Below are positions 1 to 64,000 of a stretch of 64,000 nt of DNA, piece after piece. The stretch comes from Candidatus Eiseniibacteriota bacterium (lineage in GTDB: Bacteria > Eisenbacteria > RBG-16-71-46 > CAVPCR01), in contig CAWGMA010000002.1 in the NCBI GenBank assembly GCA_963823555.1, forward strand, positions 352,001-416,000, read 5' to 3'. The position numbers were made by a program, and so were the translations under genes. A model generated the notes under the pieces. That model was not told where the DNA came from. It ran no database searches and worked only from the letters and a program-made list of their open reading frames with translations. Numbering within the stretch: the first letter of the stretch is position 1; the number at the start of each line of letters is the position of its first letter.

Positions 1-778
1 AGCGAGACTCTCGAGAGCGCGGTTCGTCTCCGGGCGCTCCCGGCTCTGCGGGCTTGCGTTCGTGGTCGGCCATCGCGACCGTGTAGTGCTCGGCATCGAG
101 CAAGGTCTGTCGGATGAGCGCGATCGCGCCCATGAGCGAGCCTGGATAGTCGTTGTTGTCCTCGCCACCGTGCTCGAAGGCGAGATGGGCGGCGACATCG
201 GCGCGCACGATCTCCTCGTTCGGCGTGCCCTCGCCGAGGTTCACGAGCGCGCTCGCGCCTCGGAAGATGCCGCGGGTCGGGACCGCGAGCGCGGCCGTGA
301 ACCCGGCGCCACGGAGCTCGGTGCGGAGCTCGGGGGGCAAGGTGAGCGCCGTGACCATGTTCAGCTCGGGATGCACGCGCGAGCTCCTGTGTCCGGCGCC
401 GGGCGGGGACTGAGAGCCGTTCGTGGGTGGAGGGGTGGTCTGGGCCTCCCCGGGGTGGTCGGTCGATTCAGCCTCGATCCAGAGATGGGGTTCGATGAGG
501 CCGGCATAGACCCAGCGGCCCCCGAGATCCCAGACCCGGGCATCGGGCGGAACGCGGACCTCGCCCGCGGCGCCGATGGCGGCGATGATCCCGTCGCGAA
601 TCACTACCGTTCCATCTGCGATCTCTTGACCCGGCTCGGGAACGAGGTGGGCGTGCGTGAGCGCGTGGACGCGAGGCGCCTTGCCACCGGGATGATCCGG
701 CGGCAAGGCTCCGGCCCGCGGCTGAGCGGAGGCGATGACGGCAGCGACCGCGAAGGCCAACACCACACGAAGATGCAT
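1..778 (-). CDS. Secreted amidohydrolase-family protein (imidazolonepropionase-like), runs off the window start
   Basis: Read manually (not in ORF track): ATG at 778 with GGGAGAGG RBS; MHLRVVLAFAVAAVIASAQ signal peptide; 'GTVVIRDGIIAAIG...DLGGRWVYAGLIEPH' amidohydrolase N-terminal strands; 'YPGSLMGAIALIRQ'. Confidence 0.75.
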   Translation of the reverse strand, partial: MHLRVVLAFAVAAVIASAQPRAGALPPDHPGGKAPRVHALTHAHLVPEPGQEIADGTVVIRDGIIAAIGAAGEVRVPPDARVWDLGGRWVYAGLIEPHLWIEAESTDHPGEAQTTPPPTNGSQSPPGAGHRSSRVHPELNMVTALTLPPELRTELRGAGFTAALAVPTRGIFRGASALVNLGEGTPNEEIVRADVAAHLAFEHGGEDNNDYPGSLMGAIALIRQTLLDAEHYTVAMADHERKPAEPGAPGDEPRSRESR

Positions 779-867
779 CGTCCCTCTCCCCCAGCGTCGA
801 TCCCCCGGGCCCATGCCTCCAACCATGCCGGGACCAGGATAAGGTGGAACCGCTGGTGTGGGCAAGG

Positions 868-1467
868 TCACGGCAGGCGCGGGGCCACCGCCGACCAGCA
901 CGCCGCGCAGAATCGTTCCGACTTCAAGTCGATGTCATCGGCAAGCGTCGACGCCCGCATGACGCAGGTCGCGTCCCGGCAATGGACGAGCCCGTAGGTG
1001 TGGCCGAGCTCGTGAGTCGCTTCCTTGACGAGGCGGGCGCGGAGGAGCTCCGGATCGGGCGGCAGGCCGTAGACCTCGCTCCGGAGCCGGTGCGCGGACA
1101 CGACGGCCGCCCGTCCCTCGAGCTGTGCCTCCCCGAACACGTAGGTCAGAACCGGAATGAAGAGGTCGACGCCCGTCACGCCGAGGATGCGTTCCGCGTG
1201 ATGGGGATCGCGGAGCAGCTCGGCCAGGAGGAGGGTCGAGTTGTACTGGCTCCGGCTCGGATCGAACACCCGCTCGGGATCGAACCACGGGGGAGACACG
1301 CGCACGGGGAGCGCGAACGTCGTCTGGAGAAACGCCGAGAGCTCGTCGATCAGGTGGCGTTCGGTGCCGAAGTAGATCGGAACGATCGCCATGAACCGGT
1401 CGCCGGGCGGCGGATTCGAGACCGTGGTGGACTCGCCGGTGGCCTGGCTCGTTATCCCCCGCCACAT
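868..1467 (-). CDS. Archaemetzincin (peptidase M54) zinc metalloprotease
   Basis: C-terminal part of ORF 868..1935: 'RSQYNS', 'VFGEAQL', HELGHTYGLVHC zinc motif, CVM Met-turn and terminal CxxC; start 1467 or 1392. Confidence 0.9.
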   Translation of the reverse strand: MWRGITSQATGESTTVSNPPPGDRFMAIVPIYFGTERHLIDELSAFLQTTFALPVRVSPPWFDPERVFDPSRSQYNSTLLLAELLRDPHHAERILGVTGVDLFIPVLTYVFGEAQLEGRAAVVSAHRLRSEVYGLPPDPELLRARLVKEATHELGHTYGLVHCRDATCVMRASTLADDIDLKSERFCAACWSAVAPRLP

Positions 1468-1471
1468 GGTG

Positions 1472-2836
1472 TCACTTCGCCCGCTTTTCCAGCCCGTAGC
1501 GCTTGATCTTGTTGTAGACCGTCGCCCGGTCGACTTGCAGGATCTCGGCGGCGCGGCTGATGTTCCACTCGGTGCGATCGAGGATGTGCTGGATGTGCAG
1601 CTTCTCGACGTCGGCGAGGGAGTCGTGGCTCGTCGTCTCGGTGGTGCGTTCGAGCTGGAAGGGCAGGTCCTCGGGGCGGATCGCCGGCGACTTACCGATG
1701 ACCATGGCGCGCTCGATCGCGTTCGCGAGCTCGCGCACGTTTCCCGGCCAGTCGTAGCGCACGAGCACATCCATGGCATCGGGGCTGATCTCGGTGATCG
1801 GCCGGCTCGGCTGGGTCTGGAACCGGCGCAGGAAGTGCTGGGCGAGGACCGGGATGTCGCTGCGCCGCTCGCGGAGCGGCGGCAGGTAGATGCTGAAGAC
1901 GTTGATGCGATAGTAGAGGTCCTCACGGAACTCACCGGCCTCGACCATCTTCTCCAGGTTCTGGTTGGTGGCGCAGACCACGCGGAAGTCGGCGCGAATC
2001 GGCTTCGACCCGCCGAGGCGGGTGAACTCCTTGGTCTCGAGCACGCGCAGGAGGTCGACCTGCGTCTTCATCGAGATGGTCCCGATCTCGTCGAGGAACA
2101 GCGTGCCGCCGTCCGCCATCTCGATGCTGCCCTTGCGCCGGTACTGCGCGCCGGTGAAGGCACCCTTCTCGTGGCCGAACAGCTCGCTCTCGAGCAGGGT
2201 CTCGGGCAGTGCGCCGCAGTTGACGGGGACGATCGGGAAGTAGCGGCGGTTGCTGTTGGCGTGAATGGCGCGGGCGATGAGCTCCTTGCCGGTGCCGCTC
2301 TCGCCGCGAATGAGCACGGTGGCGTCCGTCTGCGCCACCGTGCGCACCATCTCGAGAACCTTCTGCATCTGCGGGCTCTCGCCCACGATCTCGTCCGCCT
2401 TCGACAGCTCCTCGATCTTCTCCCGGAGCTGGAGGTTCTCGCTCTTCAGCCGCCGCTGCTCGATCCCGTTGCGAATCAGGTGGCTGAGCTCGTCGGGGTC
2501 GATCGGCTTGGTCACGTAGTCGAACGCCCCCTGCTTGAGCGCCTGCACAGCGGTATCCACCGAGGCATAGGCCGTGATCATGATCACGATCATGCCCGGA
2601 TCGATCTCGCGGACACGCCCCAGGAGCTCCATGCCGTCCATCCCCGGCATCTTGATGTCGAGGAGGACGACGTCGTAGCTCCCATCCTGTAACCGCTTCA
2701 GGGCCTGAGCGGCGTTCTCCGCGGCCTCCACCTGGAAGCCGTCCTTGCGGAACCAGTTGAAGAGGGAATCACGCACCGAAAACTCGTCGTCCACGATGAG
2801 TATCGAGGCGGTCCCTTGCGCCTGTCCGATCGTCAT
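1472..2836 (-). CDS. Sigma-54-dependent response regulator (NtrC/AtoC family)
   Basis: Receiver (IVDDE, LLDIKMP), Walker A GESGTGKE, intact GAFTGA, FLDEI, WPGNVREL, C-terminal Fis-type HTH. Confidence 0.97.
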   Translation of the reverse strand: MTIGQAQGTASILIVDDEFSVRDSLFNWFRKDGFQVEAAENAAQALKRLQDGSYDVVLLDIKMPGMDGMELLGRVREIDPGMIVIMITAYASVDTAVQALKQGAFDYVTKPIDPDELSHLIRNGIEQRRLKSENLQLREKIEELSKADEIVGESPQMQKVLEMVRTVAQTDATVLIRGESGTGKELIARAIHANSNRRYFPIVPVNCGALPETLLESELFGHEKGAFTGAQYRRKGSIEMADGGTLFLDEIGTISMKTQVDLLRVLETKEFTRLGGSKPIRADFRVVCATNQNLEKMVEAGEFREDLYYRINVFSIYLPPLRERRSDIPVLAQHFLRRFQTQPSRPITEISPDAMDVLVRYDWPGNVRELANAIERAMVIGKSPAIRPEDLPFQLERTTETTSHDSLADVEKLHIQHILDRTEWNISRAAEILQVDRATVYNKIKRYGLEKRAK

Positions 2837-4542
2837 GGGTCACCTGCCCGTTCTGGTTCTTGCCCGTTGCCCCCGGTACCGGAGTCCTTGACCGCGGGCT
2901 GGCGCAGGAGATGGATGCGGAAAGTGGTGCCCTGACCGGTCTTCGAATCCACATCGATGCGCCCGCCGTGCCGCTGGATGATGCCGTAGACCACGGCCAG
3001 GCCGAGCCCGAGGCCGTTACCGCCCTCCTTCGTGGTGAAGAAGGGCTCGAAGATGTGCGGGAGAATGTCTTCCGGAATGCCGATGCCGGTATCCGCGATC
3101 TCGATCAGCACCTCGGCGGTCGAATCGGCGGCGGCCGGGCCCGCATCGCCGGCAGCCACCCGGACCGTGACCGTGCCTCCTTCGGGCATCGCTTCGACTG
3201 CGTTCACGAGGAGGGCCACCAGAGCCTGCTGGATCTGATCGGCATCGCACACGATCTGGTCGTCACCGGTGAATGGGGTCCGCTCGAGCCGCACGCCGGC
3301 CATCTGGATGTGATGATCGACGAGCATGAGGCTGCGATCGACGATCTCGTTGACATGATGCGGGGCGAAGCGAGCGCCCGTGTGCCGGGCGAAGAGAAGG
3401 AGGTTCTTCACGATCTGACCGCAGCGTCCGGACTCCTTCTGGATCAAGTTCAGGTAGCGCTTGAGCTCCGCACGCTCCTCAGGATCGATCTCTCTCTCCT
3501 CGAGCCCGCGCTCGACGAGGCGGGAATAGGTCAGGATCCCGGCCAGGGGGTTGTTGAGCTCGTGGGCCACGGTGGCCGAGAGCTTCCCGAGCGAGGCCAT
3601 CTTCTCCATGTGCAGGATGTGGCGCTGGGCCAGGCTCAGCTCCTTGGTCTTCTCGACGACCTTGCGCTCGAGGGTGTCCGACCACTCCGTGATCTCCTCC
3701 TGGGCGCGCTGCAGGTTCACGGTCATGCGGTTGAACGCCGTGGCCAGCTCGCCGACCTCGTCATCGGACTGGATTTCGACATGGGTCAGGAGATCGCCCT
3801 GGCTGATGCGCTTGGTACCGGCGATGAGCCGCTGCACCGGAACGCGCACCATGAAGTAGATGAATGCGGCCGAGACCGCGCCGATGAGGAGCGCCATGAA
3901 GAGCATGGCGGCGAGCATGCGGTGCTCGGCGGCCTTGAGCTGGGCGTCGGCCGTGGCGAGCGACATCTTGACGTCGAGCACGCCGAGGATGGTCTGCTCG
4001 GGACGATGCACGTGACACTTGGTGCACTCGGGCTCGTTCTCGATCGGGTTGATGAGCCCGAGAATGCGCTCACCATCGGCGCCGCGGTAGACACGAACGC
4101 GAGTGTCGGCGGGGACCGAGCGGAGCGGCTCCTTCTGGTCGTGACAGATGATGCAGGCCTCGGCCTGCATGTCGACCTGGTGCCCGACCTCGCTCGTGTC
4201 GGCGGAGACGATGATGGTGCCCTGCTTGTCGTAGATGCGAACCCCGGCGACACCCGGCAGCTTGCCCACGGTGGCGATGATCTCGCCGACATCGTCCTTG
4301 CGGTTGAGGAGCATCGCGTGCCGTGTCGAGCGCTTGAGGACCTCGCTGGCGCGGAAGGCGGCCTGGTGGACGAGCTGGCGCGAGTATTCGGAAGTGGTCC
4401 GGATGTTGGCGAGGGTGAAGGCGGCGAGGAGGACCACCATGGTCCCGAAGAGCCAGAGGAAGAGGCGAACGCTGAGCGAGCCCAGGGCCCTCTTGATGCC
4501 CGTCGGGCGCTGACTGGATCTGCGATCGCTTGCGGGCGGCAT
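2833..4542 (-). CDS. HAMP sensor histidine kinase with two periplasmic CxxCH heme-c motifs
   Basis: Two TM segments flanking CIICH and CTKCH; HAMP; H-box [34 protein letters not shown] overlap with the regulator. Confidence 0.95.
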
Positions 4543-4625
4543 GGTCCTGCCCCTTCCACGGATCGCGTGCTGGCGCGCGGCCTGGTTGGCCGGAGGCGTG
4601 GACGGATGGAGGCATGAGGCAGAGT

Positions 4626-4642
4626 TGCAAGAAGACGACCAA
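4626..4642 (-). promoter_or_regulatory. Candidate sigma-54 (-24/-12) promoter for kinase-regulator-archaemetzincin
   Basis: Minus strand TTGGTCGTCTTCTTGCA = TGG-N8-TTGC, correct GG-N10-GC spacing, about 85 nt upstream of the kinase start. Confidence 0.45.
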
Positions 4643-4774
4643 CTTCCTTCGCCCCGGCGTGTCGGCTAGGCTATGTCATTTCACCGGTTAGCGATCGGAC
4701 CGGCAGTCTGTCCGGTGGGCGTGGGCCGAGCGGCACCGGCTGTCTGCCGATGCGGGTCCGGGACTGACAATCCG

Positions 4775-5698
4775 TCAGGGGTGCGGGCGAGACCGGTCGG
4801 CTCGCACCACGCAGAAGGGCTCGAGGATGAGCCCGTAGCGGGCGATCTCGGCCGGGCCGACGACATCGGGAGCGTCGATGACCGTGACCTCGAAGCCGCT
4901 CTCCCGGAGGCGGTCGTAGAAGTCCCGGGCGTACTGGCGGACATGACCGTGGAGCTCGGGGTCGGGCGCGCCCCACTCCGCGGTCGAATCGAGGCGCGGG
5001 TCGATCGGCACCTGGATCACGCCGAAGCCGTCGTCACGGAGGATGCGAAGCAGCTCGCGCATCGCGGTGCGATCCTCGTCGATGTGCTCGAGCACGTGGT
5101 AGCAGACGAGTAGATCGATCGACTGCGAGCGAATGCCGAGCCGGCGCAGATCGGTGTGCACCATCGCGCGTCGGCTGTTCAGGTCGGCGCTCAGGTAGCG
5201 CACGCCGGGCAGGCGACCGAGCGCGATCGAGAACCAGGGGGCAGGGGCGAAGTCGAGGAGAGTGCGTGCGGTACTGCTGGCGAGCTCCCGTTGCAGGTAG
5301 AGGTAGAGCACACGGTGGCGGGGCTTCGAATCGCACCGCGGGCAGTTGGCGCCCGGGGTGATGTTGCGGCCGCTCACATAGGGATGGAACACATTGCCGC
5401 ACCAGCCGCAGACCGGACACTCGACGCGTCTCGGTAGCAGCACGTTTCGCGTATCCGCCCGGAGCTCCTGGAGCCAGTGTCGGACGTAGAGCCGGGCCCG
5501 CGGATCGCGACCGACGATCGCCATCATCCAGCGCAGCTTCAGGTAGATGTGCGCGCGGATCCGCTTCGGGACCCATGCTCGCGTCCGCTGTCGCCACGCT
5601 CCCACGAGTCGACTCCTTGCATCTTGTTCCGGCCGGGTAGAGTGCGGTGCGCCGGTCCGACGCAACCCGTCGCCGGCGACCGAGATCTGCGGTTGCAC
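4775..5698 (-). CDS. Class I SAM-dependent methyltransferase with N-terminal Zn-ribbon
   Basis: CPVC...CPRC...RHR, 'LLDFAP', 'YLSADL', 'DLLVCYHVLEHI', 'GHVRQY'; true start uncertain. Confidence 0.8.
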   Translation of the reverse strand: MQPQISVAGDGLRRTGAPHSTRPEQDARSRLVGAWRQRTRAWVPKRIRAHIYLKLRWMMAIVGRDPRARLYVRHWLQELRADTRNVLLPRRVECPVCGWCGNVFHPYVSGRNITPGANCPRCDSKPRHRVLYLYLQRELASSTARTLLDFAPAPWFSIALGRLPGVRYLSADLNSRRAMVHTDLRRLGIRSQSIDLLVCYHVLEHIDEDRTAMRELLRILRDDGFGVIQVPIDPRLDSTAEWGAPDPELHGHVRQYARDFYDRLRESGFEVTVIDAPDVVGPAEIARYGLILEPFCVVRADRSRPHP

Positions 5699-5941
5699 CT
5701 TCGCGGATTTCGAAGAGACGTGGATAGGGACTTCAATCGCGGGCCGAGGCCAGAGTTTACCACGGCGCGGACAGCGCAGTGCATACCCGAGCGCGTCCAG
5801 GAGGAAGACGCGGAGCGCGGTGATCCACCGGCCCGCGCACCATGGCCAGCACCATCATCCGGGGGGCAGCCATTCGATCCTTGCCGGTGAGCCGATGGCA
5901 AGGGTCCCAGCGACTTGCGCGTCGCGTCTACGCGGAGAGCC

Positions 5942-6685
5942 TCACTCGCCCAGGAGCCGCTCGATCATCTGCCGGTAGAGCTTGGCCCCGAGCATGCGCT
6001 TGAGATCGGCGATCCGCTCGCCGCCATCGGCCATGGTCGCGCCCACGAGGTTCTCGCCCCGCTCGGCATGGGCGTGCGCCTGGGCCTCGAACTCGCGCGC
6101 CCGCGCGGCGGCGAGCAGCTCCATCTCGGCCGCCGTGAGGAGGCCGGCGAGCGCCTCAGCTTCCTTGGCGGGGCGCACCTCGATGAGCCAGCCCGTGGTA
6201 TAGGGCGCCTCGACCGCGAGCCGCGGATAGGTGCGGAGGAGGGGGTTACTGCGGAGCACGGTGCCGCTCACCGGCATCCGCACCGGGATCGGGCCGCCGT
6301 CATCGATGAGCCAGGTGCCGGCGCGACCGGCAGCGACCATGGTCGCGGGAGCCGGCAACACCACGGAGGTCGCCTCGCCGATCAGCCACGCCGCGAACGA
6401 GTCGATCCCGATGCGCAGGCGGCCCGGGCAGACCGCCTGCGCCCAGGTGTGCGCGGCATGGTAGGAGCGATCATCGGGGAACTCATCCGGCCGGCTCACG
6501 GCGGCGAGCGCCGGTTCCAGGGCGGCCCGGTGAGCGCTCGCCTGGCCACGCATGACTGCATCGAATGGGCAGGACTCGCACTCGAATGCCCGGTCGCACA
6601 GCTTGTACGCGACCATGCCGGCAGCCATCCACACGCAGCGCTCGGCGTCCTTGGGCAGGAACCTCGGGGTCTCTGGTGTCGACAT
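5942..6685 (-). CDS. Glycine cleavage H-like protein with N-terminal 4-Cys motif, no lipoyl-Lys
   Basis: CVWMAAGMVAYKLCDRAFECESCPFD, then H-protein fold (HTWA, RIGID, PVSGTV..SN, PYTTGWL); GGAGG RBS before ATG 6685. Confidence 0.85.
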   Translation of the reverse strand: MSTPETPRFLPKDAERCVWMAAGMVAYKLCDRAFECESCPFDAVMRGQASAHRAALEPALAAVSRPDEFPDDRSYHAAHTWAQAVCPGRLRIGIDSFAAWLIGEATSVVLPAPATMVAAGRAGTWLIDDGGPIPVRMPVSGTVLRSNPLLRTYPRLAVEAPYTTGWLIEVRPAKEAEALAGLLTAAEMELLAAARAREFEAQAHAHAERGENLVGATMADGGERIADLKRMLGAKLYRQMIERLLGE

Positions 6686-6753
6686 GACCCTGACCTCCCC
6701 GGTCATCTCTCAGCGGTTGCTGGTTGCGACCAATGACCGCCCGACCCATCTCG

Positions 6754-8400
6754 TCACGGTTGATGACAGGCGTCGCAGTTGTCCTCGACGCTGAAGGCGT
6801 TCGTGCCGTTGTGGCACGAGCCGCACAGGTTCTCGTGAGCCCGGTCCCCGCTCAGCGCGCCGCTGAGCGGCATGCCGGGCTTCTGCATGCTGAACATGTC
6901 CGTGTGGCAAGTCGCGCACTTCGGGTCCGCCGTATCGACGTGCGACTGGTGGCTGAAGTGGACCTGCCCCGGGCTCATCTCGCTCACGGGGAAGAGATAG
7001 TCGGGCGGGAGCTCCATCGGGAGCTGCGCCATCTCCGCCGTTCGCGCGAGGATGGCCGGATCCTCATGAGCCGTGTCGGTTCCATTGATCGCCGCCACGG
7101 CCACTCCATTGCGCTTGCCCGAGGTGAGACCCACGGCCAGGGCGCCGATGAAGAGCAGCACCCACAGCCCGGCCAGGACCTGCCCCCGGAAGACCGGGGC
7201 CAGTCGCCGTTCGGGCACGAGCACGGGGGCCGCCCGCCCGTGGCGATGCGGCACGGTCGCCGCGTCACTCTCCTCGGCGGTGTGGAACACCGGCAGGTAC
7301 TTGACGGCGTAGACCGAAGGCGATGAAGCCGGCGGCGACGATCGACATCGTGACCGCGAACTCCATCCAGGACGGGAAGTAGCTGACGCCCGACCAGCCG
7401 CTGCATGCCCGTGATGGAGACGTTGAGGCGGTTGACGATGAAGCCCATGATCGTCAGCATGGCCGCCGAAGAACAGGCCGTGGCGGTTGTGACGCACCCG
7501 CGGGATGGCGAACAGGAGCATCGGCAGGATGACGCCGAGCCCCATCTCACCCCAGAACAGCGTGCTCTCCGGGGTGACCTGGAAGGCGAGCCCCAGGTTG
7601 CCGCGGCCGGCCAGATCCTCGAACTTCCACAGACCGTAGACGCCGAGGACGACGACGATCACCCGCGCCAGCCCCTCCAGGAGCTCATCCTCGAGGCGCT
7701 TGCCGAAGGCGCGATAGCTCATGAAGGACTCGAAGATCGTCATCGCGAGCCCGGCGGCGACCGCCGAGATGAAGAAGAAGACCGGCAGGAGCGGCGTGTA
7801 CCAGAGGCCATGCAGCTTGTCGGGCACGATGACGTAAAGCGTCCCCAGGGACGACTGGTGCATCGTCGACAAGCAGGACGCCGACGATGACGAGGGGCAC
7901 GTAGATCGTCCGCACGATCCTGAGTGCTCGCTTCAGGCGGAAGCGCTCGAGCACGAGCGGGCTGAACTCGAGCGCCAGCACCGACGTGTACAGCATCACG
8001 CACCAGGCGACCTCGAACATCACCGAGTGCGGGTTCCACATGACGAGCGGATGCCAGATCCGGTATGGCCGCCCGAGGTCGAACAGGAGCGCCGACGATG
8101 ACGAGCAGGTACCCGAGGAAGGCGGTGAGCATGGCCGGGCGCGCGATGGGTTCGTACGTTCTCGATGCGGAAGATGTGCACGGTCGCCGCGACGACGAAG
8201 CCGCCGGCGGCGATGCCGACGCCGACCAGGACGTCGAAGCCGATCCAGAGCCCCCAGGGGAACTCGTCGGACAGGTTGGTCGCAGCACCGAGGCCGTGGA
8301 CGAAGCGCATGTAGGCGGCATAGGCGCCTCCGGCCAGGAGCACCGCCGCGATGACGCGCCACAGGGAGAGGCGCACCGGGATCAGAGAGCTAATTCTCAT
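6754..8400 (-). CDS. NrfD/HybB-family membrane subunit fused to C-terminal tri-heme c7-like cytochrome (about 6 frameshifts, likely sequencing errors)
   Basis: Stitched frames give PWGLWIGFDV..GVGIAAGG, DLGRPYRIWHPLVMWNPHSVMFEVAWC, STMHQSSLG, NRLNVSITG, YFPSWMEF, then FSHQSH-CATCH-CGSCH-CDACH; shifts near 8158, 8092, 7872, 7462, 7392, 7314. Confidence 0.85.
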
Positions 8401-9205
8401 GGCGGGCCTCCGTGGTTTCGTTGGTGGATCCGCTTGCCACGGCGGATGACTCGAGGGCGGCGCGCGTGCGCTCCTCCGGCGGCAGGTGACCGAGCGCCTC
8501 GCGGCGTTGCAGCACCCACCAGATGCCGAACATGAGCACACCGCCGACCGAGACCACGTTGGGAAGCTTGGAGAGGATGTCCCAGGTGAGGCGCGGATAG
8601 GGATCCTCGTGCCCGATCACCCGGAAACCGAGCTCGGCGAAGGGGACATCGGAGAGGTAGAGGACCGAGGTCCCGCCGGCCTCGTGCAAGCCGTAGATGT
8701 GGTCGACGTACTTGTCAGGCGCGGCGGCGATCCGCCGCTCCGCCTCGCGTACGAGCTCCTCGCGGTCGCCGAAGATCGTGGCGCCGGTCGGGCAGGCCGC
8801 GGTGCAAGCCGGTTCGAGGCCCTTCTTCACGCGCTGGTCGTAGCACATGATGCACTTGCGCACGAGGGGTAGGGGCTTGTCCCATTCGTACGTGGGAACG
8901 CCGAACGGGCAGCCCACCATGCAGTAGCGGCAGCCCATGCAGCGCGACGCATCGTAGATGACCGGCCCCTCGGCGGTCTTCTGGAGCGCCCCGACCGGGC
9001 ACACCGACACGCATGCCGGCTCCTCGCAGTGCATGCACTGGCGACGGATGGGGATCCCGCGGCGCCTCTCGATCACCGTCCACGACGTGGCCGACATCTT
9101 CCGCGCCCCGTCGTCAGGTGGCAGTTTGTTCTGCTCCTTGCAGGCCCAGACACACGCCTCACACCCTTTGCACCTGGTGAGGTCGGTGAGGATCGCTGCC
9201 TTCAT
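8390..9205 (-). CDS. HybA/NrfC-like 4x[4Fe-4S] ferredoxin subunit with C-terminal TM anchor
   Basis: CKGCEACVWAC, CMHCEEPACVSVCP, CMGCRYCMVGCP, CIMC...PACTAACP; 'YGLHEAGGTSVLYL'; C-terminal hydrophobic helix; GGAGG RBS. Confidence 0.93.
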   Translation of the reverse strand: MKAAILTDLTRCKGCEACVWACKEQNKLPPDDGARKMSATSWTVIERRRGIPIRRQCMHCEEPACVSVCPVGALQKTAEGPVIYDASRCMGCRYCMVGCPFGVPTYEWDKPLPLVRKCIMCYDQRVKKGLEPACTAACPTGATIFGDREELVREAERRIAAAPDKYVDHIYGLHEAGGTSVLYLSDVPFAELGFRVIGHEDPYPRLTWDILSKLPNVVSVGGVLMFGIWWVLQRREALGHLPPEERTRAALESSAVASGSTNETTEARHEN

Positions 9206-9277
9206 CGCTGTACCTCCCGCCTTTCTACTCCGCCTCCCACTTTGCGACTCACCATTCTGCTGGCGATTGCCGGCGAA

Positions 9278-10063
9278 TCACGACTCGAAGAACGTACGAG
9301 CGAGCTCGTTCCACTGCTCGGGATCGAGCTGCTCGGCGAGCCCAGCGACCGGGAGGCCACCGTCCTGCATCGTGGGTCCGGTCGCGGCGAGCGCGGGCTG
9401 GGTCGCGAGGGCGAGCCGCGTGGCGAGGCCGGTCTCGCCCGAGAGCGCGGCACGGCGCGAGATGGCGTTCAGCGCATCACGCAACCGCTGGATCTCGCGG
9501 TGCATCCAGTTCACCGCCTCGTCATCGATCAGCATGCCGCGGAGCGCCGATCCGAGATTGGCCGGAGTGAGGCGATAGAGCCACCCCGAGCCGAAAGGAT
9601 CGCCTGCCACCGCCGCTGGCTCGTCGAGGAGGGAAACATTGACTTCCTCGATGGTGCCGTCCACCGGAGCCCGCAGTGTCACGCTGCGTCCATGCCGGCG
9701 GAGACGGAGGATCGGGTCGCCACGCTTGACGATAGAACCCGCCGCGGTCAGGTCGACCTTGTCCGGCTGGCCGAGGAGCGTGCCTGGCAGCCAGTCGGCC
9801 CCGACCCGGACCAGACCCTCGGGCTCGACTTTCACCCACGTGTGCCCGATGTCGAGGAAGGCGTCCTTCGGAATTCGATCGATGGGAACGTGTGCAAACA
9901 TCGGTAGTTCCTTCCGCGCTTCGATCTCCCTGGCCATGGCCGCGAGCGCCGTGCTCGCCGAGGCGGCAGCGGTCGCTCGCGCCCGGCTAAGCTGCGAGCG
10001 TTGCACCAGGTAGTCGATCGTGAGGAAGGTGATGATGGTCAGAACGACGAACAGGGCGACCAT
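9278..10063 (-). CDS. Membrane-anchored glycine cleavage H-like protein, no lipoyl-Lys
   Basis: N-terminal TM (MVALFVVLTIITFLTIDYL); GHTWVK, VRVGAD, APVDGTIEEVN, DPFGSGWLY; hairpin reads RRHGRS. Confidence 0.85.
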   Translation of the reverse strand: MVALFVVLTIITFLTIDYLVQRSQLSRARATAAASASTALAAMAREIEARKELPMFAHVPIDRIPKDAFLDIGHTWVKVEPEGLVRVGADWLPGTLLGQPDKVDLTAAGSIVKRGDPILRLRRHGRSVTLRAPVDGTIEEVNVSLLDEPAAVAGDPFGSGWLYRLTPANLGSALRGMLIDDEAVNWMHREIQRLRDALNAISRRAALSGETGLATRLALATQPALAATGPTMQDGGLPVAGLAEQLDPEQWNELARTFFES

Positions 10064-10068
10064 GTCAC

Positions 10069-10770
10069 TCACCTCGTTTCATTAGGGGTACCGCTCGACA
10101 CCTCGGGGAAGAGCTCGCTCTTGAGCGACTGCCACGTCGCCTCGTCGAGCTGGTCCCCGAAGACTTCGGTCCACTCACCGCCGTCGGTGGCCACGAACCC
10201 GAGCATGGGGCTCAGACGGGTCGTGATGCGCGAACGGATGGCATCGAGCCAGTCGCGCGCGCTGGTCGCCGGCATGAGATTCTGGAAGCTTGCGGCCACG
10301 TGATCCGGACGAATGCGCAGCACCCAGCCGCTGGCATACGGCGCGCGCTGCACGAGTTCAGGTTCGGAGAAGAGCCGCCGGTTGACTTCGACCACCTCGC
10401 CATCCACCGGCATCGCCATCGCGAGCTCGCGCCCGCGCGCGGAGATGAGCGCCCACGCCGGGTCACCCTGGCGGAAGCGCATCCCCGGACGGGGCAGGAG
10501 CACCTGAGCGAGCTTGCCGAGGAACCTTGGCGCGAAGGCATCGCTGCCCACTGCCACCAGCTCCTCGCCGGCGCGTCGCGCCCAGGTGTGGCCGGGGTGG
10601 AAGAGGAGATCGGACGCTGGCTCGATCGCCAGGCCGTTCGGTTCCGGCTCCACCCGGGGCACGATCGGGGACTTGAGCAACGTCGGTGCCTCGACCGCCT
10701 GCTTGCGGTGGAGGAGCCAGTCGGCGAGGAGGAACCCCGCCACGGAAACCAGAACCAGGATCGGAACCAT
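10069..10770 (-). CDS. Membrane-anchored glycine cleavage H-like protein, no lipoyl-Lys
   Basis: N-terminal TM (MVPILVLVSVAGFLLADWLL); HPGHTWAR, VAVGSD, MPVDGEVVEVN, PYASGWVL; hairpin reads SARGRE; GAGGT RBS. Confidence 0.85.
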   Translation of the reverse strand: MVPILVLVSVAGFLLADWLLHRKQAVEAPTLLKSPIVPRVEPEPNGLAIEPASDLLFHPGHTWARRAGEELVAVGSDAFAPRFLGKLAQVLLPRPGMRFRQGDPAWALISARGRELAMAMPVDGEVVEVNRRLFSEPELVQRAPYASGWVLRIRPDHVAASFQNLMPATSARDWLDAIRSRITTRLSPMLGFVATDGGEWTEVFGDQLDEATWQSLKSELFPEVSSGTPNETR

Positions 10771-10817
10771 GACCCACCTCGTTTGCTGCGGAGACCATCG
10801 GCCACCAGGAGGCAATC

Positions 10818-10832
10818 GCATGAAGCGGGCCG
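10818..10832 (-). promoter_or_regulatory. Candidate sigma-54 promoter of the GcvH-like/HybAB operon
   Basis: Minus strand CGGCCCGCTTCATGC: GG-N10-GC spacing, resembles TGGCACG-N4-TTGC; about 50 nt upstream of start 10770. Confidence 0.5.
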
Positions 10833-10919
10833 GAACCCCGAGGGCGTGCCGCGATTCGCGGCAGGAGGGCGGAAGCCATTGTCGTTATGAGGACTTATGC
10901 GGGACGAGGAAGGGTTGGC

Positions 10920-11072
10920 TGTCGAGGAAGACGGCAGTCGAGGCGGCGACGATTGTCGAATGTTTCGGCAGTCGCGCCCGCGAGAGAGCGGCCCGGAAGG
11001 CCTAAGCGAAAGGCTCGCAACAGGTAAAGTCTGCTGTTGAATTCCTCGACTGCCGTTTCGAAGAATTCAACA
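10920..11072. promoter_or_regulatory. Four imperfect palindromes TGTCGA-N5-TCGACA, candidate enhancer (UAS) sites
   Basis: TGTCGA-GGAAG-ACGGCA (10920-36), TGTCGA-ATGTT-TCGGCA (10954-70), TGTTGA-ATTCC-TCGACT (11035-51), TTTCGA-AGAAT-TCAACA (11056-72). Confidence 0.55.
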
Positions 11073-11095
11073 ACTGCCGGTCCTCGCGCGAACCA

Positions 11096-12886
11096 TCAAT
11101 CCGGAAGCAGCACCAGCTTCCGCGCGATCTCGGCCGTGCCCGTGCGCAGGCGCACGAAGTAGATCCCGGCGGGTGCCCTTCCACCCGCGGCGTCACTGCG
11201 ATCCCAGGGCACTGTGTACTCACCTGCGGTGCGAGATCCGGAAGCGAGCGTGCGCACATGCCGGCCGGCGACGTCGAAGAGGGCGAGCGCAATCGTCGTC
11301 TCGCCACCGACCCGGTATCGGATCATGACCGGCTCGGCCCCCGAGATGACCGCGGGCAGCTCGAGCGCGGACTGGACGCCGCCGGGCGATCCATCGTTAC
11401 CGGTGCCGGTCGGCGCCTGGCCCTCGATGCGGAAGTTGCGCATCATGCCCCGGTCCTCGTGCTCGAGATTGTGGCAGTGGTAGAGGAAGAGGCCGGGATG
11501 CGGCCAGAAGCGCATGAGCACCTTGGCGCGCTCGCCCGGCATCAGGATCAGGGTGTCCTTCCATCCCGAGTCGACGAAGCCGTTGCTCACCGTGGCATAG
11601 TTCCCCGCACCCGAGGCGGTGATCGTGCGCTCGTAGATCTGGAACTGGACGGCATGCACGTGCAACGGATGGAGCATCTGCATCATCGGCATGCCGGACG
11701 TGTTCTGGAACTCCCACACCTCGAGATCCCCGAGGTTCACGATCTCGTTCGGGGTGATCCCGTTCATCTCGAAGGTGAGGCCGTTCAGGAGCCACTGGCC
11801 CATGGCGAAGGAGATGGCGAAGGTGCGCGGGCTCGCCGCATTGACCGCATCCTCGAGCCGGTAGCGGGTGATCGGCGTGAGCGTGGCCGGCAGGGTCAGG
11901 GTCTCGGGTTGGCTCCGATCGATCGTGATCCGCATCACGTTGAAGGCGGCGCCATCGGGCAGGGAGCCGCCACCCATGCCGCCCGGGGAGAAGGCGAGGC
12001 TCTGGAGGACGAGCTCGGAGCCGACGGGTCGCTGCGAGAGGTCCGCCCACACCTCGACGCGCTCACCGGGGCCGAGCATGGCGTAGGGCCGCTCGGCCGG
12101 AGCGGGCAACAGCCCGCCGTCCGTGCCGATCACGACCATCGGCGAGCCGTCGCCCCAGGCCAGCTTGTAGGTGCGGGAATTGGATCCGTTCAGGAAGCGA
12201 AAGCGGTAGACGCGGGTGGCGGCCGAGAACGCGGCATCGGGCCGGCCGTTGACGAGGATGCGGTCGCCGAGGAAGCCGCCCATCATGTTGCCCGTGTCGT
12301 AGAGGAGCTGGTTTCCGGTATCGAAGCGGCGATCTTGAATCACGAACGGGACGTCGAACTCGCCGCGCGGAAGCGCGAGCACGGCCTCCTCCGGGTCGGA
12401 GACGATGAGGAGACCGGCCAGACCCTGGTATACCTGCGGGCCCGTGCGCAGATCGGGATGGGGATGGTACCAGTAGGTTCCGGCCCGGTTGATCACGGTG
12501 AACTCGTAATCGTAATCGGCGCCGCTGGGCACCGCGTCGCGCGGGTGGCCGTCCGCGGCCTCCGGCACGATGAGCCCGTGCCAGTGGATGATGGACGGCT
12601 CTCCGCTCTCGTTCCGGAAGCGGATCCGCACGTGATCGCCGCGCGTGAGGCGGATCGTGGGTCCGAGATAGGAACCGGGAATCGGTTCGAGCACCGAGGG
12701 CGGTCCCGAGAGGACCGTTCCCGTATACTGGAGAACCCCGGTTGCCTGTCCCGGAAGCACGGGCACCTGGCCCGGCGCGGCGGTGAGCTCGATCTCCGCC
12801 GTGAGGGGTTGCGCCCGCGCTCCCGAGGAGAAGAAGAGCGTGATGCCAAGGGCGATGAGAAGCGCGCACACCGGGTTCCGGGACAT
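11096..12886 (-). CDS. Multicopper oxidase (CueO/bilirubin oxidase-like) with C-terminal FlgD-Ig domain
   Basis: HWHG, YWYHPH, HPLHVH, HCHNLEHEDRGMM Cu motifs; Sec-type signal; tail LFDVAGRHVRTL...WD...GIYFVRL. Confidence 0.93.
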   Translation of the reverse strand: MSRNPVCALLIALGITLFFSSGARAQPLTAEIELTAAPGQVPVLPGQATGVLQYTGTVLSGPPSVLEPIPGSYLGPTIRLTRGDHVRIRFRNESGEPSIIHWHGLIVPEAADGHPRDAVPSGADYDYEFTVINRAGTYWYHPHPDLRTGPQVYQGLAGLLIVSDPEEAVLALPRGEFDVPFVIQDRRFDTGNQLLYDTGNMMGGFLGDRILVNGRPDAAFSAATRVYRFRFLNGSNSRTYKLAWGDGSPMVVIGTDGGLLPAPAERPYAMLGPGERVEVWADLSQRPVGSELVLQSLAFSPGGMGGGSLPDGAAFNVMRITIDRSQPETLTLPATLTPITRYRLEDAVNAASPRTFAISFAMGQWLLNGLTFEMNGITPNEIVNLGDLEVWEFQNTSGMPMMQMLHPLHVHAVQFQIYERTITASGAGNYATVSNGFVDSGWKDTLILMPGERAKVLMRFWPHPGLFLYHCHNLEHEDRGMMRNFRIEGQAPTGTGNDGSPGGVQSALELPAVISGAEPVMIRYRVGGETTIALALFDVAGRHVRTLASGSRTAGEYTVPWDRSDAAGGRAPAGIYFVRLRTGTAEIARKLVLLPD

Positions 12887-13035
12887 GGGGTTCCTCACAG
12901 TCGGGGGGCCTGGGTCACAAGCGAGCACCGATCAGATTAGAGCAATCGCCATCCCGGAACAACCGGCAGCGAGGCCAGGCAAGCCAGGTGCCGGCCTGCA
13001 GGGTCCCGGACCGTCCCAGTAGGAGAGAACGACAC

Positions 13036-14277
13036 GTGCTCACCGAGCTCTCGGCTCGCGGCCGCTACGTCCTCCGCGCTGCGCGCGGCATCGATGTTCT
13101 GAAGGAGGAGGTCATCCGCGACGCCACCGTGGTGGTCGAAGGGGACATGATTCGCGAGTTCGGGGGCGGGCTCGCCACGCCCGCCGGGGCCACCGTCATC
13201 GACCTCGGCGATGCGACGCTGCTTCCGGGTCTCCATGACAACCACTGTCACCTGATGATCGAGCCGCGCGATCTGACCGCCCTGGTTTACAAGCGTTCCT
13301 CGGCGCACAAGACGCTCGATGGGCTCCTGAACGCCCAGAAGACCCTCCTCGCCGGCTTCACCACGGTGCGGGATCCCGGCGACTGCGACTGGCAGTACGG
13401 ACTCGTCGATCTCCGGAACTTCATCAACCAGGGGCACGCCGCCGGCCCCCGCATCCTCGTGGCGCCGCATTTCCTCTCCATCACGGGCGGCCATGGTGAC
13501 GCCAACGATTTCGCCTGCGATCTCTGCATGCGGGGGGTGGGGAAGATCGTGGACGGGGTCGAGGCGATGCGCCAGGCGGTGCGCGAGGAGATCAAGTTCG
13601 GGGCGGACTGGATCAAGCTCTTCGCCTCGGGTGGGGTCGTGAGCATGGGGGACAACCCCGAGCACTCGCACTACAGCCGCGAGGAGATCCGGATCGCGGC
13701 CGAGGAGGCGCACCGCCTCGGCAAGAAGATCACCGCGCATGCCCACGGCGCCGATGCGATCCGCATGTGCGCCGAAGCCGGGTTCGACTCGGTCGAGCAC
13801 TGCACGCTCATCGACGACGACGGGCTCCGGCTCATGAAGGAGCGCGGCGTCTACTGTGTGCCCACGCTCTACGTGCTCGACTTCGTCATGCGTCCGGAGA
13901 ACCCGATGAATCTGGATGCTTCGATCATCGCCAAGGCGCGCGCGATCGGCGCCCGCCAGCGGGAGCGGTTCGCCCGCATCGCCGCCACCGGCGTGCCGGT
14001 CGCCTACGGCACCGACATCGGGATCTTCCCCCACGGCGAGAACTGGCGCGACTTCCCTTGCATGGTCGAGTGCGGCATGACGCCGATGGCGGCCATTGGC
14101 GCGGCGACGATCGCTTCGGCGCGCATGAACGGGATCGCCGATCGCGTGGGCGCGCTCGCCCCGGGTCTCGCGGCGGACGTGATCGCGGTCGCCGGGGATC
14201 CGCTCACCGATGTCACGCGGCTTGGAGAGGTGCGCTTCGTGATGAAGGGCGGGGCCATCTACCGGCGGGAGAGGTAG
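13036..14277 (+). CDS. Metal-dependent amidohydrolase (Xaa-Pro dipeptidase-like)
   Basis: LLPGLHDNHCH, IKLFASGGV, AHAHG, SVEHC, YGTD; GTG start after AGGAG. Confidence 0.9.
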   Translation: MLTELSARGRYVLRAARGIDVLKEEVIRDATVVVEGDMIREFGGGLATPAGATVIDLGDATLLPGLHDNHCHLMIEPRDLTALVYKRSSAHKTLDGLLNAQKTLLAGFTTVRDPGDCDWQYGLVDLRNFINQGHAAGPRILVAPHFLSITGGHGDANDFACDLCMRGVGKIVDGVEAMRQAVREEIKFGADWIKLFASGGVVSMGDNPEHSHYSREEIRIAAEEAHRLGKKITAHAHGADAIRMCAEAGFDSVEHCTLIDDDGLRLMKERGVYCVPTLYVLDFVMRPENPMNLDASIIAKARAIGARQRERFARIAATGVPVAYGTDIGIFPHGENWRDFPCMVECGMTPMAAIGAATIASARMNGIADRVGALAPGLAADVIAVAGDPLTDVTRLGEVRFVMKGGAIYRRER

Positions 14278-14368
14278 GGATAGCCTCCTCCGGGCCCCAC
14301 GTCTTGAGCAGGCAGGTCCGTTGGGTCCCGAGGTCTCGGACGTACCAGAGTGGCCCCCCCGATGCCAA

Positions 14369-14410
14369 GCCCGTCGACGGATGTTTCCGCGGAAACATCC
14401 GTCGACGGGC
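14369..14410. repeat. Perfect 42-bp palindrome with parS-like core, between convergent genes
   Basis: GCCCGTCGACGGATGTTTCCG|CGGAAACATCCGTCGACGGGC is its own reverse complement; core TGTTTCCGCGGAAACA at 14382-14397. Confidence 0.95.
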
Positions 14411-14468
14411 GCTGACATGGACGAGTACGCCACAGCGACCGTCGACTGAGTTCACGCGCTCGGACCAC

Positions 14469-17400
14469 CTATCGCACGAGCGTCATGGTCCGGACCTGCA
14501 TGAAGTCCCGGGTCTCGAGGCGGAGGTAGTAGATGCCCGAGGCGACCGCGTCGCCGGCGTCGTTCTTTCCATCCCAGACGAGCGAGTGCTCGCCGGCCTC
14601 GACGACGCCATCGACGAGCGAGCGCACCACCCGCCCCGACACGCTGTAGATGCGCAACGAGGCCGGCCCGCTCTCGGACACGCGATAGCTGAGCGTGGTT
14701 CGCGGGTTGAACGGGTTCGGGTGGCATGGATCGAGCCCGTTCTGGCGCAGGACCTCGGGCGAGGCCACGGCCAGCGGGACCCGGATCCCGGTCAGCACGA
14801 AGTCGTCGACCGCCGCCTCGACCAGCGAGCCGGAACCGTCATCGGAGGCCACGAAGCGGAACTGCATCGTGCTCGTGATCGGAACGGCCGCGTCGAGCAG
14901 GAAGCTCCGCTCGACCCAGGCGTTGGTGCTCGCCGTCGTGTTCTCGAGCGGCACCCAGGTCGAGCCGTCGCTCGTGACCTCGACCACCCAGGAATCCTGC
15001 CCGGGCGAGTTGCCGCGATCGTTCGTGTACCACACCCAGTAGCGGACCGAGGCCGTCGTGTAGCCGTCGAGGTCGAAGACCGGCGAGAGGAGCGTGGTCT
15101 TGCCGCCGTCGACGTCGTTGACGCCGGCCGCGCCGCCGGGGGTGTCGTTCCCGGTGACGAAGCAGACGACGCCGGGATCGGGCGTGTGGTCGTCCTCGGG
15201 CTGCACATTGAAGCCGTTGTAAACCGTCCCCACCGGATCCTCACGCACCCAGATCCCGGTCGTCGCGTCGTCGCCGGGTGCGCCCACGGTCCAGCCGCCG
15301 GCCGCCTCGAAGTCATCCTCGGCCGCCGCCACCATCGGCGCCACCCAGAACGAGAAGGTCACCCCCGGTGCCCCCGGCGGATCGAGCGTCGTGTTCCCGA
15401 GCCCGTCGCGCGCCAGCACATAGTAGGAGACGAGCGTCGTCTGGGGCTGGCCGGGGATCTCGGCCAGGTAGTCGTCGCCACCCGCGGGCGTGAGCGGGAG
15501 CGCGGTGAACGGTCCGCTGTTCACCGCGTAGTAGAGGGACTTCTCGGCCAGACCCGAGTACTCGACGATGCGTACCGGAATCGGGTAGGGCCCGGCCTCG
15601 TCGCCGGTGTGCGGATGCTGGGTCGTCGTGATCTCCGGACCGGCGATGTCGACGAGGCTGAAATCGACGACCGCCTCCTCGCCCTCGGCGATGATGACGC
15701 TCGACGTCGTGTCCGGCCGGAAGCCCGAGAGGCTCGCCACCACGTCGTAGGTTCCCGGCGAGACGAAGCCCAGATAGGAACCATCGGTGCCGGTCAGGAA
15801 GACGCGACCGCTCCCGAGCACCGTCACCTCGGCGTTGGGTAGCGGTGCCGAGTTGAACGAGTTCCGGACCGTGCCGCGGATCGTGCCCATGCTGCTCTCG
15901 AGGAGCGGCAGGAAGCGGATGGCGCGCCCGCCGGTGACCGTCGCCGCACCCAGCGGGTAGCGGTTGAAGTAGGTGATGAGAAGGCCGTCGGTGTGGGTCG
16001 GATCCTCGATCCCGACCGTGGCGTAGCCGTCGGTGGCGTCGCTGTTGGAGACCGTCTCGTACTGCAACTCGATGATGCCGTCGCCGGTGTCGGTGGGATG
16101 GTAGGCCGGGTCGTAGAAGATGACCTGGAAGGTCTCGGTGGCGTTGCCGACCAGGTTCCGGATGCGGCTCCACTCGACGATCCAGCGGTGATTGGCGGCG
16201 TCGTACTTCTGGAAGCACCGCGAGGTACCGGAGGACTGGTAGAGCTCGTCCCAGAAGACGGCGACCATGGCCGCGGGTCCGCCGGCGCCCGGAATGGTCC
16301 AGTTGCGGTAGCTCGTGAGATAGGTCTCGCCCATCGCGACCCAGCCGTTCGAGCAGACGGTCGCCCGCGTGTACGTCTCCCCGTAGTAGTGGAAGGGGAA
16401 GGGCAGATCGATGATCCGGGACTTGTCCTGGGTGTCGCCGAAGTCGCCGAGGGTGATCTCCGTCGCTCCACTGCCGCCGTAGGCCGGGTCGATCTCGACC
16501 CAGTCGTAGGTCGGCGCCTCGGGGTAGATGGTGTCGGTGTTGTCGAAGGCGTAGTAGCCGTAGCGGTCGGGACCGACCGGGTCGGTGGTCGCGCGCTGCC
16601 CGACGGTGAGGGCGACCGCGGTCGTATCGGTCACGCCGCCAGAGAACTCGGTCACGAGCAGGAAGTTGGCGAGGAACCCGCCGTAGGCGCTGGAGGCCGC
16701 GGTGATCGTGAAGCGATCGCCGGCGTTGTTCCCGCTGCCGCCGGCCGCGATGGTGCCGAACGTACCGTCCGGATCACCGACCGAGACGAAGTGAGCTGAG
16801 CGAGATCAGCGTGGCGGAGACCGCCGCCGCCGTCACCGTGCCGTTGTTGTCGAGAACGAGACTCATCTCGACCGTCTCGCCCGGATCGAGGCGCCCGTTC
16901 CCCGCGTTGTAGAGCGTGATCGCTCCGGCGATGAGATCGGCTGAGGCGACCGGAATCTCGATCGAGCGAGTGCCACTGGCCCTCAGCCGTCGTCACATCG
17001 AGCCCGAAGCGGAGCGAGCGGCCATGCGGGCACTCGAGGGCCACCTGGAAGTCGAAGTCGTCGACCGTCGCCGCGATGCCGCCAGGGGCTACATTGGGGA
17101 AGGTCTCGTTGCCGTCGATGATCGTGACGTAGGGATCGGCTGATGTGAGGACGGCGCTGACTCCGGTCGCCGCGGTCGTGCCGGAGTTGCGCAGCTGGAC
17201 CCGGAGCTCGATCGTCTCGCCCGGGTTCACGATGCCGTCGTTCGATCCGCTCGCGTCGTCGATGGTGGACGAGAGATAGCCGACATGGACGTTCGGGGTC
17301 CCGACGGGGATCGTCGCCAGGTAGGGCTGCGCGTCGTGCTTGGTCACGGTCAGGAGCATGTTGCCCGCCGTCGCCGCGTCGATCGGGAGCTCGACCTGGC

Positions 17401-19263
17401 CCGCAGCGTCGGTGGAGCCGACCACGTAGGTCTCCGCGCCCTTCGACAGGCAGACCAGCGCTCCGGCGACCGGCGACTCGTCCTGCGTGACGGTCACGGT
17501 GACGGCATTGGCGCCGACCGCGATCGTGGCCGGGTGGGTCACCGCCAGCGGCTCGGGGAAGGCGGTCCACACGTCGACCGCCGGATCGCCCATCAGATTG
17601 TTCCAGTAGGCGTCAGATCTCCGCCCAGTTGGGTTGCGCCTCGTAGTAGTTGAGGTAGATCTCCAGCTTGCCGCGGGTGAGCGCCGCGCCCATGGTGTCG
17701 AGACGCTCCTCGAGGAGCCCATGCATCGTCCCGTAGAAGAGGCAGTTGTTGTAGCGGGTGTGGGTGCCGATGGTGGCGGTGCCGATGGCGCCGATGGCGC
17801 CCTTGGGCTGATCGACCCCGACCCCGGCGCGGAGGAAGCCCTCGGAGCGCGCCGTCTCGCCGGCGAAGGAGCCGGTGCCGCAGGTCATGATCACGGCGAA
17901 CGGCATCTTCCAGCCGTTGGTGAGCGAGTAGGTGTTGCCGTTCGACCAGCCGCTCATGTTGAGCCAGCCGCGGTAGCCGATGATGGTGTCGCCGCGGTTG
18001 AAGGCGGTGGTCATCTGACTCACGAAGGGCGAGGTGAAGACGGTGTCGACCTCGGTGTAGCCGATATCGATGAGGCGCGTCTTGACCCACTGCATGCACT
18101 CGATGGTGCTCTGCCCGGAGTCGCCGGGTCACCGACCAGGCAGGCGCGGGTGAACCAGGTCGGGTCCTGGATATAGGGCTGGCTCTCGTAGTCGACGATC
18201 TTGTTGACGATGAGTAGGAGCTCGTTGAGCGAGCTGAAGGAGAGCCGGCCGATGTGGACATCGGCGAGGATGTCGTCGCCCTCGAGCGTCGTGTAGGGGT
18301 GATCGCCCTCGCCGTTGTAGCCGCTCAGGCTCTCGTACCAGGTCGGGATCGAGTAGGGGGCCGGGCGTCTCCGACGAGCACGATGTACTCGGGCGGCACC
18401 GGCCAGTTGTCGTAGGCGTTCTGGATGTAGCTCTTGATCTGGGTGTTGCTGGTTCCGGTCTGGGACGTGGTGGCCACGACAACGGGGTTACCCTTGCGCT
18501 GCCGCCAGGCGACCAGGTGCGAGAGGCGATTGGTGACCGCGGTGTCGCTGGGGCAGATCGCGAGCCAGGTGCCGGGAGCGACCGTGGCGCCGAGCGCCTG
18601 GGCGCCCGGGTAGTTGACGATGAGACTCCGGTAGAGCCGATCGAAGCTCGGGGGGATCGTCGAGTGGCGGCTGGTGAGTGCGGTCCCGCCGCCAAGAAAC
18701 TCGACGGTGACTTCCATCTCTCTCGCGATCTCGATCGTCTCCGCTTCCGGGTCATAGCGGACGGGGAGGAAGGTCAAGGCGACCACACGCACGTCGCGCA
18801 GGATCATCGGCTCGCCGACGATCACGTCGGCTGCGGGTGCGCCGGCTCGGGCGTAGTTCTCCGCGTCGATCGCAACGTCCTTGTCCTCGTCCTCGGTGAT
18901 CGGCGCCAGACGCATATCCGTCATGGTCTCGCGCGCGAGGAGGGTGGCGTGCGCCGTGACCTCCACGCCCTCGGGCACCTGGATGAGCCGCGTGAAGCTG
19001 GGGACCGCGGGTTCCCCGACCGCGCCCTGGAATCCGCCTCCCGGGATGGTCGCCGTCTTGAACGCGCGGCCGCTGATGGCCATGTCGCCGATCTCGAGGT
19101 CGGGAAGCGTGAACCGGAGGCTCATGCTGCGGGGTCCCTGATCCTCCACCGCGACGACGGGGGGCAGGGCCTCCGGCCGGAGGGTGGAGGCCTCGATGGC
19201 AGGGACGGTCGAGAGGATGGCGAGTAGGCTCAGCAAGAGCCCGATAGAGGCGTGGCCGCGCAT
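14469..19263 (-). CDS. Large secreted gingipain-like (C25) protein with propeptide, Ig/carboxypeptidase-regulatory domains and C-terminal FlgD-Ig; 5 frameshifts
   Basis: Signal + propeptide (GEPAVP, GEPMILRDVRVV), WRQRKG, EYIVLVGD, GDHPY..LEGDDILADVHIGRLS, VIMTCGTGSF, NNLMGDP, GPDRYGYYAFD, HPNPFNPRT CTD; shifts near 18365, 18125, 17612, 16965, 16795. Confidence 0.85.
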
Positions 19264-19448
19264 GGCTCCTCCAGATGGGTCGGCGCTAGGCTAGAAGCGG
19301 CTCGATGTTCGGGCGCGGCCAGTCTTCAATTATCTCTCAATTCGGCCGCTCGTGGGCCCTCAATCTGCCCCGAAATGCGGGGGCCGAGGTGCTGTCGGAG
19401 AGGTGGCGACGGCCCAAGATCCGGTCGGCCCGGCCCGCAGCGACGGGC

Positions 19449-20069
19449 TCAGAACTCGGTGCTGACGCCGGCGACGTAGTAGTCGTCCTCGCCATCCCAG
19501 GGATTGAACGCATAGAAGGAGAAGCTCAGGCTCCGGACGTGCGAGTACATGGTGATCCCCGTGTTGATATCGCGGTTCTCGCCGCGGACCCGCGCTCGTT
19601 CGATGGTGACCCCGGGCGCGAACAGGTCGTGCGCGTTCACGATCCACTCGGTCCAGCTGTAGAAGAAGCTCGCGTCCTCGTCCTCGAGATCGAAGAGGTA
19701 CTCGGCGGCCGTGGAGAAGGAGAGCACCCGCCACGCGAGGTCGACCTCGAGCCCGGGGGCGAGGCCATTGGTGCGGCCGAAGGCGACGCCTGCTACCGGG
19801 GCCACCCACCACTGGAACTCGTCGCCGCCCTCGAACGTGGGGCCGGCCCAGAGGGAGGCGGTCGCGAGGTCCTCGTACTGGTAGCGCGCCTCGACATAGA
19901 GCCGGCCGTGGGTCATGGAGAACATGGGCAGGAGATAGGTCAGGTCGGGGATGAAGTTCACGTACAGGCTCGCCGCGTACGAGGACGAGTCCGCCTCGTC
20001 GATCACATCACCGGCGTGAACTGCCTCAGGCGCGGCCATGGCCAGGAGACCGATCAGCAGGAGCATCAT
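19449..20069 (-). CDS. Putative small outer-membrane beta-barrel protein
   Basis: Signal peptide, alternating aromatic strands (YVEARYQYED), C-terminal Phe; ATGA overlap with upstream amylase. Confidence 0.6.
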   Translation of the reverse strand: MMLLLIGLLAMAAPEAVHAGDVIDEADSSSYAASLYVNFIPDLTYLLPMFSMTHGRLYVEARYQYEDLATASLWAGPTFEGGDEFQWWVAPVAGVAFGRTNGLAPGLEVDLAWRVLSFSTAAEYLFDLEDEDASFFYSWTEWIVNAHDLFAPGVTIERARVRGENRDINTGITMYSHVRSLSFSFYAFNPWDGEDDYYVAGVSTEF

Positions 20070-21580
20070 GACTCAGTCTCCTTGTCCTTCAGCTCCTGGA
20101 ATGACAGGAAATGACATCCCCAGGGCGCGAGATCGACGTAGAGCCCATCGCCGCCCATGTCGTTGCCACGTCGATCGAAGGCCGCGTCCGAGAGCTGATC
20201 CTCGAGATGCCAGATGCGGCCGGCTAGCTCGGTCCACGGGACGCGGACCTTTCCTTGAGACTGCTCGCCGGACAGGTTGACGACGATCAAGTAGCGTGTG
20301 GTCCGTCCCGACCAGCACCATGCGACCAGGTTCATGAAGCTCGCGTTGTCCGGCCATCCGGTGCGCTCGCACAGCCGCCATCGGCCGTTGCGGAACGTGT
20401 CGTTCGCGCGCGCGCGCAGGAGCTTGACGTAGAAGGCGCGCAGGTCCTCGTCCACGGGTTCCGGGGGACGCCGCGCGAGAAACACCGGCAGCCTCACCTT
20501 CCTGCCTTCGAGCTGTCCCTCGTGGACGAGCCGCGCGCCCGTCTGGGTGAGGGCGGTGACGGCGGCCGCGCGGGCCTTGGCGGGTGGAAAGGTCGCCGCC
20601 GCCCGCGGTTCGTCATGGTTCTCGATGAACCGGACGAGCCGCTCCTGGTAAGAAAGGTCCGCGCAGAGATGCAGCCGGACCGACTCCGCCGACTCGTGCA
20701 CCAGCCGGTCGTAGAGGCGCTTGTCGTAGCAGTAGTCGAAACCCTGCTGCTGCAGATCCCACTCGAGATCCCAGTAGGCCTCGGCGATGAACTTGAAATC
20801 CGGATGGCGGGACTTGATCATCGGGATCAGCGCGGTCCAGTAGTCGGCTTCGGGGGCGGCGCCGGCGCGGGCGCCCCAGGTGCGCGCGAAGATCCTGTTC
20901 ATGACGAGCATGGCCATGTCGCAGCGCACGGCGTCGCACTGGCCGGCGATGTCATGCAGGGTGGCGGTGACCGCCTGGCGCAGCCCGGGTGCAAAGGCGT
21001 TCAGCTGCAGCACGTCCTGCCAGGCAGGAAAGTAGGGGTCCCGGCCGCACGCGAACACTTCGCCGTCGACCGCCATGAACGACTGCGGGTCACGGGCTTG
21101 ATCCAGGCCGTTGCCGCGGATGAAGTATTCGGGATGCTCGCGCACCCAGGCATGGTCGGGAGCTACATGGTTGGGGACGAGGTCGAGCACGAGGCGGACA
21201 CCGCGCGCGGCGAGGGCGATGCGCGCCGCGGCGAGGCCGTCGCGTCCGCCGAGATAGGCGTCCACTTCATAGCCGCGCACGCAATACGGCGAGCCGACAT
21301 TGTCCGCGGGAGTGAAGTCGGGGAGCGCACGGCGGAAGTCGGCGAGCAGCTCCTCGTTGCGATGGGCGATGGCGATGCCGGCGGGGCTTCGCTCCCAGAC
21401 GCCCATCAGCCACACCGCATCGACGCCGAGGGTTGCGAGATCGTCCCATTCCCGCTCCGGTACCGAGGTGAGCGTCAGCGGGCGACCGATCCGCCTGCTG
21501 AGTTCGTCGAGCCAGACCCGCGTATTGATCTCGTAGATAACGGGGTGCTGCGGCCAGGGCCCCATCGGATCACTTTGCAT
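20066..21580 (-). CDS. Alpha-amylase family glycoside hydrolase (GH13)
   Basis: IYEINT, LDLVPNH, catalytic RCDMA / FIAEAYW / IENHDE. Confidence 0.93.
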   Translation of the reverse strand: MQSDPMGPWPQHPVIYEINTRVWLDELSRRIGRPLTLTSVPEREWDDLATLGVDAVWLMGVWERSPAGIAIAHRNEELLADFRRALPDFTPADNVGSPYCVRGYEVDAYLGGRDGLAAARIALAARGVRLVLDLVPNHVAPDHAWVREHPEYFIRGNGLDQARDPQSFMAVDGEVFACGRDPYFPAWQDVLQLNAFAPGLRQAVTATLHDIAGQCDAVRCDMAMLVMNRIFARTWGARAGAAPEADYWTALIPMIKSRHPDFKFIAEAYWDLEWDLQQQGFDYCYDKRLYDRLVHESAESVRLHLCADLSYQERLVRFIENHDEPRAAATFPPAKARAAAVTALTQTGARLVHEGQLEGRKVRLPVFLARRPPEPVDEDLRAFYVKLLRARANDTFRNGRWRLCERTGWPDNASFMNLVAWCWSGRTTRYLIVVNLSGEQSQGKVRVPWTELAGRIWHLEDQLSDAAFDRRGNDMGGDGLYVDLAPWGCHFLSFQELKDKETES

Positions 21581-22164
21581 GCCGTACGTTCCTCGCTGCG
21601 GGGATCTGTGCGCGCTTGCCCACCTGTAGATTCATGATGTGCCTGTCTTGTGTCTCCTGTCGTACCGCCCGGGTCCAGGTTGGACGATCGCGCATACGGC
21701 ATGCCTGCTGGCGAGAAGGGAGGATCATACGCGCGGTCGGGATCCCCGTTCAATGGGTGAAGAGGCCGTGGGTCGGGCTTCGGTGAGGTGTCGCTTTCCA
21801 AGGTGGCGGCGAGGGTGTGTGGGGTGATCCTCCTCCGCCTCGCTCCGCGGAGTCCGGTTGACGGGGTGAGTTCTGCGAGCTCCGTTTCGCGAAGTGCGGT
21901 TGGCGAAGTGATGGGCCTTCACGTGGCGTTGTGTTCTTCAATACGTGCCCGTACCCGCAGCAATATACGGTTGAGTGCAGAAGGTGCTTGATTGGCGATG
22001 GCGGCATTCGTAATCTGATTGCGAGTTCCTTCCTCGCGACAACACAAGACCCCGGAAGGAGTATCGCGCGGTCACGACCTCGGGCGGGGATCCCGAGGAG
22101 CTGCGCTCGACCTACTACCGCGCGCGGCGGCAGGGGAGGTGCACGACCGGCGAGCGAGCTAACT

Positions 22165-22218
22165 TGTTTCCGCGGAAACATCCGATCCGGGCGCCTCACC
22201 GATGTTCCAGCGGAAACA
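22165..22218. promoter_or_regulatory. Two parS-like 16-bp palindromes
   Basis: TGTTTCCGCGGAAACA (22165-80, perfect) and TGTTCCAGCGGAAACA (22203-18); first is identical to the core at 14382. Confidence 0.6.
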
Positions 22219-22340
22219 ACCCCGCATCGGAGGAAGGACCTTGAGCGCCGCGTCCCGTTCCACCCCATTGTGCCGGACCTGGCGATGTGGAATCATCGCA
22301 GCTCAAGCTGCATCCGGCTCTGATTCGCGCAGGAGAGAGC

Positions 22341-23069
22341 ATGACGCCGAGCAGGACTACCTCCCGCAGAGCCGGAGGGCTCGCCGCCGACATCCGATCC
22401 TTCGTTCTCCGCAGACCGCCCATCCCAACGCTGATCAAGTTCGACACCGAGGAGGCGAGGGAGGACTACAGCCAGCGCATCGCCCAGCGCATCGGCATCG
22501 ACGTCACGCAGTACGCGATCCTGAACGTCCACCGGATCGGCATCGATGCGCCGGTCAGCCTCGTCTTCGAGGAGCTCCAGCGGTGGGATGGTCGGCCCTC
22601 CTACTGGCCGAATCGGATCGTGAGCGTCGAGCGGGCGCAGGGAAGGCGGGGACATCTGCAGTTCTTCCTGCTCGGCAAGAAGGACTCTCTCTTCGGGATC
22701 AGGAACAGGTCTCTCGGGTTCGACTTCATCCCGCTGTTCCTGATGGATGTCGTGGATGTGCGGCATCTGCCGGCCGAATCCAATTTCGACAACGCGCGAT
22801 ACGTCCTGTATGAATGCAGCGGTGGCTATCCGGTGGGGATCTGCGGCATCTACGTCCGCTCACCGATCGCGAATCTCGGTGAAACGGCGCGCGCCCAGAT
22901 GTTCTTTGCCGTCGGGTTCAACTTCTACGGGAAGAAGAACTGGCCCCGAAAGCACCTCGTCAATGGGATATGGGAAGCGATCCACAACCGGGTTACATCC
23001 AATGTGCTCAACCGGTTCAAGATCGAATGCGAAGAGAACTTTCGGAGAATACGGGACGAGTCAGATTGA
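22341..23069 (+). CDS. Hypothetical protein (possible SRPBCC-like fold)
   Basis: AGGAG RBS, coding-like sequence, 'IGIDAPVSLVFEEL' resembles an SRPBCC N-terminus. Confidence 0.6.
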   Translation: MTPSRTTSRRAGGLAADIRSFVLRRPPIPTLIKFDTEEAREDYSQRIAQRIGIDVTQYAILNVHRIGIDAPVSLVFEELQRWDGRPSYWPNRIVSVERAQGRRGHLQFFLLGKKDSLFGIRNRSLGFDFIPLFLMDVVDVRHLPAESNFDNARYVLYECSGGYPVGICGIYVRSPIANLGETARAQMFFAVGFNFYGKKNWPRKHLVNGIWEAIHNRVTSNVLNRFKIECEENFRRIRDESD

Positions 23070-23084
23070 CCCCCATACTCCGGC

Positions 23085-24887
23085 CTATTGCTCGCCGATG
23101 ACCGCCTTGAGGCGGGCGATTCTCGCGTTGACCTCGGGGATGGTGAGATCGTGGAAGCGCTCGGGGAGGAAGCGAGCGTCCGTGCATTCCTTGACGGCGA
23201 GCAGGTCCATGAGCTCGAGCCGCTCGGTGTGCGCCGAGGGGCGGATGTCCGTGATCACCTCGGCGATGACCTGCTCAAGCTCTCGCCGCGGCTCCCCCTC
23301 GGGCTGGGTCTCGTAGACGCGCAGGGCGCGGACGAGGATGCCCTCCATCTCGTTGCCGCCGATCTGGTCGTTGTCGGGAAGGGGGGGCAGGTCCGCGACA
23401 GCGATGGGCATCTTGAGCTTCCTCGCCATGGCGGCGAAGAGCTCCTTGCGGGCCTCGGGTGTTCCCGGCGGAAAGAGCGGGATGTGCACGTCGAGACGGC
23501 CCTGGCGCTTCAGGTCCACCTCGAGGAGATCGGGACGCGAGGTGGCGAAGATCCAGATGATCTTGCCGCGGTTCTGGGTGTCGCTCATCTCCCGCGCCAT
23601 CATGGCGTAGACGCGCCCGGAGAGCCCCGAGTCGCCCTCGCCTCCGCCGCCGCGCCGTCCCATGGCCTGGTCGGCCTCGTCGACGAAGACGATCACCTGG
23701 CCGAGCGCATGCAAGATCGAGAACACCTTTTCCAGGTTGCCCTCGGTGGCCCCGACCCACTTCTCGCGGAAGTTCTTGAGCTCGACACAGGGGATGCCGA
23801 TCTCGCCGGCCAGGCACTCGACGAGGTAGGTCTTGCCGGTTCCGATGCGGCCGGTGATGAGGTATCCCATCGGGATCGCGGCGCTCACGCCCTTCCGGAG
23901 CAGTACCGCGTCCTGGCGGAGCCAGGCCTTGGCCTCCTCGTGCCCGGCCACGTCGTCGAGCGTGCGCCTGGACTCGATGAAGTCGAGCCGCCCGAAGGCC
24001 TCCTTCTCGATCGTCTCCTTCTTGACGCGGGTCAGGTAGGCCCCGGTGAGTCGCTCTCGATCCGCCCGGGCGCGGAGGAGCAGCGTGCGCACGCTCACGC
24101 GCGACAGGCCCACCAGGCGCTCGCCGAGGACCGGAGCGCCGAACTCGCTGAGCACGCTCACATCGCCCAGGTCCCTGGTGAGGAAGGCAATGAAATCGCT
24201 GAGCTCGGCGGCGGTCGGGAGCTCGATCTTGATCTTGGCCGAGTATGGGCTCTCGACCAGCATGCGGTTGAGATCGGCGAGATTCTCGGTCAGGAGCGCT
24301 GTGACGGCGAAGGAGCTCGTGATTGCCGGATCGGAACCCCAGTCGATGAGCTGGATCAACGTCTGGCTCAGATCGGCGAGATACAAGGGGTCGCCCTGGG
24401 GGGCGATGAAGTGCGCGTAGTCGATGACCACCGCAACCCGGAGCGGATCGGCCACCGCCTTTCCGTCCACCACCCGGGTGCGGGCGAGCGCCCCGCGCAG
24501 GAAGCGGTCGATGAGCTCGAGCGCGCGCTTGGGATCGCGCGGCAGGAGACCGGAGAGGTCGAGCATCGCCGCCTTGTCCGGTCCGACCGCGGGCAGCGAG
24601 GACCAGCTCGTGCCCTCGAAGGCGTCGAAGGCCTTCAGGAAGCGCTGGAAAGTCTCGGCCCCCTTGAGGACGCGGATGCCCTTGCCGCGGTCGTAGTACA
24701 CCACGACCTCGAAGGGGTCGAACATGACTTCGGTCAAGAAGCGGCGGAGCGAGAGATAGTCCTCCCCGCCGGGGGCGGGTACGAGGTCGAAGATGTTGCC
24801 GTGGAGAATGAACTGGCTCGTCGTGCCGGCGCGGAAGATGGAGCGCATCTCCTCCGCCCACGGTGCCAGTTCGTGATCGCGTGTCAT
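23085..24887 (-). CDS. AAA+ ATPase (classic clade) with degenerate N-terminal AAA-like domain
   Basis: LDDVAG, Walker A GRIGTGKT, pore loop KWVGATE, Walker B VFVDEAD, SRH ATSRPDLLEVDLKRQGRLD. Confidence 0.92.
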   Translation of the reverse strand: MTRDHELAPWAEEMRSIFRAGTTSQFILHGNIFDLVPAPGGEDYLSLRRFLTEVMFDPFEVVVYYDRGKGIRVLKGAETFQRFLKAFDAFEGTSWSSLPAVGPDKAAMLDLSGLLPRDPKRALELIDRFLRGALARTRVVDGKAVADPLRVAVVIDYAHFIAPQGDPLYLADLSQTLIQLIDWGSDPAITSSFAVTALLTENLADLNRMLVESPYSAKIKIELPTAAELSDFIAFLTRDLGDVSVLSEFGAPVLGERLVGLSRVSVRTLLLRARADRERLTGAYLTRVKKETIEKEAFGRLDFIESRRTLDDVAGHEEAKAWLRQDAVLLRKGVSAAIPMGYLITGRIGTGKTYLVECLAGEIGIPCVELKNFREKWVGATEGNLEKVFSILHALGQVIVFVDEADQAMGRRGGGGEGDSGLSGRVYAMMAREMSDTQNRGKIIWIFATSRPDLLEVDLKRQGRLDVHIPLFPPGTPEARKELFAAMARKLKMPIAVADLPPLPDNDQIGGNEMEGILVRALRVYETQPEGEPRRELEQVIAEVITDIRPSAHTERLELMDLLAVKECTDARFLPERFHDLTIPEVNARIARLKAVIGEQ

Positions 24888-24890
24888 GGA

Positions 24891-25820
24891 CTAGGCCCTT
24901 TCCCGGCCCCGCCTGGGCGGCGGTGGAGGTGGCGATGGTTCCGGCTCGGCCGGGATGCGGGGCTCGCCGAGCCGCGGCAGGAGCGGACCGCCCTCACCCA
25001 GCTCGTCGCCAGCAAGCGTGCCGAAGATCTCCGCGTTCTGCTCCATCCAGCGCGATGTCTCGGCCAGGGTCTGACTCACGGCGTCGAGCCGTGCCGAGAG
25101 CACCTCGGGCCCGCCGGAAACCGCGGTCTCCTCGCGGATCAGGCGCACCTGCCGCTCGATGCGCTGGAGCTCGGCGTCGATCACCTCGAGGCTCGTTCCG
25201 GCCCGCTCGAGATTGGCGAGGCGCTTGGTCTGGATGTCGAGCGTGGCCTCGAGCGAGCGCGCGAGCGGGCTTCCTGCCGGAGCGGAGGCGAGTCGCGCCT
25301 TCAGCCCATCGATGTCCGCCGCGAGCATCTCCGGATCCACCTGCGCCAGGTTGGTGCGGATCACCTGCTGGGAGACGAGGAGGCGGAGGAAGAGCGCGAG
25401 CAAGCTGTTGAGACTGCCTGCGCGCAGGTCCTCGAGCGTGCCCGCCTCGTTCCGTTCGCGGGTGGGCGCGATACCGAGGATGAGCCCGCATTCGTTGAGG
25501 AGCCGGCGGTAGCGGGCGCGCGCCTCGGGGACCAGCTGCTCCAACGTCTCCTGCACGCGCTCGTCGGTGCCGCGCTGACGTCGAGCGAGGAGCTCGCCCT
25601 CGACGACCTTCTGGAAGCGCGGGTTCGCAGACAGCCAGCCGAGGTAGGACAGCTCAGCGGCCGCACCCAGGAGCCAGAAACCGGGATTAACGAGTCCGAG
25701 GACGCCAAAGGCGACGAGCCCCATCTGGTTGAGCGGCATCCGTCCGAGAAGCGGAATCGGATGCGGATGCCGGAAAGCGGCCTTGACGTAATCCCAGTAG
25801 GTCAGGGGCTGGTTCGCCAT
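24891..25820 (-). CDS. Hypothetical protein with N-terminal TM hairpin and long helical/coiled-coil region
   Basis: Hydrophobic hairpin (GLVAFGVLGLVNPGFWLLGAAAELSYLGWL), heptad-rich body, Pro-rich tail; co-oriented and closely spaced in operon. Confidence 0.75.
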   Translation of the reverse strand: MANQPLTYWDYVKAAFRHPHPIPLLGRMPLNQMGLVAFGVLGLVNPGFWLLGAAAELSYLGWLSANPRFQKVVEGELLARRQRGTDERVQETLEQLVPEARARYRRLLNECGLILGIAPTRERNEAGTLEDLRAGSLNSLLALFLRLLVSQQVIRTNLAQVDPEMLAADIDGLKARLASAPAGSPLARSLEATLDIQTKRLANLERAGTSLEVIDAELQRIERQVRLIREETAVSGGPEVLSARLDAVSQTLAETSRWMEQNAEIFGTLAGDELGEGGPLLPRLGEPRIPAEPEPSPPPPPPRRGRERA

Positions 25821-25826
25821 GGCTCG

Positions 25827-26678
25827 TCAGGTGGTGCCCGCCTCCAGGGCCCGGAACGCCGCCGCCACCTCGCCCACCGCCGCCTTGAAGCTCGACGTCT
25901 CCTGCACCAGGAGGGGATCCGAGTCGCGCGTCGGCGGGATGATGTCGGCGAACTCGTTGCCGATGCGGCCCGGAGCCGGGGTGATGATCCAGACCCGATC
26001 GCCCAGGTAGACCGCCTCGGCGATCGAGTGGGTGACGATGAAGACCGTGGCCTCGACCTCGTGCCAGAGCTCCATGATAAGCCGCTGCATCTCGTAGCGG
26101 GTAGGCTCATCGAGCGCCGAGAACGGCTCGTCCATCAAGAGGATCTTGGGCTTGAGCGCCAGCGCCCGGGCGATGGCCACCCGCTGTTGCTGCCCGCCGG
26201 AGAGCTGGTGCGGGTACTTCTTCTCGTGCTCGACGAGTCCCACTCGGTGCAACCAGTCGCGCGCGACATCCACCATGGCCGGCCGGCTGAGGCCGAGCTC
26301 GTGCTGGTTCAGCTCGAGTCCGAAGGTGACGTTCTCGAGGACGGTGCGCTGCGGGAACGAGCTGTACTTCTGGAAGATCATGCCGCGGTCGCGGCCCGGC
26401 CCGGTGACGATCCGCCCGCGCACGCGCACTTCTCCGGTGGTCGGCGGATAGACGTCATCAAAGCCGTGAATGAGATTCAGGATGGTGGACTTGCCGCAGC
26501 CGGAGGGCCCGACGATGGCGATGAACTCGCCGTAGCCTGGCCTGTCATCGACGCGGAAGGTCAGGTCCTTGATCGCGGTGAACGCGCGCGCGGTTCCCGG
26601 GTTGAAGGTCTTCGATACCGCCCGGAACTCGACGACCGGTTCGCTCGCAGCGGCGGGTGCGGCACCGGCGGCGGTCAT
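25827..26678 (-). CDS. ABC transporter ATPase (TauB/SsuB/NrtD family)
   Basis: GPSGCGKST, LSGGQQQR, LLMDEPFSALD, VTH; ATGA overlap with the permease. Confidence 0.95.
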   Translation of the reverse strand: MTAAGAAPAAASEPVVEFRAVSKTFNPGTARAFTAIKDLTFRVDDRPGYGEFIAIVGPSGCGKSTILNLIHGFDDVYPPTTGEVRVRGRIVTGPGRDRGMIFQKYSSFPQRTVLENVTFGLELNQHELGLSRPAMVDVARDWLHRVGLVEHEKKYPHQLSGGQQQRVAIARALALKPKILLMDEPFSALDEPTRYEMQRLIMELWHEVEATVFIVTHSIAEAVYLGDRVWIITPAPGRIGNEFADIIPPTRDSDPLLVQETSSFKAAVGEVAAAFRALEAGTT

Positions 26679-27541
26679 CGCCGCGACTCCTGCCATGGGA
26701 AGAGGCGGCTGCCGATCGCCGCCCACAGCTTGTCGGTGAGGAAGGCGACGCCGACGATGATCAGGAGCACCAGATAGATGTGCTCGCGCGGCCCGCGCCG
26801 CTGCGACGTGATGATGATCCCGCCCAGGCCCTTGCCGATGTCCACCATCTCGGCGAGCAGGATGTAGCTCCAGCCGACGCCGAACCCGAGCCGGAGCGCC
26901 TCGAAGATCCGGGGCCATGCCACCGGGAGCAGGACCTGGCGCACGGCCTGCGCGCGCGAGGCGCCGAGCGTGTAGGCGGTCTTCAAGTAGATGTCGTCCA
27001 CCGAGTCGACGGCGGCGACGATGAGCGGCAAGAGGTAGATGCCGAAGGCCAGCGCGAGAAAGACGACCTTCTGCAGCTCCCCGGTTCCGAACAGGCTCAA
27101 GGTGAGCGGGACCAGGGTGGGAATGGGCAGATAGGCCCCGAACACGGCGAGCGGCAGGAATGCCGACCGCACCTTGGTGAACGAGCCCATGAGGAGCCCG
27201 AGCGGGAACACGATGGCCACCGCGAGGAGAAAGCCCTCGCTCACCCTGAGGAAGGACACGAGGAGATTGCGCATGACGGCGCGATCGAACCACAGCCCGG
27301 GGAACGAGCGGACGACCTCCACCGGGCTCGGCAGGATGGTCGGCGAGATCATGCGGCTCTCGGGTTCGTCGCCGCCGGTGGCGGCGATCCACACCGCGAG
27401 GAGGACCGCCACCGGCATCACACCCAGGATCCAGGCGAGCCAGGGTGGGATGCGCTCGCGAATGCGGAGACCCCACTTGCCGGTGGCGGCAGTTCCCCCG
27501 CCGCTGGTTGCGGCCGCCTCCCGCTCGAGGCGGTCGGTCAC
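26675..27541 (-). CDS. ABC transporter permease (TauC/SsuC family)
   Basis: ILPSPVEV, multiple TM, EAA-like 'TAYTLGAS', 'GWSYILLAEM'. Confidence 0.93.
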   Translation of the reverse strand: MTDRLEREAAATSGGGTAATGKWGLRIRERIPPWLAWILGVMPVAVLLAVWIAATGGDEPESRMISPTILPSPVEVVRSFPGLWFDRAVMRNLLVSFLRVSEGFLLAVAIVFPLGLLMGSFTKVRSAFLPLAVFGAYLPIPTLVPLTLSLFGTGELQKVVFLALAFGIYLLPLIVAAVDSVDDIYLKTAYTLGASRAQAVRQVLLPVAWPRIFEALRLGFGVGWSYILLAEMVDIGKGLGGIIITSQRRGPREHIYLVLLIIVGVAFLTDKLWAAIGSRLFPWQESRR

Positions 27542-29271
27542 TGGGCCTCCGGCGGGTAGACCGCGATCTCCACTCGGCGGTTGAGCGCCTGGTTCAGGGG
27601 ATCATCGGGATCAGCCGGCTCGTCCCAGGCCTTGCCCTCGACCGCGAACTTGTCGGGCTCGAACTTGAACTTCTTGACGAGCGCCTGCTTCACGGCATTG
27701 GCCCGGTCGAGAGAGAGCTGCTGCACATCCTCGTAGCGCACCCCGCGCTCCCGCATCGAGGAGTCCGTATGGCCGAGGATCGCGATCACCGAGCGATCGT
27801 ACTGCCCGACCAGGCGGGCCACCTTCTCGAGCGTGGCGTCGATCGCGGGATCGTAGAGCGTGTTGGCCACCGCATTGCCCAGCTCGTCGTGCTGGGGCTC
27901 GTAGAGATTGGCCGAGTTCGGATAGAAGTTGATGCGGATGGTCTGGGTGACGATCGGCGCCTCGGCGGAGAGCTTCTTGTAGCTCGTCGGGACGAAGGCG
28001 GCGCGACCGGCGTCCGGCTGGTGCTTGAAGGCGCCTTCCTGGTCGAGCTGCTTCAAGACCGAGAAGTCCATCACCTCGTCGAAGCGGGCCGGGGTTCCGA
28101 TCAGCCCGAGCTCCCGGTAGACGAAGTTGATGTTCTTCCAGCTCCGCTCGAAGTTGGTCGGACTGTTGGCGTTGAGGAAGAAGTCCTTGTTCTCGGCGAA
28201 GTTGGTCGAATGGGCGTCCTGGACCATGCCACCGATCTCGTCGACCGGCATGCCGTAACCCTCGGCCATCCACTGGAAGGCCTTTGCCTTGAACGTGCCG
28301 TCGCCCAGTAGGTCCATGCCCTTGAAGATGCCCGCCACCAGGCCCTTCATGATCTCCGGGTGGTCCTTGGCGAAGTCGGCCCGTGCCGCCCACACGTCGG
28401 CGATCAGCTTGTTGGCCTCGGCGGTGGTGGTGAGGATGCGGGTGCCGGGGACCTTGTCCGGGATGTTGTAGATGTCGGGCGCCCACGACACGCAGGCATC
28501 GATCTTCTTGTCAGCGACGAAGGCCGCCGCCGCCTCGAAGGCTGTGGCCGTGTACTTGTGCTTCACGGTGGCGGGCTGGACGCCGGCGGCGAGCAGCAGA
28601 TTGTTGATGAAGTACTGGGAAGGGCTGTTCTGGGCGTAGACCACCGTCTTGCCCTTCAAGTCCCGCACCGATTCGATGCCGCCGCGGACGACGATGCCGT
28701 CGCCGCCGCTCGACCAGTCGATCTGCTGGTAGACGCGCGGCGCGGTGCGCGAATCCTTCATGAGGTCGGGCGCGAACAGCGCGATCATGTCGAGGGTGCC
28801 CCACAGGATGTGGCTCTCGCCGGCGGCGAAGGCGTCGCGCGCCACCACTGGATCGTCGACCAGCTTCAGATTCACCTTGAAGCCGTAGTCCTTGTAGAAG
28901 ACGGATTCGGTGTTGGGGGCGAAGCCGTGATTGGCCGCCACGATCGGCAGCCAGCCGATCCAGACGTTGATCGGGAACTGGACGATCTTCTCGCTGGCAT
29001 CCCACTTGTAATTGGAGACGCCCTTGACCGGCGGCAGCTTCTCGGCCGGCACGTAGGTGTACTCGTTGACCGTCGTGATGCCCTTGGTGTCCGGGGCCTC
29101 GACCTTGCCCGCCTGGTCCTTGTAGGCATCCAGGTCGATTTCCGACTGCCCCTCCTTGCCGGCGGGCAGGAGCGCATCGCGGAAGAAGTAGATGGCGCCG
29201 GCGATCAGGGCCAGGATGAAGAGCACGATCACCAGCCTGCCGAGGCCGGTGGGTCCCACCTTGTCCGCCAT
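27538..29271 (-). CDS. Membrane-anchored NMT1/SsuA-like solute-binding protein fused to an OmpA-like peptidoglycan-binding domain
   Basis: N-terminal TM; WIGWLP, DWSSGGDGIVVR, DLKGKTV, IADV; C-terminal GHTD...LSLDRANAVK...NRRVEI. Confidence 0.9.
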   Translation of the reverse strand: MADKVGPTGLGRLVIVLFILALIAGAIYFFRDALLPAGKEGQSEIDLDAYKDQAGKVEAPDTKGITTVNEYTYVPAEKLPPVKGVSNYKWDASEKIVQFPINVWIGWLPIVAANHGFAPNTESVFYKDYGFKVNLKLVDDPVVARDAFAAGESHILWGTLDMIALFAPDLMKDSRTAPRVYQQIDWSSGGDGIVVRGGIESVRDLKGKTVVYAQNSPSQYFINNLLLAAGVQPATVKHKYTATAFEAAAAFVADKKIDACVSWAPDIYNIPDKVPGTRILTTTAEANKLIADVWAARADFAKDHPEIMKGLVAGIFKGMDLLGDGTFKAKAFQWMAEGYGMPVDEIGGMVQDAHSTNFAENKDFFLNANSPTNFERSWKNINFVYRELGLIGTPARFDEVMDFSVLKQLDQEGAFKHQPDAGRAAFVPTSYKKLSAEAPIVTQTIRINFYPNSANLYEPQHDELGNAVANTLYDPAIDATLEKVARLVGQYDRSVIAILGHTDSSMRERGVRYEDVQQLSLDRANAVKQALVKKFKFEPDKFAVEGKAWDEPADPDDPLNQALNRRVEIAVYPPEAQ

Positions 29272-29315
29272 GTTTCAGTCTCCTTCCAGCGCAGCGTCCC
29301 CCGGAGGATGCCGCG

Positions 29316-30074
29316 TTACGACTCCTGGACCTGAGGGCCCATGTCCTTGGCCGGCGGTATCGAAGCCGGCCCCGCGGCGGTTCCTTCCGCCGGTGGCAGC
29401 TCGAGCCCGTAGCTCGCCGCAAACTCGGTGAGGGCTTGCTCGGCGAGTACCTGCTGCTCCGCTTCCATGAGCTCCACCTTGGAGGTGTCGATGGTGGTCG
29501 CGGCCACCCGGGTGCGGCCCGCCGCCTTGTCCCGCCGTTCCGTCAGGTATTCCTCGACGCGGTTCAACGTATCGCCGGAGCCGCCGATCGAGGTCACCAT
29601 GCCGGTGGCCATCTCCTGCAGCTCGGCCTGGGCCTCGAGCATCTCGGTCTCGGTGAGGAGGCGCTTCAGCTTCTCGATCTTGGCCTGCGCCTCCTTGACC
29701 GCCACATCGCGCGCCTGGACGAGCTTCTTGAAGGTCTCCTCGGCAGTCTGCAGCTGCGCGCGGTTCTCCTCGAGCTGCTCCTTCACGGTCTTGAGCTGGA
29801 GCGCGTACTGGGCGGCGGCGTTGCGGTTCCCTACCTTCAAGTTGGCCGCAGCCTTGGCCGCCAGGTCGCGCTCCTGCGCCTCGAGGTTCTTGACCTGGCG
29901 CAGGAGCCGTTCGGTGAAACCGGCATGCACGGCGAGATTGTCGTTGTAGCGGGCGATCTGCTGGCGCAGGTTTTCCTTCTCGACCTCGAGCAAGGCCCGG
30001 GGATTCTGGCGCTCGATGCCGGAGATGAAGAGGCCGACAAATCCCCGGATCAGGTTGGAAATGCGCATCCACAT
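29316..30074 (-). CDS. PspA/IM30 (Vipp1/ESCRT-III superfamily) protein
   Basis: N-terminal amphipathic helix MWMRISNLIRGFVGLFISGIE followed by NPRALLE, long coiled coils, C-terminal 'ALTEF'; AGGAG RBS. Confidence 0.88.
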   Translation of the reverse strand: MWMRISNLIRGFVGLFISGIERQNPRALLEVEKENLRQQIARYNDNLAVHAGFTERLLRQVKNLEAQERDLAAKAAANLKVGNRNAAAQYALQLKTVKEQLEENRAQLQTAEETFKKLVQARDVAVKEAQAKIEKLKRLLTETEMLEAQAELQEMATGMVTSIGGSGDTLNRVEEYLTERRDKAAGRTRVAATTIDTSKVELMEAEQQVLAEQALTEFAASYGLELPPAEGTAAGPASIPPAKDMGPQVQES

Positions 30075-30164
30075 GGCGGGCTCCTTTGCCGGGCTTTCCT
30101 GCCGGGAGCTCCTCGGCCGGATGGTGCCGGCAACTCGTACGAACCTGACTGCCGCGGGCGGCGG

Positions 30165-30194
30165 ATTATCCGCAGAGCCCCAAGGCAGTGTCAA
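30165..30194 (-). promoter_or_regulatory. Sigma-70-type promoter of the pspA-like operon
   Basis: TTGACA-N18-GATAAT about 90 nt upstream of ATG 30074. Confidence 0.6.
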
Positions 30195-30446
30195 CCCGTT
30201 CCCGGAGGTTCAGGGCGCACTGCCAGCACGCCGGCCGGCTGGTGAGCGGGGCGGCGCGATATGGGATCGTCTCTCGGCTGTTTCTCTTGCACAGGAGCAG
30301 GAATGACACCGCGCGATCCCGACCGTGGGAACGGATTGGCGGAGGTGAGAGCGAAGATGAGACCTTGCCGTCAGGTCCGCGGAGTTCCTCGATCCTGGCG
30401 GTTTGCGGGTCGATGTCGATCGGGTCGGTTCATGTTGGCACCTTCC

Positions 30447-32807
30447 CTAATGCAGCAAGAGCATCCTGCGCTGCGCCACTTCGCCGCCCACCTCGAGCCG
30501 ATAGAGGTAGATGCCGCTGGGCAAGGACGTGGCCCCATCGGTGCGACCGTCCCACTGGACCTCATGATTCCCGGCAGCGAGCGTCCCGCCCACGAGCCGC
30601 CGGACGAGCCGCCCGCTGACGTCGTAGATGTCGAGCCGTGCATCTCCCGCCTCGGGCAACGCGAACTCGATCCGCGTGCCGCCGCGGAAGGGATTCGGCT
30701 CGTTCTGGGCGAGAGCGAGCCGCACCGCGGGAGCGGCACCCGGGGAGACCGCGGTGGGCGAGCCCTGCACGGTGAGCACCGCGATGCCGCGGCTCAGGCA
30801 GCTCATCCACAGCTCGTAGCCGCCGGGGATCTCGCGCACCTCCAGGTCCTCGATGGAGCTGTGCGGCAGGCCGCCCCACTGCGGCTCGCCGCCGGGAGGC
30901 GCGGGGAATGAGCCGATGTTCGTCCCGTCATACCAGCACAGTCCCGCGTCGTTCGACGGGTACTCGCTGTCGTACTGCATCCACAGGCGACCATCCGGCG
31001 TGACCGCCATCGGACGCACGTGTTCGCCGGGGAAGGGCCAGCCCTGATCATGCTCGAACATCTGGTAGGAGCCCGTGTTGGCATCGAGACGGATCAGGGT
31101 GCTGCCGGTGCTCGTGAACTGCGTCCACGTTCCGATCCAGGCAATACCGTCGGGCTCGGTGGCAAGGCCAGTGAACCATGTCCCTGATCCGGGGAAGTCG
31201 CCGATGGAACGCGAGAAGGAGTAGGTCCCGTCGGTGCGCAGCAGCTCGTAGTCCGTTGCCGCCCACACGGTGCCTGGGCGTGTTGGGTCCCTCTGGATCT
31301 TGAGGCCCCATCCCGTGATCGGCGCTGAGGTCCAGCCGGTCCCGTCGTGATAATTGAGCGCGAAGTACTCCCCCAGAGCCCATAGTCGGCCGAGCGAATC
31401 CTCGCACATGCGCTCCGCGCCGCCCAGCGATGGGAGCGGGTTGAAGCCCGAGCCGGTCCACTCGTGGATCCCGTAGAGCCAGTCGAGCGGCGAGACCGCG
31501 ACGCGCCCATTGGAGGGTCGATAAGCAAGCGCGGTGCAGAAGTCGTTGGGGAACGGCCAGTCGTACCCGAGGCCATAGGTGAGCGGATTCCATCCCGTCC
31601 AGCGTGCCCCATCGAAACGCACCATCCCCCCGATTCCAGAACCGGCATTGGCCCCTGTGTACATGTAGCCGTTGACGGGGTCGATGGTCAGGTCGCGGTT
31701 GAACTGGTCGAAGTTGGCTGTGTTGGTGATGCGGTAGCGTTGCCACTGGCCGGTCTGCACATTCCATCTTGCCGCCCCTCCGGTCCCGCAAACCCAGACG
31801 TTCCCGGCGGCATCGATGTCCACGCTCTGGGTGTTCTGCCCCGGGCGCCAGATGCCCAGACCTACCCAGCTGGTGCCGTTGAACTGATAGACGGTGCCCA
31901 CGCCGTCGACGAGGAGTGCGCGGCGATCCCCATAGGCCTTGAAGGCCCAGGTGTCGAACGTCACGCCGTAGTAGGGCTCCGGGACCGTGACCCAGGTGCC
32001 ATCGGGCCGGCGGTAGTCCAAGGCGTTGAAGTCCCCGGGATTCCGGAGCCGGAGCGCCCAGAAGTTCCCGGCGTCGTCGACGCAGTCCTTCCCCGGCAGA
32101 CCGGCGACATCCCCGGGGCTGCCGTTGGGATAGGTGACATCAATCGTGGTCCACTGCTGGGTGTCGCTGTCGAAGATGAATGTGTAGCTCTGGAGCGGCG
32201 GCCTCTCGGACGACCACACCAGGTAGCCGCCGGTGGCCTTGGGCTGCACGCTCATGAACTCAGCGCCGACCTGCCAGCGAGTCCAGGCGTTGGTCCCCGG
32301 GTCGTGGCGCACGATCCCGCCGTTCACGAACCACATCGTGCCGTCCGGGGCGCGGTCGATGTCCGAGGTGAAATCGTTGATGAGGCCCGAATTGGCCGGG
32401 CCGAGACGGGTGAGCGAGCTGGCGCCGATGACGGGGTCGAACGTCAGCGCGCCGCGCCAGGTGCCGAGCCAGAGCTTGCCGGTCGCGTCGGGGACGATGT
32501 CTTCGACGCGCACGCACCCCTGCTCGTCGGGATGGCCGATGACCGGATAGTCTACGTTCGAGTAGTTGATCCAGCGGTTCTCCTCCTGGACGAACTTCGC
32601 AAAGCCGCCCTCCTCGAAGGAGGGATCGTAGCCGCCGATGTAGGGGTCGCCATCCGGTCCAACCCATAGCGCCTCGTTGAAGTCGCCCTGGATGCCGGTG
32701 TTGCCGGGGCGGTAGTAGCGCCAGGAGTAGGTCTCCTCGGCCCCGGCAGCACCAGCGGCAAGCCCCATGATCACGGCCGCGGCCGCCAATCCGTTCCTGA
32801 AGTCCAT
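30447..32807 (-). CDS. Secreted beta-propeller protein (Reg_prop-like repeats) with C-terminal FlgD-Ig domain
   Basis: Signal peptide; repeated D..G..W blades; QNEPNPF...YDVSGRLVRRL...WDG...SGIYLYRL; GGAGG RBS. Confidence 0.85.
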   Translation of the reverse strand: MDFRNGLAAAAVIMGLAAGAAGAEETYSWRYYRPGNTGIQGDFNEALWVGPDGDPYIGGYDPSFEEGGFAKFVQEENRWINYSNVDYPVIGHPDEQGCVRVEDIVPDATGKLWLGTWRGALTFDPVIGASSLTRLGPANSGLINDFTSDIDRAPDGTMWFVNGGIVRHDPGTNAWTRWQVGAEFMSVQPKATGGYLVWSSERPPLQSYTFIFDSDTQQWTTIDVTYPNGSPGDVAGLPGKDCVDDAGNFWALRLRNPGDFNALDYRRPDGTWVTVPEPYYGVTFDTWAFKAYGDRRALLVDGVGTVYQFNGTSWVGLGIWRPGQNTQSVDIDAAGNVWVCGTGGAARWNVQTGQWQRYRITNTANFDQFNRDLTIDPVNGYMYTGANAGSGIGGMVRFDGARWTGWNPLTYGLGYDWPFPNDFCTALAYRPSNGRVAVSPLDWLYGIHEWTGSGFNPLPSLGGAERMCEDSLGRLWALGEYFALNYHDGTGWTSAPITGWGLKIQRDPTRPGTVWAATDYELLRTDGTYSFSRSIGDFPGSGTWFTGLATEPDGIAWIGTWTQFTSTGSTLIRLDANTGSYQMFEHDQGWPFPGEHVRPMAVTPDGRLWMQYDSEYPSNDAGLCWYDGTNIGSFPAPPGGEPQWGGLPHSSIEDLEVREIPGGYELWMSCLSRGIAVLTVQGSPTAVSPGAAPAVRLALAQNEPNPFRGGTRIEFALPEAGDARLDIYDVSGRLVRRLVGGTLAAGNHEVQWDGRTDGATSLPSGIYLYRLEVGGEVAQRRMLLLH

Positions 32808-32876
32808 CGTGCACCTCCGCGTTCGGACAAGCATATCCTACCGACGGCGAGGCGGTGATCCGGATACAGCCGGGTA

Positions 32877-35163
32877 TCAGAAGCCCTGAGCGCCGCCCCG
32901 CGCCGGCAGGCGGTCGCGGAGCCTCTCCCGGAGGTGGGTGTGCCGCTCGTCCAGGCGGCTGTTCTTGACGGCGATGGCAAGCGCGCGCCGGCTGCCGGCC
33001 ACCACGCAGAGTCTCCGGGCGCGGGTGATCGCCGTGTAGAGGAGGTTCCGCTGCAGCATGACGTAGTGCTGGGTGTGCAGCGGAATCACCACCGCCGGAT
33101 ACTCGCTGCCCTGCGACTTGTGGATCGAGCAGGCGTAGCCGAGCACGAGCTCGTCGAGATCGGCATAGTCGTAGCGGACGACGCGCTCATCGAACCGCAC
33201 CTCGACTTCTCGCGTCGCGTCATCGATTCCCGCCACGCGCCCCAGATCGCCGTTCCAGACCTCGAGCTGGTAGTTGTTGCGGATCTGCATCACCTTGTCG
33301 CCGACCCGGAAGGTGCGGCGTGCCGCGGGTGATCGACTCGCCGCGCGGATTGAGGAGCGCCTGCAGCTCGGCGTTCAGGTTGGCGGCACCGAGGAGTCCG
33401 CGGTGCATGGGGGTCAGCACCTGGACATCAGCGACAGGATCGAGGCGGAAGCGCGCGGGGATTCGTTCGGCGACCAGGTGCTTCACCTTGGCGAGCACCG
33501 CTTCCGGGTCGTCTTCCGCGACCAGGAAGAAGTCGGGCGGCTTCTCCTCGGCGATACTCGTGCCGGTATCCGTCGCGACCGGACGCAGGAACGGCATCTC
33601 GCCATGGTTCACCCGGTGCGCGTTGACCACGATCAGGCTCGGCTCGGCCTGGCGGAAGATCTCGTCGAGCTTGACGGTATCCACCACTCCCGACTCGATC
33701 ACATCGCGGAGGACGGAGCCCGGGCCCACGGATGGGAGCTGATCCACGTCACCGACGAGGATCAGCTGGCAGTGGGTGGGCAGGGCCTTCATCACATGAT
33801 GGGCGAGCACCGTGTCCACCATCGAGGTCTCGTCGAGGACGAGCACATCGGCGTCGAGCGGGTGCTCCACGTTGCGCTCGAAGGACATGGATTTCGGTGT
33901 GAACTCGAGGAGTCGATGCACGGTCTTCGCTTCGCGACCGGTGGTCTCCCGCAGGCGCTGCGCGGCGCGGCCGGTGGGCGCGGCGAGGAGGATACGCCGC
34001 CCCTTGCGCTCGAGGATCTGGATGATCCCATTGACCAGCGTGGTCTTGCCGGTGCCCGGGCCGCCGGTGATGACGAGCACCTTGGCCGTCACGGCGCGCC
34101 GGATGGCATCGCGTTGCCTGGGGGCGAGCTCGATGGCGGCCCGTTCCTCGAACCAGGACAGCGCGCGCTCGATGTCGATCGCGATCGGCTTGACCGGGGC
34201 CTGCATCAGATGGGCGATGCGCTCGGCGATGCTCGTCTCGGCGATGTGAAGCGGGCGCAGGTAGACGCCGGTGTCGGGGACGCCGGGTGAGCTCGGTGGA
34301 TTGAGGGCGGCGATGGGCTCGAGGACGGCGGACCCGCTCGCTGCGAGCTCGTCGATCGCCGACTCCACGAGCGTGACGTCGATCTGGAGCATGCCGGCTG
34401 ATTCGGTCACGAGCTTCGGGCGCGGCGTGAACACGTGCCCCTCCTCGGCGAGCTCGCCCAGCACGTGCAGCACGCCGGCGGCGGCGCGGCGCGGGGAATC
34501 GAGCGGGATCCCGAGGCTCCCGGCGATGCGGTCCGCCGTCTTGAAGCCGATGCCGAAGATGTCGGTCGCGAGCCGGTACGGGTTCTCGCGCACGATCGCG
34601 ATCGCGTCGTCACCGTATCGCTTGTAGATCTTGACGGCGTAGCTCGGCGACACGGCGTGCGACTGGAGGAAGAGCATGACCTCCTTGATCTGGCGCTGCT
34701 CGGCCCAGGCCCGGGCGATGCGCTCGGTGCGCACCGGACCGATTCCCGGCACCTCCGTCAATCGCTCCGGCTCGCGGTCGATGACCTCCAGGGTCGCGAG
34801 CCCGAAGTGCTGGACCAGACGGCCGGCCATCACCTTGCCGATGCCGCGCACGAGGCCGGATCCCAGGTAGCGCTCGATGCCGACCAGCGTGGCCGGCTGG
34901 ACGGTGGTGAAGGACTCGACGCGGAACTGCTCGCCGTACTTGCGATCGCGTTCCCAGCGCCCCTCGAGTTCGAGGCTCTCGCCAGGCTGGACGCCGAGCA
35001 GGTTTCCGACTGCGGTTACCGGTTCACGCCGGCCGGGCACGGCGAGACGCACCACGGTCCAGGCGTTCTCCTCGTTGGCATAGACGATGCGATCGAGAAC
35101 GCCCTCGATCTTGCGCGCGTCGGTGCGCGGAGGTGGCGCAGGTGGTTTGATCACGGCATCCAT
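32877..35163 (-). CDS. recD2: RecD2-like ATP-dependent DNA helicase (one frameshift near 33318)
   Basis: YGEQF, VRGIG/VPGIG HhH, NPYRL..GIGFKTAD, GGPGTGKTT, APTGRAA, DETSMVD, GDVDQLPSVG, SIHKSQGSEY, YTAITRAR. Confidence 0.93.
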
Positions 35164-35281
35164 GGGCCGGCTCAGGCAGCCGGGAAGATCCAGGGGAACA
35201 GCAGGCGAGAATAGCGCGGGGGCCGGATCCATGCCATCATCCCCATACTCGACCTGTCAGGCCGACCGCAGGAGGTGAGGC

Positions 35282-35821
35282 GTGGCCAATAAGAAGAAGA
35301 AGAACGCGAAGAAGCAGACGACAGGAAAGAAGCTCGCCGGGAAGAAGGACGCCAAGAAGAGCGCCAAGAAGGACGCCAAGAAGAGCGCCAAGAAGGACGC
35401 CGGGAAGAAGGCCATCAAGGCCCAGAAGGCCGGCAAGGAAAGCCGGAAGGCCGCCAAGAAGGTCGCGAGGCGTGATCGTTACCCGAATCGCGTGACCGTC
35501 ATCTGCACGTATCGCGTCAAGGAAAGCACGCAGCCTGATTTCCATGCTCTCATGACCAGGCACTGGCCGACCCTCAAGAAGCTCGGACTGGCCACTTCCG
35601 AGCGCCCCCTTCTCTACACCGGGAAGGACGAGTCGGGGCAGCCTCTCCTTGTCGAGATCTTCTCCTGGATTGATCCCCAGGCCCCCGAACGGGCCCATGC
35701 CGATCCCGAGGTGATGGCGATCTGGAACGCCATGGAGCCGTTCCTCGAGGAGCGATCGGGCCATCGCAAGTGGGAGTTTGTCCACGTCGCCCCGGCTCCG
35801 ATCCGCCTGGCGAAGCTGTAG
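35282..35821 (+). CDS. Protein with Lys/Ala-rich histone-H1-like N-terminus and a C-terminal ABM-like alpha+beta domain
   Basis: KKDAKKSA repeats; globular C-terminus 'VICTYRVK...HWPTL...VEIFSW...AH.DPEV.AIW'; GGAGG RBS. Confidence 0.7.
   Translation: MANKKKKNAKKQTTGKKLAGKKDAKKSAKKDAKKSAKKDAGKKAIKAQKAGKESRKAAKKVARRDRYPNRVTVICTYRVKESTQPDFHALMTRHWPTLKKLGLATSERPLLYTGKDESGQPLLVEIFSWIDPQAPERAHADPEVMAIWNAMEPFLEERSGHRKWEFVHVAPAPIRLAKL
35342..35401 (+). repeat. In-frame tandem repeat: five 12-bp units alternating AAGAAGGACGCC / AAGAAGAGCGCC
   Basis: Read directly; encodes KKDA-KKSA-KKDA-KKSA-KKDA. Confidence 0.9.
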
Positions 35822-35934
35822 CCAGCTCTCCTGTGCTAGACTTTCAGCCCCCCCACGCCTGGAGCTGGCGCCCACTGGCCGGCCCCGCTTCCCGGTTCGG
35901 AGCTCCGGATCGGGCTTCTCGGTGGAGCTAGACA

Positions 35935-36528
35935 ATGCCGCAAGTCGACGAAGCGACCCTCATCGAGCGGGTCAAGAACGGCGATCAGCAGGCCTTTGAG
36001 GATCTTGTCTCTCGTTACGAGAACAAGGTCTATCGGCTTGCGATCAAGCTCACCCGCAACGAGGCGCTCGCCGAGGAGGTGCTCCAGGAGGTCTTCATCA
36101 AGATCTACGAGAAGATCGATACCTTCCGGGGTGAGTCGGCGCTGTCGAGCTGGATCTACCGCATCGCCGCCAACGCCAGCTTCGCCAAGCTGAACCTCGA
36201 GAAGCGGCACCAGCATGCCGATATCGAGGAGACGATGCCGCAGGCGGAGCTTCAGCTCCTCGAGCGGCAGGATGTCACCCAGGAGGCCCCGGATCGCCCG
36301 CTCCTGGCCGACGAGGCGCTGAGCGTGATCAGCCAGGCGATCGAGCGGCTGCCCGAGGATTTCCGTGTGGTGCTGACGCTCCGCGACGTGGAGGGGCTTT
36401 CCAACGAGGAGGTGGCCCGCATCCTGGAGCTCTCGGTGCCGGCCGTGAAGTCGCGCCTCCATCGCGCCAGGTTGTTGCTGAGAAAGAGGTTGGCTCGCTA
36501 CTTCGATCGCCAGGTGTTCCCCTTCTAG
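35935..36528 (+). CDS. ECF RNA polymerase sigma-70 factor
   Basis: GDQQAFEDLV, AEEVLQEVF, SSWIYRIAAN, LRDVEGLSNEEVA, VKSRLHRAR. Confidence 0.95.
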   Translation: MPQVDEATLIERVKNGDQQAFEDLVSRYENKVYRLAIKLTRNEALAEEVLQEVFIKIYEKIDTFRGESALSSWIYRIAANASFAKLNLEKRHQHADIEETMPQAELQLLERQDVTQEAPDRPLLADEALSVISQAIERLPEDFRVVLTLRDVEGLSNEEVARILELSVPAVKSRLHRARLLLRKRLARYFDRQVFPF

Positions 36529-36664
36529 GGGCGGTGCGGAGCGGTGGCGCGGGATCGCGGATCAGCGGTCGTCCGGACCGGCCGGGGGAGGGGCAAAATG
36601 GCCGAATCGCCGGGAAGTGCGAAGCGATCGTTTAGTGTGGACACTGTTAGAGGCTGAAACCCCT

Positions 36665-36907
36665 ATGATGTACTGCCACCAGATCGTCGAGTTCCTGTCC
36701 TCCTACCTGGAGCAAGACCTCGACGAAGACACGATGCGCCACATGGATGAGCACCTGCGCGATTGCCGCCCGTGCATCTACTATGTGGACACCTTCCGGC
36801 GGATGATCAGTGCCAGCGGGCGCATACCGACGATCGAGACGATTCCCGAGGAGCTCAAGACGCGGCTCCACAGCTTCCTGGCCCTGAGGACCAAGCCGCA
36901 GCCCTGA
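36665..36907 (+). CDS. Soluble zinc-finger (zf-HC2/ZAS) anti-sigma factor
   Basis: C...LSSYLEQDL...HLRDCRPC (HxxxCxxC); directly downstream of the ECF sigma; no TM. Confidence 0.88.
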   Translation: MMYCHQIVEFLSSYLEQDLDEDTMRHMDEHLRDCRPCIYYVDTFRRMISASGRIPTIETIPEELKTRLHSFLALRTKPQP

Positions 36908-37088
36908 GGCACGACCGCCCGCCGCCCCTGCCGGCCGCCCCCTTCCTCCGCGTATCCTTCCCCCGCTCCCTGCTCGGCTTCCAGGATCATTTCGCAGCTT
37001 GAATCCGTAGTCTGACCGCGGTTTCATTCGATCGATCAGACGTTGTCCGGGGCCAGCCAGGTCCCAAGGCTGCGGGGAGGGGTTCAGC

Positions 37089-37970
37089 ATGCTTTCGATT
37101 CGCGGGCTGTCGAAGACCTATCCGGGGGGCGTGCGTGCTCTCGACCAGGTGACCCTGGAGATCGGTCAAGGCATGTTCGGGCTCCTCGGCCCCAACGGGG
37201 CCGGCAAGTCGACGCTCATGAAGATCCTGGCGACACTCCTCGAGCCGGACGACGGTACGGTCATCTTCGACGGCGTCGATGTCCTCAAGGAGAAGCAGAA
37301 AGTCCGCGAATGGGTGGGCTACCTGCCACAGGATTTTGGCTTCTATCCCTCGTTCACCGCGCGGCAGATGCTCGACTATTTCGCGGCATTGCGCGGGATT
37401 CAGTCTCGCCAGCGCAAGGCGCGGGTCGATGAGCTCATCGCCCGCGTGAACCTCGGCGAGGCTCGGAACCGCAAGCTCGGCGGGTTCTCCGGGGGCATGC
37501 GCCAGCGGCTGGGGATCGCGCAGGCGCTTCTCGCGCGGCCGCGGCTCCTCATCGTCGACGAGCCCACCGCGGGGCTCGACCCCGAGGAGCGCCTCCGCTT
37601 CCACAACCTCCTGGCGGAGGTCAGCCAGGATATCGTCGTCATCCTCTCCACGCATATCGTGAGCGATGTCTCCGTCCTCTGTTCACGGATGGCGGTCATC
37701 GATCGCGGCCGCATCGTCGCCGACACCACGCCGGGAGAGGCCGTGGTTCGACTGGCGGGACGGGTTTTCGAGGCCACGGTGCCGGCGGCGGATCTCCCCG
37801 AGGTCGGCAAGAACTGCCGCATCCTGTCCCGCATGGTGGCGAGCCCGACCACGGTCCGCGTCAAGGTCTACTCCGCCGACGGATCGGTTCCCGCGGGCTT
37901 CCAGGCCGCGAGTGGGGTCCTGGAGGATGCTTACTTCAGCCTGGTGGGCGATGCCGGAGGGCGGGCCTGA
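37089..37970 (+). CDS. ABC-2 type transporter ATPase
   Basis: GPNGAGKST, FSGGMRQR, IVDEPTAGLDP, STH. Confidence 0.95.
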   Translation: MLSIRGLSKTYPGGVRALDQVTLEIGQGMFGLLGPNGAGKSTLMKILATLLEPDDGTVIFDGVDVLKEKQKVREWVGYLPQDFGFYPSFTARQMLDYFAALRGIQSRQRKARVDELIARVNLGEARNRKLGGFSGGMRQRLGIAQALLARPRLLIVDEPTAGLDPEERLRFHNLLAEVSQDIVVILSTHIVSDVSVLCSRMAVIDRGRIVADTTPGEAVVRLAGRVFEATVPAADLPEVGKNCRILSRMVASPTTVRVKVYSADGSVPAGFQAASGVLEDAYFSLVGDAGGRA

Positions 37971-40900
37971 TGCACGCCAGCGATTCGCTCTGGCAGGTGG
38001 CGCGGCGCGAGCTGGGGCTCGGTCTCCGCCGCTTCGCCTTCTGGTTCATGGTGGTCGTTCTCGCCGCCATCGGCTACTTCTACTTCACGAAGTACGTGAG
38101 CGTGTCGCCCGGGGAGGACAGTCTCACCCAGGGCGTCAAGCTGGCGCGGAACTCCGCCTACTCGCTCGCGGTGATGCTCACCGTGATCGGGTTCGTGTTC
38201 GTGCACTTCATCGCCGCCCTTACCGTCGATCCCGTGCTGCGCGACCGGCGCATCGGCCTCTTGCCGCTGGTCCTCAGCTCGCCGCTCGACGGCCGGACCT
38301 ATGTGCTCGGCAAGTTCCTGGGTGCGATGGTGCTGCCGCTCGTGGCGCCGCTCGCCTTTGTCGCGGTGTCGGCGATCATGCAGTTCGTCCCCAATCCCTC
38401 GATCGGGCTGATCCCGCCGAACGCGGTCGGCTATGTCGCTTCCTACGTCGAGTTCTACCTGCCGTGGGTGATCATGGTGGGGGCGCTCGTGTTCGCGCTC
38501 GCCCTCGTGAGCGGAAGCCCCAAGCTGGTTTACAGCCTGGTGACGCTCCTCTTCATCGGGTACTTCGCCCTCATGAACCTGGTGCAGAGCGTGGAGCACC
38601 GCTGGGTGGCCTACCTCGATCCGGCGGGTCTCCTCTATCTGTCGGAGGTGGTCGGCAAGGGCAAGACCAACATCGAGCTCAACGCCATCACCTGGATGGG
38701 CGATCTCGGGTTCCTCCTGAACCGGGTCGGCGTGCTCCTCGCCGGCCTCGTGCCGCTCTTCGCCGTCGCCGGCGGCTTCGCCCGGCGCGAGGCGCTCGCC
38801 GGGTCGCGCGCCAAGAAGCCCCGTGGAAAGTCGGCGGCGGCCGCGGCGCAGGCTGCGATCTGGAGCAAGCTGCCCCCGGTCGTGCCGCTCCGGCCGCTCA
38901 GCGACCAGATCCAGCTGGCGGTGGGGACGCTCCGCCAGCTCGGACGGGTGGCGCGCGCCGAGATCCGCCTCCTTTCCCACGAGCGTTCGCTCTACTTCTT
39001 GATCCCGCTGCTCGGCGTCGTTCTATGGAGCAGCATGGAGACCTTGTCCGGGCCCTTCGATGCGGAGATCGTGCCGGTCTCGAGCGAGGTCGCTCGCGGG
39101 ATGTTCTGGACTCTGGTCATGTTCCTGTTCGGGACGACGACCTTCTTCATCGGCGAGACCATCTATCGCGAGCGCGAGGAGGGGCTCGCCGACATGCTGC
39201 ATGCCCATCCGGTCTCCGAGGCGGCCATCCTCGGCGGCAAGATGGTGGCCAACCTCGTGCTCGCCGCCGTTCTCGTCGTCGTGGCCTTCCTGACCGCCGT
39301 CATCTACCAGCTCGTGCACCGCGGCGGAGCGATCGAGCTCAAGCCGTTCCTGACGCTGTTCGTGGGTTTCCTGCTGCCGACGGTCCTCATCATGATCACG
39401 CTCGCCGCCGCGCTCTCCCTGGCCGCGCGTTCGAAGCCAGGGGGTTACGCGCTGTTCCTGGCCGTGGGTGGCGGTCTCGTCTGGGCCTTCGTCCGCGGCC
39501 ACCGGCACTGGCTCTACAACCTGCCGGCGCTGAACCTCGCGACCTACTCGGATCTCGTCGGCCTCGGCCCCTTGCGGGGGCAGATCCTGCTCCAGCGCTT
39601 CTACGTGGCCGCCCTCGCCGTCTTCCTGTTCTTCGTGGCGGTGGGGCTCTACCCGCGGGCAGGTGGCGCCGGAAGGCGCATCTTGAGCGGGCGCGAGTGG
39701 CGACGGCGCGGGGCGCTGGTGCCGGCGCTCGCCTCGCTCGCGGTGGCGGTCATGCTCGGGCTCGTCATCCATTCCCACGTCGAGAGCGGGCCGAGCTCCC
39801 TCGCCTTCGAGCGCCAGCGTGTCGACTACGAGAAGGCGGTGAAGCCGTGGCTCGCTGATCGGGTACAGCCGGAGCTGGCCGGCGTCGATCTCGATCTCGA
39901 TCTCTATCCCGAGCGTCATGCGTTTGCGCTCGACGGGACCTTCCAGCTCCGGAATGTGAACCAAGTCCCGATCGATTCCGTGTTCTTCACCGTCTATCCG
40001 CCGCTCCTTGCCCAGGGTGAGATGCGCCTCGACGGAAGGACGCCCGATCGCGTCTCGGGCCTGATCGCCAGCTTCGGGCTCCCCGCACCCCTCGAGCCGG
40101 GACAGGAGATCGAGCTCGTCTGCCGCTGGGAGGGCCGCGTGCCGGCCGGACCGCCGCGTCACGACGCCAGCCTCGACACCTTCATCGAGCCTGGCGGTAG
40201 CTACCTGCATTCCTTCGCGCCGCTCCCCTGGTTGCCGATGATCGGCTACAACGACGACCTGGAGATCCAGAGTGATCGCACGCGGCGCAAGTTCGGCCTC
40301 GCCAAGCGCGACGTGCTGCCCGAGGACGACGGCAGCGGCTTCACGCCGGGGATGATGCACCAGACGTTCGCCTACCCCTACCGGGCGCGGATCCGGGTCC
40401 CCGCGAGTGAGGAGGCGCTCTCCGCCGGCCGGCTCCTCGAGGTGCGCGATCTCGCCGAGGGGCGGCGCGAGTACGAGTTCGTCTCCGATGGACCCATCTA
40501 CTTCTTCCCGGTCATGGCCGGACGCTGGGCGGAGGAGCGCGACGGGGCGAACGCGGTCTATCACGCCGCGAGCCACAGCCAGAATGCGGAGAAGATGCTC
40601 GAGGCGCTCACGCGCTCCCGGGAGACCTACTCGCAGATCTTCTCGCCGTTCCCCTACACGGATCTTCGCATCGCCGAGTTCCCGCGGCTCGCCACCTTCG
40701 CCATGGGCTACCCGACGCTCATCCCCTTCTCGGAGGGGATCGGCTTCCTGACCCGAGACAGCAAGAAGCGAACCAACTTGAATTTCTACGTCACGGCGCA
40801 TGAAGTGGCGCACCAGTGGTGGGGCACGGTGGTGTGGCCGGGACATGCCAAGGGTGGTGCGGTCATCACCGAAGGGCTGGCCAACTACTCGTCGCTCGTG

Positions 40901-41536
40901 ATGGCCGAGCGCTACGAAGGGGCCGACAAGCGGGAGCAGCTCTTCGAGGATTACGAGGATCGCTACTTGAGGCGGCGCGATCCGAACGAGGAGCAGCCGC
41001 TCGCGCTTGTCGACGGCACCCGACGCGGCGACGAGGCCCTCATGTACAACCGGGGCGGCATCGTCTTCTACATGCTGCATCACATCCTGGGCGAGGAGCG
41101 GATGTATGCCGGTCTCGGCGAGTTCATCCGCCGCTTCTCCTTCCAGGCCGACCATCCCACCATCACCGACCTGGCGCGCGTCTTCACCGAGCTCTACCCG
41201 GAGACCGAGCCTCTCTTCTCGCAGTACGTGTTCGGGAAGTCGATCCCCAACCCGCAGTACACGGTGGTGTCGCGCGAGGAGACGGCGGACGGTCACTGGC
41301 GAGTGCCGTTCGCACTCGAGAATCGCGGTAGCGGCGAGCTCGATCTCGTGGTGGCGGCGAGCGCCGGCAAGCGGGAGGAAGGGACCTACGCCGAAGCGCG
41401 CACCACCGTGATGCTCCGCGGCGGGCGTCCGGTCGACGGCGAGATCGTGTGCGACTTCGAACCCGAGCGGATCGAGATCGACCCGGATCGCTCGGTGCTC
41501 CTCCAGGAACGCAAGCAGGGTCGCCGCGACCTCTAG
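37970..41536 (+). CDS. ABC-2 permease fused to M1-family aminopeptidase
   Basis: Two multi-TM permease halves, then soluble domain with HEVAHQWWG-x-EGLANY gluzincin motif and YNRG; overlaps ATPase stop. Confidence 0.9.
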   Translation: MHASDSLWQVARRELGLGLRRFAFWFMVVVLAAIGYFYFTKYVSVSPGEDSLTQGVKLARNSAYSLAVMLTVIGFVFVHFIAALTVDPVLRDRRIGLLPLVLSSPLDGRTYVLGKFLGAMVLPLVAPLAFVAVSAIMQFVPNPSIGLIPPNAVGYVASYVEFYLPWVIMVGALVFALALVSGSPKLVYSLVTLLFIGYFALMNLVQSVEHRWVAYLDPAGLLYLSEVVGKGKTNIELNAITWMGDLGFLLNRVGVLLAGLVPLFAVAGGFARREALAGSRAKKPRGKSAAAAAQAAIWSKLPPVVPLRPLSDQIQLAVGTLRQLGRVARAEIRLLSHERSLYFLIPLLGVVLWSSMETLSGPFDAEIVPVSSEVARGMFWTLVMFLFGTTTFFIGETIYREREEGLADMLHAHPVSEAAILGGKMVANLVLAAVLVVVAFLTAVIYQLVHRGGAIELKPFLTLFVGFLLPTVLIMITLAAALSLAARSKPGGYALFLAVGGGLVWAFVRGHRHWLYNLPALNLATYSDLVGLGPLRGQILLQRFYVAALAVFLFFVAVGLYPRAGGAGRRILSGREWRRRGALVPALASLAVAVMLGLVIHSHVESGPSSLAFERQRVDYEKAVKPWLADRVQPELAGVDLDLDLYPERHAFALDGTFQLRNVNQVPIDSVFFTVYPPLLAQGEMRLDGRTPDRVSGLIASFGLPAPLEPGQEIELVCRWEGRVPAGPPRHDASLDTFIEPGGSYLHSFAPLPWLPMIGYNDDLEIQSDRTRRKFGLAKRDVLPEDDGSGFTPGMMHQTFAYPYRARIRVPASEEALSAGRLLEVRDLAEGRREYEFVSDGPIYFFPVMAGRWAEERDGANAVYHAASHSQNAEKMLEALTRSRETYSQIFSPFPYTDLRIAEFPRLATFAMGYPTLIPFSEGIGFLTRDSKKRTNLNFYVTAHEVAHQWWGTVVWPGHAKGGAVITEGLANYSSLVMAERYEGADKREQLFEDYEDRYLRRRDPNEEQPLALVDGTRRGDEALMYNRGGIVFYMLHHILGEERMYAGLGEFIRRFSFQADHPTITDLARVFTELYPETEPLFSQYVFGKSIPNPQYTVVSREETADGHWRVPFALENRGSGELDLVVAASAGKREEGTYAEARTTVMLRGGRPVDGEIVCDFEPERIEIDPDRSVLLQERKQGRRDL

Positions 41537-41663
41537 CCGGGTTTTCCCTCCCGGCGCTGTGGCGCTAGAATGGTCGCGGTGGCGCCCGCGCGCCCGGATC
41601 TCGCTCTGGTCCCGACCCCCGGCTGTTCCCCATGCGGAGCGCCGACCAGGAGGAGAACCCGCC

Positions 41664-43184
41664 ATGAAGCATCCCTGTGCCGGACTCGGCGTGCATCGCC
41701 GAGCGCTGCTCCTCTCGTCCCTCGTGATCGCGCTGACCATGCTCGCCGGGGCGTCATCGGTCGCCGCCGCGCCCTGGAACGAGCCCGAGCAGGTGACCTT
41801 CAACTCGGTCGAGGACCGCACCACGTCGGGGTCGCTGGTCTACCCCTGCTACGGCGAGGCCTATGCCATCTGGATGCAGGCGCAGGGCGCTCCCGGCTGG
41901 CGAATCATGTTCGCGGAGCGGAATATCCATGGCTGGAGCGAGCCGCTGCCCGTCGATCCGGGGAGCCATGCGGACTACGACCCGCGGTTGGGCTCGAGCG
42001 CCACCGGGCTCGTCGCGGTCTGGCAGCGGGGCACCAGCACCGCGGCCGAGATCGTCTTCGCCGAGCGCACGGGCGATGTCTGGTCCGTCGTGCCGATCAC
42101 GACGAACGCAACGGAGGACCTGAGCCCGGATCTGGCGGCCATCACGACGGGTACGCATCACGTGGCCTGGGCCGGTCTCGATCCGGTCTCGCAGAGCGGG
42201 AAGATCTTCCATGCCGAGAACTCCGGCACCGGCTGGCAGGTGGAGGTCCTCACCGGGAGCGAGCTCGGTCCCTTCTGGACCGGGGCCGAGCCCCATATCG
42301 ATGTCTCCGCCAACGGCGACGTGCACATCGTCTATCGCGGTGGCGACTACGGTAATTACCATCTCCACTATGCGCGTCGGGTGGGGACGACGTGGACCTA
42401 CCAGGTTCTCTTCTCGGGGAATGGGAACGATCTCGCCACCGATGTCTCGAGCTTGTGGACGAATCAGGTCGTGGTCGCCATGAGCGGCAACGACGGCTTC
42501 GGCTTCCCGTCGCGGATCTACATCCGGAGGAGCACCGACGGCGGCGCGAGCTTCGGCGCGCCCGAGCTCGTGAGCGGGAGCTACTCCGCCAGTCTCGAGA
42601 ACCTGACGGGAGGGGTTCCGGGGCTCGCGGTGAGCGGTTCCGAGGTCTCGGGCAACATCTATACCGGGAATCTCTTCTACTGGCTGGAAGGGGCTGGACC
42701 CGAACTCCTGCCGCCGCTCGACATGGCGAGCGAGAGGCCGAGCGCCGGGCAGATCACTTGCATCCCCTTGACCGAGAGCGCGGGCGATGAATCCGTTCTC
42801 TACGTCCATTACGGCGGAGGGGGATCATCAGACGCCGAGGTCACCTTCCTCGCGACCCCAGGCCCCAACATCGGGCTCGCCGACCCGGATTCCGCTCCGC
42901 TCCCGCTTCGCCTCGCTGTGGCTCCGAACCCGTTCTCGACCTCGACTCGGATCGAGATCGAGACCCTCGATGCGCTCGGTCCTGGAGCGGTCGGAGCGGC
43001 AATCTACGATATCGCCGGGCATCTCGTGCGGCGGCTTGACGAGAACGCCGCCTCCGCGCGGCATCCCGCGTTCGTGTGGGATGGGATGACCGCGAACGGC
43101 GCCCGGGCCGCCGCCGGGCTCTATCTTCTCGTGGTCGAGGGCAGCGGCCTCAGGGCGAGCGAGCGCCTGGTCCGCCTCAAGTAG
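41664..43184 (+). CDS. Secreted propeller/BNR-like protein with C-terminal FlgD-Ig domain
   Basis: AGGAG RBS, signal peptide, Asp-box STDGGASF, APNPF...YDIAGHLVRRL...WDG...GLYLL. Confidence 0.8.
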   Translation: MKHPCAGLGVHRRALLLSSLVIALTMLAGASSVAAAPWNEPEQVTFNSVEDRTTSGSLVYPCYGEAYAIWMQAQGAPGWRIMFAERNIHGWSEPLPVDPGSHADYDPRLGSSATGLVAVWQRGTSTAAEIVFAERTGDVWSVVPITTNATEDLSPDLAAITTGTHHVAWAGLDPVSQSGKIFHAENSGTGWQVEVLTGSELGPFWTGAEPHIDVSANGDVHIVYRGGDYGNYHLHYARRVGTTWTYQVLFSGNGNDLATDVSSLWTNQVVVAMSGNDGFGFPSRIYIRRSTDGGASFGAPELVSGSYSASLENLTGGVPGLAVSGSEVSGNIYTGNLFYWLEGAGPELLPPLDMASERPSAGQITCIPLTESAGDESVLYVHYGGGGSSDAEVTFLATPGPNIGLADPDSAPLPLRLAVAPNPFSTSTRIEIETLDALGPGAVGAAIYDIAGHLVRRLDENAASARHPAFVWDGMTANGARAAAGLYLLVVEGSGLRASERLVRLK

Positions 43185-43199
43185 GGCGTAGGGTCCGGG

Positions 43200-44465
43200 T
43201 CACACCGACGGATCCGCCACCCGCCCCATGAAGAGGATCGATCCCGTCACCCGGTCGCGGATCAGGAACAGGAAGGGGTGATCCGCAACGAACGACGGCG
43301 GCAGGCTGGTGAGCGCGATGCCGACGCCGGTCGCCGCGGCGGCCTCGGTCCCCTCCTCGTTCACCTCGACGAACGCCTTGTGGCGGACCGTCCCCAGGCA
43401 CCAGCCCTTCTCGGTCGTCATCGCCGACAGATCGGCTCGATCGCAGTCGAAGGCCGAGGGCATGCCAAGATCCGAGAGCGTTCTCTTGAGCTCGAACTCG
43501 GTCGTCATCTTGAAGCGCGGAATGATGACGTCGATCTTCCCCTCCCGGGCCGCATCCAGCCATCCGGTCAGACGTTCCGGGGTCAGGCTCGCCTCGAGGG
43601 CCGGCAGGCCATCCACGGCGGCAGGAAGCAGGAGGATCATCGCCAGGTCACCGCCGCGATAGGGCATCTCGAGCACGGAGATCTCGTGATCGCGCGTCAT
43701 GCGTAGAGTCATCTCCGCATGCATCATCGGAACATGGACCGCGCGATCAGCCGCGACGTGGAAGGGGCCGTCCGCGGTCCGGTCCGGCTCGAACCGGGTG
43801 GCCCACTGCCCCTTGAAGTAGATGGCGTTGGCGAGGACGAGGCGCGTGAGATCGGTGATCGTCCCTGATGGGAACAGGTCCTGGATGCGGTCCCTGGTGC
43901 GCTCGGCCACCCAGCGATTGATGGCGGCGCGCGCCGCCGCGCTGTTGCCGGCGAAATCGACCTCGTCGAAGCCGGCGCCGTAGTGCTCGCGCACGGTCTC
44001 CAGGAACGGCTCGCGGATCGGCGCGCCCTTCTGCCCCCAGAGCGAGTTGGCGACCCGGAGCTCGTAGCCGCCGAGATCGGTGCCGCGATCGAGGCTCGCG
44101 ACGAGAGCGCCGTAGACCGGATGCAGGTTCGCAATGCCCTTGGTGTGGAGGACCGTTCCCATCTCCTCGGCGGTCTGGCCGCCCGCACCCGCGTAGGTCA
44201 TGGCGAGCGCCGTCGAGATGCTGAAGGGGGAAAAGAAGAGATTGCCGGGCGTCGAGCGCAGCCTGCCGTAGAGGTCGAGCGCGAAGCGCGTGTTGGCCTC
44301 GACCACCGGCGGCGCGTCGGCGGCCACCGCGTCCGGGAGCTGGCGTACGGTAAGCGGGTCTTGCCCGTCAGGGTCCCCGGGGTTGACCGCACAGACGAGG
44401 TAGGAGCCGCCGAGGAAGCCGACGAGGGCGGCGCCGAAGATCAAGATACGGCCGGTTCCATTCAT
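43200..44465 (-). CDS. Serpin (serine protease inhibitor)
   Basis: NLFFSPFSI, NAIYFKGQW, EEGTEAAAAT hinge, ADHPFLFLI, LFMGRV.DP; N-terminal hydrophobic segment. Confidence 0.96.
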   Translation of the reverse strand: MNGTGRILIFGAALVGFLGGSYLVCAVNPGDPDGQDPLTVRQLPDAVAADAPPVVEANTRFALDLYGRLRSTPGNLFFSPFSISTALAMTYAGAGGQTAEEMGTVLHTKGIANLHPVYGALVASLDRGTDLGGYELRVANSLWGQKGAPIREPFLETVREHYGAGFDEVDFAGNSAAARAAINRWVAERTRDRIQDLFPSGTITDLTRLVLANAIYFKGQWATRFEPDRTADGPFHVAADRAVHVPMMHAEMTLRMTRDHEISVLEMPYRGGDLAMILLLPAAVDGLPALEASLTPERLTGWLDAAREGKIDVIIPRFKMTTEFELKRTLSDLGMPSAFDCDRADLSAMTTEKGWCLGTVRHKAFVEVNEEGTEAAAATGVGIALTSLPPSFVADHPFLFLIRDRVTGSILFMGRVADPSV

Positions 44466-44635
44466 GGTTCACCTCGATTTCGCCCCGCCCCCGGGAGCCG
44501 GCCGGCGGGTGATCGCGGCCCGGCGAAGTCTCCCCCCATCCTAGGACCCGGCTCGCACGGCGACAAGGCGCGTTGCTCCGGTCGAGGCCATCTGCTAGTC
44601 TTCGAAGCTCCTATCCCCATGGAGACAATGGGAGG

Positions 44636-46351
44636 ATGGTCCAGAATCTGACCCACGACGTGCTCATCCTCGGAGCGGGGCTCGCGGGTCTCAGGGCCGC
44701 CGTCGAGATCTCCCGTCGCACGGCCGGCAAGGTCGATATCGGCATCGTCTCCAAGGTCCAGCTGATGCGCGCCCATTCGGTGTGCGCCGAGGGCGGGACC
44801 GCCGCCGTTCTCCGCACGGAGGAGGGCGATTCGCTCGAGCTCCATGCCTGGGACACGGTCAAGGGCTCCGACTTCCTCGCCGATCAGGACGTGGTCGAGG
44901 AGTTCGTCAAGACCTCGCCCCAGGAGATCAGGCAACTCGATCACTGGGGCATCCCGTGGACGCGGGACGAGCACGGCCGGATCGAGCAGCGTCCGTTCGG
45001 CGGACACTCCTACCCGCGGGCGACGCTCGCCGCCGACAAGACCGGCTTCTTCGAGATGCAGACCCTCTATGACACGCTGCTCCGCTATCGCTGCTTCTCG
45101 CGCTACGACGAGCTCTTCATCACCGACATCCTGATCGAGGACGGCCGCTTCGGCGGGCTCCTCGGCATCCATGCCCCGAGCGGCGAGACGGTGACGCTGC
45201 AGGCGAAGGCGCTCCTCATCGCCTCGGGCGGCGGCGGCTGTCTCTACGGGTTCACCACCTACTCGCAAACGGTGACCGGCGACGGGCTCGCGATGGCCTA
45301 TCGCGCCGGGCTCCCGCTCGAGGACATGGAGTTCTTGCAGTTCCATCCCACCGGGCTCGTGCCCTCGGGCATCCTCATGACCGAGGGCTGCCGCGGCGAA
45401 GGCGGGTACCTCCGCAACGCCAACGGCGATCGCTTCATGGAGCGCTATGCCGCCGAGAAGATGGAGCTCGCGCCGCGCGACGTGATCTCGCGCGCCGAGA
45501 TGACCGAGATCCTCGAGGGCCGCGGCTTCAAGGGCCCCGATGGGTTCGACTACTTGCACCTCGATCTCACGCACCTCGGCGCCGACAAGATCAACTCGCG
45601 CCTGCCTCTGATCCGCGAGGTATCGATGAAGTTCGTCGGTATCGACCCCATCGAGAAGTCGATCCCCATCAGGCCGGTCGCGCACTACACCATGGGGGGG
45701 GTCGAGACCGATATCCGCGGCGCCACCCGCATCCCGGGAGTGTGGGCTGCCGGCGAGGTCGCCTGTGTCTCGCTCCACGGCGCCAACCGGCTGGGCTCGA
45801 ACTCGACGGCGGAGTGTCTGGTGTGGGGCGGCATCAGCGGCGCGGAGATCGCGGCCGCGCTGCCCAAGCTGCCATCCTCGCCGCCGGTGCCCGAGCGCGC
45901 GCTCAAGGCGGCGCGCGACCGCATCGCCGAGGTCAAGGGCCGCGATGGGAGCGAGGATCTCTACCAGCTCCGGCGCGAGCTCCGGGCCATCATGGATCGC
46001 GACTACGGTGTCTTCCGCACCGGCGCCGACATGGCGCGCGGTCTGGCCGAGATCCGGGCGATTCGCCAGCAGTCGCTCAAGGCCCCGGTGCGCGACAGGA
46101 GCGAGGTCTACAACTCGAACCTGTTCCACGCGCTCGAGCTCGGCAACATGATCGATCTCGCCGAGGTGGTCGCGGTCGGCGGCCTCGCCCGCGAGGAGTC
46201 GCGCGGAGCGCATGCGCGCCGCGACTTCACCAAGCGCGACGACGAGAAGTGGCTCAAGCACACCCTCATCTTCCATACCGGGGGTGAGCCGCGGGCGGAA
46301 TCGAAGCCGGTCACCATCACGGCCTGGAAGCCGATCGAGCGCAAGTACTGA
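44636..46351 (+). CDS. sdhA: Succinate dehydrogenase/fumarate reductase flavoprotein subunit
   Basis: GAGLAG, RAHSVCAEGG (FAD-His), QFHPTG, EGCRGEGG, HYTMGG, HGANRLGSNS, ESRGAH. Confidence 0.96.
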   Translation: MVQNLTHDVLILGAGLAGLRAAVEISRRTAGKVDIGIVSKVQLMRAHSVCAEGGTAAVLRTEEGDSLELHAWDTVKGSDFLADQDVVEEFVKTSPQEIRQLDHWGIPWTRDEHGRIEQRPFGGHSYPRATLAADKTGFFEMQTLYDTLLRYRCFSRYDELFITDILIEDGRFGGLLGIHAPSGETVTLQAKALLIASGGGGCLYGFTTYSQTVTGDGLAMAYRAGLPLEDMEFLQFHPTGLVPSGILMTEGCRGEGGYLRNANGDRFMERYAAEKMELAPRDVISRAEMTEILEGRGFKGPDGFDYLHLDLTHLGADKINSRLPLIREVSMKFVGIDPIEKSIPIRPVAHYTMGGVETDIRGATRIPGVWAAGEVACVSLHGANRLGSNSTAECLVWGGISGAEIAAALPKLPSSPPVPERALKAARDRIAEVKGRDGSEDLYQLRRELRAIMDRDYGVFRTGADMARGLAEIRAIRQQSLKAPVRDRSEVYNSNLFHALELGNMIDLAEVVAVGGLAREESRGAHARRDFTKRDDEKWLKHTLIFHTGGEPRAESKPVTITAWKPIERKY

Positions 46352-46396
46352 TGCTCGCGGACCGTGCCGAAGCGCTCTGGGGGAGGAGGGAAGCCA

Positions 46397-46840
46397 ATGC
46401 TTGAAGTGAAGGGCCATCCCAACCGGCTCGGGCTCTGGGGCTGGGCGGGCGGTGCGCGCTGGGGCGTCGATCGCTACATGTATACGCTCCATCGTCTCTC
46501 CGGCCTCGCCCTGCTCGTGTACTTCCTGATGCACGTGCTCGTCACCACGTCCCGGGCCTTCGGCAAGGAATCGTGGGAAGGCGCGATGGCCGCGGTCACC
46601 GGGCCCTTGTTCAGCCTCGGTGAGTACGTGATCTTCGCCGCTTTCGCCTTCCATGCCGTGAACGGCATCCGCCTCGTGCTGGTCGAGCTCGGGCTCGCGG
46701 TGGGGAAGCCGATCGAGCCGATCTATCCGTTCCGCACCTCGCTGCACGTCCAGCGGCCACTGGCGATCGGGGCGCTCATCGTGGCCGTGGCCCTCGCCGT
46801 GCTCGGGTTGCTCGACTTCTTCGTCCTCGGGACGCACTAG
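46397..46840 (+). CDS. sdhC: Succinate dehydrogenase cytochrome b subunit
   Basis: LHRLSG, three TM, FHAVNGIR; position in operon. Confidence 0.85.
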   Translation: MLEVKGHPNRLGLWGWAGGARWGVDRYMYTLHRLSGLALLVYFLMHVLVTTSRAFGKESWEGAMAAVTGPLFSLGEYVIFAAFAFHAVNGIRLVLVELGLAVGKPIEPIYPFRTSLHVQRPLAIGALIVAVALAVLGLLDFFVLGTH

Positions 46841-46857
46841 GCAGGGAAGGAGGTGTC

Positions 46858-47235
46858 ATGATACGCGATCAAGGACTCTGGTTCTGGCACGTGGCGGCCG
46901 GGATCGCGATCCTCATCCTTGCCGGCATGCACATGGGGATCATGCATCTCGATGCCACGCTCGGCATCGGCAATCCGGCCGGCGGGCATCCCATCGACTG
47001 GGCCAACGTCGTGGCCAGAGGAAAGAGCGCGGTGTTCCTTCTGAGCTACGTGTTGCTCCTCGGTGCGGCTCTCTTCCATGGGCTCTATGGGCTGCGCAAC
47101 ATGCTGTACGAGGTCGTCGGCGGATCGGGACTCAGGGCGGCGATCAACGTGGTCCTGGTCCTGACCGGTCTCGTCTTCTTCGTGGTCGGGACCTGGGCGG
47201 CGGTGACGGGGCGCGCGATCGCGCTGGCATCCTAG
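46858..47235 (+). CDS. sdhD: Succinate dehydrogenase membrane anchor subunit
   Basis: Three TM, HMGIMH, FHGLYGLR; position in operon. Confidence 0.8.
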   Translation: MIRDQGLWFWHVAAGIAILILAGMHMGIMHLDATLGIGNPAGGHPIDWANVVARGKSAVFLLSYVLLLGAALFHGLYGLRNMLYEVVGGSGLRAAINVVLVLTGLVFFVVGTWAAVTGRAIALAS

Positions 47236-47242
47236 GGGAAGG

Positions 47243-48088
47243 GTGATCATGGGCAACCACGACGGCGGCAAGGGCCAAGTGATCTATCGGGTGCGTCGCT
47301 TCCGGCCGGGAGTGGACCGGCGGCCGATCTGGCAGGAGTTCACGATCGAGTCCACGCCCGGGATGACCGTTCTCGACGGGCTCTGGCTCGTCAAGGAGAG
47401 CATCGATCCCGGCCTCGCGTTTCGCGCGTCTTGCCGCATGGGGGTGTGTGGATCGTGCGGCATGATGGTGAACGGGATGCCCCGGCTGGCCTGCAACACG
47501 CAGGTGGCCGAGCTCGGCGGCGGCATCGTCACGGTGGCTCCACTCCCCAACTTCGACATCCTCAGGGATCTGGTGCCGAACCTCGACTCGATGTTCGATC
47601 GCCACCAGGCGCTCTCCCCGTACCTGATCCGGCCGGATCGGGCCGAGCAGGAGAATCCCCAGGGCGAATATGCCCAGACCCAGCACGAATTGGAGGCCTA
47701 CCTCCAGTTCTCTTACTGTATAAAATGCGGGTGTTGCATGGCGGCCTGTCCGACCCTGGCCACCGATGTCCGCTTCTCGGGACCGATGCCGCTCTCCCAG
47801 GCGCATCGGTACAATAGCGACAGCCGGGATGGCGGCTTCGACGAGCGCAAGCGAGTGCTCGCCGGGAGCCAGGGTCCATGGCGCTGTCACTATGCCGGCG
47901 AATGCGCCCGGGTCTGTCCCAAGGGGGTCGATCCGGCCAAGGCGATCCAGTGGATGAAGCGCGAGCTCATGCTCGATGTGATCGGGGCGCGAAGGGAGAG
48001 CGCTCCGGCCAGGATCGCCACGAAGCCGGCGGGGATCACGCGACGTCCCGGCATCCCGGATGCGCCGCCGCGCACGGTCGGCGCCTGA
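47243..48088 (+). CDS. sdhB: Succinate dehydrogenase iron-sulfur subunit
   Basis: SCRMGVCGSC..LAC (2Fe-2S), CIKCGCCMAACP (4Fe-4S), CHYAGECARVCP (3Fe-4S); start 47243 or 47249. Confidence 0.95.
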   Translation: MIMGNHDGGKGQVIYRVRRFRPGVDRRPIWQEFTIESTPGMTVLDGLWLVKESIDPGLAFRASCRMGVCGSCGMMVNGMPRLACNTQVAELGGGIVTVAPLPNFDILRDLVPNLDSMFDRHQALSPYLIRPDRAEQENPQGEYAQTQHELEAYLQFSYCIKCGCCMAACPTLATDVRFSGPMPLSQAHRYNSDSRDGGFDERKRVLAGSQGPWRCHYAGECARVCPKGVDPAKAIQWMKRELMLDVIGARRESAPARIATKPAGITRRPGIPDAPPRTVGA

Positions 48089-48118
48089 GGGAGCGGATCA
48101 TTCGAGCAGGGAGGCGAG

Positions 48119-48532
48119 ATGGCACTCAAGGTTAGGCGCGTGGAGTACTTCTATACGTCGGTCAAGGACCGTCCTGGGGAAGCCTACAAGCTCCTCTCCC
48201 AGCTCGCGGCGAGCGATGTCAACCTCCTTGCCTTCGGCGTCATTCCCACCGGATCGGAGCATACCCAGCTCACACTGTTTCCCGAGAGTGCCGCTGCCCT
48301 CACCCGCGCCGCCGAGGCCAGCGGCCTCACGCTCGTCGGACCGCAGCATGCGTTCATGATCCAGGGCGATGACGAGCTCGGGGCGCTGGTCGATATCCAC
48401 CGTGCTCTCTTCGATGCGCAGATCAACATCTATGCCTCGAACGGGGTCACGGATGGCGCGGGATGCTTCGGCTATGTCCTCTATGTCAAGCCAGACGAGT
48501 TCGAGCACGCGGCGCGCATACTGCGCGTCTAG
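48119..48532 (+). CDS. Tandem ACT-domain protein
   Basis: DRPGEAYKLL..LA..DVNL and DDELGAL....L...QINI ACT-like repeats. Confidence 0.75.
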   Translation: MALKVRRVEYFYTSVKDRPGEAYKLLSQLAASDVNLLAFGVIPTGSEHTQLTLFPESAAALTRAAEASGLTLVGPQHAFMIQGDDELGALVDIHRALFDAQINIYASNGVTDGAGCFGYVLYVKPDEFEHAARILRV

Positions 48533-48625
48533 TCACCGGTCGGACTCGAGCGCGGCTCCGTTGCCCGGTCCCGGGCTCGGCGCCGGGGAGACGGCGTCCC
48601 ACAGCGCCAACAGGGGGATACGAAC

Positions 48626-50032
48626 TTGACCATTCTCGTCACCCTCTTCTTCACCGTCCTCATCGTGGCGCTGTTCGTCCGGCTCTCGGGCAACCCCCTC
48701 GATCGCCCGGAGTCCTTCATGCGGCGCCGGGTCCTGAACTGGGTGCCCCTCGGCCTCACCTACGCCCTCCTCTACATGGGGCGCTACAACCTCACGGTGG
48801 CCAAGAACGCCTTCGGCGACCTGATGACGAAGTCGGACTTCGGCCTCATCTTCGACTGGGGCACCATCACCTACGCCTTCGCCTTTCTCCTGAACGGACC
48901 GCTGACCGACAAGATCGGGGGGCGCAAGGCCATTCTCATCGCCGCGGCCGGCGCGGCGGTGGCCAACACCCTCATGGGTCTCGCCACGCGGGCCGGCGTC
49001 GGCAATCTGGTCCTCGTCTTCTCGCTCCTCTACGCGCTCAACATGTACTTCCAGAGCTTCGGCGCCGTGGCCATCGTCAAGGTGAACAGCTCCTGGTTCC
49101 ACGTGCGCGAGCGCGGGATGTTCGGCGGCATCTTCGGGATCCTGATCTCGGCCGGCATCTTCTTCGCCTTCCAGGTCGGACAGCTCATCGTCGACAAGCT
49201 GCATACGGCGCCGGGTCCGGACGGCAGCGCGATCACGACCCCTCCCTTCTGGGTGTTCTGGATTCCGGCGATCTTGCTCGCTGTCTTCTTCTTCCTCGAT
49301 ATCATCATCGTGCGCGATCGGCCCAGCGAGGCCGGGCTCGCCGATTTCGACACCGGGGATGCCTCGAGCGGCGAGGATGACCGGCCCGATCCACTGGGTG
49401 TGATTCTCAAGAAGGTGGTCACCAACCCGATCGTGCTGACGATCGCCGGGATCGAGTTCTGCACCGGGGTCCTGCGCCAGGGCATCATGCACTGGTACTT
49501 CATCTTCGGGAAGGATGTGGGATATCCGCCCGACTTCGTCGTCACCAAGAACTGGGGCCTCATGCTCTTCATCGCCGGGGCCACGGGCGGCATGACGGCT
49601 GGCTGGCTCTCGGACAAGGTGTTCGGCTCGCGCCGTGGGCCGGTGGCGGCACTCCTCTACGGGCTCATCCTGGCGTCGGCGGTGGTCATGGCGTTCGCCC
49701 TGAACAGCATGTGGGTGCTGGGGGCCTGCGTGATCCTCATCTCCTACGCCGTGATCGGCACCCATGGTATGCTCTCCGGCACGGCCACCATGGACTTCGG
49801 CGGGCGCAAGAACGCCGGGACGGCGGTCGGCCTCATCGACGGCGCGGTCTATCTCGGCACGGCCGCCCAGTCGATCAGTCTCGGTTTCCTCACCGAGCGC
49901 TCGTGGTCTTACTGGCCGCCGTTTCTCATTCCCTTCGCCGTCCTCGGCCTGTACCTGGCTGTCCGCATCCGCCGCGCCTTGCCGGAGGCGGCGCGGAAGC
50001 ACGCGACCAGGCCGGCGGCGGCGCGATCCTGA
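48626..50032 (+). CDS. MFS transporter (OPA/GlpT-UhpC-like)
   Basis: YMGRYN, GPLTDKIGGRK, WFHVRERG, GWLSDKVFGSRR, AGTAVGLIDG; TTG start. Confidence 0.88.
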   Translation: MTILVTLFFTVLIVALFVRLSGNPLDRPESFMRRRVLNWVPLGLTYALLYMGRYNLTVAKNAFGDLMTKSDFGLIFDWGTITYAFAFLLNGPLTDKIGGRKAILIAAAGAAVANTLMGLATRAGVGNLVLVFSLLYALNMYFQSFGAVAIVKVNSSWFHVRERGMFGGIFGILISAGIFFAFQVGQLIVDKLHTAPGPDGSAITTPPFWVFWIPAILLAVFFFLDIIIVRDRPSEAGLADFDTGDASSGEDDRPDPLGVILKKVVTNPIVLTIAGIEFCTGVLRQGIMHWYFIFGKDVGYPPDFVVTKNWGLMLFIAGATGGMTAGWLSDKVFGSRRGPVAALLYGLILASAVVMAFALNSMWVLGACVILISYAVIGTHGMLSGTATMDFGGRKNAGTAVGLIDGAVYLGTAAQSISLGFLTERSWSYWPPFLIPFAVLGLYLAVRIRRALPEAARKHATRPAAARS

Positions 50033-50038
50033 GCGGCC

Positions 50039-50365
50039 ATGACGTCGCACCCGTCCAACGAGGTCCATGTGGTCCTCTCCACCTTCGCGAGCCGTGAGGA
50101 CGCGGTGCGCGTCGGCCGCGAGCTGGTCGAGCGCCGGCTCGCCGCTTGCATGAACGTGGTCCCGGGAGTAGAGAGCATCTACCGCTGGGAGGGGAAGGTG
50201 GAGGACGCGGCCGAGGTGCTCGCGATCATGAAGACGCGCGGCGAGCGCCTCCAGGAGCTGATGACGGTCCTCGCCGAGCTGCATCCCTACGCGGTGCCGG
50301 AGATCCTCTCCTTCCCGGCCGCAGCCGCGGCCGCGTACGGTGCCTGGGTGGCGGCCGAGACCTGA
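50039..50365 (+). CDS. cutA: Divalent-cation tolerance protein CutA
   Basis: LVERRLAACMN, SIYRWEGKV, HPYAVPEI. Confidence 0.95.
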   Translation: MTSHPSNEVHVVLSTFASREDAVRVGRELVERRLAACMNVVPGVESIYRWEGKVEDAAEVLAIMKTRGERLQELMTVLAELHPYAVPEILSFPAAAAAAYGAWVAAET

Positions 50366-50396
50366 GGCCCCGCCGGACTCCCCGCGCCGATAGCAA

Positions 50397-50436
50397 GATC
50401 CCCACGCGAGGCATCATTCGGCCTCGCGTGGGGATC
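50397..50436. terminator. 16-bp stem-loop between convergent genes (likely bidirectional terminator)
   Basis: GATCCCCACGCGAGGC-ATCATTCG-GCCTCGCGTGGGGATC; weak U-tract. Confidence 0.65.
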
Positions 50437-50470
50437 GCGTCTTTCGGGGCTCTCTAGCTACGGCGCAGCG

Positions 50471-51031
50471 TCAGGCGGCGCGCTTCTCCGAATGCGCTGG
50501 GGTCGTGGTGGTCGCGGGACCCGAGGTGCTGGTTCCCGTACCGATCGGGGTGGTGGTCCCGCTCGGCCCGCGCTGGCTCTTGGCCTCTGCGGCCTTGAGC
50601 GCCGGGGCCATCGCCGTCTCGACCTCGGAGGCTGCCGCCTCGCCCATGACGCAGGTGCCGTGGAAGTAGACGCCGTCCTCGATCTTGAAGCTCTGGGCGT
50701 AGACATCGCCGCGAACGTGGGCCCCTGCGAGGAGCTCGACGCGCTCCTTCGCCCGGATCTTGCCGTTCACGGTGCCCGAGATCACGGCCTGCTTGACGGC
50801 GAGATCGGCCTTGACCTGGCCCTTGGCGCCCACGGTGAGGTTCTCGGTGGTGATGAGAGTTCCACCCTCGATCTCCCCGTCCACGCGCAGCGATCCGTTG
50901 ACCCGGACCGAGCCGTCGATGTGCGTTCCCTCGCCGATCACGGTGCCCTGCGACCGGTTGCCGGTGTCGCTGGGACGGGTGTACTCGCGCGACTCCTCGC
51001 GCTGGGTCTGCTTGTTTCCGGAATTGAACAT
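50471..51031 (-). CDS. Bactofilin (polymer-forming cytoskeletal protein)
   Basis: TVIGEGTHIDG..LRVDGEIEG..LTVGAKGQVKAD..ISGTVNGKI..GDV..IEDGVYFHG.C.M beta-helix. Confidence 0.93.
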   Translation of the reverse strand: MFNSGNKQTQREESREYTRPSDTGNRSQGTVIGEGTHIDGSVRVNGSLRVDGEIEGGTLITTENLTVGAKGQVKADLAVKQAVISGTVNGKIRAKERVELLAGAHVRGDVYAQSFKIEDGVYFHGTCVMGEAAASEVETAMAPALKAAEAKSQRGPSGTTTPIGTGTSTSGPATTTTPAHSEKRAA

Positions 51032-51155
51032 CTTGATCTCCCCCTAGGACGGTATGTGGGAATAGCCCCAGTGTTCTATCGGCCGGGGGGGAGGAGGGCT
51101 TGACCGGAAATGGGGCGGTTGGGGGGGATGCCCCGGCGGACGCCGGGGCAGGATC

Positions 51156-51788
51156 CTAGCGGGAACGCTTCCCGGACTTCGCTCGGCTGTCGGAAGTGGC
51201 CTTCCGGGAGCCATTTCGCCCGGCCTTGCCGCCGCCGGCCTTGATCCCGGCGTGCGTGCGGGCCACGGCCTTGGCCGCCCGCCGCGCCGCCTGGGCCCGC
51301 TCCCTGTCCTTCGCTTTCTCCTTCGCCTTGGCGCCGGCCTTGCCCGCGCGGCGCAGGCGGCGGCGCTCCAGGGCCGCCTCCTTCATGGCGAGTCGATCGT
51401 GGGTCCGGGTCAGGCGCATCCACTGCTCGAGGTCGTCGGCGGTGCGGAAGATGACCTTCTCCGCCGGCTCGTTGGTGTTCGGCTCGCAGGTCTCGTTGTC
51501 GAAGTTGCGGCAGATGTACGGGCGAGTTTCGTACACGGCGCACTTGCCGTCCGCGAGCAGGTTCTCGCAGCGCGAGTAGAGGAGGACGTTCCACGTATCC
51601 TCGTGGTCGACGTAGACCTCGATGCCGGGGTGATAGAGGTACCAGCGAATGTTGTCGAAATCGCGGCGCGTCTCCGGCGTGTCGACCTCGATCGCGACAT
51701 ACTGGCAGCACTGGGTGCAGGCAGTGCACGGGATCAGGCCGGTCTTGGGATCGCGTTCGGCGTTGATGGGGATCTTCTGCGACAGCAT
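51156..51788 (-). CDS. YkgJ-family cysteine-cluster protein with basic C-terminal tail
   Basis: CTACTQCC...C..L..DGKCAVYETRPYICRNF..C. Confidence 0.88.
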   Translation of the reverse strand: MLSQKIPINAERDPKTGLIPCTACTQCCQYVAIEVDTPETRRDFDNIRWYLYHPGIEVYVDHEDTWNVLLYSRCENLLADGKCAVYETRPYICRNFDNETCEPNTNEPAEKVIFRTADDLEQWMRLTRTHDRLAMKEAALERRRLRRAGKAGAKAKEKAKDRERAQAARRAAKAVARTHAGIKAGGGKAGRNGSRKATSDSRAKSGKRSR

Positions 51789-51841
51789 GGGGTCCTCTGA
51801 TGGTCTTCGGGGAGCGCTTCAGACGATTGCGTGATCGCCAA

Positions 51842-51871
51842 AACCTAGCAGTCGCATTGCGTGAGGGTCAA
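51842..51871 (-). promoter_or_regulatory. Candidate sigma-70 promoter for the YkgJ-like gene
   Basis: TTGACC-N18-TAGGTT with TGn extension. Confidence 0.35.
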
Positions 51872-51921
51872 CTCGTTTCGCTCGCGGGGTGATGGCACAC
51901 GCGCTTCCGTCCACTGATCGC

Positions 51922-53793
51922 TCACGGCGCGGAGACTCTGTGCATGGCCTCTCGCACACGCTCGGCGTTCTCGTAGGTGGGCACTCGCTCGAGCACGCGA
52001 TCGATCTGGGCATGGGCTTCCTCGCGGTGTCCCGTTTCGAAGAGGAAGATCGCGCGCCGGGTCGCCATCTCGAGGACGAGGCCGGCGAGCTGTTTGCGCT
52101 GGGGATCCGTGCCGGCGAAGGCCGGTTCCAGGTCGCGGACCGACTTGAGCGGCGGCGGGACCGGCTCGGGTGGCGGCGCCGGCGGACGCTCCCGGTGGAG
52201 ACGCATGGCGAGTCCCGAAGGGACCATCACGAAGCCATCCGCGATTCCCGGCTCGATGGCGTCGGGGGTGAGGTAGACGGGGCGCGAGGTCGCGGCCCCG
52301 GTGAGCAGGCAGTTGATCATCTCCACATAGAGGTTCTGCAGGACCTGGGCGTCGTAGGGTTCGCCGCGTTCGAAGGGGATGAGCGCCGAGTCGAACTCGG
52401 CCATCCGTTCGCGGCAGCCGGCGGTGAGATCCGGGTCCCAGCGGGTGAGCTGTCGCAGGTACCAGCGACGGCGCAGCAGCTCCTTCTCGAGGACGGTCAC
52501 ATCACGCCGCTGGTTCCGTACCAGCTGCTCGTAGATGGATGCCGAGCAGAACTGATCCCACTGTCGGCTCAGGATCACGGCCTCCGGATCGAGCGAGGCG
52601 AACATGGCCGCCGTGTAGTCGGGCACGAGGTGGTTATGGCGTTGATTCGCCGCCCCGAAGTTCCAGGTGGCGGCCAGTCCCGGCAGCGCCAGGGCGGCGG
52701 CGGTGATCAGGAGGCGAGACGAACGGCGGCCGCCGGCCGCGTGAGGCATCGCCCCGGAGTGGGCGATGCTGCGTCGCCGGAGCGCGTCCAGCGAGAACGC
52801 GATCCCGGTGCCGGCCCACAGCGCCACCATGAGAAAGGCCGGGAGGAAGTAGGAGTCGATGTCGTGGATGTCATAGTTGATGGCATAGAGGAGATTGAGG
52901 AGGAAGAGGAGGACCGTGGCCTCGACGATCGCTCGCGCCCGCCGCCAGAGGAGGACGAGCCCCGCGGCCGCCGCGAGGAGCGCGATCGGCGTCATCTCGG
53001 CGCCCAGGAGCTCGACGAACCGAGCGAGCTGCTTCATCGCCACCTGGGTGCCCGACAGGAACCACACCCGATAGACCGCTCCCGTCGCATGGCGATAGAA
53101 ATCGCCCAGCGTCTGCGGATCGCCCCAGTCGAGAGGCGGGTTCAGGGCGGAACGCACCGGCAGGTAGAGGTAGATCGTGAGCCCGGCCAGGAAGGCGATC
53201 CCGAGCGCCGGGGCCCGGCGCCAGAGATCGCTGACACCGACCTCGCGCGCGATGAGGAAGACGAGGGCGGGGAGCAGGAGCAGGGTCGAGAGGTGATTGC
53301 CGACGGCGAGCCCGGCCAGATACGCGAAGAGGAGGGGGTTGACCTCGGCCCAGGCCACCCGCAGCGCGAGGTGGAAGAGGATCGCGATCAGGAGGAGATG
53401 GAGCGCATAGACCTCGACGATGACGGCCTGCTCCCAGACCGTGAGCCCCGCGGCCAGGAGGAGCGCGGCGGCTAGTCCCCCGGCGACGGCGGCCTCCCGG
53501 TGCAACCCCAGAGCGAGAAGGAGCCGCTTGAGCGTCAGATGCACCACCAGCGCCGCTCCGGCGCCGCACAGCGCCGAGAACAGGGTGAGACGCGCGATGG
53601 GCTCGAGCGGTCCGGGCGGGATGCAAACGGTCCGTCCGAGGAGCGTGTAGAGCGGATAGCCCGTGGGGTGAGCGATGCCGAGGGTCGCGGCCGCGGCGGC
53701 CAGCTCACCCGAGTCGATGAAGGTCAGGTCCGGGGCCCGCGTCGCCACATAGAGGAGGAACGGGAGCAAGAAGGCGGTAGCACCGGCCCGCAT
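51922..53793 (-). CDS. DUF2723 (TMEM260-like) membrane glycosyltransferase
   Basis: DSGELAAAAATLGIAHPTGYPLY, EVYAL, GNH, YLYLPVR, P.LDWG.P; C-terminal TPR-like helices. Confidence 0.9.
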   Translation of the reverse strand: MRAGATAFLLPFLLYVATRAPDLTFIDSGELAAAAATLGIAHPTGYPLYTLLGRTVCIPPGPLEPIARLTLFSALCGAGAALVVHLTLKRLLLALGLHREAAVAGGLAAALLLAAGLTVWEQAVIVEVYALHLLLIAILFHLALRVAWAEVNPLLFAYLAGLAVGNHLSTLLLLPALVFLIAREVGVSDLWRRAPALGIAFLAGLTIYLYLPVRSALNPPLDWGDPQTLGDFYRHATGAVYRVWFLSGTQVAMKQLARFVELLGAEMTPIALLAAAAGLVLLWRRARAIVEATVLLFLLNLLYAINYDIHDIDSYFLPAFLMVALWAGTGIAFSLDALRRRSIAHSGAMPHAAGGRRSSRLLITAAALALPGLAATWNFGAANQRHNHLVPDYTAAMFASLDPEAVILSRQWDQFCSASIYEQLVRNQRRDVTVLEKELLRRRWYLRQLTRWDPDLTAGCRERMAEFDSALIPFERGEPYDAQVLQNLYVEMINCLLTGAATSRPVYLTPDAIEPGIADGFVMVPSGLAMRLHRERPPAPPPEPVPPPLKSVRDLEPAFAGTDPQRKQLAGLVLEMATRRAIFLFETGHREEAHAQIDRVLERVPTYENAERVREAMHRVSAP

Positions 53794-53809
53794 CGATCGT
53801 GCTCCAGGG

Positions 53810-55153
53810 TCAGCGCAGGTCGGCCGACCCGGAGGCGGGTTCGGCCCCTGGGTTCCCGGACACGGCGCCCTGCTCGCCGACGCCGGTCGCCGTCAGATAA
53901 TGGCTCCGTTCTTCCTCCGGCACCTCGTAGGCGGTCGCGATCAAGCCCTTGGCCTTGTCGTGGGAGCCGCGGAACTCCTTGACCTGGAGGACACGCTGGT
54001 AGTCGGTCATCGCCTCCATGCGTCGCCCCACGATGTCATGAATGCGGCCGCGCTCGAGGAGCGCCGTCGCCGTGAGCCACTCGGTCCCGGGATTGGGGTC
54101 GGCGATGAGCTCATCGAGGAGCGGCTTGGCCCGATCGAAGAGCCCGGCCACCTTGTAGGTGCTGGCCAGGAAGTACGTCGTCATGTCCCGCGACTGGCGG
54201 CCGAACGCCGGTTCGGTCTTGGCCTTCGCCACCATCTCCTCGAGGATCTGGATCGCGTTGGCGTAGTCGTGTTCGGAGCGATAGGCGAAGCCGAGCATGC
54301 CGTAGAAATCGAGGTTCTTCGGATAGGTGTCGTGGAGCCCCTTGAGGATGTTGAGCGCCTCCTCGTAGCGGCCCTCGGTGTCGAGGTAGGCGATGGCCAG
54401 GAAGATCCGGGCGTCGACCTGGGTGAAGAGGCCGCCCCGCGCCGCGCGCTCCATCTCCTCGAGGCCGCGCTGCTTGTCCCCGCTCAATCCCAGCAGGAAC
54501 TTCGACAGCAGGCGGGCGAACCATGGCAGCTCGGCCGCGTAGTAGTCGTAGACCCCGAGGCCAAAGTAGCTGTCGTCGAGATCGGGATGGTAGCGGGCCA
54601 GAAGCCGGAGGTACTTGCGCGCCGTGACGGCGGTGTTCACCGTCTCCAGCCGCTTCCCCGTGAGGCCGTCGAGAATGGCCTTTCGCCCATTGAGCCCCCC
54701 CATGAAGAAGAGGGCCATGGGATCGCGATCATCTCGCTCGAGCAGTTTCTCGCAGAGGGCCATGCCGCCGGTGGCGTGCTTGCGGCACAGGGTCACGAAC
54801 TCCGGGCGATCGAGGTTGTTGATCGCCTGCCACCAGTAGGTCTCGGCGAGCAGGAAATCGCCGAGCGGACTGCGCGGATTCGCTTCCTGGATGACCCTGG
54901 CTTCGGCCTCCGCCTCGGCGAACTCGAAGTTGTAGATGCGATTGACGACGGCGACGGCCTGCCGGTGCTGCTCCGCGGTGAGCGGGATCCGCTCGTCATA
55001 GGGGAAGGCCGGCGGACCGAGAGGTTCGCCGGCGAGTCCCCTGGCGCCTCCAGCCAGGTTGAGGGCGAGGATCAGGATCAGGATGAGGGGGACGCGGTTG
55101 GGCGGGCCGTTCTCGGCCCGCCCAACGCCGAGGTCGGGGTTCAGGGTGTGCAT
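53810..55153 (-). CDS. Secreted tetratricopeptide-repeat protein
   Basis: Signal-like segment, helical TPR repeats, 'D.YFGLGVYDYY...GDKQRGL'. Confidence 0.8.
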   Translation of the reverse strand: MHTLNPDLGVGRAENGPPNRVPLILILILALNLAGGARGLAGEPLGPPAFPYDERIPLTAEQHRQAVAVVNRIYNFEFAEAEAEARVIQEANPRSPLGDFLLAETYWWQAINNLDRPEFVTLCRKHATGGMALCEKLLERDDRDPMALFFMGGLNGRKAILDGLTGKRLETVNTAVTARKYLRLLARYHPDLDDSYFGLGVYDYYAAELPWFARLLSKFLLGLSGDKQRGLEEMERAARGGLFTQVDARIFLAIAYLDTEGRYEEALNILKGLHDTYPKNLDFYGMLGFAYRSEHDYANAIQILEEMVAKAKTEPAFGRQSRDMTTYFLASTYKVAGLFDRAKPLLDELIADPNPGTEWLTATALLERGRIHDIVGRRMEAMTDYQRVLQVKEFRGSHDKAKGLIATAYEVPEEERSHYLTATGVGEQGAVSGNPGAEPASGSADLR

Positions 55154-56775
55154 CCTGGGGGAAAAGCTCCTCTTTCTTCACAGGGCGCAGCGAGGAAGGG
55201 CGATTCGGGATCGAGACGCAGGTTCTCGGCCGCCGCGTCGCAGAAGAGGGGGTCCGTGTCGCTCGCGAGGTCGAGCAGGTACGTGACTTCCGAGGCCGCG
55301 CCGGATCCATCGATCAGGCCACCCACGTTCCGGTGGAAGCCATCGCAGTTCGAGCTCAAGTTGGACTGGTTGAAGTAGATCGTGGATCCGGTCGGGCCGG
55401 CCACGTTCTCGGCGAAGATGTTCGATTCGCTGAAGACGTTGGCCGGGCCCAGGTCGAAGTCGAGGTAGATGCAGCTGCCGCTGGTTGCCGAGTTGCGGTA
55501 GAACGTCGAGTTGTGAATGCTGGCGTCCGCCGACCGCACCTCGATCGCCCCGGCGATGCCGGCCGTGGCCTGGTTGCGGATGAAGACGCAGTGGGCGATC
55601 TCCGGCGACGACTGATCGAACATGGCGATGGCGCCGCCGCGGTACGCGCGGTTGGCCACGAACAGGCACCGGCGAATCTTGGCGTTGGTGTCGTAGAGGG
55701 CAATGGCGCCGCCGCGGTCGTTGGAGGACTGGTTGTTCTCGAACGTGCAGTCCTCGACCACCATGTCGGCCTCGTCGCAGAGGATCGATCCGCCCGGCTC
55801 GGTATTCGACCGACCCCCGCTCAACGTGAGCCCCTTGATCGTCACCCGTCGCTCGGCGGTGAACACCCGGAAGTGCCGGTTGCCGCTCGTGGTCAACGTG
55901 GTCACGTCCTGGCCGCCCTCGCCCAGAACGACGACGTCGACGCCGAGGTTGATGTTGTCGACGACGTAGGTCCCGGGGGCGACGAGCACGGTGTCGCCAT
56001 CGTTGCAGGCGAAGACCGCCTCCTGGATCGTCCCGTACTCGCTGGGAACGCGCCGCGAGATCCCCTCCAGGATCCGGAAACGCCAGGTCGACTCGCTCTG
56101 ATAGTTGGCCTGGTTGAACATGCTGATATGGACCGTGACCTGTCCCGGCAGCAGGTTGACCGGTGGCGTGTACTCGAAGGCGCCGTGGCGCAACGGTTCG
56201 ATGTCGTAGACATCGACATCGTCAATGCGCTCTCCGTTGATCTCGAGGATGAAGGAACCGATGCGGTATCCCGCGCCCGCGCAGCGGAACTCGCCTGCGA
56301 TCCGCGGCTTGCGCTCGACGTGGAGGGAGTTGAGGGGGGGGGCGAGATTCTCGAAGCGCACGCGCGACGTATCAGGGACCGTCACCTCGACCGACGTCGT
56401 CTGTCCGGCGAGAACGTTGATGTTGTCCACCCGCCCGACGAAATAGCCGGGCAACTCGACCGAAGCGGCGAGGTCGTAGATCCCCTGGTCGAGGGGGTCG
56501 CTCTGGAACGTGCCGTCATCATCGGGGAAGGTGGTGCTCACCTTCTCGTCGGTCTCCGCATCGAAGATCTCGATCTTGACCTGCGTGATGCGGGTGTCAT
56601 CCAGAAGGAAGGCCGTGCCAGCGATGAATCCCTTCTCGTCGTTCCCATCCGGTCCGGTGGGTTCATCGTCGCCGCAACCGCCGATTCCCACAAGGAGCAG
56701 GCAGAGCGCGGGCAGAATGCAGATGCTGAGAGTGGGCCGCCGGAGAGCGGCGATCCGGTCGCTGAGACTGGCCAT
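55141..56775 (-). CDS. Lipoprotein with Ig-like domains and right-handed parallel beta-helix
   Basis: Lipobox LVGIGGC; VPSEYGTIQEAV..GDTVLVAPGTY; GGAI/FxxN repeats; DPLFC tail; GGAG RBS. Confidence 0.8.
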   Translation of the reverse strand: MASLSDRIAALRRPTLSICILPALCLLLVGIGGCGDDEPTGPDGNDEKGFIAGTAFLLDDTRITQVKIEIFDAETDEKVSTTFPDDDGTFQSDPLDQGIYDLAASVELPGYFVGRVDNINVLAGQTTSVEVTVPDTSRVRFENLAPPLNSLHVERKPRIAGEFRCAGAGYRIGSFILEINGERIDDVDVYDIEPLRHGAFEYTPPVNLLPGQVTVHISMFNQANYQSESTWRFRILEGISRRVPSEYGTIQEAVFACNDGDTVLVAPGTYVVDNINLGVDVVVLGEGGQDVTTLTTSGNRHFRVFTAERRVTIKGLTLSGGRSNTEPGGSILCDEADMVVEDCTFENNQSSNDRGGAIALYDTNAKIRRCLFVANRAYRGGAIAMFDQSSPEIAHCVFIRNQATAGIAGAIEVRSADASIHNSTFYRNSATSGSCIYLDFDLGPANVFSESNIFAENVAGPTGSTIYFNQSNLSSNCDGFHRNVGGLIDGSGAASEVTYLLDLASDTDPLFCDAAAENLRLDPESPFLAAPCEERGAFPPGCTP

Positions 56776-57042
56776 GGTGGGTACTCCTCCCATCCCGGAA
56801 CCCCGCCGCTCGAGCTCTTGCAGCCCGCCGGCGCGGTTCACGTTCTTGTCCACATCCTCGAAGACCGTCGCACGCTTCGAGGGGGGAGAGCGAAGTTCGG
56901 GCTGGGGGATCGCATTGCCTGGGTGAGCCTGTCGCGTCATAGTGGACGCGTCCACTGGACCCGAGCCGGGCCAGTGTAATCGCAGGCGCGATCGGCAGCA
57001 AGGCTCCTCGCTCCCGCCAGGGGCTTCGAGGGGCCTGAACGG

Positions 57043-57612
57043 ATGGGCTGGCTTGGGTTTCGCCGGGTGATCTGCGCCGCCGGGCGCCCCCAGGGCGCTC
57101 AGCCGGGGAGGAGGATCGACCTCTTGGCAGTCCGGATACCGGGAGGGTGGGGGAGGATCGGGGTCGGGATGATGGCGATCTTCTTGCTGGGCTCATGCGC
57201 CTCGAGCCAGAAGCCCGGCGGATCGGCCTCGATCGACATCCCGGCTCCAGTCCCCGCTGATCTGGACTCGACCGCCGCCGCGGTGGCCCGGGCGGCGGGT
57301 ATCCGTGCCGGGGAGCTCGCGCTTCTCGAGCCGGGGCCACCCCGGATCCTCTCCGGTGGAGTCCTCTTCTCCCTGCCCCTGCCGTCGGCGAACACGGTCT
57401 TCGTCGCCGGCACCTTCAACGGCTGGGTGCCGAATCAGTACGAGCTCGTCCGCCGGGATGGCCGGGTCTGGGTTGGCGTGATCCCGGTTCCCCGGGGCCG
57501 CCACCTCTACAAGTTCCTCATCGACGGGCGCCGGTGGATCCTCGATCCGGCGAACCCTGATCGCGGCCGGGACGGCACGGGTGGGGATGCTTCGGTGCTG
57601 TTCGTACCCTGA
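57043..57612 (+). CDS. Lipoprotein with CBM48/AMPK-type glycogen-binding domain
   Basis: LLGSC lipobox; VFVAGTFNGW, G.HLYKFLIDG.RWILDPANP; start uncertain. Confidence 0.8.
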   Translation: MGWLGFRRVICAAGRPQGAQPGRRIDLLAVRIPGGWGRIGVGMMAIFLLGSCASSQKPGGSASIDIPAPVPADLDSTAAAVARAAGIRAGELALLEPGPPRILSGGVLFSLPLPSANTVFVAGTFNGWVPNQYELVRRDGRVWVGVIPVPRGRHLYKFLIDGRRWILDPANPDRGRDGTGGDASVLFVP

Positions 57613-57618
57613 GCCGGA

Positions 57619-59541
57619 TCAGCGGAGCAGGGTCATCCGCCGGAGCTCGACCGAGTCGCGGGTGGTCAGGCGGTAGAAGTAGGTTCCGCTCGGGAGCTTG
57701 TCGCCGGCATCATTGAGCCCGTCCCAGGCGACCAGGTGCTCCCCGGCCGACTTGAACTCATGGACCAGCGTGCGCACGATCTTGCCGGAGGAGTTGAAGA
57801 CCACGAGCGTGACCGGTCCCGGCTTCTCGATCTTGTAGGAGATCTCGGTTGCCGGGTTGAACGGGTTGGGCACGTTCTGCGCGAGATCCCGCGGGGTCCT
57901 CTCCTTGGTGACCTGTCCGGTCGGGGCCGGCGGATACTCGGCGAGGGTGTTGCGCCATACCGTCACGTGATCGGCGATCGAGCTCGCGACAGCGAGGTCG
58001 ATCACACCGTCGCCGTCGAAATCGGCGGCTTCGACAGCCACCGGTCCCGCATCCACGGCGAACCGCGTGCCGAGGGAGAAGATTCCCGATCCTTCGTTCA
58101 GGAGCACGGTCACATCGTCGGAGTCGAGCCCGGGCACGGCAAGATCGAGATCCCCATCGCCATCCAGGTCGGCGAGCGCGGGGAGGAACGGACGATCCCC
58201 GGTCGCATAGGCGATTGGATTCCGGTAGGCGATCGCCTTGGCGGTGGTGTCTCGCTTGCTCCGGGGCGGACCGGATTCATTGCCGGCAGGGTCTGCGGCC
58301 CGCGGGCCGGCCAGGAACACGGAGACCTCGTTCGAGCCCTGATTGACGGTGATGAGGTCAGGGACTCGATCGCCGTTCAGGTCCGCGGCCATCACGACCT
58401 CGGGGCGGCTTCCGGTCTCGAGCGTGCCGGCCTGTTCGAAGCGCCCATCCCCCAGGTTGCGGAGGAGGATCACCTGATCGCCCTCCTCGTTGGCGGCTGC
58501 CAGGTCGAGATCCTGGTCGCCGTCGAGATCGGCCAGGGCGACGGACTCGATCCCGCGGGCGGCGCGCACTCGCCGTTCGCGCCCCAGGTTGCCACCGCTT
58601 TCGGCAGGTAGCACCGTGATGCGGTCGGTGCTCGAGAGATGGGCGATCAGCACCTCGTCGCGTCCATCCAGGTTGAGATCGCCGGTGATGGCCTGGACCG
58701 GGGTCCCCGTCTCGAGCTTGCGGGTCGCATCGAGGACGAAGCGGCCATCGCCCCGTCCGCGCAGGACGGCGAGATTGCCCGAGGTCTCTCCCGGGATGAC
58801 GAGATCGAGGCGCGAGTCGCGGTCGAGGTCGGCGAGAACGAAGCGGCTCGGATCTTCGATGTCGTCGAGCGCCATGGCAGGCAAGGGGCTGAAGGCCCCG
58901 TCACCCTGATTGATGAAGACGTGAAGATCCTCCACGCCGAGGACCGCGGTGACCACGAGATCGAGATCGCCGTCGGCGTCGAGGTCGGCGGCGGCGAGCA
59001 TGTTGGGGCTCTTGCTGACCTCGAACCCGGTCATGCGAGCGAATCGAGCGGGCCCGGGTGCTGCTGCCACGTGGAACGTGAGCAGTGCTCCGGCGAAGCC
59101 CTCCTGGCGCGCGATGGCGAGCCGCGCCATCTCGCCCGGGAGGAACGGGCGATCGGGGACCAGGGACAGGGTCCGCGACCTGGCCGCATAGCTGGCGCGG
59201 ACGCTGTGTGGCCCCGATTGCCGGCCATGGAGCTGGATGGCCGGGGGGGTCTTGGCCGACCAGACCTGATCCGCGTCGAGGACGATCTCGACTGCGGCGT
59301 CGGCGGGCACGCCCAGCGCCTGGGGAGCGGGGGTCCGGGCCTGGTTGGCGGCCAGGGCCGAATGGTCCGAGATGACTCCGGGCAGAGCGAGAAGCAGGCC
59401 CAGGGCCAGGGCGGCCGGCACCGCGAGGCGGGCAGTCGGCAGGAAGTGAGGCCTGGAGGCAGGTCGGAGGATGCGCCCGATCCGAAGATCCGAGCCGCGG
59501 GTCCCACGCCTCCTGGAGTGCGGGTTTTTGTTATGTAACAT
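57619..59541 (-). CDS. FG-GAP/VCBS repeat protein with C-terminal FlgD-Ig domain
   Basis: About seven ADLDGDGDLDL repeats; QNVPNPFNPAT...WDG...SGTYFYRL; start uncertain. Confidence 0.9.
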   Translation of the reverse strand: MLHNKNPHSRRRGTRGSDLRIGRILRPASRPHFLPTARLAVPAALALGLLLALPGVISDHSALAANQARTPAPQALGVPADAAVEIVLDADQVWSAKTPPAIQLHGRQSGPHSVRASYAARSRTLSLVPDRPFLPGEMARLAIARQEGFAGALLTFHVAAAPGPARFARMTGFEVSKSPNMLAAADLDADGDLDLVVTAVLGVEDLHVFINQGDGAFSPLPAMALDDIEDPSRFVLADLDRDSRLDLVIPGETSGNLAVLRGRGDGRFVLDATRKLETGTPVQAITGDLNLDGRDEVLIAHLSSTDRITVLPAESGGNLGRERRVRAARGIESVALADLDGDQDLDLAAANEEGDQVILLRNLGDGRFEQAGTLETGSRPEVVMAADLNGDRVPDLITVNQGSNEVSVFLAGPRAADPAGNESGPPRSKRDTTAKAIAYRNPIAYATGDRPFLPALADLDGDGDLDLAVPGLDSDDVTVLLNEGSGIFSLGTRFAVDAGPVAVEAADFDGDGVIDLAVASSIADHVTVWRNTLAEYPPAPTGQVTKERTPRDLAQNVPNPFNPATEISYKIEKPGPVTLVVFNSSGKIVRTLVHEFKSAGEHLVAWDGLNDAGDKLPSGTYFYRLTTRDSVELRRMTLLR

Positions 59542-59818
59542 ATATCCAACAAACGACTTGAGCGAGTCGAGACGATTCCGGAGTGGCCTGCTGGAGGGCC
59601 GGGGATGAGGCCGGCAGGCTACGCGGGTGCGGATCGCGCTTCGATGGCCCCGGGGTTGTTCTCGCCCGGGCCGGTTCCGAGCTGAAGCGGTCGCTCGCTC
59701 AGGAGTCGGCAGACTCGGGAAATGCTAGGTGGCGCGGCCCGGGGTGTCAAGGCCACCCCGGCGGCTCGCCTCCCGCCCCGGGGGCGGGGTCGCATCCGGG
59801 TGAGAAGGCCCTGACCCG

Positions 59819-61780
59819 CTATTCAACGGCAATCGCGCCGGCCATTTCCACCGGCACGAGCCGCACCCGCTCATCGTAGAGGGCTCCACCCTCGCCGAGA
59901 TCGGTCAGGCGGGCCTGGATGAGGGCGTTGGCGCAACGCCCGGCGCCGAGATGTCCACCCTTGGGAATGATCGCCACGTCGCGACGCTGGGCGGGGTCGT
60001 GGGCGATGCGCACATCGAGCGATCCAATCCGCGACTCGAGGCGGCAGAGCGCGCCATCGGGGATGCCGCCCGCCGTATCCGGATGCACGGTCACGATCGC
60101 CGGCCCTGCGACCGGCGTGGACCACTGCGAGGACTGCGCGCGATCAGTCGAGAGCGACATCAAGGTGAGCGGATAGTCGGTGCCGTTGCCCGCGGGTTCA
60201 GGTGGCCCCTCGGTGATCAGGTTGACCCGGCCGCTCGGGGTCGGAAACTTGCGATCGGCAAAAAGAATCTGCGGGGCGAGCGGGTTCTTGACCGCATTCC
60301 TCTCCAGGTGGTCGAGGGTGACGCCGCGGGGAGCCATCTCCTTCTCGAGGAGCCTCTCCTTCCACTCGCGAGCGGTCCCGGCCAGCGCTGCTTCGAGGCC
60401 GACCCTGGCCGCCAGTCCCTGGATGATCTCGAGATCGCTCCTGACGAGCGGTGGGGGGGCAACGACCGGCACCGAGGCGCTCAGCCAGTGGTGGCCGTAG
60501 GAGCCGAGCAGGTCGTCGGCTTCGAGGAGGGTCGTTGTCGGCAGCAGGAGATGCGCGCAGCGCGCGGTGTCGGTGAGAAAGGAGTCGGCGACGACGACGA
60601 ACTCACGGGATCGGAGGGCCGCGGCGGTGGTGTTCGACTCGGGCAGCATGGCGACCGGGTTGCCGCAGGTCACCCAGACCAGGCGCACCGGCGGGTCCGC
60701 GAGCCGCTCGAGCTCGGGACCGAAGAGCGGCTCGCATACCGTGCGCGGCGCCGCTGCCTTGCCGCGGATGAAGGAGACGTCGAAGGCGCCGTGCCGCTTG
60801 TAATAGAAGGAGACCCCGCCACCCGGGATGCCGAGGTTGCCGCTCACCGCCCCGAGCGCGTCCAGAGCGCGCACGATGGCGGCGCCGTTGGCGCGCCGGC
60901 CCATTCCCCACCCGACGAGGATCGCGGTCGGCTTGTCGCGCCCCAGCCGGTGTGCGAGATCCTCGGCCGCCGCGGGTTCGATGTCGGCTTCGGCGCACCA
61001 TGCCGCCACCGAGCGGCGCTCGGCCAGCGCCCGGAAATCCTCCAGGTGGTCGCAATAGGTCGCGGCGGCCGGATCCACGAGGCCTCGGGCGAAGAGCGTG
61101 CGGGCCACCGCCATCGCCAGGGCGAAGTCGCTTGCCGGGCGGTTCTGGATGGTCGAGTCGGCCAGGCTCGCCGTGCGATGGTGCACGGGGTCGATGAGCA
61201 CGATCTCGGTGCCGCGGGCCTTGGCCTCCTTGAGGATCGGGATCAGGTGGGGGCTCGACGTGTAGACGTTCTTGCCCCACAGGATGATGTGGCGCGAGCG
61301 GAGGAGATCGAAGATATCGTGGCTGTCCTCATCCCCGAAGTCGAGGACCTGGGCGGCATCCCCGGCGCCCGAGCAGATGTCGCCGCGCTTCACGGTGACC
61401 GGACCGAACTGCTCGAAGAAGTAGTCGCCGAGCATCTTGAGCACGCCCAGCGAGCCGCCGCTGCGATAGTGAAAGATGGCGGCCGGTCCCGATTCGCTGC
61501 GGATCTTGAGCAGGCGCTCGGCGGCGATGTCGAGCGCATCGTCCCAGGAGATGGGCTGGAAGTCGTCGGCGAGGCGCTGGCGGTAGAGCGGAGTCGTCAC
61601 TCGATCCGGGGAGTACTGGAGATCGAGAAAGCGGCTGGTGCGATAGCAGAGGAAGCCGCGAGTGATGGGGTGATCCTTCTCGCCCTGGAGGCGGATCACG
61701 CGGCCGTTCTCGACGGTGGCGACGATGCCGCAGGCATCGGGGCAATCACGATTGCAGGTGGTGCGGCGAAGCTCCTTCAC
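59819..61780 (-). CDS. Molybdopterin (bis-MGD) oxidoreductase, cytoplasmic
   Basis: CNRDCPDAC..GFLC [4Fe-4S], ISWDDALD, DICSGAG, IDP..RP.SD, DSFLTDTA...LLP; no Tat signal. Confidence 0.92.
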   Translation of the reverse strand: MKELRRTTCNRDCPDACGIVATVENGRVIRLQGEKDHPITRGFLCYRTSRFLDLQYSPDRVTTPLYRQRLADDFQPISWDDALDIAAERLLKIRSESGPAAIFHYRSGGSLGVLKMLGDYFFEQFGPVTVKRGDICSGAGDAAQVLDFGDEDSHDIFDLLRSRHIILWGKNVYTSSPHLIPILKEAKARGTEIVLIDPVHHRTASLADSTIQNRPASDFALAMAVARTLFARGLVDPAAATYCDHLEDFRALAERRSVAAWCAEADIEPAAAEDLAHRLGRDKPTAILVGWGMGRRANGAAIVRALDALGAVSGNLGIPGGGVSFYYKRHGAFDVSFIRGKAAAPRTVCEPLFGPELERLADPPVRLVWVTCGNPVAMLPESNTTAAALRSREFVVVADSFLTDTARCAHLLLPTTTLLEADDLLGSYGHHWLSASVPVVAPPPLVRSDLEIIQGLAARVGLEAALAGTAREWKERLLEKEMAPRGVTLDHLERNAVKNPLAPQILFADRKFPTPSGRVNLITEGPPEPAGNGTDYPLTLMSLSTDRAQSSQWSTPVAGPAIVTVHPDTAGGIPDGALCRLESRIGSLDVRIAHDPAQRRDVAIIPKGGHLGAGRCANALIQARLTDLGEGGALYDERVRLVPVEMAGAIAVE

Positions 61781-61819
61781 TCTTCTCCTCCGGGACGGCG
61801 TTCGAGACGGGCGCGATCG

Positions 61820-63460
61820 TTACGGAGCGTAAACCACCCGTGTCGCGCCGCGGCCGTCGGGGGGATCGGTCGCGGCGCGGATCCAGTAGACACCGCGCGG
61901 GACGCGACGACCATGGTCGTCGCGCGCATCCCAGGTCGCGCCGCCGGGGCCGCCCCGAAGCGTGCGCACCCGGCGGCCGAGGGCATCGTAAATCGAGAGC
62001 TCGTTCGCGACCAGCCCGCCGGGGATGGTGATGTGCGCGCTCGCGGCAAAGGGATTCGGCGCGACGGTGAGCGCCACGACGGAGGGGGCGGGATCTCCGG
62101 CTGGGATGGCGCTCGGCCCGGACACCCGCCGGTAGACGCGGATCTGATCGACGGTGCCGAGGGCCGTGAGGATCTCCTCGAACCCGTCTGCGCCGTCATC
62201 GGCCAGGGCGAGCCCGCGGATGGGTCCGCCGAGCGCGGGGCGCGCGTAGCTCTCCTCCCAGCTGGCGAGATCCGGGTCATAGGACAGAACCCGCAGATCG
62301 CCGCCGAAGGAGCCGGCAGCAAGGCTCATCGTGCCCGGCACCGTGAGCGGGCGCGCATCGAGCGCGAGCACGTTTCCGGACCAGGCGGTCGCTGTCTCCA
62401 GGCGCAGCGCATAGGCATTCTCGCCCGTGTTCTCGAAGATCGCGACGAAGCTCGATGAACCGAAGGCAAGCTCCGGTCGCCCGTCGTCATCGAGGTCGGC
62501 GACGTGCGGGGCGGTGGGGAGCCCGATCACTGCCGACTGGAAGAGCGTATGGACCCAGGTCTGAGCCGCCGGGTCGTACTCGAGGCGGCGAATGTTGAGC
62601 GGGAATCCAGCCGAGCCGCCGTAGCCGAGGACGATCTCGGGGATGCCATCCTGATCGGTGTCGCCGAGCGCCGCCGAGAAGAGATAGGACGGGGTCGTGT
62701 ACGCGAAGACCCGTGTGTAGAGGTTCTCCCCGATGACGCCGGAGTGCTCCCAGATCGCGACCAGCCCGTCGGTCGGTGCCGAGCCGCCGCAGATGACGAT
62801 GACCTCCTCGCGGCCGTTCAGGTTGGTGTCGCCGATCAGGATCTTGCGCGGGCGTCGCGTCCCGATGGGATCGCTCTCGCGGATCGTGTCGTGAACGAAG
62901 GTGAACCCGCCGGCGGACTCCTCGAACAGCATCACCTTGCCGAACGTCGAGACCTCGGCAGCGAAGATCTCCCCCAGGCCGTCGCCGTCGGTGTCACCGA
63001 AGGCGAAATCGATGTAGGAGCTTGGCGGCGCCGGCGCGCCGGAGTTCCAGATCTCTTCGTAGCTGCCCTGGCCATCGGCGGCGAAGAGATGGATCTGGTT
63101 GGGAGTGAAGTGCGCCCCGGCGAAATCGAAGCGGCCGTCGCGGTCGGCGTCGCCGGCGCCGAGGCCGAGCACATTCGAGAGCGTGGTGCCCGAATCCCAG
63201 ACCGGAGCGAAATCGAGGTCGGAGAGGGCCTGGGCAGTCGCTCCGCCGCCGGATGGGGGAGCGGTCCCGAGGAGGCCATCGGCGTCGAGATCGGCCCGGG
63301 CCGCAGCTTCGCCCGCCGGCAGGAGCTCGTCGACCACGCCATCCCCGTTGATATCAAGGCCGATGAGCGGCTCACCAGCCCCGGGGGTGGCGAGGAGCAG
63401 GCCGAGGACGAGGGCCGGGAAGAGGAGGGCGAGGATGAGGAAACAGGGTTGCCGGTTCAC
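61820..63460 (-). CDS. FG-GAP repeat protein with C-terminal FlgD-Ig domain
   Basis: GDADRDG, GDTDGDG, GDTNLNG, GDTDQDG, ADLDDDG repeats; APNPF...YDALGRRVRTL...WD...GVYWIR; probable GTG start. Confidence 0.85.
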   Translation of the reverse strand: MNRQPCFLILALLFPALVLGLLLATPGAGEPLIGLDINGDGVVDELLPAGEAAARADLDADGLLGTAPPSGGGATAQALSDLDFAPVWDSGTTLSNVLGLGAGDADRDGRFDFAGAHFTPNQIHLFAADGQGSYEEIWNSGAPAPPSSYIDFAFGDTDGDGLGEIFAAEVSTFGKVMLFEESAGGFTFVHDTIRESDPIGTRRPRKILIGDTNLNGREEVIVICGGSAPTDGLVAIWEHSGVIGENLYTRVFAYTTPSYLFSAALGDTDQDGIPEIVLGYGGSAGFPLNIRRLEYDPAAQTWVHTLFQSAVIGLPTAPHVADLDDDGRPELAFGSSSFVAIFENTGENAYALRLETATAWSGNVLALDARPLTVPGTMSLAAGSFGGDLRVLSYDPDLASWEESYARPALGGPIRGLALADDGADGFEEILTALGTVDQIRVYRRVSGPSAIPAGDPAPSVVALTVAPNPFAASAHITIPGGLVANELSIYDALGRRVRTLRGGPGGATWDARDDHGRRVPRGVYWIRAATDPPDGRGATRVVYAP

Positions 63461-63600
63461 ATCGTCTATCGTAGCAGGTCCGGGTCGAGGCCAGGCCCAA
63501 CCCCGCCTCGACGGCCGGGCTCGCTGCTGAAACTCAAGCAACTTCATCCGTTACGTAGAATGAGCAAGCCCCCGGCCCGGATCTCGATCCCGATCACCCG

Positions 63601-64000
63601 ATGAGCCAGAGACGCCGCCTCCACCCCCAAGTCCCCTTCTCGGCGCATCTTGTCGCGCTGGCTCTGGCTGTTGCCGTGCCGGCGGTGGCCAATGATCCGC
63701 CCCGGCGCATGGAGGAGCTGACCCCTCCCGACCGGCATCTCTCCTTCTCGGCCAGCGGGATGTGGGGCTATGCCGATGCCACGGGCGAGTACGCGCTCAT
63801 CACCGATGGCGCTTCGCTCCAGGTCGTCGATGTCACGAATCCCGCCCACCCCGTGGTCGCGAGCCGCGTGCAGGGCGTCGGGCGGGATCTCAAGGAGGTC
63901 AAGACCTACCGGCACTACGCCTACTGCGTGAACCAGACCGGCCCCATCCAGATCGTGGATCTCTCGGATCCCTATCATGCCTACACGGCCGCCACGTATG
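63601..64000 (+). CDS. Secreted LVIVD-repeat / choice-of-anchor-B-like protein, runs off the window end
   Basis: Read manually: MSQRRRL...LVALALAVAVPAVA signal; MWGYADATGEYALI, VVDVTNPAHP, EVKTYRHYAY, IQIVDLS. Confidence 0.75.
   Translation, partial: MSQRRRLHPQVPFSAHLVALALAVAVPAVANDPPRRMEELTPPDRHLSFSASGMWGYADATGEYALITDGASLQVVDVTNPAHPVVASRVQGVGRDLKEVKTYRHYAYCVNQTGPIQIVDLSDPYHAYTAATY

Follow-up and report, generated by a model that had tools for sequence, protein, structure and literature searches.

How polymers of bacterial ESCRT-III proteins are disassembled is an open question. According to a 2025 review, bacteria seem to lack a Vps4-like ATPase (PMC7619361), and a 2024 structural paper leaves the turnover of PspA rods to chaperones or PspF (PMC11746142). 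The operon described here lies in a window of 64,000 nucleotides (the whole stretch of DNA analysed) of a Candidatus Eiseniibacteriota genome and names one PspA and one AAA+ ATPase that travel together. Both the set of genes and the comparison with ESCRT-III/Vps4 were in print by 2024, and the window copy brings no new idea to them; new here are the separation of core from accessory genes, a conserved motif in the PspA tail that could be mutated, and a caution about ATPase family members without pspA.

Organization of the six-gene operon

Six open reading frames were confirmed, all on the minus strand, in the order pspA (29316..30074, 252 aa), SBP-OmpA (27538..29271, 577 aa), ABC permease (26675..27541, 288 aa, GTG start), ABC ATPase (25827..26678, 283 aa), a membrane-hairpin, helical-bundle (coiled-coil) protein (24891..25820, 309 aa) and a tandem AAA+ ATPase (23085..24887, 600 aa). 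The first-pass annotation had placed six co-oriented genes behind a near-consensus sigma-70 promoter, and this arrangement was found as described. The intergenic gaps are 44, -4, -4, 6 and 3 nt, so the 3-6 nt gaps claimed for the 3' end were measured as 6 and 3 nt. Both overlaps (SBP/permease and permease/ATPase) have the expected length of 4 nt, but the former reads GTGA rather than the ATGA given for it, because GTG is the permease start codon. A search for terminator-like sites 3' of the AAA+ ATPase gene gave none, and a convergent gene lies 16 nt from the end of the operon.

The promoter-like site TTGACA-18-GATAAT (30165..30194, minus strand) precedes the start of pspA by 91 nt and matches the sigma-70 consensus at 11/12 positions. 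By count alone such sites are not beyond chance (2 versus 1.2 +/- 1.1 in shuffles). Among 55 relatives, a sigma-70 site with at least 10/12 matches was present upstream of pspA in 15 (resampled controls: mean 0.55, maximum 3), and none was present upstream of the SBP, membrane-protein or ATPase genes. Sigma-54 control was considered and rejected, as its motif occurred in 0/55 relatives and nowhere in the window. The absence of pspF and pspC beside the operon, stated earlier, also held: PspC-domain genes occur elsewhere in the genome, and no PspF scored above cut-off.

Conservation of the operon and its probable core

We compared 80 loci, the best 80 of 197, a sample therefore biased to close kin and possibly overlapping the genome samples below. 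All six genes were found in order in 56 of the 80, and in 55 of the 63 whose upstream flank measured 6.5 kb or more. Loci with the operon are labelled Eisenbacteria, Krumholzibacteriota, Acidobacteriota, Gemmatimonadota, Fibrobacter, Clostridia, Gamma- and Deltaproteobacteria, and others. No flanking gene family was common to more than four loci, and the possibility that loci of the six-gene type share a seventh conserved gene was rejected. Across 121 genomes of the window's phylum, any pspA match was found in only 9, and all six ATPases had pspA within ~7 kb and the membrane gene adjacent. The genes thus form one conserved unit, and the AAA+ and membrane genes do co-occur with pspA in other genomes, a point on which the first-pass annotation had staked its reading.

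Several loci lack the transporter. L081 and L100 carry pspA, the membrane gene and the ATPase; L088 and L089 carry this triad with an extra gene; L061 and L104 have pspA and the ATPase without the membrane gene. L081, L088 and L089 are deep branches of the ATPase tree, which was built from 31 selected members of the family and a single, very long outgroup; long branches meet in it, so it fixes neither a root nor an order of events. Since divergent versions keep pspA, the membrane protein and the ATPase without the transporter, these three genes are likely the core of the operon, as judged from gene content.

The ATPase is more widely distributed. Among 151 genomes of Acidobacteriota, 16 of 30 ATPase copies had a Pfam pspA match no more than 8 kb away (17 of 30 with G192), comprising 13 of 18 high-scoring and 3 of 12 divergent copies. 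Six of ten ATPase regions examined there had no pspA, membrane, SBP or permease gene, and at least 6 of the 30 ATPases stand alone. G005 and G126, both incomplete genomes, encode the ATPase and show no PF04012 match, and the two megaplasmid relatives inspected (~30% identity) have no annotated pspA nearby. In G001 and G003 the ATPase gene lies apart from the other five, and the membrane gene stays with pspA. The ATPase family is therefore not confined to pspA, which counts against strict dedication.

PspA and its conserved tail

The product of pspA matches PF04012 (PspA/IM30, ESCRT-III superfamily) over residues 2-220, above the gathering score (38.5 versus 33.9 bits), and has an amphipathic N-terminal helix (hydrophobic moment 1.2, residues 2-19), the two features by which we assigned it to the family. 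It is the only PF04012 match in the genome. It is also a divergent member: a search of solved structures with its family profile retrieved no PspA at E 1. The tail motif [KR]x[ML]G[PL], which follows a variable linker and reads KDMGP in the window protein (residues 243-247), was present in 56 of 57 sequences (shuffled mean 0.22).

The membrane-hairpin protein

The protein encoded at 24891..25820 belongs to no Pfam or named family and has 1568 relatives at 50% clustering. Described in the first-pass annotation as having two transmembrane segments, it folds in the structure model into a hairpin of two hydrophobic helices (30-42 and 47-65), which agrees with that description, but hydropathy gives only one clear segment (33-51). 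Ravi et al. 2024 labelled the corresponding protein 'SIG+TM+Snf7' (PMC11237479), and the Snf7 label was not reproduced here. PF03357 (Snf7) had zero matches in the genome at E 10, and the 25 families listed for 142 and 130 relatives of the protein did not include Snf7. Alignment of its family with the PspA family by hhalign gave probabilities of 2.1% and 0.8%. Asgard ESCRT-IIIB (9ftl) ranked 39th by fold, with Z 7.4 and rmsd 5.2 over 105 residues, within the noise band of helical bundles. None of the fold searches yielded a clear relative (best Foldseek E 0.084; best VIA Z 10.2 and 9.4, the wider search giving 9.4), and profile searches of solved structures returned coiled-coil noise only. Matches to BAR domains appeared alongside designed bundles and were treated as generic.

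The nearest named Atlas cluster is Rv2743c (score 0.87, 181/256 features, family on 40% of members), and PF25587 (PspM) did not match the gene even at E 10. We also examined the C-terminus. Of 142 close relatives, 86 carry a hydrophobic-P-x-hydrophobic-P tail (mean of shuffles 5.2), against 5 of 130 diverse relatives (shuffled maximum 5); the corresponding tail of the window protein reads LPRLG. The relaxed full MIM2 consensus (after PMC5840170) fits 12/142 close and 0/130 diverse relatives. A MIM2-like tail was therefore rejected as a family feature.

A tandem AAA+ ATPase with one degenerate module

The ATPase chain consists of a degenerate first AAA module (~residues 7-296), an intact second module (PF00004 at residues 343-470) and a conserved helical C-terminus. 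The N-terminal half is modelled as an alpha/beta AAA module and aligns from residue 7 to D1 of Rix7/p97, and a Walker A pattern was found in the first 290 residues of only 1 of 110 ATPases. The second module holds GRIGTGKT, KWVG (residues 376-379), VFVDEAD and KRQGRLD, hence Walker A and B, the aromatic pore loop and the arginine fingers of the classic clade. Its Walker A GRIGTGKT occurs in 104/110 ATPases, and W377, G379, D403, E404, R461 and R464 are invariant among the 110. We take KWVG to be the general classic-clade pore loop and no mark of Vps4.

Membership of the Vps4 family itself did not hold. The protein has two AAA modules rather than one, and a MIT domain was matched neither in it (E 0.01) nor in 10 homologues (E 0.1). 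Vps4 is absent from the best 60 of 266 PDB matches. CdvC ranks 7th of 11 classic AAA profiles, with 44 bits versus 71-76 for CDC48 and FtsH; in eight homologues CdvC came 6th to 9th or was unlisted, and CDC48 was first in seven. A Ycf46 model was absent from the profile matches of the window protein and of these homologues. Vps4 (6bmf) superposes on the second module with Z 21.8 and rmsd 3.3 over 270 residues, but spastin, p97 and proteasome ATPases score level with Vps4 (Z 20.6-22), so a classic-clade active module is not diagnostic for Vps4. The closest sequences and folds are VAT, Cdc48, p97 and Rix7; along the whole chain the fold matches Rix7, Cdc48 and p97, all threading ATPases, with Foldseek alignments to two-ring ATPases of ~500-660 columns. 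The ATPase may still work like Vps4 without being Vps4. One archaeal Vps4-like group likewise lacks MIT (PMC10936438).

An ABC transporter with a predicted wall link

SBP-OmpA scores above cut-off for both NMT1 and OmpA. It consists of an N-terminal membrane anchor (12-30), a solute-binding domain of the NMT1/SsuA/TauA type and a C-terminal OmpA-like peptidoglycan-binding domain with the motifs GHTD at 500, LSLDRA and NRRVE; the sequence thus predicts a binding protein tethered to the cell wall. The permease is TauC/SsuC-like (BPD_transp_1) with six hydrophobic segments. The ABC ATPase is TauB/NtrCD-like, and its Walker A, LSGGQ, Walker B and H-loop are all intact. Together the three components make up an importer of the TauABC/SsuABC type, a class assignment without a named ligand since all transporter scores fall below equivalog cut-offs.

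Comparison with known systems

The operon has been described before. Ravi et al. 2024 list the identical six-gene order for OGG56892.1 from Ca. Handelsmanbacteria (PMC11237479, Table S3), with the same domain content, a dead-plus-active ATPase and a proposed ESCRT-III/Vps4 analogy. That operon comes from a different genome, and the likeness was judged by gene order and domain content. The genomic association of PspA/Snf7 with AAA+ and ABC/OmpA genes mentioned in the first-pass annotation therefore proved real. Our literature search found no bench test of this operon type, and the main text of Popp et al. 2022 mentions neither OmpA nor NMT1 (PMC9239133).

ESCRT-III/Vps4 and CdvB/CdvC likewise encode an ESCRT-III-superfamily protein with a classic-clade AAA+ ATPase, but in this operon the ATPase is also coupled to an ABC transporter. 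Cdc48, p97, VAT and Rix7 are the best solved-structure sequence matches, and their tandem modules align over residues 7-563 (Rix7 7t0v, Z 22.0, rmsd 7.1, 469 residues). The window ATPase shares their D1-D2 architecture; unlike Cdc48/p97, it has no N-domain, as the chain starts with the first module, and that module is catalytically dead, so that two active modules are not present. The TIGR01243 (CDC48) score is 71.1 bits versus a cut-off of 802.65. The PspF-PspABC system of E. coli also links a PspA effector to an AAA+ protein and membrane partners, but PspF is a sigma-54 activator, and the window operon has a sigma-70-type site, no sigma-54 site and no adjacent pspF or pspC. Mycobacterial PspA-PspM (Rv2744c-Rv2743c) likewise pairs PspA with a two-helix membrane partner, but the published operons list no ATPase or transporter.

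A candidate membrane-repair unit

Sequence and models give directly the gene content, order and conservation, the PspA membership, the dead and intact AAA modules, a pore loop of the substrate-threading type, the anchor with its OmpA-like domain, and a triad that survives without the transporter. On this basis, we give about an even chance to a self-contained operon whose core of PspA, membrane-hairpin protein and two-module AAA+ ATPase serves as a membrane-repair unit, with the ATPase recycling PspA and the ABC importer as an accessory. PspA would polymerise here as is known for its family, and the hairpin protein would anchor the polymers on the inner membrane, the part held elsewhere by PspM or PspBC. 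An ATPase hexamer might grip the conserved PspA tail by its dead first ring or its C-terminal helices and thread PspA through the KWVG loop, pulling subunits out via the pore. The importer, with its binding protein predicted to be tied to the wall, may supply a solute or signal at sites of envelope damage. Ravi et al. 2024 arrive at the same ESCRT-III/Vps4 analogy (PMC11237479), which counts in favour of this reading. Against it, many PspA systems function without such an ATPase, and PspA itself hydrolyses ATP according to the structural paper (PMC11746142); with no MIT domain predicted, moreover, nothing of that kind explains how the ATPase would recognise PspA.

The ATPase might instead extract membrane proteins in the manner of Cdc48/p97, with the hairpin protein as its adaptor, inner-membrane proteins that are damaged or jammed (or else the adaptor itself) as substrates, and PspA merely sealing the adjacent membrane. 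Its closest relatives (VAT, Cdc48, p97, Rix7) fit such a role, as do the position of the membrane gene directly 5' of the ATPase gene even where pspA has moved (L090, L098), a pspA-free copy that follows a Band_7 gene (L076), and the stand-alone copies. However, pspA directly adjoins the ATPase gene in L061 and L104, where the membrane gene is missing, and in the split G001 and G003 the membrane gene remains with pspA, not the ATPase; we consider this role rather unlikely. A sulfonate/taurine/nitrate-class importer for an osmolyte or an envelope breakdown product could also be the centre of the operon, served by PspA, the membrane protein and the ATPase as an assembly and membrane-protection crew. 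Median identities of the binding protein, permease and ABC ATPase (76, 71 and 72%) resemble that of PspA (75%), their motifs are intact, and SsuA/TauA are the nearest solved relatives of the binding protein. Given that the triad exists without the transporter and that L090 has a binding protein from a different family (SBP_bac_3 + LysM), a swap which argues for the need of a wall tether more than of one fixed ligand, we think a transport-centred operon improbable.

Were the operon a mobile cassette against phages or toxins, the wall-tethered protein would sense a breach of the envelope and the PspA/ATPase unit would respond; such a role would suit the patchy spread (6/121 phylum genomes), an ATPase tree that mixes phyla, and a weak ATPase match to IetA/IteA models. 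These IetA matches reach 21-29 bits over the generic AAA core versus an NCBIfam cut-off of 510, four of the five proteins scanned had no PADLOC match, the GC content of the operon agrees with that of the window, and no mobile or defence neighbour is conserved; we regard such a cassette as very improbable. A bolder extension of the membrane-repair reading, to which we attach little probability, is a complete, independently built bacterial ESCRT-III pathway. Here the hairpin protein would join PspA as another ESCRT-III subunit, anchored in the membrane and nucleating PspA, and the two-ring ATPase a Vps4 counterpart reading the PspA tail by its dead first ring. Fixed to both the inner membrane and the peptidoglycan, as MotB is, the binding protein would make the ABC unit a sensor that starts the cycle when the envelope layers separate, and with the SBP_bac_3-LysM protein of L090 the wall tether would have been invented a second time.

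If the ATPase does act on PspA, a two-ring AAA motor would have been recruited convergently to ESCRT-III. The three-gene versions in L081 and L100 offer a minimal set for reconstitution.

Layout of the operon and its promoter

The six genes lie on one strand, as the first-pass annotation stated. Among the window ORFs they run on the minus strand from 30074 to 23085 with gaps of 44, -4, -4, 6 and 3 nt, in the order pspA (PspA_IM30), SBP-OmpA binding protein (NMT1 + OmpA), permease (BPD_transp_1), ABC ATPase (ABC_tran), membrane gene (none) and the 600 aa AAA+ ATPase (AAA), hereafter the ATPase. Both overlaps previously described as ATGA are present, while the first of them reads GTGA. The proposed near-consensus sigma-70-type promoter was confirmed as a promoter-like site (TTGACA-18-GATAAT, 30194-30165) with an 11/12 match. 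Of 55 relatives, 15 carry a site of at least 10/12 within 250 nt upstream of pspA (resampled mean 0.55); no such site precedes any of the 55 SBP, 52 membrane-protein or 74 ATPase genes. The GC content of the operon is similar to that of the remaining window. In the genome (92.5% complete) pspA, the SBP, the permease, the membrane gene and the ATPase are each represented by one close copy, and PF04012 matched pspA only. The closest ATPase (89%) is from a record that carries the label Ca. Eisenbacteria.

A 260 aa ORF (22287-23069, +), without a match in Pfam and NCBIfam, converges with the ATPase gene, the stops being 15 nt apart. Upstream of the operon are genes for a propeller protein whose C-terminal domain is FlgD-like (30447-32834, -) and for a RecD2-like helicase (33220-35232, -). 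The helicase may be frameshifted, since its C-terminal portion seems to resume in a different frame (32877-33293).

Conservation of the gene order

The genome scan confirmed 197 ATPase relatives, the best 80 of which were used for locus counts. The neighbourhood was conserved: 56 of these 80 loci have all six genes with order and strand unchanged, and where at least 6.5 kb of upstream sequence was available the count was 55 of 63. Kin are not independent in these counts or in the phylum samples. Among the eight exceptions, L020 and L059 keep the other five genes together elsewhere in their respective genomes, L038 has pspA and SBP farther along its contig, L023 has 8.9 kb between the ATPase and the membrane gene, which sits ahead of it at a contig edge, L081 carries pspA, membrane gene and ATPase as a divergent triad, and no pspA lies near the ATPase in L076, L078 and L080. 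Flanking gene families were never common to more than 4 loci, so the operon has sharp borders. Insertions of 0.6-8.9 kb, including a kinase-TPR gene and a PIN-domain gene, were observed at the membrane gene/ATPase junction in L008 (7143-9902), L011, L014, L017, L023, L053 and L057.

In phylum samples, which may overlap the best-80 loci, 6 of 121 genomes from the window's phylum contained the ATPase, 7 the membrane gene and 9 a pspA match, with both partners close to the ATPase in 6/6 cases. The ATPase was present in 30 of 151 genomes from the phylum to which G001 belongs, given as Acidobacteriota in the L020 record. A Pfam pspA match lay within 8 kb of it in 16/30 (17/30 counting G192, whose pspA Pfam missed), and some pspA match was found in 26/30 of these genomes versus 48/151 overall. 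Ten of the 30 regions were inspected (7 unlinked, 3 linked), and 6 were without any partner gene.

The window operon is a real, strongly conserved new copy of a kind already described from genomes by Ravi et al. 2024 (PMC11237479), whose Table S3 gives this very gene order. No experimental study of it was found in the open literature, subscription journals lying mostly outside the search. The underlying idea is not new, but the operon lends itself to a clear experimental test.

A two-module ATPase distinct from Vps4 and Cdc48

The confident ATPase model (pLDDT 89.3, pTM 0.78) comprises a pair of alpha/beta modules bearing helical lids, together with three helices at the C-terminus, and every listed Foldseek match was Rix7, Cdc48 or p97. 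VIA-align superposed it on Rix7 over 469 residues (Z 22.0), and its second module on Vps4 over 270 residues (Z 21.8) and on spastin over 274 residues (Z 22.0). The second module by itself cannot separate Rix7, Vps4 and spastin, whereas the whole chain can. The first module has LHGNIFDLV at the Walker A position and VVIDYA at the Walker B position; the second retains all catalytic motifs. Profiles run on the window ATPase and 8 homologues ranked CDC48 and FtsH above CdvC, all far below cut-off. With whole-chain alignment to Rix7/Cdc48/p97 and this ranking, "Vps4-like" does not hold as family membership, and the ATPase being a Vps4 is not supported. Whole-chain fold, motifs of both modules and profile ranking therefore define a separate bacterial two-module family, neither Vps4 nor Cdc48, as also described by Ravi et al. 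(PMC11237479).

From the gene linkage, PspA would be the substrate of the ATPase. Aromatic pore loops thread substrates in the AAA clade to which it belongs. Working like Vps4 is plausible for this enzyme, with the balance even.

In L076 (8585-11629), from a genome without a PF04012 match, a family member accompanies a GntR regulator and a Band_7 (SPFH) gene, and there it may serve another membrane scaffold. Paenibacillaceae megaplasmids (L094:5986-7608, L095:4677-6308) carry relatives with about 30% identity in the vicinity of DUF262 and NrnB genes, and no pspA is annotated there.

Membrane protein and predicted wall-tethered transporter

The membrane protein, for which Pfam holds no family, has 1568 relatives at 50% clustering. 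It had been assigned two transmembrane segments; hydropathy gives one clear hydrophobic segment, while the model (pLDDT 85.1) shows a hydrophobic two-helix hairpin, placed between an N-terminal helix with a short beta hairpin and a long helical bundle with a disordered proline-rich tail. Comparisons with Snf7 and with PspM (Rv2743c) pointed in neither direction: PF03357 had no match in the genome at E 10 and an Asgard ESCRT-IIIB structure (9ftl) aligned at Z 7.4, a level usual for helical bundles; the Rv2743c cluster was the nearest named one (score 0.87), and PF25587 gave no hit on this gene. Its topology, its constant presence with pspA and the mycobacterial precedent, passages of PMC7619361 describing PspA in complex with Rv2743c, suggest a putative PspA anchor.

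The binding protein has three parts: a membrane segment at the N-terminus, a domain resembling SsuA/TauA, and an OmpA-like domain for which Omp38 and PomB are the closest relatives of known structure; because of the membrane segment and OmpA-like domain, it would bridge the inner membrane to peptidoglycan. The permease and ABC ATPase belong to the taurine/sulfonate/nitrate class; their motifs are intact, and they score below every equivalog cut-off. According to passages of PMC10936438, certain ESCRT loci of archaea include a ProX binding protein.

Several versions lack the transporter. L081 and L100 have pspA-membrane gene-ATPase; L088 and L089 have a further gene ahead of this set, as does L091, where the contig stops past the membrane gene; and L061 and L104 have pspA-ATPase. 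Transporter-free versions lie on deep branches of a tree whose root is not reliable. In the rearranged L090 and L098 the membrane gene is still directly 5' of the ATPase, and L101 has a divergent ATPase yet retains the complete gene order. From these versions, the triad of pspA, membrane gene and ATPase is likely the core, and the wall-tethered transporter is likely a frequent, old addition.

The L090 binding protein (L090:1930-3021 (-), G123:C31) has SBP_bac_3 + LysM replacing NMT1 + OmpA: the binding domain and the wall-binding domain both differ, while pspA and the ATPase next to them are the same. Six related loci carry, adjoining pspA, an unnamed gene encoding about 210-280 aa, with no copy found in the window's genome; its copies are mutually homologous (L091:6353-7021, L088:4812-5570, L089:9452-10147, L090:3866-4714, L098, L101:2906-3544).
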